The notes under the pieces were generated by a model. That model worked only from the letters and a program-made list of their open reading frames with translations, did not search any database and had not been told where the DNA came from. A stretch of DNA of 64,000 nucleotides from a virus (Duplodnaviria > Caudoviricetes). Numbering within the stretch: position 1 is the first letter of the stretch; the number at the start of each line of letters is the position of its first letter. Position numbers and translations under genes: made by a program. This document shows positions 1 to 64,000 of the stretch, piece after piece. Where the stretch lies: IMG/VR virus record IMGVR_UViG_2802429331_000008; one strand, 5' to 3'.

Positions 1-99
1 TGCGCGGCGGTCCGAGCAAACGGCCCATCCTGCCGCCGCCTCCGTCACGTGACAAGTCCTCCTGGGCCCGCTCCCGAAGATCGCAGTAGTGTGGGTTTC

Positions 100-207
100 A
101 TGAAAATTCTCCTCACGGTCGGCGTCGTGGCAGCTCTCGTCTTTGCGATCAGCAAGTTCCGGCAGCGCAACGAGGCCGATCTCTGGCATGAGGTAACCAC
201 CCGCTAG
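100..207 (+). CDS. small membrane protein, DLW-39-like (host)
   Basis: Manual translation MKILLTVGVVAALVFAISKFRQRNEADLWHEVTTR: hydrophobic N-terminus plus DLW motif, directly upstream of tRNA-Ala as in other actinomycetes. Confidence 0.75.
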   Translation: MKILLTVGVVAALVFAISKFRQRNEADLWHEVTTR

Positions 208-242
208 CATCGAAACCGGCCGGGTCTCGCCCGGCCACACCA

Positions 243-318
243 GGGGCCATAGCTCAATTGGCAGAGCACTGCCTTTGCAAGGCAGGGGTTAGGGGTTCGA
301 TTCCCCTTGGCTCCACCA
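243..318 (+). tRNA. tRNA-Ala(TGC), probable prophage integration site (attL)
   Basis: GGGGCCA/TGGCTCC acceptor stem, anticodon arm CTGCC-TTTGCAA-GGCAG, GTTCGA T-loop, encoded CCA; integrase 130 bp downstream. Confidence 0.97.
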
Positions 319-320
319 GA

Positions 321-400
321 TAATCCACAGGTCGGGGGCAAGATCTATGATCTTGCTGGTCCTGTGTCCACACTCTGTGTCCACAGGGACGCGGTCCACA
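321..400 (+). repeat. four TCCACA-core direct repeats plus GCAAGATC-N3-GATCTTGC palindrome; probable integrase arm-type sites
   Basis: TAATCCACA 321, GTGTCCACA 364 and 377, CGGTCCACA 392; palindrome 338-356. Confidence 0.55.
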
Positions 401-449
401 CGAATCTGAGGGGATTCGGCGCACACTTTCATCAGGAAGAACTGCGCGC

Positions 450-1877
450 ATGTCCACCACCCCTCGCCCCCGTGTCCGCGCCGACGGCACGATCGGTTTC
501 CAGGTTCGCTACCGTATTCCCCGCAACGGTGAAATCCGCGCGACCTCACAGACTTTCGACGATTACACCGCCGCGAAGCGCTGGTCGGAACTGCTCGATC
601 GGGTGGGGGCGGTCGAGGCCGAGCGCATCCTCGCCGCCCAACTGGCCGCCGCCGCGCCGATCCTGAGCGTCACCGAATGGTGCACCCGCTACGCCGACCG
701 GCTCACCGGCATCGAAGAGGCCACCCGGCAGCGCTACCACCGCTACATTGTCAACGACATCGGCCCGTTCATGGGGTCGCTGCCCGTCGACGCCGTCACC
801 GAGGAGACCGACGCCGCCTGGGTCGTCCACCTCGAGAACGAGGTCGGCAACGCCGCTAAAACGATCTGGAACAAGCATGGATTCTTCTCCGCAGCGATGG
901 CCGCGGCGGCCCGGCATCGGCCGACCCCGCTCATCCCGGCCAATCCCTGTGCCTACACCCGGCTCCCGCGCTGGGACGGCCCGGAGCTGGACTATCTCGA
1001 CGACGACGAGTACGAACTGCTCGTCGAGCTGATGGCACCGCGCTGGCACGCGCAGGCCGAGCTCATGGTGATGTCGATGGCCCGGCCCAGCGAGATCGGC
1101 GCGCTCACCGTCGGCGACATCGACCGCGACACCGGCGCCGTCTCGATCACCAAGGCGTGGAAGTACGCCGGGGGGAAACTGAAGCTGGGTCCGCCGAAGT
1201 CCAAGCGCGGCAACCGGACCGTGTACGTTCCCCTCGAAACCGTGGCCCGGCTCGATCTGGACCGACCCCTCGACGCGCCGCTGATGTGCACCCGCAACGG
1301 CACCCCGATCACCGTCGTCTACCTCCACAAGAAGGCATTCGCGCCCGCCGTCAAGCGGCTGCGGGCCCTGGCGGCAGGCGATTTCGCGCCGTTCGACCGC
1401 CGCCGGGCTCACTGGGCGGGAACCGATCCCGAGGCACTGCTCGCCCGGTTCTCCACAACAATTCCCAAGCTGGGGACGAAGCGCATCACCCCGTACACGA
1501 TGCGGCACACCGCGATTTCCTGGCGGCTGCAGGACGGCGTCCCGATCTGGGTGGTGTCGCGCGACGCCGGGCACGAGAGCATCAGCACCACCGACAAGCG
1601 GTACGGGCACATCGACGCCTCCGCCAGCGCCGCCGCCGCACAGATCGTCGCCAACCGGTTGCCTCAGCTGCGCCGCGATGTCGTCAACCTGGACCAGGCC
1701 CGGCGACGCCGCCAGGTCCGTGCCGGAGATCTCGGCGAAATCTGCGTCGTGCCAGGCGGATTCGAGGCCGTCTGGATGAACCCCGACGGCGAGGTGCTGT
1801 CGCAGGTATTCGAGTCCTACGACAACGCGGTCGACCACATCGCGGACCACGAGGCCGGAGACCTGCTGGCCGCGTAA
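450..1877 (+). CDS. int: tyrosine recombinase / phage integrase
   Basis: ARPSE (catalytic R), PKS (K), YTMRHT (HxxR variant), AGHES..TTDKRYGH (catalytic Y). Confidence 0.95.
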   Translation: MSTTPRPRVRADGTIGFQVRYRIPRNGEIRATSQTFDDYTAAKRWSELLDRVGAVEAERILAAQLAAAAPILSVTEWCTRYADRLTGIEEATRQRYHRYIVNDIGPFMGSLPVDAVTEETDAAWVVHLENEVGNAAKTIWNKHGFFSAAMAAAARHRPTPLIPANPCAYTRLPRWDGPELDYLDDDEYELLVELMAPRWHAQAELMVMSMARPSEIGALTVGDIDRDTGAVSITKAWKYAGGKLKLGPPKSKRGNRTVYVPLETVARLDLDRPLDAPLMCTRNGTPITVVYLHKKAFAPAVKRLRALAAGDFAPFDRRRAHWAGTDPEALLARFSTTIPKLGTKRITPYTMRHTAISWRLQDGVPIWVVSRDAGHESISTTDKRYGHIDASASAAAAQIVANRLPQLRRDVVNLDQARRRRQVRAGDLGEICVVPGGFEAVWMNPDGEVLSQVFESYDNAVDHIADHEAGDLLAA

Positions 1878-1932
1878 ATCCGCGCATTCCAATTCATTTC
1901 CTTGCATCCCTCCTGAAATGAAATGAAATCTT

Positions 1933-2760
1933 ATGGCTGGCAGCGATACTCCGCGCCCGTGCAAGTTCCCCCTCGGCCCGGACACGATCTGCGGGCGCCC
2001 CGTCGCTCAACGGACCGGTCCCGGCCGTCCTCGGGACTTCTGCGACGATCCCCGGCACAACGCGGTGAACCGGCTCCGCGCCGAGAAACGGATCCGGAAC
2101 CGGACAGCTACTGAGCCGCCCGAAGCTGGCCCCCAGCGACCGGTGACCGACCGTGCGACCGCTCTCGGTGCCTCGCTGGCCCGGATCGGGGACATCAAGG
2201 CCGAGTTGATCGCCGAACTTGCCGATTCCGAGCAGATGGCCGCGGACCTCGTCGACGCCGATCTGATCGCGCTCGAACTGGAGGAAGTCCGTCGCGATGC
2301 CGAAGCACGCGTCGCCGAAGCACTCGCGGCCCAGGCCGCTGCCGAACGCGATGCGCTCGCCGCCCGCCGGGAGCGTGACGATGCTTTCCGGCTGCGGCAG
2401 GCGGCGCTCGATGCCGCCGAGGAAGCCATCGCCGTGCGCGACGGGGCCGTCGACGCGGTCACGCGGATGCGCACCGACTGCGACCAGGAGGTCGCACGCG
2501 TGTTCAAGATCGCTGACACGCAGGTCGATAGGGCACGCGCTGCTGCCGATCGCGAGATCGCTGAACTGAAGGCACGCCTCGACTCCGCCGAGGAGGCCAA
2601 GGCTCGGGCCGAATCGGACCGTGACCAGATGCTCGGCGCGGTCGCGGTCCTGCGGACCGACCTCCAGCTACAGGACGACCGGCACAGAGAAGAACTGGCC
2701 GCAGTCCGATCGGATTGCCAGCGACACCACGGTGCGATCCTCGGAAGCAGCACACGCTGA
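1933..2760 (+). CDS. hypothetical protein, N-terminal Cys/His finger plus long coiled coil
   Basis: C..C..GRPRDFCDDPRH motif followed by Ala/Glu/Arg heptads. Confidence 0.7.
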   Translation: MAGSDTPRPCKFPLGPDTICGRPVAQRTGPGRPRDFCDDPRHNAVNRLRAEKRIRNRTATEPPEAGPQRPVTDRATALGASLARIGDIKAELIAELADSEQMAADLVDADLIALELEEVRRDAEARVAEALAAQAAAERDALAARRERDDAFRLRQAALDAAEEAIAVRDGAVDAVTRMRTDCDQEVARVFKIADTQVDRARAAADREIAELKARLDSAEEAKARAESDRDQMLGAVAVLRTDLQLQDDRHREELAAVRSDCQRHHGAILGSSTR

Positions 2761-2908
2761 CCATCGCCCGGCCGACAAGTTCGGTTGGGCATCAGCGCGT
2801 CACTCTGGGCCCGATGGCCCCCTTGCAGACGAGTCCGTTCACAGCGCTGCGCTGGCCGTTTGTCCGAAACGGATGGTATCGGCTGCTGCCAGCTGTCAGG
2901 CTCAGCCC

Positions 2909-3928
2909 ATGACCGAATGGCTACTTGTCGAATGCATCAGGGAAGAACCCACATTGATGGCGGTAGGGCGAAAGCCGGTGAGGCTCAAGCCCTTCGACGC
3001 CATCTTGCGCGGGCCGCTGCGCGGCCCCGCCAAACGCGCTGTCGCGCATGTCCGTGAAACGCGAGAGCGGTACGAAGAGGTCTCGAAGACCAAGGGGGAG
3101 AGGATCATTGCCATCCCCATCCTCAACGTAATGGGGATGGTGCACGGTGTTCGTCTGTGGATCGGACCACTCGGCGAGGACGTGCCGGTGCCGTCGCGGT
3201 CGGGTGCGTGGGACTGGGACGAGCAGCGGATCACCACACTGGCTACCGAGGAGATGCACGACATCTACGGGGTACCGCGCGAGCGCCGGTTGCCGGAGGT
3301 GTCGCGTATCTCCGGGCTGCGACACGTCGAAACCGCCGACGACAAGAGCGCGGCGCTCGCGGCCTCGCTGTCGGGGGAGTTGCTCGCCGACATGGAGAGG
3401 GTCATCCAGACGACATGGCAGATCAAACGGGACGACGGCGTTCTCCGCGACATCAATTTCATTGCCCGCGGCGCCTACGTCGACGGTGTTCCGTTCCTGC
3501 ACGGTCTCACTCACGACATCACTCCCGGCGGTGTGGACGACTCCGCCATCGTCCCGCCGCTCACCTGGTCCGAGGCCCTGATTCAAGGTGAGTTGCGTGA
3601 AGAGGGCGTGTGGCCGATCATGGTCGGCCTCCGCAGTTTGACCGGCTACGAGTGGCTACGTGAGCCGATGCCGAATGTCGCGTGGGAGAAGACCGGCGTT
3701 GAATCGCGCGACCCGGCACTTCATCCGGACGACTTCGAGCTCGCACGCGAGCTGGCGCGCACACTGCGGCAGTCCGGTCAGGTCGAAGGAACCGTGCGTG
3801 TGCGGGCGATCGACGGCACCTGGATGGCGGTCGATCTGACAGCGAAACTCGTGGTCCTGACACGCGAGAGCGAGACCGCTGTCGGGCTGGTCAAGCTTCG
3901 GCGATCGGCTGCCTGCGCGGACGATTAG
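2909..3928 (+). CDS. GAF/PAS-like sensor protein (Rv3651-like)
   Basis: WLLVE N-terminus, VHGVRLWIG, GAWDWD and LHPDD PAS-like motifs; start taken at ATG 2909. Confidence 0.7.
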   Translation: MTEWLLVECIREEPTLMAVGRKPVRLKPFDAILRGPLRGPAKRAVAHVRETRERYEEVSKTKGERIIAIPILNVMGMVHGVRLWIGPLGEDVPVPSRSGAWDWDEQRITTLATEEMHDIYGVPRERRLPEVSRISGLRHVETADDKSAALAASLSGELLADMERVIQTTWQIKRDDGVLRDINFIARGAYVDGVPFLHGLTHDITPGGVDDSAIVPPLTWSEALIQGELREEGVWPIMVGLRSLTGYEWLREPMPNVAWEKTGVESRDPALHPDDFELARELARTLRQSGQVEGTVRVRAIDGTWMAVDLTAKLVVLTRESETAVGLVKLRRSAACADD

Positions 3929-4466
3929 ATTTCCCGGAAACTCTTCCGGTCAAACGTGGTAGCTTCAAATTTGTAGCATTCACCCGATACGGTCGGAGTG
4001 CCACCCGCGGTACTTGTTTCGTTGGCGAGTCATGCCCTGAGAGGGGCTTCACGGGTGGGATGTGCGTCGATGCGGGAATGTCGTTACTGGTCAACAGGTT
4101 TCGTGGTGCTGTGTGCGGGGGTACGGAGGTGAGAGATTCCGAGCCCGCAGGGTTACCGGCCGACAATGGTCGCACTCCCGCTGAGGCGGCGGATCGCAGC
4201 GGCGGGAGTGCTCATCGGGAAGCGTTGCGCGAGTTGGGGGTAACCGTTTCCGCCCCGTGGGGGGACGTGGTGATCCGTGGCGGAATGGCCGAAATCGGCA
4301 CGGTCATCTGGAATCACGGGCAGGTGCGGGTGATTCCGCGAGTGGGGTTGAATGCGGAATGGGAGGCAAAGCTACTCGAGGCTGCCGAACTTGCGTGGCT
4401 GCACGGTCCGGGTGAGGGCTGGCGCTGGAACCCAACGTTGGGATGGATCGGCTGTGCCCGGGTAAA

Positions 4467-5177
4467 TCACTCGGCGGTGTTGCCACGATCCCTCAACCGG
4501 GCCTCCAGTTCGGCCTCGTGCTCCGACGACGGCGGAGACCATGTGACGCCGCCCCGGGAACCTAGGGCCGGATCGACTTGGACGTCAAGGTTGCCGGGAG
4601 TCCGCGCCCAGTTGCTTCGGGGGTCGATGTCATCGGTGATGAAGCGGTGGTCCCAATCGTCGAACCGTTTGCGTCCGAGCTGATCAATGAAGTGTTTGAC
4701 GGCCTGCCGGTCCTCGGCCGGCAGGTGTCCGACCCGTTCGGATACCCACGCCTTGTCGGCTAGTCGCTGAAGCGCTGTCGACGTGGGGACGTCGCTCCGC
4801 AACGCATGCACGTACTCCCACAGGGCATTGACCATTCCGGGGGTGTTCGGTGTGGGGCCGTGGTCGGAGTCGGCGCTCACGTAGGCAAATACATCCTCGG
4901 CAAGATCGCGTGAAGTCGCGCGACGACTCGAGGTCACGGCTTTCGCTTCGCCGCCGTCTAGCACGCGGGCCGAGCTGCCGGGTTCCCATCCGATCGCCTG
5001 CTCGACGATCGCGTAGGTGGCGGGAGCGAATCCGCGCTTGCCGGTCTCAAGGTCGGATAGCAACCGGTAGCTCAAGTCCACCCTCTTCTCCAGCTCCGCG
5101 CGGGTCTTCATGCCCAGCTCCACGCGGCGGTTGACGACGGCATCACCGAGACGCTTCCAATTCGTGCCGGTACTCAT
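4467..5177 (-). CDS. XRE-family HTH immunity repressor
   Basis: WKRLGDAVVNRRVELGM..LSDLETG..EQAIGWEPGS; divergent from cro-like gene. Confidence 0.8.
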   Translation of the reverse strand: MSTGTNWKRLGDAVVNRRVELGMKTRAELEKRVDLSYRLLSDLETGKRGFAPATYAIVEQAIGWEPGSSARVLDGGEAKAVTSSRRATSRDLAEDVFAYVSADSDHGPTPNTPGMVNALWEYVHALRSDVPTSTALQRLADKAWVSERVGHLPAEDRQAVKHFIDQLGRKRFDDWDHRFITDDIDPRSNWARTPGNLDVQVDPALGSRGGVTWSPPSSEHEAELEARLRDRGNTAE

Positions 5178-5286
5178 ACGCCCATCGTGCAGGTTCGTGC
5201 AGGAAACGTCCAGAAGCACGGATGTTCGAACCGAGGTGTGCTGAGCAGCGCCTGGTAGATGCAGGTGTCCGGTTCCTGTTTCTTCA

Positions 5287-5316
5287 TTGACGTGTCTTCC
5301 TATTCATTCCTAAAAT
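5287..5316 (+). promoter_or_regulatory. SigA-type promoter for cro-like gene, probably leaderless
   Basis: TTGACG-N18-TAAAAT, ATG begins 8 nt after the -10 box. Confidence 0.65.
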
Positions 5317-5323
5317 TGCTTGC

Positions 5324-5587
5324 ATGAACTGGAAGGAAGATCCGATCCGGGTGGGCTCGACGATCAGATCCTTACGTGAGGCTTACGGCTGGACGCGGCT
5401 GGGGCTGGCGGAGGCGGTCGGCCTGTCGCGGTCGCACCTGAGCAACATCGAAGACGGACGCAAAGTCTGCACCCCGCAGGTCGCGCGCAAGGTTGCCGAC
5501 GCGCTCGGTGTCCCTCTCGCGGCGATCACCACCGCGCGCACGTCCGACGAGATCGCCGGTCTGCCCACCGAATCGCTGGCGAGATGA
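5324..5587 (+). CDS. Cro-like XRE HTH regulator
   Basis: IRSLREAYGWT..LAEAVGLSRSHLSNIEDG. Confidence 0.85.
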   Translation: MNWKEDPIRVGSTIRSLREAYGWTRLGLAEAVGLSRSHLSNIEDGRKVCTPQVARKVADALGVPLAAITTARTSDEIAGLPTESLAR

Positions 5588-5856
5588 CCGCACCCGATCA
5601 AGTTGAAGTCGCGACCTTTCCCCTGTCCCACGTCGTGCAGACGACCGGCGCGGCTTCCGAGGACTGGCTCATCCGCCGCCTTCGCAAGAAGCAGATCCGT
5701 GGCCGATGGACCGGGCGCGAGTGGCGCATGACCGCGAGCGACATGGCCGCACTCGTCGAGTTCATGGCCAATGGGCCCGCCGCGCCTGCCGTGCCCGATG
5801 TGACCGGTCTCACTGCCGCCAGCCGTCGACGGCTCGAGCGTCGCTACACCCGCTGA
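5584..5856 (+). CDS. excisionase-like DNA-binding protein
   Basis: WLIRRLRKKQIRGRWTGREWRMT winged-helix pattern; position after cro. Confidence 0.6.
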   Translation: MTAPDQVEVATFPLSHVVQTTGAASEDWLIRRLRKKQIRGRWTGREWRMTASDMAALVEFMANGPAAPAVPDVTGLTAASRRRLERRYTR

Positions 5857-6047
5857 GAACTTCCTCGGCGCGGTGCGCGCTGACGCCACGCCGAGGGCCG
5901 CGCGTCCCGGAGAGGGACCGTCGGGGTGCCCCCTCACACCCTGCTCTGCGGGACGCGCATCACCAATCACGAGGAGGTCTCAATGACCGAAATTGCTGGG
6001 CGTCAACCCACTTCACGCATCCCCTGCAGTTCAAAGACGGCACTCCG

Positions 6048-6218
6048 ATGACGTCCCACGATGCCGATCTGATCATGCAGGCGCTCGGATTCAACTCCGC
6101 AGCCCACGCCGAACAGGTCATCGCCGAAGGCGAGAGCCGACGTCGAGAGCGTAAGCGCGAGCAGGAGCGGATCTCCTCTCACGTCGCTCGACGGACTGCG
6201 CTAGCCGGTGCGGCATGA
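6048..6218 (+). CDS. hypothetical phage protein
   Basis: ATGA-coupled short ORF in early operon. Confidence 0.5.
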   Translation: MTSHDADLIMQALGFNSAAHAEQVIAEGESRRRERKREQERISSHVARRTALAGAA

Positions 6219-6340
6219 ATCTGCCTCCTCGGGACGGCGAAACAGTCGGCCTCCTCATCGATCTCGCTCGCGTGCTGTTGCTGATCGCCGTCGTCGTCGT
6301 CCTGTTCGCGATCGTCAACTCCGCGGGAGTGGTGCCGTGA
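6215..6340 (+). CDS. small membrane protein
   Basis: Manual translation MNLPPRDGETVGLLIDLARVLLLIAVVVVLFAIVNSAGVVP; 4-bp overlaps at both ends. Confidence 0.6.
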   Translation: MNLPPRDGETVGLLIDLARVLLLIAVVVVLFAIVNSAGVVP

Positions 6341-6861
6341 GCATGCTGATCGGAGCTGCATTCACCCTGCTCAGCGGAATCGTTATCGGATGGGTACTGC
6401 GTGACGTGTGGGCGGTCCGCGGTATCCGCCGACGGGCTACCGCCAGCCAGGTGCGGCCCGTATCCGAGCGGGGACTCGTTGATGTCTCGACCGCCGAGAT
6501 CGGCTGCGGTGCTGCGCCTCTCGGTCGCTCGCTGCGTCTCGTTCACTCCGACAACAAGTACATCGAAGCCGTGAAAGGACCGCACGTCATGGGTAGGCAC
6601 TCCAACCGGACCGCGCATCAGTCCGGACGCAACCGGGTGACCGTGGCCGCCGTGCGTGCGAAGGCCGTCGGCGCGGCGCGGACGTCGAGCGCGATCGTCC
6701 TGAATTCCTCACCAGCGGAAGTTGTTTCTGCTGTACCGATGACGAAGTGGATCGTTCCCGGGACGGGCTCGGACGTCACGCGGACACGTTTTGGCCGCGA
6801 CATCGACACGCTGAATGCGACAGGAGAGGGGATGAGCCGCGATGAGTCGAGCCCCGAGTGA
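6337..6861 (+). CDS. membrane-anchored hypothetical protein
   Basis: N-terminal TM segment, GTGA coupling. Confidence 0.55.
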   Translation: MSMLIGAAFTLLSGIVIGWVLRDVWAVRGIRRRATASQVRPVSERGLVDVSTAEIGCGAAPLGRSLRLVHSDNKYIEAVKGPHVMGRHSNRTAHQSGRNRVTVAAVRAKAVGAARTSSAIVLNSSPAEVVSAVPMTKWIVPGTGSDVTRTRFGRDIDTLNATGEGMSRDESSPE

Positions 6862-7129
6862 CACCGAGCAGCTGTTCGTCGTGAACTTCCGTGCGGCGCG
6901 GAAAGCACTGAAGCTGCCCCAGGCTCAGGTCGCCGTGCGAATGCGTCAGCGAGGGTACCGCTGGAGCGAGAGCACAGTATCGCGCATCGAGCACGGTCAC
7001 CACCGCCCGCAGCTGCGCGAGGCCGCGGCGCTCGCCGAGATCGTCGCTATTCCACTTGATCGAATGGTGACCGATCCGCCGACCCGGATCGTGGCCATCG
7101 TGCGCGATTCCAGGGAGCGGGTGCTGTGA
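6842..7129 (+). CDS. XRE-family HTH protein
   Basis: FRAARKALKLPQAQVA..WSESTVSRIEHG. Confidence 0.8.
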   Translation: MSRAPSDTEQLFVVNFRAARKALKLPQAQVAVRMRQRGYRWSESTVSRIEHGHHRPQLREAAALAEIVAIPLDRMVTDPPTRIVAIVRDSRERVL

Positions 7130-7485
7130 TGGCCCGTTACACCGACCTGGACCGCTGCGCTTCGGATGCGCTCGAGCTGTGTGAGCGCGTACGAGAACTG
7201 GCACCGCTGGACACTTTCCGGCACGTTGCCAGGCAGTGCGTTCGTGACCCCGAACGGATGGCGCAGCTCATCATGACGCTGGCCGCTTTCGTCGATATCC
7301 AGGTGCCGATCAGTGTTCTGCGTGCACAGGTCGATGCGATCGTCGAGAGCCGCGTGCAGTCGGCAGCGCGGACGGTGCAACTCCTCGGCGAGAAAGACAC
7401 CGGCCGCCCCAACCACTGCCCGGTCTGCCGAAATCACCATGCCCGCACGGGCCACCACCACGACGAAACGAGCTGCCGTGCCTGA
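7126..7485 (+). CDS. hypothetical phage protein
   Basis: Coupled ORF, DPERMAQLIMTLAAFVD motif of actinophage early proteins. Confidence 0.6.
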   Translation: MMARYTDLDRCASDALELCERVRELAPLDTFRHVARQCVRDPERMAQLIMTLAAFVDIQVPISVLRAQVDAIVESRVQSAARTVQLLGEKDTGRPNHCPVCRNHHARTGHHHDETSCRA

Positions 7486-7885
7486 CTGCTGGGTGCCCGG
7501 AGTACCAGCTCCGCAAGGAAGCAAGCGGCACGTAGGGCGCGGCATTCTGATCGAATCCTCGAAAGCGGTCGGCCCGTGGCGTGAACGCGTTGCCTTGGCT
7601 GTGCACGGTGAGGGGTGGCCGTTGCGCACCGACGCGATCGGGATGCGACTCGACTTCGTGCTCCCCAGACCGCGATCGGCGCCGAAAACCCGAACACTGC
7701 TGGCCACCAAGCGGCCCGACGCAGACAAACTCGCTCGCGCTGTTCTCGATGCACTGACCGGCATCGCGTACGTCGACGACTCGCAGGTGATCGACCTGCA
7801 CAGCCACAAACGCATCGCCGACGCGGGTGAGCGGCCCGGTGTCGCGATCAGTCTGTACAACCCTGTCACCGAAAGGGACTGGTAA
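7478..7885 (+). CDS. rusA: RusA-like Holliday junction resolvase
   Basis: VPGVPAPQGSKR, KRPDADKLARAVLDALTG..YVDDSQV. Confidence 0.9.
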   Translation: MPDCWVPGVPAPQGSKRHVGRGILIESSKAVGPWRERVALAVHGEGWPLRTDAIGMRLDFVLPRPRSAPKTRTLLATKRPDADKLARAVLDALTGIAYVDDSQVIDLHSHKRIADAGERPGVAISLYNPVTERDW

Positions 7886-8100
7886 TGGGCGAATTCACCA
7901 CGGTCAAGCGCCGCGTCAGAGTGTACGAGGATCGGCTCGACAACGGCAGCGAATGCGGTGCGTTCCGGGTCGTCTCGGTCGATGGCGTCGACTACCGCAT
8001 CGACTGCGGGCGGTGGACGCGATGGGGACGGCATTTCGGTCGGCATCGCGACATCACCGGCACCGAATGGCGCATGAGCAGGACGGGCGGACGGCGGTGA
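7885..8100 (+). CDS. hypothetical protein
   Basis: TAATG coupling to rusA, 71 aa. Confidence 0.5.
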   Translation: MGEFTTVKRRVRVYEDRLDNGSECGAFRVVSVDGVDYRIDCGRWTRWGRHFGRHRDITGTEWRMSRTGGRR

Positions 8101-8147
8101 GCAACAAGCCGCTCAACGCCGTCCGCCGAGTGTCGGTCGGCGGATCG

Positions 8148-8786
8148 CTATGGCGTCTGCGGCCACACCACACAGTCGAAGATCTTCAGGTACGCAGCGT
8201 AATCGCGCCAGCGTTCGGGAACGTACCTGAATTCGTTCGGAGAGAAGATCTCCAGCGTGGCGTCGCGCAGGCTGCCTAGTTCGTAGATCCTGGCCTCGGC
8301 ATCAGAGTGCCGATCGTAGAGCTGGTCTGCCAACCCGGGGCACCCCGCGACATGCAGATGAAATTGCCACTGGTTGTCGCCCAACAGATTTGGGCCGATG
8401 ATCACGACTTCGATCATGTTCCTCAGCCTCTTCGTGCGAGCCTGGATGTCCACAGCGGACGGCGAAGGAATGCGCTGCCGTGTTCGCCGGAACGGGCTGG
8501 TGCCGAGTGATGAGCGGTCGGCCAAGTCGGCGATCAGCCGCGGTTCTTCGGTACCGAGCCCGACGGCGTCGGTGACGACGGATTCGATGTCGCCGCAGGT
8601 GGCTCCTGTCTCGACAGCGATGGCCACGGCTTCGGCGGCCGCGCGCAAACGGGCCGGATACAGCTCACCGGAGTCGGAATGCGCGAGCGTACGGAAGACG
8701 AAGGCGACGAAACGCAGGGCACGGTCCTTGGTCGGCGCAGGAATCACGCGGTCCTCCCGGCACCACGCAGCGGCGGGCACACCCAT
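8148..8786 (-). CDS. hypothetical protein (possibly two genes in one frame, internal ATG near 8417)
   Basis: 212-aa ORF with internal GAGG RBS before MIEVVIIG. Confidence 0.5.
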   Translation of the reverse strand: MGVPAAAWCREDRVIPAPTKDRALRFVAFVFRTLAHSDSGELYPARLRAAAEAVAIAVETGATCGDIESVVTDAVGLGTEEPRLIADLADRSSLGTSPFRRTRQRIPSPSAVDIQARTKRLRNMIEVVIIGPNLLGDNQWQFHLHVAGCPGLADQLYDRHSDAEARIYELGSLRDATLEIFSPNEFRYVPERWRDYAAYLKIFDCVVWPQTP

Positions 8787-9178
8787 ACATCGATGTCTAT
8801 AAGAAAATCGATCAGCCTAGTGTCGTGATGGTGCAAGATCGTACATTGTCCCGGTCTCGTGGTCCCCGTCTTTCTGAGTACTTCCAACGGGACCCCTGGG
8901 GCGATGTTCCCCCGATAGTTCATGAGGCCGTTTATTTCGAGATAGTAGGTGTGCTCTGGGTCGCGAGCGAATTGCGTTTTCCGGTGACCGTTGTTTCCGG
9001 TGATATAGGCGATGCGGTGTATTGATCTGTCGGGCATCAGCACCCAGTCGCCTTCCACCGCTCCTCCTCGGGAGAGTTCGTCGCGACACCTCAGACGTGC
9101 GGTGATGTCGCGCCGGTTGTCGTCGTCCAGTAGTCGGCGAGTGAACATGGTCTGATGTACCGGAGTTATTGACAGCAT
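8744..9178 (-). CDS. hypothetical protein
   Basis: 144-aa ORF with AGGA RBS inside the inverted repeat at 9181. Confidence 0.65.
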   Translation of the reverse strand: MLSITPVHQTMFTRRLLDDDNRRDITARLRCRDELSRGGAVEGDWVLMPDRSIHRIAYITGNNGHRKTQFARDPEHTYYLEINGLMNYRGNIAPGVPLEVLRKTGTTRPGQCTILHHHDTRLIDFLIDIDVWVCPPLRGAGRTA

Positions 9179-9180
9179 GA

Positions 9181-9341
9181 AATTGTCCTATTGGCGTAGG
9201 GTCATTTCTGACTCCAGAAACCCTACTCGCACCGTCTTTTGAAAAGCAATGAAAAAGAACTTATCGACAATGGTGTGTTTGTCTCTGGGTTGGAGTATGT
9301 TCTCTGTTGTCAGAAATGACCCCTACGCCAATAGGAGAATT
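9181..9341. promoter_or_regulatory. AT-rich divergent promoter region flanked by ~32-bp inverted repeats
   Basis: 9181-9212 vs 9309-9341 (GTCAGAAATGACCC(C)TACGCCAATAGGA[C/G]AATT). Confidence 0.8.
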
Positions 9342-9370
9342 GAATATGGACGTCGAAACGGCGGCCGCTA

Positions 9371-10533
9371 CAGCGGCTGAATTCGTGTTGTCGCTGGGCT
9401 TGACGGCCGTGGCTGGTGGGTGGGGTACATCTGGTGGGTGCGGTATCCGCAAGGCGGTGGGCTGACCGCCGAGCGACGGATGTTGCGGGAGCGGTTGCGG
9501 CTGGAAGCCGCGGACGCTTTCGCCCGGGGCGAGGACAATGCGGTGATCGCCCACCGGCTGCGAGTCAGCGTGCGGTCGGTGCAACGGTGGCGCCAGGCGT
9601 GGGGATCGGCGGGGCGGGAAGCGTTGCGGTCCAAGGGCCCCGCGTCGCTGCCGTTGCTGTCCGACGAACAGTTCCAGGTACTCGAACACGAGCTGGCCAA
9701 GGGCCCGGCCGAGCACGGCTGGCCGGACCAGAAATGGACTCTGGCCAGGATCAAGACCGTGATCGGGCGCCGGTTCCACATCTCCTACACGATCAAGGGG
9801 GTGTCGTTGTTGTTGCACCGGCACGGGTGGAGCCGTCAGCAACCTGCCCGCCGGGCGGTCGAACGCGACGACGCGGCGGTCGCGACGTGGGTGAAGGACG
9901 TGTGGCCGCACGTAAAACCGCCGCGGCGGCGCTCGGAGCCTGGGTCGTGTTCGAAGACGAAGCCGGGTTCACGATGACGCCGCCGACCGCACGGACCTGG
10001 GCGCCACGCGGGCACACCCCGATCGTGCGGGTCCGGGGCCGAACCACCCGCCGGATATCGATCGCCGCGCTGACCTGCTACAAGCCCGGCCATCGGTCCC
10101 GGCTGATCTGGCGACCGTATCGGCACGACCGAAATAGTTCGGGCAGGAAGAGCTTCGCCTGGACCGACTACCGGGACCTGCTCATCGCCGCCCACCGGCA
10201 ACTCGGCGGGCCGATCGTGGTCTGCTGGGACAACCTCAACACCCACCTCACCGCCGGCATGCGCCGATTCGTCACCGGCCACGACTGGCTCACTGTCTAC
10301 CAACTGCCCGCCTACGCGCCCGATCTGAATCCGACCGAAGGCATCTGGTCACTACTGCGGCGAGGCCGGCTGGCCAACCGCATCATCACCGACCCCGACC
10401 ACCTCATGCGCATCGTGCGCAGCGACCTGCACCGCATCGGCTACCACCCCAACCTGATCGACGGCTGCCTCACCGCAACCGGACTCACACCCACCCCGAA
10501 ACGATCATGACGACAACACGAAATCAGCCTCTG
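9371..10533 (+). mobile_element. IS630-family insertion sequence
   Basis: 23-bp TIRs CAG[C/A]GGCTGA[A/T]TTCGTGTTGTCG, TA duplication at 9369-9370 and 10534-10535. Confidence 0.93.
9420..10510 (+). CDS. IS630 transposase, HTH ORF (9420-9977) and DDE ORF joined by -1 frameshift near 9912-9917 (GTAAAA)
   Basis: FEDEAGF, WDNLNTH, PAYAPDLNPTEGIW motifs; N-terminal HTH in a different frame. Confidence 0.88.
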
Positions 10534-10770
10534 TAACGGCTGGACCTTTCACCGCACCGATGTGAGCCACTTCTTCGACAAACGCGTTTCAGGTGCCGAA
10601 TACCTGGTGATCACGCTGCCCTCCAACGCGATATGGCTACGCCTGGATCTCGACGGATACGTCACCGACGGACGTGTCACCGACACACCTGAGATCGCCT
10701 TGGACGAGGCCGACCAGGACTCGCGCTGAATAGCCGCTACAGCGGCCAACTCCGATCCGCAAGGACACCT

Positions 10771-11111
10771 ATGTCCGAAAGGTCAGACGAGCTGAAGCCC
10801 GGCGATCTCGTCAGATACCACGGGTCGATCCGAGTCGATCACGGTGAATGGGTGGTCCTCGAGGTCACTCGATCCCCGATACGACCGCACATCCGCTACA
10901 CCTGATCGACCCGGACTACTCCGGCTACCACCGGCTGGAACACGTCCGGCCGGAGTCGGTAACGCCGACCGGCCATCAGCTACAGATCTGCGTCTGCGGC
11001 AAAGGGCTTGCAGCGCATCACAACACACCTCCGTCGAGGACGAACCTCGCCGCCTGGTCGGCGTTCGTTCCCTGCGACCCCGCCTATATCACCGAGGAAA
11101 CGAGATCATGA
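10771..11111 (+). pseudogene. hypothetical phage protein with 1-nt frameshift near 10901
   Basis: MSERSDELKPGDLVRYHGS..RYT* continues as LIDPDYSGYHRLEHVRPES in another frame. Confidence 0.55.
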
Positions 11112-11749
11112 GCGATCCCAACCATCCCACCATTCTCAGCCGCGCCTACACCATCGCTCGCCACCTCGGCGGCGACTGGGTGGCGACCCAGTCGCTCGCC
11201 ATGAACGAAGCCGTGTTGCGGGCCGCGATGCGCCGCTGCATGGTCATCAGCGAATACCAGTCTGGTGACCTTCGTATCAGAGCCGTGGTCCCCAACGACC
11301 TTCACCGCTTCGTCGGCCCGGATCAGCTCGACCACCACCTGAATATTGCAGCCGACACCCCGGACGACCGGATCTGCGCCCAGATCACCGAAGCGTTCCT
11401 CAATAAGGAGGATCCCGCTAGCTACGAATCCATACTGACCACAGCGATCGACGCCGAGGCAGAAGAAACACGCCAAGCCGTGGGGAGTCGAGAACTGGCG
11501 GCCAACATCGCCGAGCGCCTCTTCGGGTCAGCGGCAGCTGATGTGTTCGTCGATGCCGGGCGGGTACAGATGACGCTCGACGGTGCTGGCGTGCGATTCG
11601 TACAGGCCCTGACCGACCACAGCCTCGGCGGGGATCAGAGCGCCACGGTCATCGACGGCACACGCCTCGTCGTCGATGTGGACCACGCCCACACTCTCGG
11701 CCTGGTCGAGCGGATCGCCGCCTACATCTCCGAAACCCGCAGCAACTGA
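11108..11749 (+). CDS. hypothetical protein
   Basis: GAGG RBS, ATGA coupling, 213 aa. Confidence 0.65.
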   Translation: MSDPNHPTILSRAYTIARHLGGDWVATQSLAMNEAVLRAAMRRCMVISEYQSGDLRIRAVVPNDLHRFVGPDQLDHHLNIAADTPDDRICAQITEAFLNKEDPASYESILTTAIDAEAEETRQAVGSRELAANIAERLFGSAAADVFVDAGRVQMTLDGAGVRFVQALTDHSLGGDQSATVIDGTRLVVDVDHAHTLGLVERIAAYISETRSN

Positions 11750-11807
11750 CCCACTGCCCGGCGGCGTGCCCAAGCCCGCCGCCGGGCCCGACGATCTGGG
11801 AGTACTC

Positions 11808-12362
11808 ATGTCGGACATCACCCTCGCCGAAACATCGATACGGACACCCCGCGGCGACACCGTGCTCGCCGTGTCCGGTCCGATCTGCGGACGAGTCAGC
11901 GTCCGCTACGACCCCTACGTCCTGGAAGCCCCGACCGGCGGTGGCTGGCAGCTGTACATCAACTACGCCCCCACCGTGCGCCTGGAGGACGGCACCATCA
12001 ACCGGAAAATGATCTATCTCGACGGCAGCGATGGCAGCCAGCGCGGCAAATACTCTGGCGCTGCACGGATTTGGGCGGAACTCGATCGATACGACTCCTA
12101 CCACATTCAGGGCAACATCTATTTTGTCGAGTATCGCCGTCACGGCAGCGTCGAGACCGCCCCGATGCGCAGCCACGCGTCCCTCGAACGACTGGCCGAG
12201 GCGGTTCTGAGCTACTGGCACACCCCGCAACGGCTGCATATCGCCAAGCTCGCTCACGCCCGCACCTGCATCGCTGCCATCCGACGGCAGATCACCAGCC
12301 AGACCGAATCCCTCCGCGTGGCCTCCGAGTACCTAGAACAACTTGAGCAGATTCAGCACTGA
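11808..12362 (+). CDS. hypothetical protein
   Basis: GGGAG RBS, 184 aa. Confidence 0.65.
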   Translation: MSDITLAETSIRTPRGDTVLAVSGPICGRVSVRYDPYVLEAPTGGGWQLYINYAPTVRLEDGTINRKMIYLDGSDGSQRGKYSGAARIWAELDRYDSYHIQGNIYFVEYRRHGSVETAPMRSHASLERLAEAVLSYWHTPQRLHIAKLAHARTCIAAIRRQITSQTESLRVASEYLEQLEQIQH

Positions 12363-12414
12363 CGAGGAACCGCTATGTCCGAAACGCCCAATCCTTGGCG
12401 TGCGAGGACATCCG

Positions 12415-12990
12415 TCAATAGAGGTGCAATGAGTGCCGGATCCGGTCGATCAGCCGTGGAGTGTGCTCGCAGTCTCGGATGCATCGATATGGTGATCCGG
12501 TCAGTGAGGGCCAGGTGAGGCGGCTGGCGGCACTGCCGCTGGCGGTGAGTTCACGGCGGGTCGGGGCCTGGATCCGGTCGAGGAGGGTGGTCACCTGGAC
12601 ACCGAGCAGGTCAGCGACAGCAGTCGCATCGACTTCGGCGTCGTCGGAGGCGCTGTCGGCACGGACCGCGGCAAGGAAGGTGTCCATCGTGACCAGTGTT
12701 CGGGCGGTGTGACGGCGGATTCGTGCCTCGAAATGCTCGGCCGATTCTCCCCGGCGAGGAAGACGAACATAGTGCTCGATCTGGTGGGTGACGTGGTCGT
12801 GGGCTTCGATCTCCGTGAGGTCATCGCCGACGAGGATCACACCGTCTGCGCGCCCGAGCATCGACCCGACGCCTGGACCGAGGTCACCATAGATGATGTC
12901 CAGGCCGAGCCGATCGGCTCGGCCGTAGGAGTCGACACGCCGGAAAACACCGTGACCTGCTAATAGGCTGTAGTGGCGATTGCGCGTCAT
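12415..12990 (-). CDS. ImmA/IrrE-like protein with HQxxH instead of HExxH
   Basis: VTHQIEH, EARIRRHTARTLV, VADLLGV..LLDR pattern; downstream of an XRE gene. Confidence 0.6.
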   Translation of the reverse strand: MTRNRHYSLLAGHGVFRRVDSYGRADRLGLDIIYGDLGPGVGSMLGRADGVILVGDDLTEIEAHDHVTHQIEHYVRLPRRGESAEHFEARIRRHTARTLVTMDTFLAAVRADSASDDAEVDATAVADLLGVQVTTLLDRIQAPTRRELTASGSAASRLTWPSLTGSPYRCIRDCEHTPRLIDRIRHSLHLY

Positions 12991-12998
12991 CCGGCGGC

Positions 12999-13382
12999 TT
13001 ACTTTCGCTGTGTCGCGCTGCGGAACTCGGCGATTATGTTCCGGATCTGCCGTTGCTGATCCTGGGCCAAGTCACCTAGGTAGACGACCTCGTCGTCGGG
13101 AACAAGCGGAGCATGTCCGAACAGACTCAGCACACGGTCGGCGCGGTCTGTGTCGAGCCCGAGAGCAGCGAACCATCGGATCAGCACGCTGCGGCTGGGC
13201 CGTGTGGGACGTAGTTCGCCGCGATGATGAGCGCGGCCGTGCTCGATCTGCTCGACTCGCGACGAGGACAGGCGTGCCGCGTCGGCCATCTGTTGCCTCG
13301 TCAGGTCGGCTTGGATCCGGGCGTCTTTGAGGATCTGGCCCGCCGCACGCGCCTTATCGAAGTCGGTGACGGTGTCCTCCAT
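12999..13382 (-). CDS. second XRE-family HTH repressor
   Basis: LKDARIQADLTRQQMADAARLSSSRVEQIEHG. Confidence 0.8.
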   Translation of the reverse strand: MEDTVTDFDKARAAGQILKDARIQADLTRQQMADAARLSSSRVEQIEHGRAHHRGELRPTRPSRSVLIRWFAALGLDTDRADRVLSLFGHAPLVPDDEVVYLGDLAQDQQRQIRNIIAEFRSATQRK

Positions 13383-13711
13383 ACCCACGAGGCTAGCAGT
13401 GTTGTGTATCCGTTGGGCTCGTGCACACCGGCGGATCGCCATGCTACCCGCGGATGAAATCTGTCATATCCGCTGGTAGATGCCGATTTTTGAGCTTGGT
13501 TGTGTGATGGTTGTGCAATCCAAATCAGAGGGTTATTGTGTGTTGGTTGGTAACTCCAGGTGGGTTGCATCATCAGCTGACGCGACGACGGCCGAGATCA
13601 GATCCCAGTCTTACCAGCGAGAACGAGAAAGCCCGACCGCGACATTTCCCTACGCCATAGGGTCGCGGATCGGGCTCTCGATTAACCATGTCGAGAAGAA
13701 GGCCCACGCAA

Positions 13712-13981
13712 ATGAACGCCTTGCAATCGACGGGTCGCGCCCATCGTACATCCAGACGCGAACACCGTCATACCTATCTACCACGGCTCGCTCACACGGC
13801 GATCGGCGGCGAAGCATTCCGCCCGGACAGCTACTGGATGCCTCGGCGACGAGTTGCCGCAGCCAGTCTCGTCGGGAGCGTTCTTGTCGGCGCGCTCCTG
13901 GCGGCCATCGTGATGCTGCTGATCCTGGAGGGGCTCGCCGGGACCGGCCTGGCCGCAGCCGTTGCCCAGCTGGCGCGGTGA
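13712..13981 (+). CDS. hypothetical membrane protein
   Basis: GAAGG RBS, C-terminal TM segment. Confidence 0.55.
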   Translation: MNALQSTGRAHRTSRREHRHTYLPRLAHTAIGGEAFRPDSYWMPRRRVAAASLVGSVLVGALLAAIVMLLILEGLAGTGLAAAVAQLAR

Positions 13982-14538
13982 TGGCCGTGCCCGATCAGTC
14001 CGCTCAGCGCGCCGACGAGCTGACACTGCGCATCGCCGTCGCTGGGGTGCTCGGCACCGCCGCCACCGATGTCTTCAGAACGGGAAAGGCTGAGTTCGCA
14101 CAGTCCCACCTGAGCGGGGAACGCCGAATCGTCACCTCTCACCGCCGGGACAGCAACGGTGACCCGATCCGGCTCGGTGCCGTGTCCGTCGTCGAGGGAA
14201 GCACCTCCGTCATGGTTACCGATCCGGCGGCCGTCGTGGCGTGGCTGCGCGACAACTACAACGCAGACCCTGAAGAGGCGCTCGAGATGGTGCCGCAGTT
14301 GACCCGGCAGTGGATGAAGACGGTCGAGCAAGCAGCGAAAGCTGCGGCCACAGCGGGCAAACCGCTACCGCCCGGTATCGCCGTCCACGTCGGTGATCCG
14401 CATGCCCGTTTCGAACGTCAGAAGGACGTCGACGCGGTCGCCGAGGTCGCCGCCATGATCCGTGACAAGGTCCTCGACCTCACTGCCGTATTGGCGCTGC
14501 CCGCCGCACCCCCAGCCTCGGCGGAGGAGACTCCATGA
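13981..14538 (+). CDS. hypothetical phage protein
   Basis: VTDPAAVVAWL..PPGI pattern seen in phage recombination-module proteins. Confidence 0.65.
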   Translation: MAVPDQSAQRADELTLRIAVAGVLGTAATDVFRTGKAEFAQSHLSGERRIVTSHRRDSNGDPIRLGAVSVVEGSTSVMVTDPAAVVAWLRDNYNADPEEALEMVPQLTRQWMKTVEQAAKAAATAGKPLPPGIAVHVGDPHARFERQKDVDAVAEVAAMIRDKVLDLTAVLALPAAPPASAEETP

Positions 14539-14837
14539 CGGGCAAGGAGCGACCGGTCGACCGCCGCAGCGCTGCCCGCCGCGCCCGGGTACTGAGCCGC
14601 CGCGCCGAATGCGTCATCGGTGCGAACGGCCGCCGTTTCCATCCCCATGCCCCCTCCCACGGGTACAGCACCTACACCGGGTGGGGCTGCCAGTGCGACA
14701 CGTGCAGCGCGGATATGACGCGCTACCAGGCTGATTACCAGCATCGCCGCCGGGCCAACGACGGCGAACCGCTCGGCCAGCGGGCCAAGCGCCAGCCAGA
14801 ACCGCTCCCGCCGACCGAATTGCCCACCGCCGCCTAG
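14535..14837 (+). CDS. small Cys/His zinc-binding protein
   Basis: HG..TYTGWGCQCDTC motif; GGAGG RBS. Confidence 0.65.
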   Translation: MTGKERPVDRRSAARRARVLSRRAECVIGANGRRFHPHAPSHGYSTYTGWGCQCDTCSADMTRYQADYQHRRRANDGEPLGQRAKRQPEPLPPTELPTAA

Positions 14838-14915
14838 ACATATCCGACACATCGCATCGGCGTGACCGCCACACGGTCACGCCGGTCCCGACCATGCCTT
14901 TCGGAGACCGCATTC

Positions 14916-15956
14916 ATGGCCGACCCCAACGATTTCGGCATCAAGACCCGCAGACCTACTGGCGCCGTGCCCTGGCCGCTGATCCTGCTCGAAGGTGAAG
15001 ACAAAGCTGGAAAGAGCTGGGCAGCAGCACAATTCACCGCACATGAGGGCCTCGGCGAGAGGTTCTGGATCGATGTCGGCGAAGGAGCCGCCGATGAGTA
15101 CTACGCCATCCCCGGCGCGGATTACCTCGTGATCGAGCACGACGGCACCTTCGACGACATCCTCGCCCAGGTGCGGGCTGTGCGCCGCCAAGCTGCCAGC
15201 GTCGACGTCGCCGACGGCGGAAAACCGACCCTGTTGGTCATCGACTCCATGACCAACATCTGGCAGCAGCTCAAGGAATGGACCCATCAGCGTGCCCAGA
15301 AGTCACGTTCGGGCCAGAGGCAGCGCGCCGCCGACCCGGACGCACCGGTCAGGGCCGCGCCCACCTTCTGGAACGACACCCACGCTCGCAACCAGACGCT
15401 GATGGATCTGCTGATGACCTTTCCCGGCATCGTCGTGATAACCGCCCGCGGCAAAGAGGTGTCCGCTATCGGGGACGACGGGAATCCGATTGAGGGACAA
15501 AGGGAATGGAAGGTAGAAGCATCGAAAAATATCGGGTTCGAGTCCACAGGATGGGTGCGGTTGCGCCGGACAGAGCCACCGACCGTAGTCGGTGTGCGCA
15601 GCGTCCACGCAGGAATCCGCCCAGGGGTGGACAAGCCCCTCGTCAAACCCGATTTCTCACTGGAATGGCTGATCTTCGACTACATGCGCTGCGATCCGGC
15701 GTCGGCGTACGTTCGCGATCTGAAGGTGTCGGAAGAGTCCACCCTCATGAAGATCGACGCAGCCACCGACCTGGACACCGTCGAAGAGGTCACCAAGGAG
15801 TTCCGCGCCATATACGGCCGTCAACTCCGCGTCGAACGTGCGGCAGCACAGCGCTGGCGATACCTGAAGGCACTGCGGGAGCAGGCCGCTGCTGAGGGAG
15901 AGTCATCGGGCCACACCGCCGACAGCGACTCCACCGATACCGAGCAGGCGACATGA
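14916..15956 (+). CDS. AAA/RecA-fold ATPase (Sak4-like recombination protein)
   Basis: Walker A GEDKAGKS, Walker B LLVIDS. Confidence 0.8.
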   Translation: MADPNDFGIKTRRPTGAVPWPLILLEGEDKAGKSWAAAQFTAHEGLGERFWIDVGEGAADEYYAIPGADYLVIEHDGTFDDILAQVRAVRRQAASVDVADGGKPTLLVIDSMTNIWQQLKEWTHQRAQKSRSGQRQRAADPDAPVRAAPTFWNDTHARNQTLMDLLMTFPGIVVITARGKEVSAIGDDGNPIEGQREWKVEASKNIGFESTGWVRLRRTEPPTVVGVRSVHAGIRPGVDKPLVKPDFSLEWLIFDYMRCDPASAYVRDLKVSEESTLMKIDAATDLDTVEEVTKEFRAIYGRQLRVERAAAQRWRYLKALREQAAAEGESSGHTADSDSTDTEQAT

Positions 15957-16068
15957 CCTCCACTGTTCTTGCTGTCTTGACCCTAGTCTGCACCGGATTC
16001 TGGGCCGGACGACTGTCCGTCGTCGCGTGGCCACCCGCCCGTCACGGACACGGAAAATGGGGAAACCT

Positions 16069-16299
16069 ATGAGTCCCCGCCTGAATCGAGATAGACGCGA
16101 CATCCGGTACGCGTTATCGACAGGCTGGCGATTCGACGGTCCCACCAAACGAGGGCATCTGCGATTCACGCATCCGCAGACCACCGACGTGCTCGTCCTG
16201 TGCAGCAAGACCGGTGATTGGCGCGCTGAGAAGAACGCTATCGCCTGGCTAAAACGGCATAACCCCCGACGAACCGGAACGAGTCGCGGCCTCACCTGA
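16069..16299 (+). CDS. HicA-like protein
   Basis: GW...TKRGHLRFTHP..GDWRAEKN. Confidence 0.65.
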   Translation: MSPRLNRDRRDIRYALSTGWRFDGPTKRGHLRFTHPQTTDVLVLCSKTGDWRAEKNAIAWLKRHNPRRTGTSRGLT

Positions 16300-16363
16300 G
16301 CGCCTGCGAACAGCGTTCGACCTCGAACCAAAATCTGCACACCAACGAAACACGAGACACGCT

Positions 16364-17329
16364 ATGGGACAACACATCATCGACGACCCGGATATCCGAG
16401 CACTCACACCAGCCGGTCAACATCTGCTGCTAATGCTCGATCAGCTCGTGCAGACGCAGACACCCACTCGGCACGCCGGGGTGCTGGTGTGGGAGCCCGA
16501 TCACCTCGCCCGACTCGCGCACGGCTGGACCGCCGACCAGGTCGTTTCGGCAGCGGCAGAGCTGGAAAGCGCCGGCTTGGTGCTGGTCGACACCGCTGCC
16601 CGTGAGCTGTGGTTGACCCGCCATATCGGCACCGGGCTCGCGGTCCGGTCGCCGAAGATGCGGCCCGCCGTCGCGAAAGCGATCGCCCTGATCCGGTCGC
16701 CTCGCCTGCGGGCGGCGGCAGTCGCGGTCCTGTCCGGGCTGGCGTCGGCCAACCCGTCGGGATGGTTGCACCCGGATGTCGTTGCGGTACTCCGAATCGG
16801 CACCGATACCCCCAGCGATACGGTATATCGAAAGGCTTCTGATACCGTATCGCCCGGTAAATCTCGTGGGATATCCCCTAAAGGGGATACCCCACGAAAA
16901 GGAGACAAGAAAACCACTAACGTGGTTTTCTTTCGTAGCGGTCGGCGTGAAAAATTGTCCGACACGCCCCGATCGTCGTTGATTGATTTTGCCCCGTCGA
17001 TGAAGGCCCGCCGCTGGGCGGCCTGCAAATGCCCATCGGTGGATATCGCGACCGCGACGGCTCAGTGGCGGAATTACAATCTGGCCGCCGGTCGGTCCTA
17101 CGCCGACCCCGAGCGTGCGTGGTACGGGTGGATGCGCCGTGCTGAACAGCTGGCGAGTGTCCGCGTCAGCACCGGACGGCCGCTGCTGATCACCCATCTT
17201 GGTCCGACTCCGACGCCACCCCCAGCAGCGGTGGTTCTCGCCGGAGCCAGGGTCACGCCTGCGTCGACGGAGCACCGGCAAATGATGATGGCTCAGATAC
17301 GGCGCACCATTTCCGGTATCTCTGCCTGA
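16364..17329 (+). CDS. replication initiator (RepA/O-like)
   Basis: DDPDIRALTPAGQHL..AGVLVW..LESAGLV N-terminus, internal iterons, C-terminal WYGWMRRA. Confidence 0.7.
   Translation: MGQHIIDDPDIRALTPAGQHLLLMLDQLVQTQTPTRHAGVLVWEPDHLARLAHGWTADQVVSAAAELESAGLVLVDTAARELWLTRHIGTGLAVRSPKMRPAVAKAIALIRSPRLRAAAVAVLSGLASANPSGWLHPDVVAVLRIGTDTPSDTVYRKASDTVSPGKSRGISPKGDTPRKGDKKTTNVVFFRSGRREKLSDTPRSSLIDFAPSMKARRWAACKCPSVDIATATAQWRNYNLAAGRSYADPERAWYGWMRRAEQLASVRVSTGRPLLITHLGPTPTPPPAAVVLAGARVTPASTEHRQMMMAQIRRTISGISA
16804..16893. repeat. GATAC/GTATC iteron-like repeats, probable phage origin
   Basis: CGATACC, CGATACGGTATATCG, GATACCGTATCG, GGGATATCCC, GGGGATACCCC within the initiator gene. Confidence 0.55.
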
Positions 17330-17459
17330 AAAAGTAATACCGAATTCCGGAATCAATGCGATTGGCTGTATATGTGTGCAATAATTTGAGTGGGTGAAAT
17401 TTCCTACGCCAATACGGAGAGATTCGGCACCCAAGAATGATATCGAGAAAGGCCCACGC

Positions 17460-17909
17460 ATGACTGAAACCGCCATAGCCGCCACCCGTGATGGAAGATT
17501 CGGCAAGGCGAGCTCGAAAAAGTTGGCACCTGTGATCAGCAGTTTGAGTATCGATCTCATCGATCATCTACCCGCCCGCGAGATCGCCGTCCGCCTGGGT
17601 GTTCCCCGCCATCCGGACTTGGTAGTCAACGCCGCCTCCACCGACAGTTACTGGCTGCACCTGCGCACAAGCGACGGCGAAGCGGTCACTTGGGAATCCA
17701 CCTGGACTGCTGCCGATCTGGACGGCGAGACGATCGTGCAGACTGCCAACGGCACCTTCGCTGACCTGGTTGCGAGAATGACCGACATCCTCGGCCGCGC
17801 CGACCGTCTGCGCATCCCGGCCCAACCTGTACACCTCGAGATCTCCCGATGGGCGCTGCACTACCAGTTGACCAACGACATTCAGGCGCGGAAAGCGGTC
17901 GCGTCGTGA
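17460..17909 (+). CDS. hypothetical protein
   Basis: GAAAGG RBS, 149 aa. Confidence 0.6.
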   Translation: MTETAIAATRDGRFGKASSKKLAPVISSLSIDLIDHLPAREIAVRLGVPRHPDLVVNAASTDSYWLHLRTSDGEAVTWESTWTAADLDGETIVQTANGTFADLVARMTDILGRADRLRIPAQPVHLEISRWALHYQLTNDIQARKAVAS

Positions 17910-18391
17910 TCTTCGAAGCCTCCGACCTGATCTCCCACCTCGCCCTGCATGTGCTGACGACCAATACCGTCGACCAGGATCAGCCGCCGGTGATGTTCGC
18001 AGTCCACGGCACCGCCGATCGGCCGTCCTTGGGGTGCAAGGCAAGCATGGCTGATTGCGCGCTCGAAGAACTCGCGGCGATCTTGCCGATTGCCGCGTCG
18101 GACATGCGGGACCATGCGGGCAGATGCCCAGCTCATCCCGGCCCGCTGACCGGATTCGGGCTCCGCCTGGAAACACGAGCGATCTGCACAGGGCATGACG
18201 ACCGTCTCGGCTGTCCTGGCATGCACGATGTCGGGATCGTGTGGGTGGCCACTCGCTGGCGCGGATTCTGGTGGGTCGAACTCGAACACGACACAGGCAA
18301 GATCTTCCGCCGACCCTTCACACCGGACAACCTGACCGAGATTCCCCGAGAAATAGCCGACACCCTGACACGGTGTGCCCTCCAGCTCTGA
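17906..18391 (+). CDS. hypothetical protein
   Basis: GTGA coupling. Confidence 0.55.
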   Translation: MIFEASDLISHLALHVLTTNTVDQDQPPVMFAVHGTADRPSLGCKASMADCALEELAAILPIAASDMRDHAGRCPAHPGPLTGFGLRLETRAICTGHDDRLGCPGMHDVGIVWVATRWRGFWWVELEHDTGKIFRRPFTPDNLTEIPREIADTLTRCALQL

Positions 18392-18529
18392 CCGACGGCC
18401 ACACCCCGAAGCAAGCCGCCGACCGACTGTCGGCGCTGATCCGCTCGACCATCCCTCGATGAATCAGCACCGGGCCGCCTACCAGTGGTAGGCGGCCCGC
18501 ATCAACCATCGCACTTTTGAGGACACCTG

Positions 18530-19051
18530 ATGACCGATACTCCTTGGCCGATGGGCGATCTCGGCCCTGGCCTGTACACCCTGACCTCCCCCGGCGGCAC
18601 CGGCTTGGCCGTGGTGACCGACGACGGCCGCCTCCTCGTTCAGTTGGACGACGTCGACACGTCGGCGCCGAGCGACAGGTGGGAGGACATGACCCAGATC
18701 TACCGAAAAGGCACCCGGTGGTCGTTCGTCAAGCACACGCGACCGCTGCCGGATCGCATGCGTGAGGCTGCGGAAACTCTCGGTGATGCAGAGACTTTCG
18801 GCCGCCAACACCTCGATGCGGGCTCATACGATCTCAGACTGTGGACGACGGACGATCTCCTACGGCTCGCCACCGAGTTCGAGAACCTGGACCGAGACCG
18901 GCAGCTTGCCTCGAGAGCCATCACCGATCTGCTTGAAGACATTCTCGAAGAACACGAAGACGGCCCGCCCGCACGGCAACAGGCGGAGCGCATCGCCGGA
19001 GTCCTAATGGAACACCCCGCCTTGTCGATCCGCCCGATACCACCGTTCTGA
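18530..19051 (+). CDS. hypothetical protein
   Basis: GAGGA RBS, 173 aa. Confidence 0.65.
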   Translation: MTDTPWPMGDLGPGLYTLTSPGGTGLAVVTDDGRLLVQLDDVDTSAPSDRWEDMTQIYRKGTRWSFVKHTRPLPDRMREAAETLGDAETFGRQHLDAGSYDLRLWTTDDLLRLATEFENLDRDRQLASRAITDLLEDILEEHEDGPPARQQAERIAGVLMEHPALSIRPIPPF

Positions 19052-19073
19052 TCCGTCGCCCTCGTAGACACCA

Positions 19074-19119
19074 AGAGCGCCTCTGCCGCCCGCACTTTCG
19101 AGGGTGGCAGGGGCGCTCT
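19074..19119. terminator. hairpin between convergent early and late operons
   Basis: AGAGCGCCTCTGCCGCCC-N10-GGGTGGCAGGGGCGCTCT. Confidence 0.75.
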
Positions 19120-19131
19120 GCGATTCGATGG

Positions 19132-19899
19132 TCATCGGGGTTGCCAGGCGTTGATTCGGGCGGCGAGCCGGTCGAGGTAGCCGTCCTGGATGTAGGTGCG
19201 GATGTGCGCGGTCTGGTCGAGGTAGCCGCGGATACCGGCAGCGGCCTGTCCCCATGTACGGGCGGTCGCGAAGGGATGCATCCACCAGCCAGGATTGCCG
19301 GGCTGCCAGCGGTTTCGATTGAACCGATCGGCGAGATCCGTTGTCCACGACAGGTTCGCGAACGTCAACGCGGAGACACCATCGGCCAGCTGCCGCAGCG
19401 GCGAATCCGCCGGGCTGGAGGTGATCGCGTCGGCCGGGTTGGCCGCCTCCCACGTCTGGATGTCGGCCGGGTATGCGCTGTGCTGCCCGTTGATCCCGTA
19501 CCCGAACTCGTTCGAGTCGATCGAATCACCCTCCCGTCGTAGAGGATTGGCGACCGTGGCAGCCCACGCGATCGTGCAATCGGGATACTCGCCGCGGGCT
19601 TTCGCCTCGAGGAAACGGGTCACCACCTCGGCCCCGAGGCTGTATCCGAGCAGGCCGACGAGGTCGGGGGTGGCTCGGACGGCAGTAGCGAGCGCAGCCA
19701 GCCCGGCTACCACGGATTCGTCCTCCGAGCAGCCGAGGACATCCGCGGTGTGGTTGGCGGGCCCGACCGACGCCGGATAGTCGACGTCGGGGCCGATGAC
19801 GTATCTTGCGGGATCGAGCTGGCGGGTGACTCCGCGCAGCATGGTGGTTGGTGCGGCCAATGGTTCCCCGGTGCCGCGAACGGTCAATACAGTGATCAC
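19132..19899 (-). CDS. lysin B-like cutinase/alpha-beta hydrolase
   Basis: TVRGTGE, DYPAS, GYSLG nucleophile elbow, ANPLR, final gene of late operon. Confidence 0.8.
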   Translation of the reverse strand: MITVLTVRGTGEPLAAPTTMLRGVTRQLDPARYVIGPDVDYPASVGPANHTADVLGCSEDESVVAGLAALATAVRATPDLVGLLGYSLGAEVVTRFLEAKARGEYPDCTIAWAATVANPLRREGDSIDSNEFGYGINGQHSAYPADIQTWEAANPADAITSSPADSPLRQLADGVSALTFANLSWTTDLADRFNRNRWQPGNPGWWMHPFATARTWGQAAAGIRGYLDQTAHIRTYIQDGYLDRLAARINAWQPR

Positions 19900-19930
19900 A
19901 ATATCGTCCTGACGGATCCGAGCCCCCGGC

Positions 19931-21826
19931 TCAAGCCACGCGTACGAAGCCGCCCCCGGCGGTCGGGTTGTAGAAAAGTGAGTTGCTGACGGCCCAGACC
20001 GTGATCACGGTGCCCTGCACCACATTCGCGGTTCCGGACACAGATACGGTCGTCGTGCCGGACGGACCGATGGAGACGGGGTTGCTTGTCGCTATCACCG
20101 CATTGTCAACCTGGAGTTGCAGCGTGACCGATACCGGGGAGAAGCCGCCTGATCCGGTGAACGGCACCGACGCGGTCACCTGAGCACCAGCCTTTGGTGC
20201 CTGCGCGACCAGGCCGTCGCTGGTCACCGCGGATCCCGCGTACCCGGGATCCGGTGCCCACCCGGTGATCTGGGTGTAGCCGGAGGAGCTGAGGGTGTTC
20301 CAGGTGCCGGATTTCGTCATCGATGACGGCAGCCACCCCTTCGCCACCGTCGCTGACAAGGTGCCCGTCGCTGACTCGGCATAGGAAGCACTCGCGCGGG
20401 GCGTGTAACTCACGGCGGGAGTTCCGGTCGCGGCGGCGGCGTATCCGACCGGCACCGCGGAAACTGTCGCTGCTGTCGCGGTGCCCTCGCTCGTGGATGT
20501 GAACGCGGCAGTGATCAGCGAGACCACGGTCAGCGCGCCGGTAGCGGTTCGGGTGTAAGGCACGGGTTCTGCCACGGAGGCCGCCGCCGTCAGCGTGCCG
20601 GTGCCGGTCGCTGGGATCGACACTGGCGTGGTGACCATGTACGGGGCGGCTAGTGCACCGGCCGCGTTGAACCAGATGGTCGTGTTACTGAGGCTGCCAA
20701 CCGTGTTGAACGGGGCCGAGGTCGCGACGATCGAGACGTCCCCGGCCGTGCCCGACGCCGAAAACACGGCCGCGCCTGGTACCGACGCTGTGGCGGCCAC
20801 CGCCAGCATCGCGCTGCAGCTGCTCGCGGCGAGGACCGGGGCCTGCACGTACGGCCTCCACCCCGCGCACCCGCCGAACGCGGCGGCCAGCGACGCCGAC
20901 GCGGACAGCCGCCCGATACCGGCGAACGCCGCGATCAGACCCGGCGCCAGCGCGACTGCACCGGCCGCACCGAACCCGGCGATCACACCACCGACCCCGG
21001 CCCTCACCGCCAACGAGCCCACACCAGCAATCGGCATCGCGGCAGTACCCGTCGCTGAGATTGCCCCGGTCAGAGCACCGGTCCCGGCTACCGTGCCCGA
21101 CAGCTCGAGTTGCCCGGTACCCGCTACCGTCCACACTTGCAGGCCGGTGCTGTGGAATGCGACGACAGGCGCCGCCGACCCGGTGACAGTCGCCGTGGCG
21201 GTGCCCGATGCGTCGAATCCGGCTGGGACCGCGACGGTCGCCGCCCCCGTGCCGGACGCGGTGAACGCGGGCCATGCCGCGGCCGTTGCTGTGACCGTGA
21301 CCGATAGCGCACCGCCTGCGCCGCAACCGGTGTCGGAGCGCAGCAGCGTGCCCGCTCCGGAAAATTCAGCTGGGACCAGCACCGCCAGCACCGCCTGGAC
21401 GGCGGCCGCCAACTGCCCACTCCCGCTCCACTGTCCGGCCGCCGCGACCATGCCACCCGCTGCGCTGAATGATGCGAGAACCGCTGTGGTCGTGGGCATC
21501 ACGACACCGGTGACCGTCAGCGATCCGGTCGCCGTGAGGTCGCCGGGCACGGTCGCCGACCACACCGTTGGTCCTGTGAGCGTCCCAGATGTGGTGCCTG
21601 CGAACACGCCGGTGGCCGTGACGGTCGCCGCCATCGTCACCGTGCCCTCGCTCTGCCATCCCAGGATCGTGGACGGAGGGATGTCGGGGATGGCCGCCCC
21701 GTCGATCGTGGCGATCGGTGGCGACGGCAGCACTGCGACAATCACGGGCACGGTGGTGAGCGGCACGGTGATCGTTGGTGGTCCCGGCAGCGGGGCGATC
21801 AGGGTTCGAGCGGCCGGGGCTGGCAT
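19931..21826 (-). CDS. Ala/Gly/Thr-rich minor tail or fibre protein
   Basis: Repeated SGTGTLTA-like beta motifs, C-terminal MTKSGT..ITGW.PD..Y domain. Confidence 0.7.
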   Translation of the reverse strand: MPAPAARTLIAPLPGPPTITVPLTTVPVIVAVLPSPPIATIDGAAIPDIPPSTILGWQSEGTVTMAATVTATGVFAGTTSGTLTGPTVWSATVPGDLTATGSLTVTGVVMPTTTAVLASFSAAGGMVAAAGQWSGSGQLAAAVQAVLAVLVPAEFSGAGTLLRSDTGCGAGGALSVTVTATAAAWPAFTASGTGAATVAVPAGFDASGTATATVTGSAAPVVAFHSTGLQVWTVAGTGQLELSGTVAGTGALTGAISATGTAAMPIAGVGSLAVRAGVGGVIAGFGAAGAVALAPGLIAAFAGIGRLSASASLAAAFGGCAGWRPYVQAPVLAASSCSAMLAVAATASVPGAAVFSASGTAGDVSIVATSAPFNTVGSLSNTTIWFNAAGALAAPYMVTTPVSIPATGTGTLTAAASVAEPVPYTRTATGALTVVSLITAAFTSTSEGTATAATVSAVPVGYAAAATGTPAVSYTPRASASYAESATGTLSATVAKGWLPSSMTKSGTWNTLSSSGYTQITGWAPDPGYAGSAVTSDGLVAQAPKAGAQVTASVPFTGSGGFSPVSVTLQLQVDNAVIATSNPVSIGPSGTTTVSVSGTANVVQGTVITVWAVSNSLFYNPTAGGGFVRVA

Positions 21827-21865
21827 CGCACTCCTCCTGTCGCGGCCGGGGCTGGGGAACGGTGA

Positions 21866-22213
21866 TCAGCTGATGGTGAACGTGGGCGTAATCAGCAGGG
21901 TTCCCTGAGCGCCGAGAGTGGTCGGCGGGATCTGCACCTTGTCCAGGAACGTGCCACCCGAGGCCGCGGTCCACAGGCCCGCCCACCCGTAGGTGCCCGC
22001 GGGCAAGTTGATGGTGACCTGACTGCCGGTAATGCTGCCGTTGGCGGCAGCACCCCAGGTGGTGGCCATGCGCGTATACGCCGGGGAACCGTTCTGCGCC
22101 TCGCTCGCCCCGGTGGTGCCAGGGTCGCCGGTATGCACGCTGATGTAGGCGCCCAGCTGCGCATACGCAGTGCACAACGCATTCTTCGTCGGGTTGACCA
22201 CAGCAATGGCCAT
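21866..22213 (-). CDS. small tail fibre-associated protein
   Basis: ISVHTGDPGTTGASE..Y.R..GLWTAASGGTFL. Confidence 0.8.
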   Translation of the reverse strand: MAIAVVNPTKNALCTAYAQLGAYISVHTGDPGTTGASEAQNGSPAYTRMATTWGAAANGSITGSQVTINLPAGTYGWAGLWTAASGGTFLDKVQIPPTTLGAQGTLLITPTFTIS

Positions 22214-22263
22214 GGGTCGCACTCCTATTCGGCTATCTGTATTAAGTTGTGGCGCAACATATT

Positions 22264-22596
22264 TCAGGTGCGCACAATGGCGCCCTCGTACCAGGCGTAG
22301 GTGGTCGAGGGGGTGGTGGGGAAGGTTGCCAGCATCGTGTACCGCGTGTTCACCGGGATCGAGTCGGCGGTGATCGACGGCACCGTCCACATAGCGGAGG
22401 TGGCGGTGACAGTGGCCCACCAGGTGCCCAGCGCATTGCCGGACGGATCGGTGAGCACGATCCCGATCGCCGTACCGGCCGGGAACACACCACCACTGGA
22501 CGGCTGGATCGTCTGCACGAACGATGCACCGGTCGTGAGGGTGAGCGGTTCGATGATCGGCCGATACCCCAGGTAACCGGGATCGGAGGAGGTCAC
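22264..22596 (-). CDS. LtfC-like small virion protein
   Basis: LGYRP..LTLTTGASFV..WYEGAIVR; GGAG RBS before GTG. Confidence 0.65.
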   Translation of the reverse strand: MTSSDPGYLGYRPIIEPLTLTTGASFVQTIQPSSGGVFPAGTAIGIVLTDPSGNALGTWWATVTATSAMWTVPSITADSIPVNTRYTMLATFPTTPSTTYAWYEGAIVRT

Positions 22597-22985
22597 GGTG
22601 CGGCTCCTCCGTGCTCGACCTCGGCGCGCAGTTCCTCGGACATCTCCAGCGTCGGCAGCTGTCCCTCGCGCACGGCTTCGATGACCACCCGTAGTACGCC
22701 CAGCGCTTCGCGGAACAGGCCGGTGACCCGGTGCAGCTCCCGCACGGACTCCTCTTGTGCCGCTTCGACTCTGTCGAGTCGTCCTGTGACGCTGTCGAGT
22801 TCGGCGGTGACGCGTTCGAGGGTGGCCAGGGCCATGTCGTTGATGTCCTTGGCGACGGATACCTCTCCGCGCAGATCCTCCATGGGGGCGCGGCGGCGCG
22901 TCCGCAACCACGAGAAGAAGGAAGACACGCCGGTGCCGCCGAGGAACGTCGCAGTGGACAGTGCGACAGTCTCGACCAGCGGCAT
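22593..22985 (-). CDS. lysis-cassette membrane protein (TM plus coiled coil)
   Basis: FLGGTGVSSFFSWL TM segment then heptads. Confidence 0.6.
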   Translation of the reverse strand: MPLVETVALSTATFLGGTGVSSFFSWLRTRRRAPMEDLRGEVSVAKDINDMALATLERVTAELDSVTGRLDRVEAAQEESVRELHRVTGLFREALGVLRVVIEAVREGQLPTLEMSEELRAEVEHGGAAP

Positions 22986-23309
22986 CTACACGTCCCCCGC
23001 GACAGCCCCCGCAGCCGCAGGAACGACCGGCGGGATCGGTGGCTGGTGCGCTGCGGCCTGGGCCTTGTCGACGAGATCGCCCACCGCTGCCGCGGCCTGC
23101 TCGACGAGCGGTTCGTTGCGCACCAGCCACACGTTCACGCTGCGCAGTACCTCGAGGACGGCGAGCACACCCCCTGCGGATCCCCAGATGTGGACGGGCG
23201 TGTACTGGGCCAGCGCGGCCACCGAGACGATCACCGAGAGCACACCCCCGATCGTGGAGACGACGGCTTTCGCGTTACGGGACAACACGGTTGCGGTTCC
23301 GCTCATCAC
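22986..23309 (-). CDS. holin
   Basis: Two TM segments, immediately downstream of lysin. Confidence 0.7.
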   Translation of the reverse strand: MMSGTATVLSRNAKAVVSTIGGVLSVIVSVAALAQYTPVHIWGSAGGVLAVLEVLRSVNVWLVRNEPLVEQAAAAVGDLVDKAQAAAHQPPIPPVVPAAAGAVAGDV

Positions 23310-24199
23310 GCCGCCTTCGCGTCTGTAGTGCTCGCGACCGGAATGCCGCTGGCCGGGGTCACCGGTGTCGGTGTGGGCGTGTCGGTGCCGAGCAGATGAG
23401 CCAGTGCGTCGACGGGGGTCCGGTTCTGACCCAGTGCGTTCTGGCCGAGCTGTGGCCAGCCCTGCGCGTTCGGGCCGCGCAACTGGTCCCAGATGTCGCA
23501 GACCTTCGTGTACAGGTCAGTCCACTGGTCGTCGGTGAGTGCCATGGGGTGATCTCCTGGTGTCGTAGGGGAGGGGAAGTCGTGGCAGCCGAGCAGCGCT
23601 GCCAGCTCGGCGTGGGTGCCGCGAAATGCGTTGGCGTCCACCGCATGACCGGCGACATCGGCCTTATCGGTGAACTGCAACAGGTCGGGGTTACGGCCGC
23701 CGAAACCGTTCCAGAAGTCGGTGTCATCGCCGGGGTACAGCTCGGCGGCGTAGCCGGTGCCGGTGACATAGCTGGACTGGATCAGCCCCGGCGCCGCGGT
23801 GAGGTCCGGGCAGCCGATCTGCTGCCAATACCAGCGCGGGATGTAGGACAGCTGGATCTGGTGGCCGCGCGCATTGACGGCGTTGACGAACGCCCAAAAT
23901 GTAGAGATGTCACCGGAATTCGCTTCGAAGTCGACCATGGCGGCGACCCCGTCACCGAGATGAGAAGTGAACAGGTCGGCTTGGGCGTTGATGTCGCAGT
24001 CGCCGCGCAGGTAGTGGTATCCGGCCACCAGTAGCCCCTCGGCGCGGGCCGCGTCCCGGTATACCGGCCAGGTCGAGTCGACGAAGTAATCGCCCTCGGT
24101 GACCTTCGCGAAGACGAAGTCGAAGCCCTCTGCCTTCACTTGCGCCATGTCGATGTCAGGGCCGTTGTTGTTGGAGATGTCGATGCCGAACAAGGTCAC
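23306..24199 (-). CDS. endolysin, GH25 muramidase with C-terminal LGQN cell-wall domain
   Basis: FGIDISNN, AKVTEG, DFE, LQFTD, DANAFRG; GWPQLGQN. Confidence 0.9.
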   Translation of the reverse strand: MTLFGIDISNNNGPDIDMAQVKAEGFDFVFAKVTEGDYFVDSTWPVYRDAARAEGLLVAGYHYLRGDCDINAQADLFTSHLGDGVAAMVDFEANSGDISTFWAFVNAVNARGHQIQLSYIPRWYWQQIGCPDLTAAPGLIQSSYVTGTGYAAELYPGDDTDFWNGFGGRNPDLLQFTDKADVAGHAVDANAFRGTHAELAALLGCHDFPSPTTPGDHPMALTDDQWTDLYTKVCDIWDQLRGPNAQGWPQLGQNALGQNRTPVDALAHLLGTDTPTPTPVTPASGIPVASTTDAKAA

Positions 24200-24240
24200 G
24201 GGGTCCTCCGTATTCAGTTGTGCGGGAACAGGAATGGTGG

Positions 24241-25716
24241 TCAGCCGATGAGGGCGCCGTCGAAGTAGGTGCAGTAGCCCTGCCCGGAGCCCGCGATCTT
24301 GAGCGGGTAGTTGCCGGAGTCGGGGGCGAGATACAGGGCGGGGATCAGCTGGTCACCGGGGTTGAGGTAGATGATGTTGGTGGCCGCGACGCCGTAAACG
24401 CGGCCTCCGGCCGCTCCGACCGTGTCGGCGAGGTAGCCCATGCGGGTGACCTGGTCGCCGGATGCGCCATTGGGGAGCAGCGAGAAACCGGCCGCCGCCC
24501 CTTCGGGCGTATCGGAGGGGAACAACGCGCCCATCGATACCAGGTACCAGCCGGGTTTCTGGATTTTCACGATGCCCTGATCGAATCCGGTGAACGACAC
24601 GTTCGCCATCTGCCGGACGGTGTCGAAGGTTCCGGCGGGCAACTTGAACCAGCCGGATCCGGTGTTGCCGGTCGAGCTGGGTGTGGCGCTGCCCTTGAAG
24701 ATCGACCATCCGGTACCGAGAGTCTGCGGCGGGCTGGTGTCGGCGGCCGCGAACGACGCGGCTTCCCAGCCGACGGTGACGTTGCCCCACCCGTCGATCG
24801 ACTGCCGCGTCAGCAACCCGACGCTGCGCGTGCCCGCGCCGGTCGGCACCTGCCCGATGGTGTCGGTGTGGGTGAGGACCGGTGTCGCGTTGCGGGAGAA
24901 CGTGTAGGTCGACGCGGACACGGCCAGCGACAACGTATCTCCGGCGGCCAGCAGAAACTGATCGCTGCCGATGGAGGCCCAGTCGGTGAAGGTCCACCGG
25001 TTGCCGGTGTAGGTGCCGTAGCCGAGGTTGACGCTGTGGATGAACACGTTCGCGTACACGAAGCTGGACATGTCGGGGGCGGCGCGCACGATCAGCCCGG
25101 TGTACGCCTGCGAATTCGGGTCGCCGTACCCACATACCGTGCTGGCCGTGTGGTTGTCGGTGGCCATCACGGTCTGGTGCAGTGCCCACCGGCGCCCTGC
25201 GACAGCAACCCTCGGCGGTTGGGCAGCCATCCCTGCCCCGTATTGGTCGGTCATCCAGGGCGCGGTCCCTGCGTCACCGCCGAGGCTCCAGCCCGGCCCC
25301 AGCGAGCCGGACAAGCCCGGGGGGAAGCCCGGTACGGTCACGGCATTGCCGCCGGTCTGCTGTTGCTGCTGCTGATTCTGGATCGCGGACACTGCGCTGT
25401 TGGCGGTCGCTTGCGCGGCCTGCGACCCCCGCAGCGCCTTCTTCGCCTGGGCATCCAGATTGTCCGCCCATGCGGTCATGAACCCGAACGGTTTGAGGCC
25501 GAGGATATCGATGCCGGCGAGCGCGCGGCAGATCAGAGCACCGAACTCGTCGATCGCGTATTCCTGGAAGTTGCCCACCGAGCTGCCGAAGTTGTTCATG
25601 GACGCCAGCACCGGTTGCGCCAGCTGCTGCTGCACCGACTGCTGGTTCATCCGCGCCAGCTGCGACAGGCTCGTGTTGGTGTAGCCGCCGTCGGGGTGCG
25701 GCCGGTACTGGGTCAC
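24241..25716 (-). CDS. minor tail protein / receptor-binding candidate
   Basis: 491 aa, beta-rich C-terminal domains ending TYFDGALIG. Confidence 0.75.
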   Translation of the reverse strand: MTQYRPHPDGGYTNTSLSQLARMNQQSVQQQLAQPVLASMNNFGSSVGNFQEYAIDEFGALICRALAGIDILGLKPFGFMTAWADNLDAQAKKALRGSQAAQATANSAVSAIQNQQQQQQTGGNAVTVPGFPPGLSGSLGPGWSLGGDAGTAPWMTDQYGAGMAAQPPRVAVAGRRWALHQTVMATDNHTASTVCGYGDPNSQAYTGLIVRAAPDMSSFVYANVFIHSVNLGYGTYTGNRWTFTDWASIGSDQFLLAAGDTLSLAVSASTYTFSRNATPVLTHTDTIGQVPTGAGTRSVGLLTRQSIDGWGNVTVGWEAASFAAADTSPPQTLGTGWSIFKGSATPSSTGNTGSGWFKLPAGTFDTVRQMANVSFTGFDQGIVKIQKPGWYLVSMGALFPSDTPEGAAAGFSLLPNGASGDQVTRMGYLADTVGAAGGRVYGVAATNIIYLNPGDQLIPALYLAPDSGNYPLKIAGSGQGYCTYFDGALIG

Positions 25717-26195
25717 CGGCCCGGCTCCCAGCCACTCTCGGACGCATTCACCGGCTCATCGGCCGGTGCGGCCGTGCCGACGCTGGCTTGGCGCAACGCA
25801 TCGGCCGCACCCGCCTGTCGCGCGGCCTCCAGCAGGTGATTCAGGTTCCCCGCCTGGTGCAGCTGGGCGACCACGGCCGCCCGCTCGTGGTGCGACAGGA
25901 TCGCCATATCCGGAGCGGTGACGGTCGGCGGCCGCGGCGTCCCGGCCTCGACCCACCGGCCCGCGCCGTTGATCCAATGATTCTGACCGCGCGACGGCGG
26001 ATGCCACTCGCGGGTCTGGTGTTCCGGGTGATGACGTAATCCCAACTGCCACAAGTGTTCCGACCACTGTTCCAGCACATTCGGATGTACCAGCAGCGGC
26101 ACATTCTGTTTCGGGCCGGGCAACCCGACCAGTGCCCACACGAACGCTTCGCGCGGATTGCTGGGGTCGCATTCGTGCTGTTCAGGCACGGGCAT
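25713..26195 (-). CDS. minor tail protein (DUF2744-like)
   Basis: CDPSNPREAFVWALVGLP..WSEHLWQLG.RH. Confidence 0.85.
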   Translation of the reverse strand: MPVPEQHECDPSNPREAFVWALVGLPGPKQNVPLLVHPNVLEQWSEHLWQLGLRHHPEHQTREWHPPSRGQNHWINGAGRWVEAGTPRPPTVTAPDMAILSHHERAAVVAQLHQAGNLNHLLEAARQAGAADALRQASVGTAAPADEPVNASESGWEPGR

Positions 26196-26235
26196 ACCAA
26201 ATCACTTCCCTACCAACATGTTCCGAGACGAAAAG

Positions 26236-27888
26236 TCAGGCGACACCGAGGTCGTGCAGGTCTCCCACGACGTCGGACAGCATTCGCAGCGCCTTGCTCA
26301 TGGGCTCGTCGTCGTTGTTGCTGCCGATCGTGATCTGCCACTCCGGGGCCGAGGTCCGCGACCATGCGCGCACCAGCTCCGACACGCGCTCGACATAGAT
26401 CTGGCCCGGCGGCATTCCTTTCGCCGTGCTGCCGATCCGGTCGCCGAGGAAAAAGTGACCTTTCCCGGTCTCGCCGACCAGAAACGGGGCGCCGTCGGCG
26501 ATCGTCATCTTGTGCACGAACCGGCGGCGTGTCTTCCACAACGCCGCGGCGAGCGTCAACACCGACGACAGTGTGTACGCCTTGTCCGGGCTCTGCTCGA
26601 AGTACTCGAAGTAGTGAGACCATCCGGCCGTGTACGCGCGGCCTGCGTCTTTGTAGGACATCCAGGCGGCGATGGTGTCCATGTAGAACGGCCGCAGCAG
26701 GGTATCGACGATCTGCCCAGCCGCCGCCAGCCCGTACGCCTCGCCGAGGACGGCCGCAGCGGCCAGGTCGATCGAGGCTTGGATCCCCACGGAGATCAAC
26801 TCGTTGACCATGGACAGGCTGTGGCCGCCGGTCAGCATCTGCACCGCGGTGAACGGCCAGTACTCGAACTGCGAGGACTGGATGCCGGTGTGCGCGCCGG
26901 GCCGGTACACCACCCACGGCACGCCCGGCAGGCTGCCAAGCCAGCCGGGGGTGCGGTACTCGTCTGGGGCGTCGGGGTCGGGCAACACATAACTGGATTG
27001 CTCGAGGAAGTCGTTCGCGAGCACTTGGGCGGTGTGGACGAGGCCGGTGAAGGCGTCGCCGTGCTCGGCGGTGCCCGACCACGCGTCCTGGGCGATGATG
27101 TCGACCACCAGGCAGCCGTTGCGCAGTACCGCGCCGGGCCACGGTGGCGGGTCACCAGCCAGCCAGCGGCGGGTCACGATCCGCAGCTGCGCCATGTCCA
27201 GGGTGTCAGCGGCGGCGACCATGAAACTTTTCCACCGTGACCCGAAGACGGTCCACAACGAACCGTCCGCCAAGAAGTCGGTCGGCGTGACCACGATCGG
27301 CCACGTCGACTGATCCAAATCGATCCATTGACGCACGTCGAGCGGGTCGTCCGGGACTGCCCAGATCGACGAGGAAAGCCGGAAAATCTGGAGGAACACG
27401 GCCGTCTTCAGCGTCCACACCGAGGGCCCGAACAGCACGAATTCGCGCGGCACCTGCACCAGCGCCGGAGTCAGAGGATTGCTCCAGCAGTAAATAAATT
27501 TCAGCTCCTGAATCGAATGCAGGAACGTCAATTCAATTGTGGTGACACCTTTGTCGTCGGTTTTGATCGCCGCCTTTTCCAGGCGACCGTCCCATCGAGA
27601 TCCGTTGCGGTCGTCACAGGTGATGTGCACGTTCTGCTTGGCGCGCCCGTACGGGTCCACTGTCCACTGCGCCAGATGGTGATCCCAGGGCAGCACCACT
27701 GTGCCGGTCCCGGCGTCGTTGAGCAGCCAGCGGAACTCGGCCGAGACCTCCCCGGCGATCACGCCGCGCAGATTCCAGTCCCCGTCCCACAGCCGCAGCA
27801 TCGGCCGGGCGAACCGTGCGGCTTTCCGTCCGGCCTTCACCTGCTGCGCCGCGCAGAAGATCCGGGGAAGATCAGCGACCGCCGTCAC
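26236..27888 (-). CDS. minor tail protein (baseplate hub, Gp37-like)
   Basis: RLWDGDWNLRG, WSNPLTPA..Q.PR, GHFFLGDRIG; start at GTG after AGGAGAGG. Confidence 0.88.
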   Translation of the reverse strand: MTAVADLPRIFCAAQQVKAGRKAARFARPMLRLWDGDWNLRGVIAGEVSAEFRWLLNDAGTGTVVLPWDHHLAQWTVDPYGRAKQNVHITCDDRNGSRWDGRLEKAAIKTDDKGVTTIELTFLHSIQELKFIYCWSNPLTPALVQVPREFVLFGPSVWTLKTAVFLQIFRLSSSIWAVPDDPLDVRQWIDLDQSTWPIVVTPTDFLADGSLWTVFGSRWKSFMVAAADTLDMAQLRIVTRRWLAGDPPPWPGAVLRNGCLVVDIIAQDAWSGTAEHGDAFTGLVHTAQVLANDFLEQSSYVLPDPDAPDEYRTPGWLGSLPGVPWVVYRPGAHTGIQSSQFEYWPFTAVQMLTGGHSLSMVNELISVGIQASIDLAAAAVLGEAYGLAAAGQIVDTLLRPFYMDTIAAWMSYKDAGRAYTAGWSHYFEYFEQSPDKAYTLSSVLTLAAALWKTRRRFVHKMTIADGAPFLVGETGKGHFFLGDRIGSTAKGMPPGQIYVERVSELVRAWSRTSAPEWQITIGSNNDDEPMSKALRMLSDVVGDLHDLGVA

Positions 27889-27927
27889 CGCGGCACCTCT
27901 CCTATTCAATTGTTGTGGGACTCAGAC

Positions 27928-28824
27928 CTACTGAAGGCCCCACGGGCGCGACCAGTTCCGGTTCTGCACCACCATCACCGACGCGCCTGGCAGCGCATAC
28001 GTCACCGACACCGGCAGCTGCGTGGGCGCCGTCCACGGAGGCACCGGGTACAAGAAGGTGACGCCGTTCATCCAGGCCCACAGCGGGGTACCGTCGGCGG
28101 ACACGATCATTTCCTCGAGCGGGTCGGTGTCGACGGTGAGGTCCTGGCCGGCGATGGTCAGCGGCAGCGTGATCACCCGATGCGCATCCGCCACTGCCCG
28201 GCCTTGGGAGTTGTCGCCGAACGAGAAGTCCGGCAGTGTCCATTTGCCGGGTGCACTGCACACCCACTTCAGCCACATCGGCTGATCGGTCGGATTGCTG
28301 ATACGGACTGTGCCGGAACCGATCTGGCCGCCGCTGGTGTCGATGTTCGTCGTCCACGTGGCGGTCGCGTCGGCCTCGACCCACCACGGGTTGCCCGCTG
28401 TGCAGGTCATCACGACCTGCCCCCACATCTTCAGGTGCGGGTCGTGCACCGGCTTGAACTCCGGCTGCTGAGCCAGCCGCAGCCGCAGCGACCGCGCCCC
28501 ATATTGGGTGGTGATCGTCAGAATGGAGTCGCGATCGTAGGCCCACGCCTTTCTCCACATCGAATCGACCAATTCCCAAGGCCGACCTGGCATCTCGAAG
28601 ACGTTGACGCTGAAAATCAAGTCTCTCTTGTTGATTCGATATCCGGCGAAGCTGGACCCGATCTGGAACGCCGACTGCGTCCAAATCGTGGTGACCGGCG
28701 CGTCGTACAAGCCTGCTGGGCTGCTGCCCAATTGGACTCCTTCTCGGCCCGAATGCGGACCGGAGACCATCCACTGCGATCCGTCGACCCCGGTGACGGT
28801 GATCGTCGCCGCCGTCGGTGCCAT
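27928..28824 (-). CDS. distal tail (Dit-like) minor tail protein
   Basis: GVDGSQW, SNPTDQPMWLKW, WTLPDFS, WSRPWGL. Confidence 0.88.
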   Translation of the reverse strand: MAPTAATITVTGVDGSQWMVSGPHSGREGVQLGSSPAGLYDAPVTTIWTQSAFQIGSSFAGYRINKRDLIFSVNVFEMPGRPWELVDSMWRKAWAYDRDSILTITTQYGARSLRLRLAQQPEFKPVHDPHLKMWGQVVMTCTAGNPWWVEADATATWTTNIDTSGGQIGSGTVRISNPTDQPMWLKWVCSAPGKWTLPDFSFGDNSQGRAVADAHRVITLPLTIAGQDLTVDTDPLEEMIVSADGTPLWAWMNGVTFLYPVPPWTAPTQLPVSVTYALPGASVMVVQNRNWSRPWGLQ

Positions 28825-29084
28825 ACGCGCCCCTCTATTCAGTTGTTGTCAAAGAGTCTCGAATGCCCTGCTGCAGAACCTGTTCCGCGCCGGAACGATC
28901 CGTGCGGAGTCAGAGCGAATTCAGATCGAGATCCACAGCAAGGGACCGCTGACACGAATGTTCAGCCGGGCGAAGCTGGGCATTCGACTGCCATCAGGCG
29001 TCCGGCTGTTCGGCGGTGACCGGCTGGTCGACGCCACCGGAAATCCGGTGTGCGTCAATCTCGCCGGTCAGCTCGCCTGGCCGC

Positions 29085-32000
29085 TCACTTTCGCCATACG
29101 CCGGTATAGGTGAGCGCCCGGCGCTGGTGGAACAATGCCAGCTGGCTGACGATGTCGTCGCGGTCGATGCCGTGCATGTTCACCGTCATCGAGTGATCGA
29201 TATGCTGGTCACCGCGACCACCGGGTGTGACCGGTACCGGCCGTGTGGCCAGTTGCTGGGTCCGCAGCAGCCCCAGGAGAGCGGGGTTGCCCTGGCGCAG
29301 ATCCTCCAGTAGCCCCAGTACGCCGGGGCGGTCGACCACATCGCGGGGGACGACGAACTCGTGATGTTGCAGCAGCGCTGCGTGCCCGTCCCAGCCGTCG
29401 GCGGCCGGGTCGTCGACCAGGCCACCGGACCGGTATGCGTGCGGGGTGCGTGCCTTCCACGCCGCCAATGCGGCGCTCGGCGTCCCGTAGCGGCCCTTGA
29501 TGTACTTCTCCGCGCCGAGCGTCTGCGTGTACGGGTCCGGTGAGTCGGTGCCGGATTTGTCGGCCGACAGTCCGAACAAGCCACCCGCGTGCGACGCTTT
29601 CCACTCCGACGAATCGGTGACCAGCTCGTACAACGCTGTCCACTCCGGTCCCTGATCCCAACCATCCGCTGCCACAGCACGTTTCACCGCGTCCACAGCG
29701 TCCTGCACCGGGTGCGCGGCGCCGTTGTCGGCTGTGGCTGCCGCATCGGCCGTCGCCTGCGCACGGTTGACGGCGTCGACCATGAGCCCGGTCCGGACGA
29801 CGCCCGGCAGATCATTCGGCACCTTGGCCACGTTCAGCACATCGCCGAGCATTTCCCCGGCACCATCGGAGAGCGCCTTCGCGAACCCGCCCGCAGCACG
29901 CGCGACTGCGGCCTGCGCCAGGTCAGGATGCGCGAATCCCGCGTACCCGCCCGTGGCGCGATACAAGTCACCCAGCACGCCGTCATGACCGGGGTTGCCG
30001 AACTGGCTGGCCAACGCATCCGTCGTGGCATCGAACGACGCAGCGTCAGCGCCGCCCGCAGGCAGCGCGCCCTCCGCATCACCGCGAAGGACACGCATCA
30101 ATCCCAGCTGCGCCCCGTACGAGGCCAGCCCAGTCCACGTAGTCGGCAGCGAATTGAAGTTCGGCCCAACCGGCTGCGACGCGATCTGATCGGTCGTCGA
30201 ATCCTGCTGGTTCTGAGCAGCCGCCTCCGTCCCGGCACCCCCCGTGCTGGGGCCAGCCGTGTTCGCGGGGGTGGGCTGCCATGGTGGTGAAAACAGCACG
30301 GGGTCAACGTGGTACCGGTTCGTGAACTGGGACGAGAACGGTGAGGCCGCCGCTGCGCCCAGCCGTAGCGTCTCGCCTGGCTGGCGTTCCTCGATACTGA
30401 CACCGAGGATCGACGCCACCATGTGGTCGGCATTCGTACCGATCACGAACAAGTCGCTCGGTGACGCGCCACCGATCACACCCGGCCACTGTCCGGCCAG
30501 CAGGCTACTCGTCGTGCCGAGTCGGGTGGTTGGCTGAAGGACACCCATCGACACCTGTTGCAGCATGCCGACTTCACCGGAGCAGTCCGCTCCGGCGGCC
30601 GACGAGCCGCCCCACATATACGGCGTGTTCGGATGATCGCGCGCGTATTGTAGGGCGTTCGCCGGACCACCTGTCCCTGTGAACGCACCTGACTGAGGTG
30701 GTGCGCTCGCCGCCGGGCTCGGCGGGGCCGGGGTCGACGGTGTGGGGGTGTGGGCGGCGTGGTTGGTCGGCTCGTGCGCGGTTCGCAGGGTAGTGGTGTC
30801 GTCGACGAATCCGACTGGGCCGCCGTCCTTCAAGCCTGGCACCAACGCGGCCAGCAGGTGCCGCACTTGCGGCGATACCGTGCCGTTGTTGATCGCCTCG
30901 AGCAGTGGCAGCCAGTCGGCGGTCGCGGTTGCTCTGACCACGAATTCGCCATTGGACAGCCGTCGCAGGATCGCGTCGTCACGTGGACCGCCCGGCCCGG
31001 CAACGGGGCCGCCGTCGGCGTTGCCAGCAATCACCGGTCCGCCGTCGGCGTGGCCGAAGAAGGTCTCCGACGCCTTGCCGAGCACGGTGCCGATGATGCT
31101 GGAACCCAGGTCGGTGACCTTGCTGTGCAGCTTTCCCAGCCAGTCGAAGATCGACGCGAAGAACTCGATCACCTTCGACATCGGTCCAGCCATATCGGCC
31201 CACGCCCGAGTCAGCGGGGGCAACACTTCAGCTGCAAGTCGCGCTAGGTCCGGCAGAACGGGCGCGACCGCGACGAACAGATCGGTGAATGCTTTCACCA
31301 GACTCGGTAGCTCAGGCAGGATGTTCTGCAACGCTTGGAGCAGCGCTTGCCCGATCTGATCAGCCATTGTGGCGAGAACCGGGGTCAGCTGGCGCATCCC
31401 CTCGGCCAGGATCGGGACCACCGGCTGCAGCCCGTCAGCGAGTGCCTGAATGACTGGTAGCGCGGCCTTGGCCAGCGACGACAGGTTCGTCGCCATCGTC
31501 GTCAGGATCACCGACGCCAGTTGCGCAAGCGGCGGAATGATCGGCGCGACCGCGGTCGCGATATCGGCGAACGCTTGCGCGATCGGTGGCAGCGAAGGCG
31601 CTAGCGCTGTAATCGCTTGCGCCAGTGCGGAGCCCAGCGTTGATACGAGCTGGCCCAAAATCGGCATCACCGGGCGCAGGGCATCGCTGAGCGAGGACAT
31701 AATCTGGCCGGTGACCGGGAGGATCATGTTCAGCGCGTCGACGAACGCCCTGGTGAATCCGCCGATATTGGTGGATTGCAGCAGCGTGCCGAGGGTGGTG
31801 AAGAACTGGCCGAGCCCCGGCCCGGCTTGCACCGTCAGCTGAATGAACGCGTTGGTCAGGCCGGTAACCAGCGGGGCTATCGAGCCGAGCATGGCGCTGA
31901 CGCTGGCGACGAATTTCTCTGCGACTCCGGTGCTTTCCAGCCGTGTCAGTAGCCCGTCGAGTTCGGCGAACGTTCCCCGGAGGGCTACATTGAGGCCGCT

Positions 32001-33614
32001 GGCGATCCCGGACAGACCGGTCCGGAACGCAGGAAGCTGATGGTCGGCGAGCTTGTGCAGCGACCCGCCCAACTGGTCGAACAGCGCAGTAGACACGGAC
32101 TGTTGCAGGTTGTGCCACGCCGGGGCCAGGGAATGCACCTGCTCGAAGAAGTCCCGCGCCGCCGGGGTCAGCTTGGCGAGAGCGACCTGCAACTTGTCCT
32201 CGGTCTCGGTCGGCCCCATCGCTCGATGCAGCGCCAAAGCCGCCTCAGCGGCTCGGATTTCGGCTTCCTGCACGCCCTGCACAGCGAGCAGGACCGCGTG
32301 CTGTGCGTCGCCGTTGGCGCGAACCGCGTCCTGCACCGTGCGCGATCCCCCCACACCACGCTCGTTGGAGATCGCGGTATCGACTCGCTGATCACCAGTT
32401 TTCTGCTCCGACTCCTTGTAGCGCTGCTGTGCCTCACGGAGCCCGAGCTGCGCTTCCTGGATATCCAGAGCTGACGCACCCGGCGTCATCCGGACCTGCG
32501 TCAGCCTCTGTCGTGCCCGCGCTACCGCCAGCGCCGAACCTTCCTGCGCCAGTTCGGCATCGGTGAGGGCATCGTTCTGGTCGCGGACCGCGCGGGTGGC
32601 GTCCTTGTAGGCATCGGTGAGATTCTGCTGCGCCAGCTTCGCGGCCTCCTGGCTTTCCCCTACCCGGTGATGCGCCTCGGCAAGCTGCTCGTTGGCGTGC
32701 CGCACACCGTCGACGGCGTCGCGGATCCGAGCGGCCCGCTCCAGCTGCGCAAGCGGGTCACGGTGCTCCTCGGTCACCGCGGTCTGTGCCTGAAACGCCT
32801 CCCGCAAGCCATGCGCGCCGATAACACCGGCCGCGCCAGCAGCAGCGAGCCCCCCACCGAGCGCACCGATCGCACCGACACCGCCACCGACCACGCCCGC
32901 GATCGACGCGAACAATGCAGCCGACCGGGCGGCCTCGCTGAATCGATCTGCGACAGACCGGATCTGCTCGATCAGCTGATCGAAGCTCGCCTGACTGGCG
33001 TCGTCGGCGGCCTTGCGGAACTTCCGCATACCGTCCTCGGCGTCCTTGAGCCGCTGCCGGGTCTTGTCGGCGTCCTGTTCGGAACGCCTGCGCGCCGCCT
33101 CGGCAGCCTTGCGCTGGTCGGCTTCCGCACGTTCTTCCGGCGACATCGACGACCGGGATCTGCGGGAGGTAGGCCGCTGGGGTTCAGTGCCGACGACGAC
33201 CGGCTCGCTGGCCTTGACTCGTAGTTCGTCGAGCTGCACTTCGGCCACCGAAGTGTCCAGCACGACTGGGATCTCGTAGCGCGGGATCAGCGAATAGAAC
33301 TCGCTCAGCTGGCTCTCTGCCCGCTTCAAATCCATGTCCGCCGTGATGCGGGAGGATCCCGGCAGCTGGTCGCCGAGCGCCTGGCTGTCGAGTTCGGGCG
33401 TGATCTGCACGGGCAGCGTGTGTTTGGCCGCCAGATCCTTCCACCGGTCCTCCATGTCGGTGGCGAAGCGTTCGAGGTCGGCATTGACCCGAACTGGCAT
33501 CGAATTGATCGCGGCCAGCTCGGCGGCAAGCTTCGCTTCGATGTCGTCGTCGAGCTTGGCTTCGATAGTCAGATAGCCGGTGCCAGCATCGAACGCCGAA
33601 TAGTCGGCGACCAC
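29085..33614 (-). CDS. tape measure protein with NlpC/P60-like and transglycosylase-like C-terminal domains
   Basis: 1509 aa helical; GPGGPRDD..LSNGEFVV, PYMWGG..DCSG, YIKGRYGTP. Confidence 0.92.
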   Translation of the reverse strand: MVADYSAFDAGTGYLTIEAKLDDDIEAKLAAELAAINSMPVRVNADLERFATDMEDRWKDLAAKHTLPVQITPELDSQALGDQLPGSSRITADMDLKRAESQLSEFYSLIPRYEIPVVLDTSVAEVQLDELRVKASEPVVVGTEPQRPTSRRSRSSMSPEERAEADQRKAAEAARRRSEQDADKTRQRLKDAEDGMRKFRKAADDASQASFDQLIEQIRSVADRFSEAARSAALFASIAGVVGGGVGAIGALGGGLAAAGAAGVIGAHGLREAFQAQTAVTEEHRDPLAQLERAARIRDAVDGVRHANEQLAEAHHRVGESQEAAKLAQQNLTDAYKDATRAVRDQNDALTDAELAQEGSALAVARARQRLTQVRMTPGASALDIQEAQLGLREAQQRYKESEQKTGDQRVDTAISNERGVGGSRTVQDAVRANGDAQHAVLLAVQGVQEAEIRAAEAALALHRAMGPTETEDKLQVALAKLTPAARDFFEQVHSLAPAWHNLQQSVSTALFDQLGGSLHKLADHQLPAFRTGLSGIASGLNVALRGTFAELDGLLTRLESTGVAEKFVASVSAMLGSIAPLVTGLTNAFIQLTVQAGPGLGQFFTTLGTLLQSTNIGGFTRAFVDALNMILPVTGQIMSSLSDALRPVMPILGQLVSTLGSALAQAITALAPSLPPIAQAFADIATAVAPIIPPLAQLASVILTTMATNLSSLAKAALPVIQALADGLQPVVPILAEGMRQLTPVLATMADQIGQALLQALQNILPELPSLVKAFTDLFVAVAPVLPDLARLAAEVLPPLTRAWADMAGPMSKVIEFFASIFDWLGKLHSKVTDLGSSIIGTVLGKASETFFGHADGGPVIAGNADGGPVAGPGGPRDDAILRRLSNGEFVVRATATADWLPLLEAINNGTVSPQVRHLLAALVPGLKDGGPVGFVDDTTTLRTAHEPTNHAAHTPTPSTPAPPSPAASAPPQSGAFTGTGGPANALQYARDHPNTPYMWGGSSAAGADCSGEVGMLQQVSMGVLQPTTRLGTTSSLLAGQWPGVIGGASPSDLFVIGTNADHMVASILGVSIEERQPGETLRLGAAAASPFSSQFTNRYHVDPVLFSPPWQPTPANTAGPSTGGAGTEAAAQNQQDSTTDQIASQPVGPNFNSLPTTWTGLASYGAQLGLMRVLRGDAEGALPAGGADAASFDATTDALASQFGNPGHDGVLGDLYRATGGYAGFAHPDLAQAAVARAAGGFAKALSDGAGEMLGDVLNVAKVPNDLPGVVRTGLMVDAVNRAQATADAAATADNGAAHPVQDAVDAVKRAVAADGWDQGPEWTALYELVTDSSEWKASHAGGLFGLSADKSGTDSPDPYTQTLGAEKYIKGRYGTPSAALAAWKARTPHAYRSGGLVDDPAADGWDGHAALLQHHEFVVPRDVVDRPGVLGLLEDLRQGNPALLGLLRTQQLATRPVPVTPGGRGDQHIDHSMTVNMHGIDRDDIVSQLALFHQRRALTYTGVWRK

Positions 33615-33700
33615 TGTGGTTTCACCGCCCGTCTGTATTCAGTTGTGGCTCAAGGCATCCTGCAGAAGCTGTCAGATACACAGGAACTTGTCGCCGCGTT

Positions 33701-34093
33701 TCAACTAACCGTGATCTGTGCGGTCAGGCCCGCGCCGAGGGCAATGCCTGCCCCGTTCTGATGCAGAAGTATGTCGACCACGTCTCCGGAGGCAAGTTGC
33801 GGCGCCACGACGACCGGGACGGTGAGCGGGATCTCGGCGCCCAGATTTACGCCCGTCGTGAGAGTGAGTGTCGCGAAGGCAGCGACGACGGAACCGCCGC
33901 GGATCTGGCGCACGGTGATGGTGACGTTGTTGGTGGCAGCGCCGGTCACGGTGGCATATCCAGCTGGCGGGCACACCACCACGCTCGACACCGTGACGCC
34001 AGTAAAATTCTGCGGTTCGAATACACCAGCAACGGTGATCGCGTCCGCGCCGCCTGCCGCCTGCGCGGGCAAGGTGGCTTCGAAGATCGACAT
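33701..34093 (-). CDS. 130-aa beta-rich virion-like protein, in frame with long tail chaperone
   Basis: GAGGA RBS then MSIFEATLPAQ; no stop separates it from the upstream frame. Confidence 0.6.
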   Translation of the reverse strand: MSIFEATLPAQAAGGADAITVAGVFEPQNFTGVTVSSVVVCPPAGYATVTGAATNNVTITVRQIRGGSVVAAFATLTLTTGVNLGAEIPLTVPVVVAPQLASGDVVDILLHQNGAGIALGAGLTAQITVS

Positions 34094-34896
34094 CGGGAAT
34101 TCCTCTGGATGAGACGGTGGGGTGAACAGATCGATCAACGCCTGCATGGAGGCGGTACGCCGCTGCTCACGAACTCGATCGACGGCAGTCTCCGGCCGCG
34201 GCATCGGTGTTACGTGCGGCGGATCCGCTCCGGCCGCGGCGACGATGGCGGCCTGCACGCCCATCAGGGCATCAATGATCGACAGCAGCAGGTACGTATC
34301 GATGCTGTAGCCGACCGGCGAGATACCAGCCCGGTCGTGGTCGGTGTCGGCTTCTGCGTCCTCGCGGTTGAGGAGCTGCTGCGCCAGTTCCTCGTCCAAG
34401 GCCAGTGCTGACTTGTAGTGGGATTGACGCGGCAGCCGGTCCTTGAACCGCCACACAGTCCGCCAATCACGGGTACGAAGATAACTGGGCCCGAATGCGT
34501 CTCGGACATCGATGCCACGCTCGAGCAGGTCGTAGTCGAGCGCGTCGCCGAAGGAGTCCCAGAACTCTACGAGCCCGACGATCCCCCCGGCAGCTCGCGA
34601 GCGCCCTGCCCGAAGAAGTGCGCATACAGGTCGTTCTGAAAGGCGAGCCACTCATCCAGCGGTCGGTCGTCGTAGAGCGCGATGATCGCGGCGAAGTGCT
34701 CCCCGAGCAGAATCTTCAACTGCTCGTCGTCGCTGTTCGCCTTCCTGATCGCCCGTGACTGCGCCAGGGTGAGCGGGGGAATCGAGATCGCTTCGGTCAG
34801 CTGGTACGGGCCGCGGCGCGTCGCCGACAGTTCCTGCTGCAACTCGTAGAAGCGGCCGACCTGGACGTCGGCGCGAGATGTCTTGCGGGCGGCCAT
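33701..34896 (-). CDS. long tail assembly chaperone via -1 frameshift at GGGGGGA (34582-34588)
   Basis: LPGGSSGS* frame overlaps GGIVGLVEFWDSFGDALDYDL frame. Confidence 0.7.
34567..34896 (-). CDS. tail assembly chaperone (short form)
   Basis: GRFYEL..PY.LT..IPP..HFFGQG; between major tail and tape measure genes. Confidence 0.85.
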   Translation of the reverse strand: MAARKTSRADVQVGRFYELQQELSATRRGPYQLTEAISIPPLTLAQSRAIRKANSDDEQLKILLGEHFAAIIALYDDRPLDEWLAFQNDLYAHFFGQGARELPGGSSGS

Positions 34897-34897
34897 A

Positions 34898-35107
34898 TCA
34901 GCTGCCGATCCGCCACACACCGGAGCCGTCGACCACCGACACATCGGGGGAGTTGTCGGTCTGGCCTGCGCCGACGCGTGACTGGGCGGGGGACGGGTAG
35001 TACTTCGACAACGCGTCCGAGCCGGGATAGATGGTGTGATCGGGAGTGGGAGCGTCGGTGATCGGGGTCGCGTCGGCGCGGGCGGCGGGGATCGCGGTCT
35101 GGCTCAT
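34898..35107 (-). CDS. small hypothetical tail-region protein
   Basis: GAAGGA RBS, ATGA coupling. Confidence 0.55.
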   Translation of the reverse strand: MSQTAIPAARADATPITDAPTPDHTIYPGSDALSKYYPSPAQSRVGAGQTDNSPDVSVVDGSGVWRIGS

Positions 35108-35352
35108 TTGTTGTCCTTCACTTCCGTTGCAGGGATGGGAGATACGACCGGGACGGCGGCCGCAGGTGTGGGGACGGTGGTGCGGGTCGATGTCGTCGAG
35201 ACGGGCGGCGCTTGCGGCGGCTCGGCGAGCGGAGCGACTGGTTTGTGGCCTTGCCCGTAGACGGCGTTGACGTAGGAGGTTGCGTCGAACACCTCGTAGG
35301 TGCGGGTTCCATCGCTTACCTGGACCGGGTATTTCGTTGGTACGGCAGGCAT
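35104..35352 (-). CDS. small hypothetical tail-region protein
   Basis: MPAVPTKYPV..NAVYGQG. Confidence 0.6.
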   Translation of the reverse strand: MPAVPTKYPVQVSDGTRTYEVFDATSYVNAVYGQGHKPVAPLAEPPQAPPVSTTSTRTTVPTPAAAVPVVSPIPATEVKDNK

Positions 35353-35381
35353 AAGGCTCTTTCGTCTGGTAGAAATCCAGG

Positions 35382-35792
35382 GTGGTATCGAGAATCGCTG
35401 CCGCCGTGGCGGTTTCAGCGGCGGCAATCCTGCTGACCGGATGCGGTGGAGGCGGTAGTGGCCATCCGGTCGCCATACCCACATCGGCCACTACCGCTCC
35501 GGGGGCTCCTGCGACGCCGCCACCGGTCGAGACGGCCAGTACGTCGGCGGCGGCGAACAGCACTACAACACCGTCCGCCACAACCGAGGGTGCGGCATCG
35601 GTGACGCAGTTTCCGTGCTCGAAATACCGTTCGCTGGCGGCGACCTATCGGGAACAGGTGCCGAACGCGAGTGACGCCGAGATCCAGACGTTCATGATCG
35701 GGGCGGTACAGCAGTCTCCCGAGTGGGCGACGCTGACAAGCGAACAGCGGCAGCAGGTCGTCGATGCCATTCACGCTGACGTGAACTGCTGA
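35382..35792 (+). CDS. lipoprotein in opposite orientation to the tail operon
   Basis: Lipobox LLTG-C, Thr/Pro linker, small C-terminal domain with two Cys. Confidence 0.75.
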   Translation: MVSRIAAAVAVSAAAILLTGCGGGGSGHPVAIPTSATTAPGAPATPPPVETASTSAAANSTTTPSATTEGAASVTQFPCSKYRSLAATYREQVPNASDAEIQTFMIGAVQQSPEWATLTSEQRQQVVDAIHADVNC

Positions 35793-36716
35793 TCAGCTGA
35801 CGGTGACGGTGCAGGTGCCGGTCGCGGTGGCACCGCCCGCGGGGGTATAGGTAGCGGTGATCGTCGCTGTCCCTGCGGCGATACCAGTGACGATCCCGGC
35901 GTTGGAGACGGTGGCGGTGGCGGTCGCCGACGATGTCCACGCGATGGTGCCGGTGACAGGGTTGCCGAGTTGGTCGACTACCGTGATCGGTATCGATGGC
36001 GCGCCGCCGTGCACGACGGTCAGTGTGTTCGGAGACAGGCTCAGGCTGGTGACCGGATACGGGATACCCGTCTTGGCAAGCAACGCCTTCCAGCCTGCGC
36101 CACCAAACCCGTGCGCCACCGCGAACCCGGCGACATCATCCTTGAATGCCGTGAGGGTCAGCTTCTGGCTGGTGAGTCCGGTCGGCACCCAGTTCTCGCC
36201 GCCCCACTTGGTGACGGCGACCTTCGGCATCACCTTGTAGATGTAGATCGGGTTCGAATCAGTACCGTCCTTGCCGATCACGATCGCCGAGTAGTAAACG
36301 ATCTGCGGAGCCGACGGCTGCGCGAACAGCACCTCCCCGTTGATGCCGCTGGCCTGGATGGACTGAAGGGCAGCGTTCGTGGTGAGAGCGATCGTCAACG
36401 CGTTGGTCTGCTGCGGCTCGAACTCCAAGGTGGTGGTGTCGTCGACAATGTCATCCCTGGTGGGCTGGAGTTCGCCGTACGACTCGATCGGCGCAGCCGT
36501 CACGTTACGCGCGAACGCGACACCACTTTTCTTGTCGATCAGGCCAACCGACAGGTATCCGGTCGGGAGCGGCTGCAACGTCGCTGTGTTGTCGGTGAAC
36601 GCGGTCGGGGAGGGGGTGTACCACGGTGCGAGGAATACGGCCGCATCCAGGGGTTTCAGCAGCAGGGCGCGTTGTGCGTTCTTCAACGTCGTCAACGAGG
36701 TGCCGATACCAGCCAC
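35793..36716 (-). CDS. major tail protein with C-terminal Ig-like domain
   Basis: LPTGY.SVGLI, ESYG..PTR.D, FGGAGW; WTSSATATATVSNAGIVTGIAAGTATITAT. Confidence 0.9.
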   Translation of the reverse strand: MAGIGTSLTTLKNAQRALLLKPLDAAVFLAPWYTPSPTAFTDNTATLQPLPTGYLSVGLIDKKSGVAFARNVTAAPIESYGELQPTRDDIVDDTTTLEFEPQQTNALTIALTTNAALQSIQASGINGEVLFAQPSAPQIVYYSAIVIGKDGTDSNPIYIYKVMPKVAVTKWGGENWVPTGLTSQKLTLTAFKDDVAGFAVAHGFGGAGWKALLAKTGIPYPVTSLSLSPNTLTVVHGGAPSIPITVVDQLGNPVTGTIAWTSSATATATVSNAGIVTGIAAGTATITATYTPAGGATATGTCTVTVS

Positions 36717-36768
36717 GAAGGGCTCCAATCAGTATTCAGTTATGTATTCAGTTGTGGCGTAGCCGATT

Positions 36769-37293
36769 TCACAGCTGTCGGCGCGCCTCCATCCGGAACG
36801 CGACCTCGACGGTGCGGTTCAACGGGTCGAGATCGGTCACCTCGAGCTGTCCGGACATCTCCTCGACGTAGTCGACGAGTACCCCGTTGACCTGATCTCC
36901 GGGGCAGGCGAGCAGTGCTTCACGCACTTGGGAGGCCAACTGCTGCGATAGCGCCCGGGTAGGGGCGAATGCCGTGCATTGCATGAGCGCGGTGTCGGTG
37001 ATTGCGTTCACGTCCAGACCACCGCCGACTCGGCGCACGAGGACTAGCGGCAACAGGGCATCCAGCGCCTGCATATCCGGTGGCAGAGCCGAGCAGGTGT
37101 AAGCGAGCGGCGTCAGCAGGTCGACACACACCTGTTCCCAGTCCAGAAACGCGCCCGGCACCGGATATCGCTCGCTGATCGCGGCCGACAGTCGCCCGGC
37201 GCCGTAACCGGCGTCGGGGACCGTCTCCGACACCGCTGTTAGGGTCGTGTCTGTGAGTTGACCAGTCACGGAATGCGTTGCGGGACTGGTCAT
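36769..37293 (-). CDS. tail terminator
   Basis: LPLVLVRRVGG motif, position before major tail gene. Confidence 0.75.
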   Translation of the reverse strand: MTSPATHSVTGQLTDTTLTAVSETVPDAGYGAGRLSAAISERYPVPGAFLDWEQVCVDLLTPLAYTCSALPPDMQALDALLPLVLVRRVGGGLDVNAITDTALMQCTAFAPTRALSQQLASQVREALLACPGDQVNGVLVDYVEEMSGQLEVTDLDPLNRTVEVAFRMEARRQL

Positions 37294-37604
37294 TACGCTT
37301 CCTTGATGATGGGACGGGCACGTAGCAGCACCCGCTCGGGCGCGCGGGGTCCGGCCCGGCTCGATCCCAGCTCACGCCATTTCGCGTAGCGGCCGGAGAC
37401 ATACACGATGCTCTGCTGAGCGCCATTGTCGGGATTGCGGCTGTCGATCACCTGGACATGACTGGCGTTGTATCCGGTCACGATGATGCTGTTGGTGCGC
37501 CAGATCCGGGCTCCCGCTTGGGCTTTCCGATGCACGATGGCATGTACCTTCGGGCCGAAGCGGGGTATGTCGCGCAGGTTGTTGCCTTTCGGGTCGTACC
37601 GCAC
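37293..37604 (-). CDS. neck protein
   Basis: YAKWRELG motif, synteny. Confidence 0.6.
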   Translation of the reverse strand: MRYDPKGNNLRDIPRFGPKVHAIVHRKAQAGARIWRTNSIIVTGYNASHVQVIDSRNPDNGAQQSIVYVSGRYAKWRELGSSRAGPRAPERVLLRARPIIKEA

Positions 37605-37634
37605 GAGGCACCCCTTTCACGAACACGGTGGTGG

Positions 37635-38009
37635 TCAGCTGTAGAAGACGGCGTGGATCCTGGTGAACGGTTGCCAGCCGGTGAAAGCGTTTGTCGGGCA
37701 TTCCGGTTCGGCCAAGACGTGCAGCAGCACAGACCCGGCCACGGTGAGCACGCCGGGCGGCACCAGCAGCCGGTCAGCTTTGCGCACATCCGATCCGGGT
37801 GGCGCGGTGATGTCGAAAATCGTCTCGTTGCGGAGGTCGCGCGGCCCCGCGGTCCCGTGTGTGGCCTGCCCGGACTGCCAGGCCATCGCGGCCGGTCCGA
37901 TCATGTGGGACGGCGCGCGATTGGTGTCCCCGTGCACGTCCTGCGCCGGGCCGCGCATCACGCCGAGCATGACGCCGAAGGCGAATGTCAGCGGCAGTGT
38001 CTGCGGCAT
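37635..38009 (-). CDS. head-to-tail stopper
   Basis: DVHGD, PPGSDVRKADR, NAFTGWQP. Confidence 0.7.
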   Translation of the reverse strand: MPQTLPLTFAFGVMLGVMRGPAQDVHGDTNRAPSHMIGPAAMAWQSGQATHGTAGPRDLRNETIFDITAPPGSDVRKADRLLVPPGVLTVAGSVLLHVLAEPECPTNAFTGWQPFTRIHAVFYS

Positions 38010-38013
38010 CAGG

Positions 38014-38496
38014 TCACCACACTTCAGTTCGCAGCGTCATCAATCCGGCGTTGCGGAGGATGTCCACGCTGGCGTCGCACAGCTCGGTGACCGCGGTCTC
38101 CAGCCATTGCGCCGAACTGCTGGTGTCGTAGGACACCGAGCTGCCCGGAACCGTCTGCGATGAGATGAACCGCGGTTGTCCAGTCAGCTGCGCATCCGGG
38201 TTGATGCCTGCGGTCACCCAGAACACCACCTGCTGACATGTCGCATCGCAAAATGCTTGCGACACAGCCGGATCGGATGGCTTCCCGGTATCGGTGCCCG
38301 CCGGTGCGGACGCGGGGGGCGCGCCCCCGGCCGGAAGCGGGTAGGTGAAATACCGATCCAGGCGGGTTGCTCGGGTCACCAGGTTGGAGGCGTGACGCAA
38401 CAGCAGACCTGCGGTTGCGGGCGTCGACGGCAGCCATGGCGGTGTCCCGTCGGCATGGGATGCGGTGAGATCGACCGCGGTCGCATAGATCAGCAC
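38014..38496 (-). CDS. head-to-tail adaptor
   Basis: YATAVDL..LLRHAS.LV..ATCQQV.FW..ILRNAGL. Confidence 0.8.
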   Translation of the reverse strand: MLIYATAVDLTASHADGTPPWLPSTPATAGLLLRHASNLVTRATRLDRYFTYPLPAGGAPPASAPAGTDTGKPSDPAVSQAFCDATCQQVVFWVTAGINPDAQLTGQPRFISSQTVPGSSVSYDTSSSAQWLETAVTELCDASVDILRNAGLMTLRTEVW

Positions 38497-38785
38497 CCCG
38501 ACTCCGTATTCAGTTGTGTGGGAATCTGTTTCGCCGAAAGGCGACGTTGCGGGCGATGTGCGCCGCCTGCATGAAGGGATCCAGGCGGGGGACACCGACG
38601 GCTCGGTACCCGTCGAGCAGGTGCGCAGCCGTGGCCACCACCGTGAGCGTCCACAACACCGGGTGCCGAACGTGGATACGGCGCCGCATCGGTCAGCATC
38701 TCCCCGTCTGGAGCCGCCGCGTCATAGGCGATCCAGGCGAGGGTGAACGAGGCGAACACCGCGCCGCCTCGGACCCGTGGCGGTT

Positions 38786-38983
38786 TCACCGCACGGGCGC
38801 GGCAGCCTTCTTGCCACGCGCGCTACCCGAGACAGTTGCCGAGTCCGGTGCCGAGGTGGCGGCCAGCTCATCGAGATTGTCGACCGACACGAATCGTGCC
38901 CACTTCTCGAAGTAGGCGCGATGCTCGTCATCGACAGGCTGGTAAACGTTGCCCGTGATGGTGTCGCGATAGTAGTCGGCCAT
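38786..38983 (-). CDS. small hypothetical head-region protein
   Basis: TGATG coupling to capsid gene. Confidence 0.55.
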   Translation of the reverse strand: MADYYRDTITGNVYQPVDDEHRAYFEKWARFVSVDNLDELAATSAPDSATVSGSARGKKAAAPVR

Positions 38984-39906
38984 CAGGCGAGCGCTCCCTG
39001 GACCAGACAGGCCCGGTTCGGGTCGAGGACCTGGACGCCATAGAGGGTGTCCAAGCTGACGATCGTCTGTTTCTGGAGGATGTCGTACTGGTAGGCGACC
39101 CTCACCGACAAGCCGCTGTAGGACTGGACCGATGCGAAGCTGCCGGGAGCCAGCTCCAACGGTGCGGAAGCGAAGCAGAATGCCGACTGGTGAAAGGCGA
39201 CACCGGCCTCGGTGGTGGGCAATCCGCTACCCGTGGCGGGCGCGCTGGTGGGGGCCTTCACGTTCTGGGTCTGGTAGGCGTCGAACCCGAAAAGGTTCTG
39301 CCCGATCGATGCCTTGCGCAGCGCGTCGGTGTTACCCGAGTTCATGACGAACTTGAGCAGCTGGCTGTTGAGCCAGTTGGCTTTCGTGTACGGGCCGGTG
39401 ACAACGGCACGGCCGTCGACGGGAACCTTGGCCACGTCCAGCACACGGGCCGCGTCGATCAGCACTTCCGGTGCGTTCCAATTTGCGACGTTATTGCCGC
39501 CCTGCACGCCGACGGTTTGGGTGATCTGGGAGCGTAGCGACAGGATGTCGCGGTCGATCTTCTCCGCCAGCGCCATACAGGCCGGGGTGAGCAACTGCTC
39601 GTCGAAGTTGACGATCGACAGCGTCAGCTCCTGCGAGGTGACCGAGAAACTGACGTCGGCCACCTGGTTGAGCGTGACCGGGATGTTGCCTTCATTGGCA
39701 GACTGCAACTGGATCCCGCTGCCCTGCACGAAGTTCTGTGCCTGGAACACAGCGGGCTTCCGAACCATGATGGTGTTGCCCGGTTTCTGCGCGGTGAACT
39801 CGGAGCTGATGTCCGTGTAGACGAGCGGCACCATCACCAACGACTCGTACAACGTGGCCAACGCCTGCTGAGCGATGAGCTGCGGGGTCAGAAATTGGTT
39901 CGCCAC
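38983..39906 (-). CDS. major capsid protein (P22 coat-like)
   Basis: MANQFLTP, GNTIMVRKP, FHQSAF, SLDTLYGV. Confidence 0.9.
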   Translation of the reverse strand: MANQFLTPQLIAQQALATLYESLVMVPLVYTDISSEFTAQKPGNTIMVRKPAVFQAQNFVQGSGIQLQSANEGNIPVTLNQVADVSFSVTSQELTLSIVNFDEQLLTPACMALAEKIDRDILSLRSQITQTVGVQGGNNVANWNAPEVLIDAARVLDVAKVPVDGRAVVTGPYTKANWLNSQLLKFVMNSGNTDALRKASIGQNLFGFDAYQTQNVKAPTSAPATGSGLPTTEAGVAFHQSAFCFASAPLELAPGSFASVQSYSGLSVRVAYQYDILQKQTIVSLDTLYGVQVLDPNRACLVQGALA

Positions 39907-39973
39907 AGCGAATGTCCTCTATTCAGTTGTTTTCAGTTGTGTTGTGCGGCGGTGACCCGTTCCGGGCACGAGC

Positions 39974-40813
39974 TCAGGACATGACCCAGTCCGGCGGGAC
40001 CGGCGTCGACATTCCACGGGTGACCCCACCACCGGCGCGGCCCTTCTCGCGGGACTCCGTGCGCAATTGGCGTAGCCGGTTGACGTCGTACTCCTCCTGT
40101 CCGGAGGGGTCGCCGTTGCCGCCGGACATGTCCCCGCCGGAGCGTGCCGGTGTGGTGCGTGGCGCTGGTCGTTTGAAGCCAGGGTTCGCATCCACTGCTG
40201 CGACGATGTGCTCGGCGATCCTGTCGCCGAAATCTGCTGCGCCAGGGTCGAGTCCCTCGACTCTGGCCATGAACGAGCGGGAATCCAGCAGCGCTCCGGA
40301 GTCGACCCCCGCAGCTTCGGCGGCCCGATACAGGGCCAGCTCCACCTGCATGGCGCGTGCCCTCGCGGCGGACGCTTCGGCGGCGGCCTGGGCTTGCTGA
40401 CGTTTCTGTTCGGCCTGGGCGACGAGTTCGGCCGGATCGACCGGCTTGTCGTCCTCGATCAGGCCCAGTGCCTTGCCGATCGACTCGGCCATTTCGTGTC
40501 GCGATCGGTCCGCCGCCTCCTGGGCGGCTCGCTCGGCGTCCGCACGGGCTTCGGCGAGCCCGTCACGAAATTCGGTGCGCAGCTTCGCATTTTCACTGCG
40601 CAGCTTCTGCACGTAGTCGGCGCTGAACGTCTTCGGTTCCGCCTCGGGCCGCAGCTGTTCAGCCGTCTCCGGAGGGTCGGCGTCGTCACCGGCGCCGGGA
40701 GTGGATTTGCCCTGAAATGCGGGCGGGTTCGGCCGCGGTGACTCCGCGGTGGGATTGGAGTCGGCGGCTGCACCCGCAGTGTCGGCGGTGACATCAACGA
40801 TGGTGTCGGTCAT
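39974..40813 (-). CDS. scaffolding protein
   Basis: DYVQKLRSENAKLR, LLDSRSF, RSGGDMSGG. Confidence 0.85.
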   Translation of the reverse strand: MTDTIVDVTADTAGAAADSNPTAESPRPNPPAFQGKSTPGAGDDADPPETAEQLRPEAEPKTFSADYVQKLRSENAKLRTEFRDGLAEARADAERAAQEAADRSRHEMAESIGKALGLIEDDKPVDPAELVAQAEQKRQQAQAAAEASAARARAMQVELALYRAAEAAGVDSGALLDSRSFMARVEGLDPGAADFGDRIAEHIVAAVDANPGFKRPAPRTTPARSGGDMSGGNGDPSGQEEYDVNRLRQLRTESREKGRAGGGVTRGMSTPVPPDWVMS

Positions 40814-40967
40814 CGGATTTGCCTTTCTGGCGCGCTCCTGGCGTCGCCTGTACACAAGGCGGCAGCCCGTAAACCATCAGGGTCTCGGGTCACCAGAACA
40901 GATACCGCCGATCGGCGGCGACATCAGGCCGTCCCCCGTGCGGGCCAGGCGCAGTGGACGGAAACTT

Positions 40968-41942
40968 CTATGAGCGGCGCAGCTGCCGAAGGGTGTTGCG
41001 CACGACACGGATTCGCTGATCCGCAACATTCCAAGCGGAAGCGGACAATGCGGTCGCGCGGCGGCGGCGCGCCTGCCGCAACCGGCGTACCCACTCGCCG
41101 ACCGGCGACGCGGAATCACGCGGCCCCGGACCACGTTCCAGCCCGTCGCCGCCCGAACTCCACAGGTTGACGCGGTGACGACAGTTCGGGTGCCACAATC
41201 CCGCCTCGCGGGCGTGCTCGACGTTGCACAGCACTGGTGGATCGACCGATAAACCGCTGATCGACAGCACTGCGCCCTCGAACGGCGCGCACACCTCGCA
41301 CGGCTGCGGCGAGGTGCCGACCACCACCAGGTCATGACCGGCAGCCGACAGCGACCCGGTGAAAACGTCGACACGAGCCCGAGTGGCTAGGGTGCGGACC
41401 AGCATCTCGAGGTAGGCGGGCAAACTCCACGCTCGTCCAGCCCGGTCCACCAGGGCGGCAACACCGTTGGTGGTGGCGCCGTCCAGGACACGCTGCGCGA
41501 CCGCCAGGCGCGCGGCCTCGGTGGCTGCCGAATGAGCGGCAACCGCGGCCGCAACCCGGCGGTAGACGCCCAGCGCCGACTGCTCGGCATGCAGGCCCGC
41601 AGCCCGCACAGCGCGGTGTGCAGCGGCGGTGTGGCCGGTGGCCGACCATGGGATCGGGACGATATGCGGTGGCTGGTCGCCGAGTTCGACTACAGCGTCG
41701 GCGTGCCCGGAGGCAGCCGCACCGAGGACCGTGTCTGTGGTTGCCAGCACGATGGCACGCGTCATGGTGGCGGTCACTGTGTGCAGGTCACGGTGCAACC
41801 GCAGCTCTGGCCTCCATCGGGCCGCGGTTCCGTTCCGGACCGTGGTCAGCACGGCAGCGGTAACGGCCGCGAGCAACGCACGCTCCCACGATTCCGCCTG
41901 AGCGGTAACCGATTGCGTATCGACGGGCGCCGGTGCGGTCAC
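40968..41942 (-). CDS. minor capsid / head maturation protein
   Basis: DRAGRAWSL..Y.EM..R, CEVCAPFEG, GLWHPNCRH. Confidence 0.88.
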   Translation of the reverse strand: MTAPAPVDTQSVTAQAESWERALLAAVTAAVLTTVRNGTAARWRPELRLHRDLHTVTATMTRAIVLATTDTVLGAAASGHADAVVELGDQPPHIVPIPWSATGHTAAAHRAVRAAGLHAEQSALGVYRRVAAAVAAHSAATEAARLAVAQRVLDGATTNGVAALVDRAGRAWSLPAYLEMLVRTLATRARVDVFTGSLSAAGHDLVVVGTSPQPCEVCAPFEGAVLSISGLSVDPPVLCNVEHAREAGLWHPNCRHRVNLWSSGGDGLERGPGPRDSASPVGEWVRRLRQARRRRATALSASAWNVADQRIRVVRNTLRQLRRS

Positions 41943-41957
41943 TGCGGCTGATCCTGT

Positions 41958-43616
41958 TCATCGTCCGCCAGCGGGAACGGGGAGGGCGTGCGGGATCTGT
42001 GGGGCGGTGCCGTCGTCGACGAATCCGGTTGCGGCAGCCTCGGCTTTGATTCTGGCCACTTCGGCGGTGATGTCTTCGGCCGACCAATTCGGGTGCAGTT
42101 CGACCACTTTCTGCTCGGTCGAGATCGCCTGCGCCAGTGCCAGCAACTGCAAGGTCTGCGACAGCTCGGACGGGGACTGCATCGACCGTGTCGGGAACCG
42201 GATCTCGGGGATATCCGACAGGGCTGCACCGGTGCCGAACAGGCTGTCATCGATCTGCATCCCGGTGCGGATCAGCGGGCCGACCGCGGCCTTCCACAGG
42301 CTGATCTTCTTGGTACGGGTTCTCTCGCTGAGGTTGTCGCGGGAGTCGATCTCGGTCGCGGTTGGTACACCGACCGTCAACGCGGTGTCGGCGAAGCTGC
42401 CCGTCGAGATCCCCGCGCCGCGCAGGATCGTGTTCAACAGCTCGGCACACGTCTGGGAGTGTTCCTGCCAGCGGATCGAGAACTGGTTGGCCTGAATGCC
42501 GGTCGCGCCTTGCGCCATGGTGCCGAGGCCGCCACGCAGCTTGGTGAAGATCGACTGTTCCCCGTCCCACGCGGCACCCGACCCGGGGCCTTGGGATTGC
42601 AACAAGCTCTCGTCGACGAACAGGCGTGCTTTGCCGAGCTCGATGTCGCGCATCCACGACGAGTACGCCTGATCCAGGCTATCGAACAGTGGCTCGAGGC
42701 CGTCGTAGTCGGAGCGGCCGAGCACCGACAGGCCAGGGGTGTTGCGCCACACCCGGTTCGGGCGTGCGTTGGGGACATAGCAGGCGGTGAGCTGATCGAC
42801 ACCGGTGTCGATACCGCCGTCGGTGCCGACGACCTCCGCCGCCCAGGCGGTCTCTGGTGATTCGGTGAGCGGGATCTGGCGCCCGAGCTGACCCTGGTCG
42901 CCTTCGTAGAGGCCGTGGAAGATGCGGCCGGGCACGTGCTTTTCGAGGTGGCGGATCCAGGTTCCGTTGTCGTTGCTGATGACCCGCCAGAAGGTGACCG
43001 CGGCGAGTTGGTTGTACCGCCACACGGGGACGGCGGCGTCGGCGGCGACCGAATCCATCAGCACCCGGTCGGCGAAGGACGTGTCCCACCACAGGCGCAG
43101 ATAGACGCCGCCGAGGGCGCTGGCCAGCTCGGCGGCCTCCAACATCGCGGCCACGGTGTCGTCACCGCCGAACACGGTCTGCAGGCGCGGATCGGCCTTC
43201 GCGGCGTTGCCGGTGTCGCTCTGGGCGAGGGTGATGGTCCACGGCTCGGCGAACAACAGATCGGCGGATGTGCGCGCGAGATCCGACGCGGCGGGCACAT
43301 GCAGCCGCGGGTTGCTCTGCAAATTTGGACGGCCCCAGAAGAACTTTTGCAGGCGGCCGACCAAGCCGCCGCTGAAAGCCGTTGGCCTGACGCGATTTTG
43401 CTGAATGTAGATGTTCTGTAGTTCGGCGATGTCGTTGGCGTACCAGGACGACCAGACGTGGAATTGCTTCTGCGCCACGTTGAATGGCTGCGGCGGCCAT
43501 TGGGCACCGGACAGGGGAAGGCTGGTGTCGGATTGGATTCCTATCGAGGCGTAGGCGGCGTTCAACCCGTATTGCGGCACCAGCGGGGTGTCGGGGTCGA
43601 GCGACAGGCCGAACAC
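41958..43616 (-). CDS. portal protein
   Basis: FWG, LHVP.ASDLARTSADLLF.E, LGRSDY, TATEI. Confidence 0.92.
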   Translation of the reverse strand: MFGLSLDPDTPLVPQYGLNAAYASIGIQSDTSLPLSGAQWPPQPFNVAQKQFHVWSSWYANDIAELQNIYIQQNRVRPTAFSGGLVGRLQKFFWGRPNLQSNPRLHVPAASDLARTSADLLFAEPWTITLAQSDTGNAAKADPRLQTVFGGDDTVAAMLEAAELASALGGVYLRLWWDTSFADRVLMDSVAADAAVPVWRYNQLAAVTFWRVISNDNGTWIRHLEKHVPGRIFHGLYEGDQGQLGRQIPLTESPETAWAAEVVGTDGGIDTGVDQLTACYVPNARPNRVWRNTPGLSVLGRSDYDGLEPLFDSLDQAYSSWMRDIELGKARLFVDESLLQSQGPGSGAAWDGEQSIFTKLRGGLGTMAQGATGIQANQFSIRWQEHSQTCAELLNTILRGAGISTGSFADTALTVGVPTATEIDSRDNLSERTRTKKISLWKAAVGPLIRTGMQIDDSLFGTGAALSDIPEIRFPTRSMQSPSELSQTLQLLALAQAISTEQKVVELHPNWSAEDITAEVARIKAEAAATGFVDDGTAPQIPHALPVPAGGR

Positions 43617-43787
43617 GTGTGCTCCGATCAGCGAGCGGGGAAGTGATGAAGGACATGGCGGTTCCGGGAGCGCAGCAACGGCCTCGCCTCCCGCAGAGCA
43701 GGAGGGTCATGGGGGTGCTTGCCCTCGGTGTAGATAAGGGTTGTGACGCTCCCGGAACCGCGGTCTCCAGCTACGCGGGGAGACGGG

Positions 43788-44102
43788 TCAGGAGGCAGCG
43801 GGCGGAGTCGGCGTAGTGGTGTCGGCAGCTGGCCCTGTCGTGACTCCGGCGGCGAGCGTGCCCGCCACCGGAGCGGGTGTGGGCTCGGCGGGTGCCGGGG
43901 ACGCGGGAGCGATCGCAGTAGCCAGGCCCTGGGCGACGTTGTGCAGTGCCGCAGCGTCGTTCTTCAGCTCGGTGAGGTCGATACCGTGCTGCTTCTCCAG
44001 GTCGGCGATCTTGGCATGCAGTGTGGTGAATCCGTCGCCGAGCGTCTTCACGTCGGTGGCGATGCCGGTGGCGAGGGCGTTGATGTCGTCTTGAACGGTC
44101 AT
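43788..44102 (-). CDS. hypothetical coiled-coil protein
   Basis: GGAG RBS, heptads, Pro/Ala tail. Confidence 0.6.
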   Translation of the reverse strand: MTVQDDINALATGIATDVKTLGDGFTTLHAKIADLEKQHGIDLTELKNDAAALHNVAQGLATAIAPASPAPAEPTPAPVAGTLAAGVTTGPAADTTTPTPPAAS

Positions 44103-44220
44103 GAGGATCTCCAGGATGTCGAGGATGAAACGGGGGACAGGGAACGGGTGGGTGGCTTCGTGCTCGGCACGCAGCCAGCGCCACAGAGTGAGGGGGGACA
44201 ACACGATTCGCTCTCCGAGG

Positions 44221-44766
44221 TCAGAGGCCGGATACGCCGGTGAGATGCCCTACCGTCCAGGTCAGTGCCATCGCAGCTGCGCCACCGGCTACGACCCGGG
44301 CTGCGGACCGGCCCACACGGGTGCCAGCCAACCGGGCCGAAACCACACCGGTCAGCGACAGCGCCGCCAGTGTGGCGACCGCCACTACGAGCGCCCGCCA
44401 GCGAGCGGACGTGGTGAGGACCGCGAGCAGCGGCAGAGCCGCGCCGCACGCGAACGACGCCGCTGACGCGGCTGCGGCCTGCCATGGCCGGGCCAGGTCG
44501 TCGGTCAGCATCCGGCCGGTGGCGATCAACTCTCGCTCGCTGTCGCGTTGCGCGGCCATCGACACGAATTCGCCGAGTCCCATCGACACCGCTCCCGCCG
44601 CGACAGCGGCGATCGCTGTGGCGAGGATCGTGGTGCGGTTATCGGTGGCGGCGGCGACGCCGGTGAGAATCCCGGCAACGGACACGATGCCGTCGTTGGC
44701 GCCGAGCACTCCGGCGCGCAATCGGTTCAGTTCGCCTGGATGTTTACGGCGGGTCAGTTGCGCCAC
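44221..44766 (-). CDS. VIT1/CCC1-family metal transporter, internally shortened
   Basis: LRAGVLGANDGIVS, AGAVSMGLGEFVS, PWQAA.ASA.SF..GA.LPL. Confidence 0.88.
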   Translation of the reverse strand: MAQLTRRKHPGELNRLRAGVLGANDGIVSVAGILTGVAAATDNRTTILATAIAAVAAGAVSMGLGEFVSMAAQRDSERELIATGRMLTDDLARPWQAAAASAASFACGAALPLLAVLTTSARWRALVVAVATLAALSLTGVVSARLAGTRVGRSAARVVAGGAAAMALTWTVGHLTGVSGL

Positions 44767-45176
44767 GAGGGTGCCTTACCGTCGGCACGGTCTTCGAGCA
44801 GGTCGATGGCGTGGTCGATAGCCTCCGACAACACTCGCACATCGATCTTGGTTGTCGCCACATCGGTACGAAGTGTCTCGGTGTTGTTGAGGGTGTGCTT
44901 GGCGACCTCGGCGGCGATCTGGTCGGCCCGGTTCTGGGCGATCAGGATGATCGACCCCTGGAGGGCGCCCAGTGTCGACAGTACGAGGTTGAGCAGGATG
45001 TACGGATAGAGATCGTGTCCGAGCCCGCTGGTGAGTATCCAGGCGCTCATGACCGCGGAGAACGCGAACACGAACACCCAGCTGCCCATGTGGTGGCGCA
45101 TGAGGTCGGCGGCGCGTTCACCGAAGCTGAGCTGGTTGCCGGTGCGGACGCCGGGGTGGTGGTGCCAATGCTTCAC
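44754..45176 (-). CDS. DUF1003-family membrane protein
   Basis: FGERAAD..MGSW.F, D.YPYILLNLVLS..ILIAQNR. Confidence 0.85.
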   Translation of the reverse strand: MKHWHHHPGVRTGNQLSFGERAADLMRHHMGSWVFVFAFSAVMSAWILTSGLGHDLYPYILLNLVLSTLGALQGSIILIAQNRADQIAAEVAKHTLNNTETLRTDVATTKIDVRVLSEAIDHAIDLLEDRADGKAPSWRN

Positions 45177-45182
45177 CCGGCC

Positions 45183-45434
45183 TCACTTGCGTTTGGCATC
45201 GCGGACACGCGCCATCTTGACCTGGTCCTGGACGGCGGTGTTGCCGTGGGCGTTGGCCCAGCGGTTGACGTGATTGAGTACCGCGCCGGGCGGCCGGTGC
45301 CCGTTGTGGCGCAGGTTGATTGCGTCTTCGGCGCTGGCTTGGTCCCAGATCGGGAACGACCCGTCGGAAAACCCGAACTTCTGGCGGGCGTCGGCGGTAG
45401 GTGCGCCGGACGCGGTGCGATTCGCACGGTCCAT
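45183..45434 (-). CDS. small protein with DGSFPI motif (DUF6582-like)
   Basis: R..F..SDGSFPIWD..A.DAI; AGGAGG RBS. Confidence 0.65.
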   Translation of the reverse strand: MDRANRTASGAPTADARQKFGFSDGSFPIWDQASAEDAINLRHNGHRPPGAVLNHVNRWANAHGNTAVQDQVKMARVRDAKRK

Positions 45435-45446
45435 GAGCGTTGCCTC

Positions 45447-45611
45447 CTAGATGATGGTGATCGAAGTCGGCACGGACGCCACCGCGGGCACCCGCGGTGA
45501 CCATGGGCGGGGTGGCGATACCGGGAGACTGCGCCGCCCGATCCGCAGGCCGGTGATGATGCAGGCTCGTGCGAGGTGGTGACGCAGCTGGAACAGGCTG
45601 GAGGCCACCAT
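45447..45611 (-). CDS. 54-aa hypothetical protein
   Basis: Manual translation MVASSLFQLRHHLARACII..., GAAAGG RBS. Confidence 0.4.
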   Translation of the reverse strand: MVASSLFQLRHHLARACIITGLRIGRRSLPVSPPRPWSPRVPAVASVPTSITII

Positions 45612-45748
45612 GATCCGGTGATGCCTTTCGGTCGATGGGATGCCCGTCTCCCCGGATCCGCTGCGGGGAGACGGGTTCGGGGAGACGGCGCTATCCAGTT
45701 GTGCACGGCATAGTGGTAACCCAGTGCCGCTCTGGGAGTTTGGGTGTG

Positions 45749-45829
45749 TCAGGCACTCCCGAGCGCGGGCAGCAGGATCGGCAGCAGGTCAGCGGCCAGC
45801 TTCAGGATGTCGTCGACGATGGTGATCAC
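45749..45829 (-). CDS. 26-aa amphipathic peptide
   Basis: MITIVDDILKLAADLLPILLPALGSA; GTGA overlap with terminase stop, GAGAGGGG RBS. Confidence 0.55.
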   Translation of the reverse strand: MITIVDDILKLAADLLPILLPALGSA

Positions 45830-47160
45830 GGGGTCACCCCCTCTCGATCGTGGTTGGGCGGCCGGGGCTCGGCAGCGAAGTCGATGTAGGGTCGCCAGCG
45901 GCGTTCGGTGGTGGCGATGGCGTAGCGGGCGGCATCCAAGGAGTGGTCAGCGACCTTGATCGGTGCGTCGATGCCCTGTTCGGTGGCCTTGGAATCCCAG
46001 CTGTAGCCGGTGACTTCGGACAGGAATCCGGTGCAGCGGGTGGATACCCGCAGCTTCCCTGCGCCCAGGAGCGACGAGACGAGCCGGATCCCGTACAGCA
46101 CGTCGTTGTCGGCGGCCGCGGTCAGTACGCCGTCTTCGCGCAGTTGCACGCGGAAGGAGGCAGCGGCCGGGTCGACGACGATCGCGCCTGGTGCGCTCGC
46201 CTGCACGTGCCCGGTGGCCGGGTGCGGCGGCAAATGCTGTGCGGCAAGCCATGTCCGGATCTGGGCCGACAGCTGGCCGTCGGTGAGCCGGGCGGCGTCG
46301 CTGGATGCCTGGTATCGGTATTCGTCGATCAGGTAGAGCACGCCGTCGACGCCGACGCCGAGCAGGATCGCGCTGGTGGGGTTGGTGGTGCCGTAATCGA
46401 CGCCGACAGCGACCACGTCTTGCATGACCGGCAACCGATCCCAGGCGATCACATGCCGGGTCTCGTCCCACGAGTCGTAGACCGCGCCGTCGGCGGCCAC
46501 CCATTCGCCGAGCACGAACCGCCGATACCACAGGCCGGTGTACTCACGCTTGTACTGGTTCTTCTTCTCCTCCGACAGTGCCGGGTTGTCGTCGAGAGTG
46601 AATCGCCAGGTGCGCCAGTCCGGGAGCTGCCCGGACCGGATGCGGTCGAGATAGTCCTTCTTCAGCCAGTGATTCGGTGAGTCGGGGTTGGTGGTGCCGA
46701 ACAACTTCGAGGAGTCCAGGCTCATGCGGCCCAAGACCTGCTTGAAGAAATCCTCCTGGATGACGGTGATCTCGTCGAGGTAGGCCCCGGCGACGGTTAG
46801 GCCGCGCAGCGACTTCTCCGCTTTCACGTCGGATGCGCCGAGGACGTAGACGCGGCGGCCCAGGATGTTCGCGGTGCCCGCCCCGACGGTGTAGGAGACG
46901 CGGTAGGCGAGTGGCCCGAACAGCGCTGGGTCGCGCATGGGCTCGATGACGTTGCGGGCCAGGCTATCTCGGGTGCGGCCCACCATGATCAGCTGTCCGC
47001 CGGGCGGTGGGTCGGCGACGAACATCTGCCACCGCAGGATGGAGGAGATGGTCTTGCCGGAGCGGATCGCGCCGTCCCACACGTTCGCCCGAGCGTCGGC
47101 TTCGACGATGCTGACCGCCTGCTTACGTGAGATCGGCAGATCTTCCAGCAGACGGTTCAT
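45826..47160 (-). CDS. terL: terminase large subunit (PBSX-like)
   Basis: GAIRSGKT Walker A, AYLDE Walker B, TTNPD, GVDYGTTNP, DHSLDAARY. Confidence 0.95.
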   Translation of the reverse strand: MNRLLEDLPISRKQAVSIVEADARANVWDGAIRSGKTISSILRWQMFVADPPPGGQLIMVGRTRDSLARNVIEPMRDPALFGPLAYRVSYTVGAGTANILGRRVYVLGASDVKAEKSLRGLTVAGAYLDEITVIQEDFFKQVLGRMSLDSSKLFGTTNPDSPNHWLKKDYLDRIRSGQLPDWRTWRFTLDDNPALSEEKKNQYKREYTGLWYRRFVLGEWVAADGAVYDSWDETRHVIAWDRLPVMQDVVAVGVDYGTTNPTSAILLGVGVDGVLYLIDEYRYQASSDAARLTDGQLSAQIRTWLAAQHLPPHPATGHVQASAPGAIVVDPAAASFRVQLREDGVLTAAADNDVLYGIRLVSSLLGAGKLRVSTRCTGFLSEVTGYSWDSKATEQGIDAPIKVADHSLDAARYAIATTERRWRPYIDFAAEPRPPNHDREGVTP

Positions 47161-47717
47161 TCCGGTGTCGGTTCCCCTCGAGCGTGGTCGGCCTCGACCG
47201 CGGACTTCAGGTTGCGGGCAAGGTCGGCCAGCATGGAGCGGTCGGCGGCGACAGTCTCGTTGGCTTGGCTGTTGACCAGCTCGGTGAGGCTGCGCAGCGC
47301 CAGCGACAGGGCGGTGTAGCCGTCGCGGAGGTCCCGCAGTGGTGGCAGGGGCAGTGTGACCGGGATCAGTTCGCCGTCGCCGCGTTCGTAGGTGGTATGC
47401 GGGCTCCAGAGCCGCTCGTGCAGGTCATCGATGCGGGCGGCGATCATCTCGGCCATGTCGAGGCGGCGGCCCTTCAGTTGCTCGAGACGGGCGGCTGTCG
47501 CCTCGGCGGTGATGGCTTGGTCGAACCGCAGGCCGAGCTTATTCGCCCAGTAGGTGATGGTGCGCGGGTCGACGCCGAGTTCGGCGGCGATCTGGTTGCG
47601 GCCCTTCCCGACGGCGTGCAGGTCGATGATGCGTTGCCTGCCGGTGTCGGTGATCTTGCCGGACCCACCCCGCGCCCCGGATCTCTTCGAGCGGGCGTTT
47701 CTGGGCTTCGGCGGCAT
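47157..47717 (-). CDS. HTH terminase small subunit
   Basis: IIDLHAVGKGRNQIAAELGV HTH; ATGA-coupled to terL. Confidence 0.75.
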   Translation of the reverse strand: MPPKPRNARSKRSGARGGSGKITDTGRQRIIDLHAVGKGRNQIAAELGVDPRTITYWANKLGLRFDQAITAEATAARLEQLKGRRLDMAEMIAARIDDLHERLWSPHTTYERGDGELIPVTLPLPPLRDLRDGYTALSLALRSLTELVNSQANETVAADRSMLADLARNLKSAVEADHARGEPTPE

Positions 47718-48064
47718 CAGGTGCGGAACCTCGCCGCCCAGGCCGCAATCTTGCGGTCGGCCCGGTCACGCACCGCCGAGATGGGGTTGAGAACCGGTGC
47801 GCCGTTGGCGTCGACGATCAGCAGCCCGGTCTCGGACAGGAGTTGCGTGGACTCCTGGAACTCGGCCAATGCTTCGCAGTAGCAGGCGAATTCACCGAGG
47901 GCGGTAGGTGTCAGCTCGATCCGCGAGGCCAGCTGCTGCCATACCTGGCGGCCCAGCTCGGTCAGCCATTCAGGCGGCTCCGGTGCCCCGGTCGACGCCG
48001 CCATCGGTGTCTGTGACGCGCGGCGCAGGGGGATTACGGGGAAGTCCGCAGCGGTCATGGTCAC
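47717..48064 (-). CDS. P27-family terminase small subunit-like protein
   Basis: PEPPEWL...W, YCEA, G.PVLNP; lacks the usual LGLTP.SR end. Confidence 0.7.
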   Translation of the reverse strand: MTMTAADFPVIPLRRASQTPMAASTGAPEPPEWLTELGRQVWQQLASRIELTPTALGEFACYCEALAEFQESTQLLSETGLLIVDANGAPVLNPISAVRDRADRKIAAWAARFRT

Positions 48065-48133
48065 CTCGTCGGAGTCGATGTCTGCTGGCCATCCCTGCCG
48101 GTCCGGGCTGGCAGGGATGGCCAGCGGCGCGGA

Positions 48134-48256
48134 TTACGAGCCGCTCAGGGATGCGCGGCCCGCGGCCGCGGCCTGGCGGCTGCCGCGCAGGCCGGTGGTG
48201 GACCGGTTGACGCGGCCCAGTCGGCGACCGGCGCCGGTGAAACGGTTGGCTGCCAT
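48134..48256 (-). CDS. 40-aa Arg/Gly-rich peptide
   Basis: MAANRFTGAGRRLGRVNRSTTGLRGSRQAAAAGRASLSGS; strong AGGAAGGAGG RBS. Confidence 0.7.
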   Translation of the reverse strand: MAANRFTGAGRRLGRVNRSTTGLRGSRQAAAAGRASLSGS

Positions 48257-48287
48257 GGGGTTTCCCTCCTTCCTGGATGCATGCGAA

Positions 48288-48318
48288 CGCCCTCACCGGC
48301 GGCGGGCCGGTGAGGGCG
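48288..48318. other. perfect 13-bp hairpin upstream of the peptide gene
   Basis: CGCCCTCACCGGC-N5-GCCGGTGAGGGCG. Confidence 0.7.
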
Positions 48319-48340
48319 ATCAGAGAATGGCTCGGGTTGG

Positions 48341-48730
48341 TTACTCGCCGGAGTCGAGGTCGATGCCGAGGATGCGTGCGGCTTTTTCGCCGTCGATGTA
48401 CTTGTCGCCGAGCTGCAGCAACCCGGCTTCGCGGAGGAACCTTTCCTTTTGGGCGCGGCTGCGGAAGCAGATCGCGAACCAGTACTCGGAGTCGTTCATG
48501 GCGGCGAATTTGGCCGCCCAGTCCTTGCTGGCCCCGGATAGCCCCTTGCCGAGCGCGTTGAGCATCGCTTTCGTGTCGCCTTCGAGGCTACCGGTGGACT
48601 CGTCGCGGACGTTCGCGAGCGGATCAGGGTGCGGTTGCCTGTTCAAGGCGGCCGTGACTTCCTCGCGGGAGGCTTGCATTTTCGCTCTGCCCGCTTTCAG
48701 AGCGTTTCGAGCCTCATCGGACAGCGGCAT
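48341..48730 (-). CDS. phage protein of unknown function
   Basis: DSEYWFAICFRSRAQKERFL..GDKYIDG; overlaps the upstream enzyme gene. Confidence 0.75.
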   Translation of the reverse strand: MPLSDEARNALKAGRAKMQASREEVTAALNRQPHPDPLANVRDESTGSLEGDTKAMLNALGKGLSGASKDWAAKFAAMNDSEYWFAICFRSRAQKERFLREAGLLQLGDKYIDGEKAARILGIDLDSGE

Positions 48731-49427
48731 TCATCACCTCGGCGCGGAAGATCTCCAACTCTGCGAGTGGGAACCAGCGGAGAATTGTTTCGTAGTCGTC
48801 GGGATAGAAATCGCGGATCGGTCCGAGGTAGTCGTAGCGGATTCCGTCGAGGCTGCGGCCGAACATTTGATAATCCGGTCCCATGAGCCAGCCTTCACGC
48901 TTGATCCGAGCCCAGACTTCTTTCGTCGTCCAGTCCCATATCGGGGACTGGCGGCGGGTGCGGTTTTTCACCGGCCCCCACCGTTTGAACGCCATCATCC
49001 GCTGGGCGGAATCGGATGCTCGCACGCCATCAGCGATCCAGGTTCCTGGTGTGGCATATTCCTCCCGCATTAGAATGTCCCATTCTTCGCGGGTGGGTAC
49101 CCACAGGTTGGCGGCTTCGATGATGGCGCATCGGTCCGGTGGCTGGAATACGAAGGCGTCGAGCATCCGCCAGAACGCATCTGCTGGCAGGTCGATGATG
49201 CGGGTGTCGAACCGCTGCTCGTAGCGGTCGAGGTCGTCTCGGACGAACTTCAGTCCGGGGACGATGGACTTGTGTATCGGGATGACGTCGATGCCGTGGG
49301 CTTCGAGCTCGAACCAGAGGGCGACGGAGTCCTTGCCGCGGGAGAAGTTGAGAATCACCGGATGGTCGGCTGCGGCGAGGGTTTCCAGCATTTCGGTCGA
49401 CGACGGCATTCCGGGAATCGTGATCAC
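48714..49427 (-). CDS. PP-loop / PAPS-reductase-fold adenine nucleotide alpha hydrolase
   Basis: FSRGKDS PP-loop, DGVRASDSAQR, SPIWDW...VW; no Fe-S CC or ECGLH motif. Confidence 0.82.
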   Translation of the reverse strand: MITIPGMPSSTEMLETLAAADHPVILNFSRGKDSVALWFELEAHGIDVIPIHKSIVPGLKFVRDDLDRYEQRFDTRIIDLPADAFWRMLDAFVFQPPDRCAIIEAANLWVPTREEWDILMREEYATPGTWIADGVRASDSAQRMMAFKRWGPVKNRTRRQSPIWDWTTKEVWARIKREGWLMGPDYQMFGRSLDGIRYDYLGPIRDFYPDDYETILRWFPLAELEIFRAEVMNAAVR

Positions 49428-49485
49428 GAGGGTTCTCCGGTACCTGAATGCGTGATGCCGGCCAGTGGCGCTCTTGATCGTGGCG

Positions 49486-49855
49486 AGTTGTGCATAGGCA
49501 ATTGTCCTTCACTGTGCAGTGAAGCTTGCAGAGCCTCACTTCCCCACCATAGGGCACCTAGGGAAGGGTTAGAGTCCTGATTCCTGATGGTCCCATCTGG
49601 GTACTGAGAACCATCTACAGTACCCCCTGAATTTCCCTGTGAGCCTCTAGTTTCTTCTGAGGTTGAGGGAGTTTGGGTAAGTCATCTCAGGGGCTTGAAG
49701 ACTGATTCTGAGGGAATTTCAAGAAAGGAGTTACCAACCACTTGACAACCAAGGCTGTGTGTTGTGTGATGGTTGTGAGGGGGTTGAATACCTTCCTCAC
49801 CTTCAGCCACTTGGGTACCTGACTCTGACTGATTGCCAGGGTTGCCCCAACAATC
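49486..49855. promoter_or_regulatory. CpG-free divergent control region, with TTGACA-N17-TGTGAT promoter at 49742-49770 (+)
   Basis: About 50% GC, no CG dinucleotide; between divergent operons. Confidence 0.65.
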
Positions 49856-50048
49856 CGCCTAATGGCACGGCGTACTCATATTGTCTTCTGGGTGAATCCT
49901 TTCCCTCGGGGGATGTCGCACACAGCCTTACCCACTGCGTGGCCCCTGTATGTCCTTTGAGAACTCCACAGTGTGATTGCCAGAACAGAGGAATTCTGTT
50001 CTTCCATTCTGCGGCGAAATCCGTCGCAGTAGTTCACTGGGAGAAATC

Positions 50049-50861
50049 ATGTCCAACCGCAAGAAGTCCCGTGCCGTCGAGCCGAAGCCCGAAGCCGAAG
50101 CCGCCAAGCCGAACCCGTACTGCCAAACGTGCGGCACCCGGCTGGCTCCGGAAGAAGGCGACCCGTTCAAGGGGTCGGCCCTGCTGTACGACAACGACGA
50201 CTTCGCGAATCTAATGGGTGCACTGTTCCTTTCCGGCTGGTGCTACGAGGTTCTGCAGCGCACTGCCGACGACGGCCGCCCTCGAGTGGTCGTCATCGGA
50301 ACCCCAGTCGACGCAGGCGGAAACCGCCGCGACAACCGGCGGACTCTGTCGGCCACCTTCGAGCACATCCCCGGAACCGGCTGGGCCTGCATGGCCGAGA
50401 TGACTGGCTACTTCCACCAGACCACCGGCGCGCTCCAAAACCGGACGCCCGATCAGCTCGTCACCTACATCGGCAACAACACTGCCGAATGGGTGCTGGC
50501 ACCGATCGACGAACCGGAACCCGAGCCTGAGCAAAAGCCTAAGCGTAAGCGCGGCAAGACAATCAGCGAGCCCGAGCCCGAACCGGAGACCACCGTCAAC
50601 GGTGAGGACCAGGCGCAGCCGGTGATCGACCCTGAGTCGAAGGGTTTGCCCGCCGGATCCACTCCTCCCGAGACCGAACCGGCCCCCGAAACGGAGGCCG
50701 AGCCGGAAACCGAGCCCGAACCGCAACCCGAGCCTGAGCCGGAGGCGGCCGACCCCGAGGTCACCGCCGAAGACGAAGCCGAGGTCGACAGTGAGATCCA
50801 GGACCCGGATCTGCTCGGCGAAGAAGTGATCGAGGAAGCACCCGAGACCGTAATGGCCTGA
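50049..50861 (+). CDS. hypothetical protein with Glu-Pro repeat tail
   Basis: GGGAG RBS, CQTC motif, (EP)n repeats. Confidence 0.7.
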   Translation: MSNRKKSRAVEPKPEAEAAKPNPYCQTCGTRLAPEEGDPFKGSALLYDNDDFANLMGALFLSGWCYEVLQRTADDGRPRVVVIGTPVDAGGNRRDNRRTLSATFEHIPGTGWACMAEMTGYFHQTTGALQNRTPDQLVTYIGNNTAEWVLAPIDEPEPEPEQKPKRKRGKTISEPEPEPETTVNGEDQAQPVIDPESKGLPAGSTPPETEPAPETEAEPETEPEPQPEPEPEAADPEVTAEDEAEVDSEIQDPDLLGEEVIEEAPETVMA

Positions 50862-50945
50862 CACGTCGAGCCGGACCGAGACAGCTGGAATCTGCCTCGG
50901 TCCGGCCCTGGTCAGCCTAATCGCACCAACCAGAGAGCACGAGGA

Positions 50946-51677
50946 ATGGACAACACACAGGCAGACAACGGCGACGGCCTCGACAAGGACAAGCTCGCCG
51001 CACGAATCCGGAAACTGTTCAACCAAGCCAACGGCACCGACAACGAGGCCGAGGCGAAAACGTTCCGGGAGCGCGCATTCGAGCTGCTGGCCAAGTACGG
51101 CATGGCCGAAACCGACGTACAGACCGCAGGTCTGGGCGGCGGCGACGCGGGCCAGATCATCCGAATCCGCGTCAAGCTCCGCAGCCCGTACCGAGACCAG
51201 CGCATCCACCTGCTCGCCGGGATTGGTTACGCCCTGCACTCACGGGCCGTTCTCGAAGGTGACGGAGTGGTCGCCATCGTCGGCGTCCGGCGTCACGTCG
51301 AACGGATCAAATTCCTCAAGCCGTTGATCGAGTTGCAGATGATGAACGCCGCCGGGAACCACGTCCCCGACGATCCGTTCGACATCCGCGGCGTGCGAGA
51401 GGACCGCAAAGGCTTCATGCGCGGCTACGCCGACGAGGTCGCGGTCCGCATCGCCCAGACCGAACGCGAATCGGCGAAAGGCACCCCATACGAGGCGCTG
51501 CTCACCGAAGAGACCGCCCGAGTCGAGACCGCGTTCAAGAAGCTGTACCCGGTCACCGGCAAGTGGACAGCAGAACACGGGAACTCCGACGGCTACCGCG
51601 CCGGAGGAGCCCGCGCCCGCACCGCCGACATCGGACAGAACCGGATGGCCGGAGGCAGACAGCAACTAACTCGCTGA
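50946..51677 (+). CDS. DUF2786-domain protein
   Basis: RIRKLFNQA..EAKTFRERAFELLAKYG, GYRAGG..ADIG. Confidence 0.85.
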   Translation: MDNTQADNGDGLDKDKLAARIRKLFNQANGTDNEAEAKTFRERAFELLAKYGMAETDVQTAGLGGGDAGQIIRIRVKLRSPYRDQRIHLLAGIGYALHSRAVLEGDGVVAIVGVRRHVERIKFLKPLIELQMMNAAGNHVPDDPFDIRGVREDRKGFMRGYADEVAVRIAQTERESAKGTPYEALLTEETARVETAFKKLYPVTGKWTAEHGNSDGYRAGGARARTADIGQNRMAGGRQQLTR

Positions 51678-51681
51678 CACC

Positions 51682-51712
51682 ATGCCCCAGCTCGCTTCGC
51701 GGGCTGGGGCAT
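51682..51712 (+). terminator. intrinsic terminator
   Basis: ATGCCCCAGCTCGC-TTCG-CGGGCTGGGGCAT followed by TT. Confidence 0.7.
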
Positions 51713-51743
51713 TTCCACCCTCTTCCTAGCGTAAGGAGCACAC

Positions 51744-51944
51744 GTGCCCTCCACTCAGCCCATCGAATTTTCCGACAACGAAGACTCCCGATTGACCATC
51801 GTGGAACTCGACGAATGCCTGTATCTCCGAATCCGACCACCGGACGACGCAGATTCCGCTGGATTCGGCTACGACCTCGACGAAGACCAAGCCGAAACCG
51901 TCATGGCCGCCATCGCAGCATGGCTGAAACAGCGACGTGGCTGA
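51744..51944 (+). CDS. hypothetical protein
   Basis: TAAGGAG RBS. Confidence 0.6.
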   Translation: MPSTQPIEFSDNEDSRLTIVELDECLYLRIRPPDDADSAGFGYDLDEDQAETVMAAIAAWLKQRRG

Positions 51945-52128
51945 CCACCGATCACCGACCCGACTGGGGCCTGCCGGACATGCGCGGCAGCACCGCCACC
52001 CGTCGGCTGGGGCCGGGCCGGTGGGAAGTCGAAGTCCGCTGGCCCATCCGGCACTGACGAACGAAGCCAATCACCGAACCGTAGCTCAGCTCACCCGGCT
52101 GGTGCCCCCACCTCGATCGAGAAACGAT

Positions 52129-52359
52129 ATGGACCGCAAAGAAACACCTGACCAACTGCTCAACATTCTACGAGACGTGACCCGTACCTGCATTCGTGCC
52201 ACGACCGACGAGGACGAAGAGATCTACGTCGCCAGCAAAATTCCCGACTTGCTCTACACCATGTGGAAAGCGTTCCACGAGCTCGACAAGGCGCTGACCG
52301 TTGGCGAACCGCTCCCGGCAGCATGGCAGCGTGCTGGCCGAATTCCCCAGGCGCGCTGA
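52129..52359 (+). CDS. hypothetical protein
   Basis: FHELDKALTVGEPLPAAW; similar C-terminus to next gene. Confidence 0.6.
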   Translation: MDRKETPDQLLNILRDVTRTCIRATTDEDEEIYVASKIPDLLYTMWKAFHELDKALTVGEPLPAAWQRAGRIPQAR

Positions 52360-52580
52360 TGGATACCGACGACATGCTGCACAACCTACGCGTGTACGCC
52401 GAAGATGTGCTCCGCGAACACGATCAGCTGCTCGCAGCAAACGAACTACCTCAAGGCACGGCCGGGGCATTCGCTCGGCACGCCTACACACTCGCTCACG
52501 AATTCGCCGCCCTCGATATCGGACTCTGCGGCGGCAAGCCCATACCCCGAGCCTGGGGCAAAGCGCGAACATCCGAATAG
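52359..52580 (+). CDS. hypothetical protein
   Basis: FAALDIGLCGGKPIPRAW; TGATG coupling. Confidence 0.6.
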   Translation: MDTDDMLHNLRVYAEDVLREHDQLLAANELPQGTAGAFARHAYTLAHEFAALDIGLCGGKPIPRAWGKARTSE

Positions 52581-52979
52581 GAGAACCCAGCCGACCTCGA
52601 TCCCACGCGGGGAGATCGGCTGGGTTCCTCATTCCGGTCACACACACGGGGAAACTGCCGCGCTCAAGAAGAGGGTTGGCGGGCGCGCTGGCTGAGCGAA
52701 TCCCACCCCGCGTCGCGGCCGGTGAGGGGTTGCCGTGGTGACCGAGCCGCACACCCCCGGACCATCCGGGGCAGACTGCGGCGACGCCGAGAGCGTAACC
52801 CCCACTGTCGGACAACTGCATAGCCGACCGACAACCCCTCACCCGCGCGCACGCGCGCATCACCACCCATTCCCCAGGGAAAGACCGTGCGCCGCACCCA
52901 CAGTGGACTCGGTCTTCGCCGGTCCGTGTACATCACGGATCCAATCACCAACACACACGAGTAGGAAAGACACCTCAGC

Positions 52980-53243
52980 ATGAGTGACGACCTCGACCCC
53001 TTGATGAACGCGAGCCCCGCCGACTTGGCTCGAACCGCGTTCATGGGCATCCTGATGGCCGGTATGGTCGCCGTAGGGCCCGAGTTCAAAGCTCCGGAGC
53101 CATTGCCCGGACTCAAAGCCGCCATCGTCGAGGCAACCGCCGCCACCATCAAGCTCGCTGCGATGCTCGGTGCGTCGCAGGGCGAGCTGGAGGATGCAAT
53201 GAACAAGATCATCTGTAAATTCGTTGAAACCCAAGGGAAATGA
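52980..53243 (+). CDS. hypothetical protein
   Basis: 87-aa helical ORF with purine-rich RBS. Confidence 0.55.
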   Translation: MSDDLDPLMNASPADLARTAFMGILMAGMVAVGPEFKAPEPLPGLKAAIVEATAATIKLAAMLGASQGELEDAMNKIICKFVETQGK

Positions 53244-53309
53244 GGTCGGACAGCGGATTAGAACCGACGACGCGAGCAAGCAGTTCGGCGATCACGACAC
53301 CGGAATCGG

Positions 53310-53930
53310 CTACGCCGCTGCGGATGCGGCCGTGGCGCGGGCGCGCAGTGCGGCGCGATGGCAGGTGACGCACAGGCCGCGCGCCCCGTGGACTACGCAT
53401 TCGGGTTCCTGCTTGGCTTTGGCGCGGGTCGTGAGCGGCCGCTGACACCTGCCGCAATGCGAGGGCCGCGCGGCTGGGGAGGCATGGCCGCGCGCCCGAT
53501 AGACAGTGCTGTAGCAGCCGCGGCACAACCCGTGCGCCGCATGAGTTACCGCGTTCTTTCCAGCGAAGACGCGTTCGCAACGACGGCACGCCGAGTGGTC
53601 GTCTGGGACGGGTGTGCCGAGTAGGGCCAGCAACGCCACGCGGGTGGCATGGTCTCCGGAACAGGCGATCCCGGCCATGACGACACCGGCCGCGGGTTGC
53701 TGCTCGAGATCCCAGACGACGGTGCCGATCGTCAGTGCATCTCGCGCGCAAGCACGAAGACGCGGGCAGCGGGTTTTACAGGCGGCTATCGCTCGCTCGG
53801 TACGAGGCAGATGCTCCCAATTCGGAGCTTCGCCTGATTGGAGCCAGTCGATCGGGCGGTAAAAGCACGGTGGCTGCCGCGTTTCCTGATGAAACCCCAT
53901 ATCAGTGATTGTGCCGAGCGAGTCTGTCAC
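53310..53930 (-). CDS. WhiB-like regulator with C-terminal Cys/His repeats
   Basis: C..AACKTRCPRLRAC..GVVMAG; two CxxC..HxxxGLCxxC units. Confidence 0.7.
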   Translation of the reverse strand: MTDSLGTITDMGFHQETRQPPCFYRPIDWLQSGEAPNWEHLPRTERAIAACKTRCPRLRACARDALTIGTVVWDLEQQPAAGVVMAGIACSGDHATRVALLALLGTPVPDDHSACRRCERVFAGKNAVTHAAHGLCRGCYSTVYRARGHASPAARPSHCGRCQRPLTTRAKAKQEPECVVHGARGLCVTCHRAALRARATAASAAA

Positions 53931-54104
53931 CTGGCAAGAATTCGTCCTCGTCGGCCCCGGCGTGTGTGCCCCGTTTCACTCGCTGGGGTGCGGAATTCAA
54001 TATTCCACTTCATCGGCGGGTGTCCGTCGACTATTCACTATCGCATCCGGCGGGGAAAGATCATCGACACTGCCCGCGCGAAATACTGGCAGAGGAGTCC
54101 GACA

Positions 54105-54491
54105 TTGAGCGCTGAAACCGGGAAGATCTCGGATGGTTCGCACACGTTCGACGAACTGTACGAGTACCGGTGTCTCTACCACGCGTTCGCCGCCAACCGA
54201 TGGGCGCAGACCGGCGACTACGAGGTCCACCGCAGCCGTTGTCATCACGACGGCGAACCCTGCGGCGACGGCGAATGGTTCATCGTTGTCGCGGAAACCC
54301 CCGAAGGCCAGGTCAACAACCACTACCCCCTCAAACACTGGGACCGCTTCTACCGGGTACCCGAGCGAGACCGCGCCGCTGAATGGGACGGGCACACCCC
54401 GGCGCAGGCAGCCGAGCGGCTGGCGAAAATCCTCGCCGCCGAAGCCGCCGCCTACACAGCCCGCACCTGCGCTGCGGAGCAGAGGTCGTGA
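54105..54491 (+). CDS. phage protein with WDGH motif
   Basis: ISDGSHTFDELYEYR..HHDG..WDGHT. Confidence 0.75.
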   Translation: MSAETGKISDGSHTFDELYEYRCLYHAFAANRWAQTGDYEVHRSRCHHDGEPCGDGEWFIVVAETPEGQVNNHYPLKHWDRFYRVPERDRAAEWDGHTPAQAAERLAKILAAEAAAYTARTCAAEQRS

Positions 54492-55252
54492 GCGACAACG
54501 CGGGCGAGCCGCTGGTGTTCCTGGACGACGCCCAGCGCATCGAGGTGATGGTTCAGCTGGAGCGGATTCCGGCTCTCCTCCAGGAGCTGGACATCACGCT
54601 GACACGCCGGGCACGCTTCACACTGCCCGGTCAGGCCGGAAATCCCGCACGGGCAGGGCAGCATTTGCCGTTCCGTCTCGACGCCTCGCGCGCGATCGAC
54701 GACCTCGATGTCGTGCTGCGCGTGTACACACACCGGCTCGCCAGTCATCTCAGCGGCACTTGGCCGCCCGAGGACACTGCCGATCGGGCGCGCTGGCTAC
54801 AACAGGTGCTCCCCGACATCGCAGCCACCGTGCCCGCATTGGACGGGTTCGCCCAGGCTGTCACTACCGCCTACCAGCAGGCGATGCAGGTGATCGACCG
54901 GCCACCGGACCGGCTGCACCTCGGCACATGCGAAGGCTGCGGCGTCGGCCTGGACTGCGCACCCGGCGACGACATCGCCGAATGCCGGTGCGGTCTCCGA
55001 GTGCCGGTCGCGTCGCGGCGTGCAGAGCTGCTGCGCAGAGCGCATGGCAGGCACGGCAGCGCGGACTACTGGGCGCGGACGCTGCCCTGGTTCGCCGGAA
55101 TCCAGATCACCGCCGCTGCGGTGGCGAAAGCCGGACAGCGAGGCAAGCTCGCTCGCTACAAGGTCGGCGGCCGATTCGTATACAAGCTCGGTGACATCCT
55201 GGACTGGCACGCCGCCCGACTGGCTCGGCTGGCCGGGACAGTCGATGGCTAG
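54488..55252 (+). CDS. zinc-ribbon/HTH DNA-binding protein (possible late regulator)
   Basis: VIDRPP..LGTC..C..C.C, YKLGDIL C-terminal wing. Confidence 0.7.
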   Translation: MSDNAGEPLVFLDDAQRIEVMVQLERIPALLQELDITLTRRARFTLPGQAGNPARAGQHLPFRLDASRAIDDLDVVLRVYTHRLASHLSGTWPPEDTADRARWLQQVLPDIAATVPALDGFAQAVTTAYQQAMQVIDRPPDRLHLGTCEGCGVGLDCAPGDDIAECRCGLRVPVASRRAELLRRAHGRHGSADYWARTLPWFAGIQITAAAVAKAGQRGKLARYKVGGRFVYKLGDILDWHAARLARLAGTVDG

Positions 55253-55409
55253 CCCGATCGCCGTCGCATACGCGGACTGCATCGACGTGCCCTGCCCGGA
55301 ATGCCAAGCCCCGCAGAGGCAATGGTGCATGAACCCCATCAACCAACGTCCAAAAGCCATCGCGTGTCTCGCCCGCTACAAAGCGGCCGAAACACCCCGA
55401 CCGCACTGA
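55245..55409 (+). CDS. small zinc-finger protein
   Basis: CPECQAP..WC..CLAR. Confidence 0.65.
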   Translation: MASPIAVAYADCIDVPCPECQAPQRQWCMNPINQRPKAIACLARYKAAETPRPH

Positions 55410-55791
55410 ATAATCGAACTACCCACCTCCGTAGCGATTTCCGACCTCGGGATGTATTTCGGGAATGGATTGCATAAGTAAATTCCCTGTGTAAGATCAC
55501 AGATGACCGGAAACGGAGTGGACGCCAACACTCACCGGTCATATCGAGAAGAAACCACGCAAGCACCGGGATTCCGGGAAACGTACAGCACGCGCATTTC
55601 CGGTATGCGATCTGCGCCATTCCGATGGTATTGCCGATCGAAACCGGGATATTCGAGCGACAGCGCCATCCGGTCGCAAATAGGCGACGTGAATCTCGGG
55701 TGACAATCGAATGAGAGGCCAACTGCATGAAAAAGGCGCTCAAACCTGACGATTTGTTGATCCTGCATGACGCAGGAAAGAAGCGGCAGAA

Positions 55792-56124
55792 ATGACCAAG
55801 AACAATAACGTCCACACCGAACTCGTCGCCGAGGTCGAGAAACACAACACCGACGACCTCATCGAAACCCTCGGATTCTTCAACCGTTGGGGAAACCTGA
55901 CCAACGCTCAGCGCCTGGCCCGCAGCATCCTGCATCGACTCGGCGTGCTGTGGGAAGCAGACGATGTCGCCTACGCCGTCATAGTCCCCACCCTCCGGGC
56001 ACGCCACCCCGAGATCAACGCCGCATACAAAGCATGGAAGGGGGATAGCTCGACCCGAACCGCTGAAGAAGTAGTAATCGCTGCCGCTCGCGAACTCCCG
56101 ACCGAACAGCGGCGGCGCCGGTGA
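55792..56124 (+). CDS. hypothetical protein
   Basis: 110-aa ORF coupled to GNAT gene. Confidence 0.55.
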   Translation: MTKNNNVHTELVAEVEKHNTDDLIETLGFFNRWGNLTNAQRLARSILHRLGVLWEADDVAYAVIVPTLRARHPEINAAYKAWKGDSSTRTAEEVVIAAARELPTEQRRRR

Positions 56125-56480
56125 GCGAACGCATGATGACGCCCGGATATCGATCGACGGTCTTCAGCTTCGAATCGAAGGCTCGCCAGTACGCATTCCG
56201 CGATACACCGGGCATCAACTACGAACGGCATGCCGAAGGCCCACTTGGTGCACACACTGTGATCGATTGCCTGCTGTGGCGGGATGAGGCCGGACTGCTG
56301 CGCGGCATCCTCAACTACTATCCGACCGACAGCCGATGGGAGCGGCAGGGTGCCGTGAACGTCTTCGTCGACCCGGACTGTAGGCGGAGAGGAATAGCAG
56401 CCGCACTCATTGTGGAAGCGCTGGCGCGCTGGCCGATTGATCTACAGCAGCAGAGATACAGCGCCGCAGGATGGCGCTGA
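56121..56480 (+). CDS. GNAT-family acetyltransferase
   Basis: VFVDPDCRRRGIAAALI acetyl-CoA motif. Confidence 0.75.
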   Translation: MSERMMTPGYRSTVFSFESKARQYAFRDTPGINYERHAEGPLGAHTVIDCLLWRDEAGLLRGILNYYPTDSRWERQGAVNVFVDPDCRRRGIAAALIVEALARWPIDLQQQRYSAAGWR

Positions 56481-56580
56481 GGGACAAGCTGGAACGGAGG
56501 AATCCCAACGCGCTATAACTATGCCACGCAGACGGTTACCTATGGATCGAGTCGCTCGATGCCAGCACGTCCAGTAAGAC

Positions 56581-56620
56581 AACTGGTTGCGCCTCAAGAC
56601 AAGTCGAGGCGCAACCGGTT
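56581..56620. terminator. hairpin between convergent genes
   Basis: AACTGGTTGCGCCTC-N10-GAGGCGCAACCGGTT. Confidence 0.7.
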
Positions 56621-57643
56621 TCAGGATTCGAACCAGCCAGTTCGGCGTTTGTATTCGTAGTATTCGTCAGGCTCCGTCCAATCTTCCGGCTGATACGGGT
56701 TGGTGGGCTGCGACGAGGTTGGCCGCGAACTGGCTGGTTCGCTGACCGCGATCGGGAATGCCGAATACCTTTGTGGCTGTGGAGGAATGTTGGGCGTTGT
56801 CGGAGCATTGACCGTCGGTGGTGCCCACTGGTCATCTGGTCCTGGTGCCTGTAGCGACTTCGGAGTGGCGGGTGGTGCGGGCGGAGGGCTGTTCACCGCT
56901 TGCCGGTAGGTGGTGGAGATGAGTTCGGCGAGTCCAGCTGGCCCGCGGGCGAATGCGACTGGGTCGATCCTCAGCGATTGCAGATGTCCCTGCGAATCGA
57001 CCGACACAGCAACGCCGTCTATCTGTACGGTGCGGCCTGACATGGATTGGTCAGTAACAGTATTCGATTGAGCAGGGGTATTCCTGTGCGAGGCTGCTGT
57101 GGCGGATTGGTGTATCGCCAGCGCGTCGGCGATCAATTGTCCGGCGTGGCTGGTGTCAGCGCGTGTTGTGACGGTCAACTGGATCAGGTATCGATCCGCG
57201 TCTGTTCCGGTGATGATGTAGCGGGTGTCGGCCCAGAAGGTGAGTGTTTCGATGGTGTAGGTGCCGACGATCGCTGCGGACGGGTAGCCGTTGTAATCGC
57301 TTGTGTGGGCGCTGATTTCGTTCCAGCCGGGCATCCGGCGTGAGTCGGTGAACGCGCACCGCAACAGCGCGACGGTGTCTACCGGGCCGGAGAGTCGGCC
57401 GACGGCGACGACGGCGTTGTCGGCCCACTCTGCGGTGGGTGCGTCGGGTGGTAGTGCCCACACGCCGTAGGTGTGAGGCAGAACGTCTCGGGCGACTTTG
57501 CGCCAGCCGGGGGCGACGGCGAGGGAAACCACAGGGGCGCCGGGGGTTTCGGGTTGGACGGGTGTGCAGTCGACACCGACCGCGGACAGGTATTCGGTCA
57601 CGCTCGGCAGGGGGTGCGCCGAGGTGCCGGTCGAGGTGGTCAT
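56621..57643 (-). CDS. LpqN/LpqT-like domain fused to YbaB/EbfC(EspL)-like domain
   Basis: P.V.L...PGW, NAVV.VGRL.G, YLIQLTVT; VSVDSQGHLQSLRIDP..LAELI. Confidence 0.65.
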   Translation of the reverse strand: MTTSTGTSAHPLPSVTEYLSAVGVDCTPVQPETPGAPVVSLAVAPGWRKVARDVLPHTYGVWALPPDAPTAEWADNAVVAVGRLSGPVDTVALLRCAFTDSRRMPGWNEISAHTSDYNGYPSAAIVGTYTIETLTFWADTRYIITGTDADRYLIQLTVTTRADTSHAGQLIADALAIHQSATAASHRNTPAQSNTVTDQSMSGRTVQIDGVAVSVDSQGHLQSLRIDPVAFARGPAGLAELISTTYRQAVNSPPPAPPATPKSLQAPGPDDQWAPPTVNAPTTPNIPPQPQRYSAFPIAVSEPASSRPTSSQPTNPYQPEDWTEPDEYYEYKRRTGWFES

Positions 57644-58569
57644 CAGGTGGCTCCGGTGGCGGTGGCCTGGTGGGAGAGTTGGATTTGGGTGCTACGCGGT
57701 GGGGGAGCAAACCAGGACGGGGCATCGGGCTGGGCGAGCAGGACTCGCTGCTGTGGATGGGACAGCAGGTATCGCAGCAGGGCCAGCAACGTGTTCGACT
57801 CGCATCGCATCAGGTAGACCGGGACCGAGACGCGCTCGGTGGTGTCCCACAGCTTGTGCTGCACCGGCTCCCGAGTGTCCTTCAGCTGCATCCCGATGAC
57901 GGCGTAGCCGCCGGTCTGCGCGGCACCCTGTACCTTGTCGGGTGCGATCGCGGCCATCTCGTCCCACGCGACGAACTGTTGCTTGCTGCGTCCGAGCAAG
58001 GGAAACCGCATGATCCGGCGGACCCCGTCGGGGTAGAGCTCGACGGTCACGGTGAAGTAGGCGATCAGGAAGATCAGGAAGAACACCGCGAGCAGCACGC
58101 CGATGACGAGCGCGAACGTCGCTCCGGCGGAGTTGTTCTTCGACAGCGGCAGCAGATCCGACCCGGACCCGGTCTTCCAATCCAGCCATGCCGCGATGCC
58201 GTAGCCAGCGCCGCCGCCGAGGATGAACAACAGCGGCAACGTGATCCGGCTGGCCCGCAACTCGACACCGCCGCCGTGGACATCGTCCACCGTGTGGCGC
58301 ACGCCGGGCAGCCAGGTGTCGAGCAGCCCCGACATGCTCAGAATGGCCACGACAGCACCCGCGACCAGGACGACCGCCGCGACCGAACCGATCACCGTCA
58401 CCGGGGTGGCGGTGTCGGCGACCGATACTGCCCATGCCACACCGATGACCGCCAACCCGGCCGCAACTATGGCGGGGACGATGCGCCCCGCCGCTGAGCC
58501 GCTGACCGGCCAGTGAGGAACCCACTCGACCGGGGGAAACGGTTGGTGTGGCTGTGGTGGGGTCACCAT
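57643..58569 (-). CDS. four-TM membrane protein, immunity candidate
   Basis: Four hydrophobic segments, VELYPDGV..VAWDE PH-like tail. Confidence 0.65.
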   Translation of the reverse strand: MVTPPQPHQPFPPVEWVPHWPVSGSAAGRIVPAIVAAGLAVIGVAWAVSVADTATPVTVIGSVAAVVLVAGAVVAILSMSGLLDTWLPGVRHTVDDVHGGGVELRASRITLPLLFILGGGAGYGIAAWLDWKTGSGSDLLPLSKNNSAGATFALVIGVLLAVFFLIFLIAYFTVTVELYPDGVRRIMRFPLLGRSKQQFVAWDEMAAIAPDKVQGAAQTGGYAVIGMQLKDTREPVQHKLWDTTERVSVPVYLMRCESNTLLALLRYLLSHPQQRVLLAQPDAPSWFAPPPRSTQIQLSHQATATGAT

Positions 58570-59627
58570 TCCCAGACTTTCTGAATGATCTTGGGTGTGA
58601 AGTAGGCGGTCAGTGCGCCGACTCCGGCGCCGACGACGAACCCGACCGCGGTTCCGACACCGGGGACAGCTGAGCCTGCTGCGGCACCGACGAGGGCGTC
58701 GGTCCCCGCGGCGGCGAGTGCTGTGGCCGCGGTGCCGGTGGCCATTCCCGCTGCGGTGCCGCCGCTTTCACTGACCACGGCCTCGGTGGGATTCATGCCG
58801 CCGTGGATGTCATCGGCGATGGCGGGGACCGTGCCGATCGCGTTGCCGATAATGCCGAACCGGCTCAGCCCGGAGGTGAGGCCCGAGGTCCAATGCCCGT
58901 CCTTGCCGTACTGTCCCCAGTTCTCCACCCACTTCAGCACTCCGGCATCACCTGCGTCCTTGGCCGCGCCTTCCAACCCCATGCGGGTGCCTTCAGTCAT
59001 CGCTCCGGCGATCGTGGATGCGGTTGCGGCGGGGATGTCGGGTGCCCAGAACGAGGCGGGATTCGTCGCGATGGCATCGGAGACCGCTTTCGGGTCTTCC
59101 TTCTTGATCCGGGTGATCGCACCGGCTTCCAGCGCCAGCGCGGCCGCCGGTGCCATCCGGTCGATTTCGGTGTTGGCGTCGGCGATCTTCTGCCCCCACT
59201 TCGCGTCCGCGGCGAGCAGGGTCGTCGCCAGGCCGGGCAGGCGGGCCAGCTGGACTCCGGCATCGGAGTCGGGGTCGGCGATGTTGTGCACGCTCCAGTC
59301 GTCGCCGACGGTCACCGGTGGCTTCACATAGTTCTGGAAGATCGTCTTGATCTCCGAGAGCGGGTGGTCCATCTCGTTGTGCGCGCCGGTGCAGGCGTCG
59401 GCGAGATCGTCGTAGGCGGTGGCGACCGCCCGCATCTCGGTCTGTTCCTTATCGGCTTTGCCCTGCGCGGCGTCTTTGGCCTGTCCGGTCCAGGTGAACC
59501 CGTCGTGGATCGTGGTTTGCATGGTCGCGGCGGCCTTGACGATCGCGTCGGCGAGACCGGACGCGTTTGCCGCGACCGTCGTCAGACCCGAAAGATCCCA
59601 GGCCAGTACTTCTTTCGGCGTGGACAT
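58563..59627 (-). CDS. WXG100-like secreted effector with C-terminal glycine zipper
   Basis: WTGQAKDAA; GAAAGSAVPGVGTAVGFVVGAGVG. Confidence 0.75.
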   Translation of the reverse strand: MSTPKEVLAWDLSGLTTVAANASGLADAIVKAAATMQTTIHDGFTWTGQAKDAAQGKADKEQTEMRAVATAYDDLADACTGAHNEMDHPLSEIKTIFQNYVKPPVTVGDDWSVHNIADPDSDAGVQLARLPGLATTLLAADAKWGQKIADANTEIDRMAPAAALALEAGAITRIKKEDPKAVSDAIATNPASFWAPDIPAATASTIAGAMTEGTRMGLEGAAKDAGDAGVLKWVENWGQYGKDGHWTSGLTSGLSRFGIIGNAIGTVPAIADDIHGGMNPTEAVVSESGGTAAGMATGTAATALAAAGTDALVGAAAGSAVPGVGTAVGFVVGAGVGALTAYFTPKIIQKVWEW

Positions 59628-59633
59628 ACCCGT

Positions 59634-60002
59634 CTACTTCCCGGTGTTGTGGCCGGTCGGTCGCGCCGGTGGCATCGGCTTGGGAGCGGGCTTGTGCGGG
59701 TCTCCGTTATTGAGATCCCCCACCGTGACCAGCCGCTGCGCCGCATCTTCATCACTGCCGTGGAACGTATTCGCCGACTGGGCAAGCAGCGCAGCGAATT
59801 CGTTGAATCGTGCCTTCAGCACATCCTTCGCTGTTGTCGTCACCGAATCGGAACCACCGAGATGTGTCCCGACGATCGAGCCTTTCAATGCCTTCGACAC
59901 CGGATCGGCTCCCAAATTCGGTGCCTTATCGATATCTTGCGGAAGCAACGCCAGCACCGCAGCCGCTTCACGCAGACTGTCGGGATTCACCTCGAGCGGC
60001 AT
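59634..60002 (-). CDS. small type VII secretion partner protein
   Basis: LEVNPDSLREAA N-terminus, ANTFHGSDE (YxxxD/E-like signal). Confidence 0.7.
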   Translation of the reverse strand: MPLEVNPDSLREAAAVLALLPQDIDKAPNLGADPVSKALKGSIVGTHLGGSDSVTTTAKDVLKARFNEFAALLAQSANTFHGSDEDAAQRLVTVGDLNNGDPHKPAPKPMPPARPTGHNTGK

Positions 60003-60451
60003 GACCGCGATCCCCCTTCTGTCGTCTTCACCGACCGTACGGCACCGCGAGCCACCGCTCCGCGACACCGACTGGCCCGCACGAGAGCTGTCCAAGCCAC
60101 CGCAGCATAGCCCACCCACACCTATGATCACGGGCCCTCGCACGTCCTTAACAGGCAACGGAAAGAAAGGCGATCGACCCGCCAGCGAGGCAGCACTCGG
60201 CACGTCGTGACCGGACGTCCGCCGCCGGACACTGCGGGGCGCACGGTACGACGAGACGCTCGACGCGGTACCTGGGTCTGGGACCGAGTTCGCCAAGGTC
60301 GGTCTGGGAGAACAGATGCCGCCCGCGGCGACGTGGACCGTCTCGGTTGTCGTGCCCGGGTGCTCGACAGCGTTGGCTGCTTCCAACGAACCATCGCTCT
60401 GACCTGCGGGTGGTAGCCTCCTTGCCAGGACATAATCACAAGGGGGCAGCA

Positions 60452-60853
60452 GTGGTACAGACGGTGAATATCGACTACGGCCAAGCCGAGATCGCTGCCT
60501 TCAAGGCCGGTGCGCAGAGCGGGAAGATCACGTTCGACCCCCACGTTGTCGACGAGTTGGTCGGGCTGTATGACCACCTCATCGACAGCTTGAAAGAGGA
60601 ACTCACGCGTATCCAGTCTGTCCTGAGCGTGACCGGCTTCGGAGGCTTCCCGTCGACACAGCAACTCGCCGCCGGATTCAATCGCAAAGCGCATGAATAT
60701 GCCTCCACGTTGACCCAATTCATCGAGGGCGCGATCAGGATGCAAGAAGCCTTCTTGATCTCGGGTGGAAAGTTCAAGGACGCCGAGGCCAAGAACGCGC
60801 AAGCAATCCAATACGCTGGACAGGCCACCGGAACGGAGAAGTCCTCATCGTGA
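60452..60853 (+). CDS. PE-like type VII secretion protein
   Basis: GFGGFPSTQQLAAGFNRKA, FKDAE signal. Confidence 0.7.
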   Translation: MVQTVNIDYGQAEIAAFKAGAQSGKITFDPHVVDELVGLYDHLIDSLKEELTRIQSVLSVTGFGGFPSTQQLAAGFNRKAHEYASTLTQFIEGAIRMQEAFLISGGKFKDAEAKNAQAIQYAGQATGTEKSSS

Positions 60854-61455
60854 GAACCGCGTTGACGATCGTGCTCGCTGGCGTGAGCGCTCTCGCGTTG
60901 ACCGCCTGCGGATCCAGTACACCGGCGACAGAGGCCACGACAGCACCGGCAACGAGCACGCCGCCGAGTATCGCCGTTTCGGTCCCGGCGCCGCCTGCTC
61001 AGAAAAACAGAACCGGTCGCCCCGCAGTCACGTTCGACCCGTGCACGGGAATCGGGGATGCCGAGATCCAGAAGCTGGGCTTCGATCCCTCGACCCGGAA
61101 GCGCGACGATCTCGCCGCCGACACCTACACCTTCCTGGGCTGCAACTTCGGCCAGAAGAACGCAGAGGGCTGGAACACGAGAACGCTGGAAATCAAGGCA
61201 AGCAACCTCACCCTCCAGGACTTTCGCACCCGCCCGACCGAGTCGCTGACCAATACGACGATCGCCGGTCGCGACGCGGTCACCTATCTCCTCGCGGGGT
61301 CGGCCGTGTCCGGCACCTGCTTCCTGGCCATGGACTCCCCGGTCGGCGTGATCAACCTCCAGCTCGACCTGAACTTGGCCCGTGTTGTAGGCAAACCCTG
61401 CGACGAGATACCGGCTCTTGCAACAACCCTTCAGCAGGACCTTCCGAAGCAATAG
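60850..61455 (+). CDS. DUF3558-like lipoprotein
   Basis: Lipobox LTA-C, FDPC, IAGRDA, conserved Cys spacing. Confidence 0.8.
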   Translation: MRTALTIVLAGVSALALTACGSSTPATEATTAPATSTPPSIAVSVPAPPAQKNRTGRPAVTFDPCTGIGDAEIQKLGFDPSTRKRDDLAADTYTFLGCNFGQKNAEGWNTRTLEIKASNLTLQDFRTRPTESLTNTTIAGRDAVTYLLAGSAVSGTCFLAMDSPVGVINLQLDLNLARVVGKPCDEIPALATTLQQDLPKQ

Positions 61456-61473
61456 AACACAGGGGGCGCACCG

Positions 61474-62943
61474 ATGACCGATCCGGGCTCACAGAATCCG
61501 CCCGTCGGGAACGTGTTGTTCAGCGGTGTCGTCGACGCGGTCCGGCAGAAAGCGGTGACGTCCCAGGACAACGTCCGCAAGCAGGACCAGGAACTCGGAC
61601 GCGCCGACGTCGACGCCCCCTATGTGAACGCTCCGGAACCTCCACCGGAGACCATGACCCACCAACAGATCTACCAGGCGGCCAGCAGCATCGATAAGTC
61701 TGCTCTGTGGGATCTGGTGACCAACTGGGCCAAGACGTCGACCACCATGGCGAGTATCTTCCAGCTGCATCGCATGGGTGTTGGCCGTGTGCTGGAAGGC
61801 CGGTGGGAAGGTGCGTCGGGGGAAGCCGCGCACCTGGCGGCGATGAAGCTCGCTGACGCGGGCGAGCGCATGGGCCATGTCGCCGAATCGGTCGGCTTTC
61901 GCCTGGACTCGATGTACAACGCGGCCACCGCGTTCGCCGCCGCCGTGCCACCGCCGCCCGCCCCGAGCGCCCCCAATCCCGACAACCCCGCCGAGTCGGT
62001 GCTGCCGAACCTCACCAGCGGGGCCAAGGACCGTGCCGACAACGACGCCGCGACCGCCGCCCGCAAGATAGCCATCGACGCGGTCAATCGGATCTACCTG
62101 CCGCTGTGCCCACCCGCCGGGAACAACGTCCCGACCTTCACACCCCCACCCACCATCGGCGGCGGAGACGGCGGCACCACCGGCGGTGGAACCGCAACCC
62201 CGCCAGGCGGTTCCGGTGTGGGCGCGGGCACTGGCGGGAGTTCGTCTTCGGGAGATTCAGCGCAGCCGAGCCACCAGGATGCTCAGCAGGAGCAGCAGAC
62301 GGCTCCGGCCGGTTCCGATCCCGCAGCCACGGCCCCGGCTGCTACCGGTGGGAACGGGCCAGCTGCGCCGCAGAGCGGATCCGGTCCGGCTGGGTCGGGG
62401 CAACCGGGGATGGGTGGTGCGGCGACGACTCCTGCGGGTGTCAGCGCGACCGGGCTGGGTGGCCCAGCGGGTGTCGGTTATGGCGTCGGTGGCGGTTACC
62501 CGAGCATAGGTGGCCGTGGAACGTACGGGCCGGGCTCGGGGACAAGCGGGCCGGGAACATCGAGGCCGGGTATGCCGGAGCCAGGAGTCTCAGGGGGGCA
62601 AGGTGTTACGGCGGCGGCGCGTGCTGCGGGGGTGGGGCCTGCCGGGTCGACGGGCTCGATGCCGCCCGGCGCGCACGGCAAACGCAAGGACGAAGACATC
62701 GACCGGACCAAGCCCCTTCCCGACTACCTGAAACGGGTGCAGCCCGAACTGGCCGACCTACCTCCGGCGCCGACCGGGGCGATCGGCGGCGACTACGCCA
62801 CCTGGCAGTCCCCGGATTCGGCCTCCCCGCCGCAGCAAACTACCCCCGCCGCAACCGATCCCAAGCCCAGCACCGGTGTGCCGGTCAGATACGACGATCC
62901 CACTCCAGATTCAGTGCACCCTCCGCAGGAGACGGGGCGCTGA
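61474..62943 (+). CDS. PPE-like protein
   Basis: MTHQQIY, WEGASGEAA (WxG), Gly/Pro-rich tail, PDYL..P.GAIG. Confidence 0.75.
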   Translation: MTDPGSQNPPVGNVLFSGVVDAVRQKAVTSQDNVRKQDQELGRADVDAPYVNAPEPPPETMTHQQIYQAASSIDKSALWDLVTNWAKTSTTMASIFQLHRMGVGRVLEGRWEGASGEAAHLAAMKLADAGERMGHVAESVGFRLDSMYNAATAFAAAVPPPPAPSAPNPDNPAESVLPNLTSGAKDRADNDAATAARKIAIDAVNRIYLPLCPPAGNNVPTFTPPPTIGGGDGGTTGGGTATPPGGSGVGAGTGGSSSSGDSAQPSHQDAQQEQQTAPAGSDPAATAPAATGGNGPAAPQSGSGPAGSGQPGMGGAATTPAGVSATGLGGPAGVGYGVGGGYPSIGGRGTYGPGSGTSGPGTSRPGMPEPGVSGGQGVTAAARAAGVGPAGSTGSMPPGAHGKRKDEDIDRTKPLPDYLKRVQPELADLPPAPTGAIGGDYATWQSPDSASPPQQTTPAATDPKPSTGVPVRYDDPTPDSVHPPQETGR

Positions 62944-63708
62944 GTGCGGACGCAGACCGTATGGGACTTTACCCCGGACGAATTCGCGTGGGTATGGGCG
63001 GAGACTGGGTTAGCAGGGGAGTACCCATATCCGATCAGCCTCATCGAAACACCCGCTCCCCCTGACGAATACGCACATCGTCGAGCGGAGATCAGTGCCC
63101 GGTACCCGCATCGCAGCGACCCGGATCTGACCTGGCCGCTGCGTGCGCTGGCGAATCCGGATCTGCGCCTGACCTGCACCGGCAAATTCCACGACTCCCC
63201 GAAGCGGGTGCGGTCGCTGGCCGCCGCACACGCCGACCTCGGCGTGATTCTGTTTCAAAAGTCTGGTCCCACACCAGAGTTCGGCGGTGATATTAAGCTC
63301 GTGGTGACTCATCGTCAGCATCTCGGCAGGCATCTGGCCGCGACGATGCCGTCCGCCACGCCCGGAGCTGCCGGGCAGATGATCGGCTACACCCCGCGCG
63401 TGCGCGGCCACCAGCCGCCCTCGTCGTGGCGAACAGGAGACGACGGTCGCCAGCCCGTCGAGGAACGCATCCGACTGCTGTTACGTGCCCCACGAACCGC
63501 GGAAGGGCACCTGTGCATCGAGCGCTATCTGCACGACCGCAACCCGGCGCCCCAGGTCTATCTGAACTGGATCGACATCCGCCAGGGCCACTCCGCGGCC
63601 GGCCGGTACCTGATCGCGGTGGACGACAATGACACCTTCGTCACCCCGGCCTCCGAAGAGACGATCGCATCGGGGCTGCATCAGCAGGCAAAACTGCATC
63701 AGCTCTGA
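62944..63708 (+). CDS. EspG-family ESX chaperone
   Basis: WDFTPDEF..W, YPYPI, LANPD, WID..GRY. Confidence 0.8.
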   Translation: MRTQTVWDFTPDEFAWVWAETGLAGEYPYPISLIETPAPPDEYAHRRAEISARYPHRSDPDLTWPLRALANPDLRLTCTGKFHDSPKRVRSLAAAHADLGVILFQKSGPTPEFGGDIKLVVTHRQHLGRHLAATMPSATPGAAGQMIGYTPRVRGHQPPSSWRTGDDGRQPVEERIRLLLRAPRTAEGHLCIERYLHDRNPAPQVYLNWIDIRQGHSAAGRYLIAVDDNDTFVTPASEETIASGLHQQAKLHQL

Positions 63709-63757
63709 AACCTCGACGACCGCAACGATTTCCGAACGATAGGGCTTTGCTGCCCCG

Positions 63758-64000
63758 TTACCGCAGACAGTCGGGTAGGTCGTCGACCCAGACGGGGTCG
63801 GCGGTCGGGTCGTCGGTGGCGCGTTGCCACAGCAGCGTGTGCGGTGGGCACGAGTCGGGATGCAACCGGTACCCGGCGCGCTCGGCGGCAGCGACCATCT
63901 TGGCCACCCACTCGGTGATCTGTGGATCGTCCACTGGTGGACCGTCGACGCTACGGTCCGCGCTCTGTTCGGGTTCGTTGTCGTGATGGTCGGATTCCAT
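63758..64000 (-). CDS. hypothetical protein (may start outside window)
   Basis: 80-aa ORF at window edge. Confidence 0.35.
   Translation of the reverse strand: MESDHHDNEPEQSADRSVDGPPVDDPQITEWVAKMVAAAERAGYRLHPDSCPPHTLLWQRATDDPTADPVWVDDLPDCLR

What the first reader, a model, noticed from the sequence alone, without database searches (positions are those of the whole stretch)
48134..49427. Candidate new system: PP-loop enzyme + partner + Arg/Gly peptide at the head of the packaging operon
Seen: a PAPS-reductase-fold enzyme (SRGKDS) lacking the Fe-S and ECGLH motifs needed for sulfate reduction. It overlaps an unknown protein (DSEYWFAICF..GDKYIDG), followed by a hairpin and a 40-aa basic peptide with a very strong RBS ending ..SLSGS, then the terminase genes. 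Known: this fold adenylates substrates (DndC, tRNA thiolases, QueC relatives), and DNA-modification genes often cluster by terminases. Inference: the enzyme activates and ligates the peptide, or modifies bases, on phage DNA or a packaging protein, i.e. a peptide-tagging or hypermodification system tied to packaging or anti-restriction.
Basis: partly seen in the sequence, partly recalled or inferred. Interest (0 to 1): 0.85.

Follow-up and report, generated by a model that had tools for sequence, protein, structure and literature searches.

The report
Phage enzyme, partner and basic peptide
A Nocardia prophage carries, just ahead of its DNA-packaging genes, a three-gene set (an ATP-using enzyme, a partner protein of no known family and a tiny, very basic peptide with a fixed tail) that recurs in hundreds of phages of unrelated bacteria and has no described function.

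Summary
On the minus strand lie a 237-aa PP-loop enzyme of the PAPS-reductase fold without conserved cysteines, an overlapping 129-aa partner, a hairpin, a strong ribosome-binding site, a 40-aa Arg/Gly/Ser peptide, a second hairpin, then terS, an HTH protein and TerL.

The new result is comparative. The partner followed the enzyme in 80 of 80 and 35 of 35 IMG/VR loci examined, and one natural enzyme-partner fusion exists. Short basic peptides (net charge +7 to +10) that begin MR and end in [R/K]-x-S-G-[S/T] follow in most loci, including low-GC ones. 117 of 120 such tails in 636 kb lie within 1.5 kb after the partner. Seven Nocardia orthologues show purifying selection. None of 25 evaluable loci with a related TerL but no enzyme had the peptide.

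Neither partner nor peptide is in Pfam, PHROGs, NCBIfam or PADLOC, and nine literature searches found no description. A role in sulphate reduction is rejected.

My best reading, at about 0.35, is that enzyme and partner activate or ligate the peptide tail in connection with packaged DNA. The main rivals are DNA modification with an independent DNA-binding peptide, and IbrAB-like control of late genes.

The parts
49428..49976 (.). Intergenic region of about 550 bp with lower GC, between the divergent early-side genes and the enzyme gene. It is the presumed promoter or regulatory region of the operon.
   Evidence: GC falls to 0.50-0.54 against about 0.65-0.70 around it. No ORF with high GC3 lies here. 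No sigma-70-like site was found. The promoter role is inferred only.
48714..49427 (-). PP-loop enzyme of the PAPS-reductase fold, 237 aa, with no conserved cysteine; first gene of the operon.
   Evidence: PHROG 2302 E 5e-23; Pfam PF01507 16.9 bits, below the cut-off. F28 S29 G31 K32 D33, G134 R136 A137 D139 S140 R143 and others are invariant in 29 relatives. No Cys column is conserved. Weak PP-loop match to TtuA, E 0.04.
48341..48730 (-). Partner protein, 129 aa, acidic, of a family not held in the libraries; its start overlaps the enzyme gene by 17 nt.
   Evidence: No Pfam, NCBIfam or PADLOC hit and only a weak PHROG hit, E 0.034. The profile finds 1341 cluster representatives at E<=1e-3. It follows the enzyme in 80 of 80 and 35 of 35 loci. 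A natural enzyme-partner fusion, P0002, exists.
48285..48321 (-). Hairpin with a 13-bp G+C-rich stem between partner and peptide genes.
   Evidence: strand folding gives -38.1 kcal/mol, z -3.57, with 1 of 200 shuffles as good. Relatives carry different inverted repeats at the same place, some followed by a T-run; this was seen in the printed flanks and not folded.
48264..48273 (-). Ribosome-binding site GGAAGGAGGG, 7 nt before the peptide's ATG.
   Evidence: Read from the sequence. A GGAGG-type site lies at the same distance in 7 Nocardia relatives.
48134..48256 (-). 40-aa basic peptide (Arg/Gly/Ala/Ser-rich, ending SLSGS), a member of a conserved peptide family with an MR... start and a ...[R/K]-x-S-G-[S/T] end.
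   Evidence: Orthologues occur in all 7 related Nocardia loci. Purifying selection. Family alignment A4. The tail motif is concentrated after the partner gene, 117 of 120 occurrences. Net charge +7 to +10. The exact sequence is on record as a 40-aa protein with no name shown.
48084..48125 (-). Second hairpin, with a stem of about 16 bp, between the peptide gene and terS.
   Evidence: strand folding gives -38.2 kcal/mol, z -5.05, with 0 of 200 shuffles as good. Relatives have unrelated inverted repeats at the same place (printed flanks).
47717..48064 (-). Terminase small subunit, P27 / Terminase_4 type, 115 aa.
   Evidence: Pfam PF05119 E 9.8e-10; PHROG 83 E 2.7e-15.
47157..47717 (-). HTH DNA-binding protein, 186 aa, between terS and TerL.
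   Evidence: PHROG 5536 E 6.1e-36 and weak HTH Pfam hits. The same gene lies between terS and TerL in the Gordonia phages.
45826..47160 (-). Terminase large subunit, 444 aa.
   Evidence: Pfam Terminase_6N E 1.1e-12; PHROG 2 E 4.1e-45.

Best explanation
This is a conserved, undescribed three-part phage module placed at the head of the DNA-packaging genes. (1) The enzyme belongs to the PP-loop (adenine-nucleotide alpha-hydrolase) superfamily on a PAPS-reductase-like scaffold. It keeps the pyrophosphate-binding loop but has no catalytic or Fe-S cysteines, so it most likely adenylates a substrate with ATP and does not reduce sulphonucleotides or insert sulphur. (2) The acidic partner is obligatory, translationally coupled, occasionally fused to the enzyme, and works with it as one unit. 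(3) One or two very basic, protamine-like peptides of 25-50 aa have a conserved MR... start and a conserved ...[R/K]-x-S-G-[S/T] end, are made in quantity (strong RBS, flanking hairpins) and bind nucleic acid through their charge. I propose that the enzyme-partner pair recognises the conserved tail and uses ATP to activate, process or ligate it, so that a modified or attached basic peptide accompanies the phage DNA at packaging. Shown here: the genes, their co-conservation, selection on the peptide, the intact PP-loop and the lack of cysteines. Inferred: that the peptide is the enzyme's substrate, adenylation, DNA binding, and the link to packaging.
For: The partner follows the enzyme in 80 of 80 loci and 35 of 35 loci, with overlapping start and stop. 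One natural fusion of 403 aa exists.

Peptides with the tail [ST]SG[ST]-stop: 117 of 120 occurrences among 24,678 stop codons in 635,812 nt lie on the enzyme's strand within 1.5 kb after the partner, in 60 of 80 loci. Variant basic peptides were seen in 12 of the other 20 loci. In the second sample 25 of 35 loci have such a peptide, including GC 0.36-0.42 loci and often two tandem copies, so it is not an artefact of high GC.

In many loci the peptide starts 4-23 nt after the partner's stop, whereas in L026 terS begins about 350 nt further on.

Purifying selection: 68/67/347 differences by codon position, and 310 synonymous against 92 nonsynonymous codon differences.

In 121 Nocardia genomes, 9 of 9 enzyme loci have the peptide 0.5-1.7 kb downstream.

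0 of 25 evaluable TerL-related loci without the enzyme have the peptide.

The module sits beside different terS families (Terminase_4, Terminase_7) and different TerL families.

The PP-loop residues F-S-x-G-K-D are invariant in 29 sequences and no Cys is conserved.

The peptide has net charge +7 to +10, while enzyme and partner are acidic.
Against: There is no direct evidence that the peptide is the enzyme's substrate. Structure and complex prediction could not be run.

In Cutibacterium phage CA1NRNZ and in L164 the peptide lies next to the terminase genes on the strand opposite to enzyme and partner. This fits a terminase-side function equally well.

Five of the first 80 loci (L023, L024, L048, L052, L056) showed no convincing small peptide, and L034, L082 and L091 are ambiguous or truncated. 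L023 has a 176-aa basic protein in that slot instead.

In some members 3-6 residues follow the SGS motif (CA1NRNZ, BigBern1, L035, L025, L148), so a free C-terminal carboxylate at the Ser may not be essential.

No partner-peptide fusion was seen among 150 partner representatives.

Related loci are not independent, so the counts overstate the support.
Confidence: 0.35

Rival explanations
1. Enzyme and partner act on nucleic acid, not on the peptide. In this reading they carry out an ATP-dependent (adenylation-type) modification of phage DNA bases, backbone or ends around the time of packaging. The basic peptide is then a separate, co-selected DNA-binding factor, either a charge neutraliser or a packaging-initiation accessory of the terminase.
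For: The module is adjacent to terminase genes of several unrelated families. The peptide stays with terS when the enzyme is on the other strand. The Lys/Ala/Pro-rich versions of the peptide in low-GC loci look like non-specific DNA binders. In Lactobacillus phages a ParB_N nuclease-like protein stands in the partner's place, and its C-terminal part weakly matches the partner profile (E 5.5e-4 with Z=270 for JNU_P7, 0.044 for LR1). The Atlas lists a ParB-like nuclease cluster as a structural neighbour of the partner (TM 0.35). From established knowledge: PP-loop enzymes such as DndC, TilS and tRNA thiolases act on nucleic acids.
Against: No conserved Cys means no Dnd-like sulphur chemistry. 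There are no Dnd, Ssp or BREX partners, and the PADLOC BrxP hit is only E 0.031. This reading does not explain why a tail motif conserved across phyla tracks the enzyme, nor why none of 25 enzyme-less relatives has the peptide. The ParB links are weak.
Confidence: 0.3
2. The module is regulatory. In this reading enzyme and partner resemble the IbrA/IbrB pair (PAPS-reductase-like plus ParB-like), which activates prophage genes in E. coli. The Arg-rich peptide and the two hairpins around its gene would control read-through or translation into the terminase and structural operon.
For: The module is the first transcription unit of the late or structural operon, after a 550-bp intergenic region. 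Stable hairpins flank the peptide gene here and, with other sequences, in relatives, some with T-runs. IbrA/IbrB are reported as activators of prophage eib genes; this comes from passages of PMC6008420 citing Sandt et al. 2002, and the original was not held. Arg-rich peptides that bind RNA hairpins are known from lambda N (recalled).
Against: The partner has no ParB_N domain and the enzyme has no DUF3440 domain. In many loci the peptide follows the partner within 4-23 nt with no hairpin. A purely regulatory leader would not be expected to keep a tail motif, a high positive charge and tandem paralogues from Actinobacteria to Pasteurellaceae-like phages. An IbrAB-like Firmicute-type locus (L130) upstream of a terminase has no such peptide.
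Confidence: 0.15
3. The enzyme is an auxiliary metabolic gene, a true PAPS/APS reductase that boosts host sulphur assimilation, as phage 'PAPS reductase' annotations imply. Partner and peptide would then be unrelated.
For: Database names say so: 'phosphoadenosine phosphosulfate reductase' in PHROG 2302 and in phage records. A preprint on B. longum prophages discusses this role for members that appear to be of the same family; I read passages of 10.64898/2026.02.18.706556, and the L081-type peptide is a B. longum hypothetical protein.
Against: The enzyme has no ECGLH catalytic Cys, no Fe-S cysteines and no conserved Cys at all, whereas the host CysH has both motifs. It scores below the Pfam cut-off, and only 5 of 29 relatives reach E<=0.01. 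The profile aligns to host CysH with 40% probability over the core only. The host already has 5 canonical PF01507 genes. The obligatory partner and the position beside the terminase are left unexplained.
Confidence: 0.02
4. The peptide ORF is not a functional product. It would be a chance Arg/Gly/Ala-rich frame in G+C-rich DNA, or a leader whose translation alone matters.
For: Such frames are common in 70% G+C DNA. One off-frame 46-aa basic ORF ending RYSGS overlaps a TerL start in L109. No RNA holder was listed for this stretch, which is no evidence either way.
Against: Differences concentrate in the third codon position, and synonymous changes outnumber nonsynonymous 310 to 92. The RBS is conserved. 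Peptides with the same termini are present in GC 0.36-0.42 loci. The tail motif is restricted to one position.
Confidence: 0.03

Closest known systems
IbrA/IbrB-type pairs (PAPS-reductase-like protein plus ParB-like protein) of prophages and genomic islands
   Same: Both have a PAPS-reductase-fold PP-loop protein with an obligatory small partner. Both are frequent in temperate phages. An IbrAB-like Firmicute version also stands upstream of a terminase (L130). The partner domain has weak links to the C-terminal part of ParB-like nucleases.
   Different: There is no ParB_N domain in the partner and no DUF3440 domain in the enzyme. The PP-loop reads S-x-G-K-D, with R, C, L or M at x, whereas the IbrAB-like L130 enzyme has SGGKDS. 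The basic peptide is absent from the IbrAB-like locus examined. The function of IbrAB itself is known only as a gene-activation phenotype.
DndC / SspD / BrxP (PAPS-reductase-like ATP pyrophosphatases of DNA phosphorothioation)
   Same: They share the fold superfamily, an intact PP-loop and a context related to DNA.
   Different: These enzymes need conserved cysteines or an Fe-S cluster and a cysteine desulfurase partner; passages of PMC12839542 describe DndC's Cys dyad and BrxP's Cys-rich region. Here no Cys is conserved, no such neighbours are present, and PADLOC BrxP scores only E 0.031.
Assimilatory PAPS/APS reductase CysH, and CysD
   Same: A distant similarity of the core fold: hhalign gives 40% probability to host CysH over residues 31-185 and 56% to host CysD over 33 residues.
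   Different: ECGLH and CC..CxxC are absent. The PP-loop is intact here, where the host CysH has SNMQDAV. The score is below the Pfam cut-off.
RiPP pathways with a PP-loop enzyme (lasso-peptide cyclase with its B protein and RRE)
   Same: A small gene-encoded peptide stands next to an ATP-dependent PP-loop enzyme and a small accessory protein. That lasso cyclases are PP-loop enzymes is recalled knowledge.
   Different: The enzyme is of the PAPS-reductase type, not the asparagine-synthetase type. The peptides have almost no acidic residue to serve as acceptor (E 0.4%, D 0% in A4). The conserved part is the extreme C-terminus and the variable part is upstream, the reverse of leader-core logic. 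The context is phage packaging, not export or immunity.
Pup-PafA (and ubiquitin-like) tagging
   Same: A small, disordered, gene-encoded modifier with a conserved C-terminal motif, plus an ATP-dependent activating enzyme (recalled knowledge).
   Different: The ligase fold is unrelated (glutamine-synthetase-like or E1-like, against PP-loop). No GG or GGQ end is present. No target is known. This is an analogy only.
Protamine-like DNA-condensing peptides of eukaryotic viruses (baculovirus P6.9, adenovirus Mu)
   Same: Short Arg/Ser-rich peptides of extreme positive charge encoded by a dsDNA virus. The baculovirus papers appeared only in a search listing; the properties of P6.9 and Mu are recalled.
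   Different: No such peptide is described for tailed phages in the searches made. No packaging of the peptide has been shown here. The dedicated enzyme-partner pair has no counterpart.

Membership tests
PAPS/APS reductase (CysH) | Match to Pfam PAPS_reduct (PF01507) above the gathering score | tested here: not met
   16.9 bits against a cut-off of 22.5, E 0.0067, covering only residues 130-179. 5 of 29 relatives reach E<=0.01, best 4.4e-5. The PF01507 scan of the whole genome at E<=0.01 lists 5 other genes and not this one.
PAPS/APS reductase (CysH) | C-terminal catalytic cysteine in the ECGLH motif | tested here: not met
   The window protein has a single Cys (C100), present in 13 of 29 relatives, and there is no Cys in the C-terminal third. 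The host CysH ends ...KTECGLHQP.
PAPS/APS reductase (CysH) | Fe-S cluster cysteines (CC...CxxC) of the APS-reductase type | tested here: not met
   No Cys column is conserved. The host CysH has ECC and GCAPC.
PP-loop ATP pyrophosphatase (adenine nucleotide alpha hydrolase) superfamily | PP-loop motif S-x-G-x-D-S after the first beta strand | tested here: met
   FSRGKDS at residues 28-34. F28, S29, G31, K32 and D33 are invariant in 29 sequences and in 10 more distant ones. The motif aligns to the SGGKDS of TtuA.
PP-loop ATP pyrophosphatase (adenine nucleotide alpha hydrolase) superfamily | Significant similarity to a solved or curated member over the whole domain | tested here: inconclusive
   The PDB profile search gives TtuA E 0.04 and GMP synthetase E 0.1. 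The best NCBIfam hit is PRK13795, E 9.8e-6, far below its cut-off. No structure could be predicted.
PP-loop ATP pyrophosphatase (adenine nucleotide alpha hydrolase) superfamily | ATP to AMP plus PPi chemistry (substrate adenylation) | not testable with these tools
   This needs a biochemical assay.
DndC / SspD / BrxP DNA phosphorothioation | Conserved cysteines or Fe-S, and co-encoded cysteine desulfurase and Dnd/Ssp/BREX partners | tested here: not met
   No Cys is conserved. PADLOC BrxP scores E 0.031 over 47 residues. The neighbours are the partner, the peptide and the terminases.
IbrA/IbrB-type pair | ParB_N domain partner and a DUF3440 C-terminal domain on the enzyme | tested here: not met
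   The partner has no Pfam hit at E<=0.1, and none of 29 partners matches ParB_N at E<=1. The enzyme is 237 aa with no second domain. Only weak links to the C-terminus of ParB-like nucleases exist.
RiPP (lasso-type) biosynthetic cluster | Co-encoded precursor peptide | tested here: met
   A conserved peptide gene lies next to the enzyme and partner.
RiPP (lasso-type) biosynthetic cluster | Asp/Glu acceptor in the core, Asn-synthetase-type cyclase, leader protease or RRE | tested here: not met
   The peptides hold 0.4% E and no D. The enzyme is of the PAPS-reductase type. No protease or PqqD-like hit was found in the partner. An RRE-like fold of the partner could not be examined without a structure.
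Phage terminase small subunit module (context) | terS and TerL immediately downstream | tested here: met
   Terminase_4 and Terminase_6N in the window. terS and TerL follow in the sampled relatives.

The most novel reading that the evidence does not exclude
The enzyme-partner pair uses adenylation chemistry to join the protamine-like peptide covalently to the phage genome at packaging. One possible route is to activate a DNA 5'-phosphate, as the CysD and FMN-adenylyltransferase relatives activate an oxyanion, and pass it to a Ser/Thr hydroxyl of the conserved S-G-S tail. Another is to activate the peptide's C-terminus for attack by a base amine. The result would be a peptide-capped or peptide-decorated virion DNA, which would neutralise charge in the head and shield the entering DNA from host exonucleases and restriction. 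This would be a kind of DNA-peptide conjugate not known from tailed phages.
Probability: 0.1. Interest if true: 0.95.

Novelty: categorically new. Interest (0 to 1): 0.8.

Why it matters
Phage genes labelled 'PAPS reductase' are routinely counted as sulphur-metabolism auxiliary genes in virome studies, for example in B. longum prophages. For this family that reading is untenable.

The enzyme instead belongs to a three-gene set with a large partner family that is not catalogued (1341 representatives at 50% identity) and a peptide family that gene callers often miss. The peptide was unannotated in VanLee, BigBern1 and Pm86.

The set spans Actinobacteria, Pasteurellaceae-like hosts and bifidobacteria, and always lies beside the packaging genes.

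If the peptide is an enzyme substrate or a packaged DNA counter-ion, this would add a new component to the otherwise well-studied head-filling machinery of tailed phages. It could also be a new peptide or DNA modification chemistry based on a PP-loop enzyme.

Cultured Gordonia phages carry the module, so it can be tested directly.

Tried and rejected
Sulphate-reduction AMG: rejected. No catalytic or Fe-S Cys is present, the score is below the Pfam cut-off, and the host has its own CysH and CysD.

Dnd/BREX-like phosphorothioation: rejected. No Cys is conserved, no partners are present, and PADLOC gives E 0.031.

GC-artefact ORF: rejected.

The peptide as a general feature of this terminase lineage: not supported. 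0 of 25 evaluable enzyme-less TerL relatives have it. One off-frame basic ORF ending RYSGS overlaps the TerL start in L109 and was judged spurious. A second TerL-based sample returned mostly contigs that already carry the enzyme, so it added little.

Partner-peptide fusions: none among 150 partner representatives.

Long fusions of the enzyme: none at E<=1e-5 among 8000 candidates, which is weak evidence.

Long forms of the partner: 3 hits, one of them the enzyme-partner fusion.

Profile searches of the PDB: nothing for the partner; only PP-loop-level hits for the enzyme.

Family libraries for partner and peptide: nothing in Pfam, NCBIfam, PADLOC or PHROGs, apart from one unannotated PHROG for 1 of 29 partners.

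E. coli complete genomes: no DNA match to two enterobacterial-GC loci.

tblastn with a 32-aa peptide against the phage collection: only its own record, because low complexity is masked.

Peptide profile against 5.8 billion proteins: 10 unnamed hits.

RNA evidence: no RNA holder was listed for the stretch; read laying was not used.

Rfam: only a tRNA elsewhere in the window.

Literature: nine searches. None returned a paper describing the enzyme-partner-peptide set. One search was badly chosen (iBRB hits). Supplementary files were not consulted and could hold gene tables that list these ORFs.

Three weak peptide-profile hits in Nocardia genomes without the enzyme (G107, G119, G023; E 1e-3 to 1e-2) were not inspected.

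Of the 263 and 295 IMG/VR relatives found, the tools kept only the best 80 of each scan. Of the second 80, I analysed the first 35 listed, L133-L167. The two samples share some contigs.
Full report
**What is in the window**

Between 45826 and 49427 the minus strand carries one tightly packed gene row:
- a 237-aa protein (48714-49427);
- a 129-aa protein whose ATG lies 17 nt inside the first gene (48341-48730);
- an 84-nt spacer;
- a 40-aa ORF (48134-48256);
- a 69-nt spacer;
- terS (47717-48064), an HTH protein (47157-47717) and TerL (45826-47160).

The terminase assignments are firm: Terminase_4 at E 9.8e-10, Terminase_6N at E 1.1e-12 and PHROG 2 at E 4.1e-45.

The first protein matches PHROG 2302 ('phosphoadenosine phosphosulfate reductase') at E 5e-23. 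It matches Pfam PAPS_reduct at only 16.9 bits, below the cut-off of 22.5.

The spacer before the small ORF folds into a 13-bp hairpin (-38.1 kcal/mol, z -3.57) and is followed by GGAAGGAGGG, 7 nt before the ATG. The spacer after the ORF folds into a hairpin of about 16 bp (-38.2 kcal/mol, z -5.05).

Upstream of the enzyme lies a 550-bp stretch of lower GC (0.50-0.54), followed by divergent genes. Downstream of TerL, after four inserted genes, come an SPP1-type portal, a minor capsid protein and a P22-type coat protein. The row is therefore the head of the structural operon of a prophage.

The host is a Nocardia: the closest genomic relatives of the enzyme are all Nocardia records.

**The enzyme is not a sulphonucleotide reductase**

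In an alignment of 29 family members the PP-loop residues F28, S29, G31, K32 and D33 are invariant, as is the DGVRAxDSxxR block.

No cysteine column is conserved. The best column has Cys in 13 of 29 sequences, and the window protein has a single Cys.

The host's own CysH, fetched from the same genome, carries the CC..CxxC cysteines and the terminal ECGLH, and has a degenerate loop (SNMQDAV) where the phage protein has SRGKDS.

The family profile aligns to host CysH with 40% probability over the core only, and to host CysD over 33 residues. Only 5 of 29 members reach E<=0.01 against PF01507. The PDB profile search gives nothing better than the PP-loop of TtuA, E 0.04. PADLOC BrxP scores E 0.031.

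An intact pyrophosphate loop without any redox or sulphur-carrying cysteine points to plain ATP-dependent adenylation. That is an inference from what is established about the superfamily.

**The partner is obligatory and belongs to a large family that is not catalogued**

It has no hit in Pfam, NCBIfam or PADLOC, and only noise in PHROGs.

A profile of 29 partners finds 1341 cluster representatives at E<=1e-3 among 1.84 billion proteins, of which 875 are at E<=1e-10. Nearly all are stand-alone proteins of 108-272 aa with one or two copies of the domain.

Among IMG/VR loci found through the enzyme, a partner gene directly follows the enzyme in 80 of 80 loci and in 35 of 35 loci of a second sample centred on low-GC members. 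The same holds in Gordonia phages, Bifidobacterium phage BigBern1, Cutibacterium phage CA1NRNZ and Pasteurella phage Pm86.

One 403-aa protein from a gut MAG is a natural fusion of the enzyme with a two-repeat partner.

Conserved polar positions in the partner are D80, S81, W84, R92, D109, K110, Y111 and D113. They suggest a binding or catalytic site and not a mere scaffold.

In two Lactobacillus phages the enzyme is followed by a basic 140-aa protein with a Ser/Gly-rich end and then by a ParB_N nuclease-like protein. The C-terminal part of that protein weakly matches the partner profile, at E 5.5e-4 (Z=270) for JNU_P7 and 0.044 for LR1. The ESM Atlas lists a viral 'ParB-like nuclease' cluster among the structural neighbours of the partner, at TM 0.35. 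These are leads only.

**The peptide is real and conserved far beyond Nocardia**

All seven related Nocardia loci carry a 37-38-aa orthologue with the same RBS.

Across seven of these orthologues, differences fall 68/67/347 on codon positions 1/2/3, and 310 differing codons are synonymous against 92 nonsynonymous. These are pairwise counts over kin and are not independent.

Gordonia phage Aleemily has an annotated 48-aa counterpart. VanLee, BigBern1 and Pm86 have unannotated ones, and Pm86 (GC about 0.38) has two in tandem. CA1NRNZ has an annotated 35-aa one.

The family is highly basic: 24.5% Arg, pI 12, and net charge +7 to +10 in about 36 residues. Enzyme and partner are acidic.

The peptides start with M-R, or M-x-N-R in Nocardia, and typically end in [R/K]-x-S-G-[S/T].

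Independent of any ORF call, the tail [ST]SG[ST]-stop occurs 120 times among 24,678 stop codons on both strands of the 80 loci (635,812 nt). 117 of these lie on the enzyme's strand within 1.5 kb after the partner, in 60 of the 80 loci.

The remaining 20 loci break down as follows:
- 12 have variant basic peptides: L022, L025, L028, L035, L050, L051, L053, L054, L057, L059, L069 and L083.
- 5 have none that is convincing: L023, L024, L048, L052 and L056. L023 has a 176-aa basic protein in the slot upstream of terS instead.
- 3 are ambiguous or truncated: L034, L082 and L091.

In the second sample 25 of 35 loci have a motif-bearing peptide after the partner. Several of the others have Lys/Ala/Pro-rich basic peptides of about 55-70 aa in the same place.

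A second type of peptide, with a different N-terminal half (YVQGEFDF) and the same tail, often follows the first in the bifidobacterial group. The exact sequence of one such peptide is a 'hypothetical protein' of B. longum seen on 219 contigs.

**Does the peptide go with the enzyme or with the terminase?**

Evidence for the enzyme:
- In 121 sampled Nocardia genomes the enzyme occurs at 9 places in 8 genomes, and each has a peptide hit 0.5-1.7 kb downstream on the same strand.
- The one additional strong peptide hit lies in a decayed prophage of the window's own genome. That remnant keeps a partner fragment, the peptide, terS, HTH, a split TerL and a portal, but has lost the enzyme.
- Of 36 IMG/VR loci found through the window's TerL, 31 lack the enzyme. 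25 of those have at least 1.2 kb upstream of TerL, and none shows the peptide.
- In many loci the peptide starts 4-23 nt after the partner's stop, whereas in L026 terS begins about 350 nt further on.
- The module sits beside terS of two Pfam families and TerL of different families. It is therefore not a lineage-specific part of one terminase.

Evidence for the terminase:
- In CA1NRNZ and L164 the enzyme and partner are on one strand, and the peptide sits on the other strand immediately upstream of the terminase genes.

Both readings agree that all four components stay within about 2 kb of each other.

**Mechanism**

Shown here:
- a three-gene set under selection;
- an intact ATP-pyrophosphatase loop with no conserved cysteines;
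- an obligatory partner that is sometimes fused to the enzyme;
- a protamine-like peptide with two conserved ends;
- signals of high expression, namely a strong RBS and flanking hairpins whose sequences differ between relatives (seen in printed flanks; folded only for the window);
- a position at the head of the packaging genes.

Inferred: the enzyme-partner pair recognises the conserved tail and adenylates, processes or ligates it, and the product accompanies the DNA. I hold this at about 0.35.

The main rival, at about 0.30, is that enzyme and partner act on DNA and the peptide is an independent DNA-binding accessory. A regulatory reading modelled on IbrAB and on Arg-rich RNA-binding peptides stands at about 0.15. 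The sulphur-AMG and non-coding readings are nearly excluded.

The tail is followed by 3-6 further residues in a few members. This argues against a strict need for a free C-terminal carboxylate at the Ser and keeps Ser/Thr hydroxyl chemistry open.

**Comparison with known systems and novelty**

The enzyme is a member of the PP-loop superfamily by its motif. It fails the defining tests for CysH, DndC/BrxP and IbrA (see the membership table). The partner and the peptide belong to no family held in the libraries searched.

Nine literature searches found no description of the set. The one paper that discusses what appears to be the same enzyme family, a preprint on B. longum prophages of which I read passages, treats it as a sulphur-metabolism gene while noting that the role is puzzling.

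Only 11 of 50,697 cultured phage records carry the enzyme, whereas IMG/VR holds several hundred relatives (263 and 295 in two overlapping scans). Those examined often come from genome-derived viral contigs, so the module appears to be mainly a feature of temperate phages.

I rate the architecture as categorically new. The caveat is that its function is unknown and it may turn out to be a variant of peptide tagging, RiPP-like processing or DNA modification.

**Limits**

All counts come from related, non-independent loci and from the best-scoring subsets that the tools return. The peptide profile and the tail motif were derived from the same family whose distribution they then measure, although the positional test does not depend on ORF calling. 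No expression or proteomic evidence was available. Supplementary files of papers were closed.

Noticed in passing
window 43788-45434 (minus strand): Four genes are inserted between TerL and the portal gene. They include a DUF1003 membrane protein (44754-45176, E 1.2e-16) and a VIT1-family protein (44221-44766, E 6.5e-37), a putative iron or manganese transporter. This looks like a cargo ('moron') insertion inside the packaging-to-head operon.
   Followed up: partly
G000:C3:1845500-1856500 (locus L212), outside the window: This is a second, decayed copy of the same kind of prophage in the same genome. It has a partner fragment (E 4.6e-18), an intact 38-aa peptide, terS, HTH, a TerL split into 291-aa and 144-aa ORFs, and a portal. 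No enzyme gene is present.
   Followed up: partly
window 49428-49976: A 550-bp intergenic stretch of GC 0.50-0.54 lies in a genome of about 0.65-0.70 GC, between the divergent early-side genes and the enzyme. There is no Rfam family and no sigma-70-like site. It may hold the late promoter or a regulatory site.
   Followed up: no
L015 4166-4591 and L016 4169-4965 (Lactobacillus phages LR1 and JNU_P7): In place of partner and peptide, these phages encode basic proteins of 123-141 aa that end in Ser/Gly-rich tails (..KGSSGKSSG..GSTGSRGG..GSTGSKGG), followed by a ParB_N nuclease-like protein. This may be a fused or enlarged version of the same system.
   Followed up: partly
L161 1923-2084, L163 1539-1745, L166 4217-4384, L160 (ORF ending at 4315): In low-GC relatives the peptide slot holds Lys/Ala/Pro-rich, histone-H1-like peptides of 38-68 aa. 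Some still end in ..SSGS and others in ..ARASAT or ..LSSSTA.
   Followed up: no
L130 520-2851 (IMG/VR locus related through TerL): A different PAPS-reductase-like protein of the SGGKDS type stands with two ParB-like proteins upstream of a terminase. This is an IbrAB-like arrangement, and it has no small basic peptide.
   Followed up: partly
window 243-318: A tRNA-Ala (TGC) gene lies at the far end of the window. It is a possible attachment-site landmark, and its relation to the prophage borders was not examined.
   Followed up: no
L026 1499-2848, L037 1693-3099, L064 2095-3225: DUF932-domain proteins recur 1-2.5 kb upstream of the enzyme in Streptomyces-like relatives (E down to 4.7e-50). Prim-Pol-like proteins precede the enzyme in the bifidobacterial group.
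   Followed up: no
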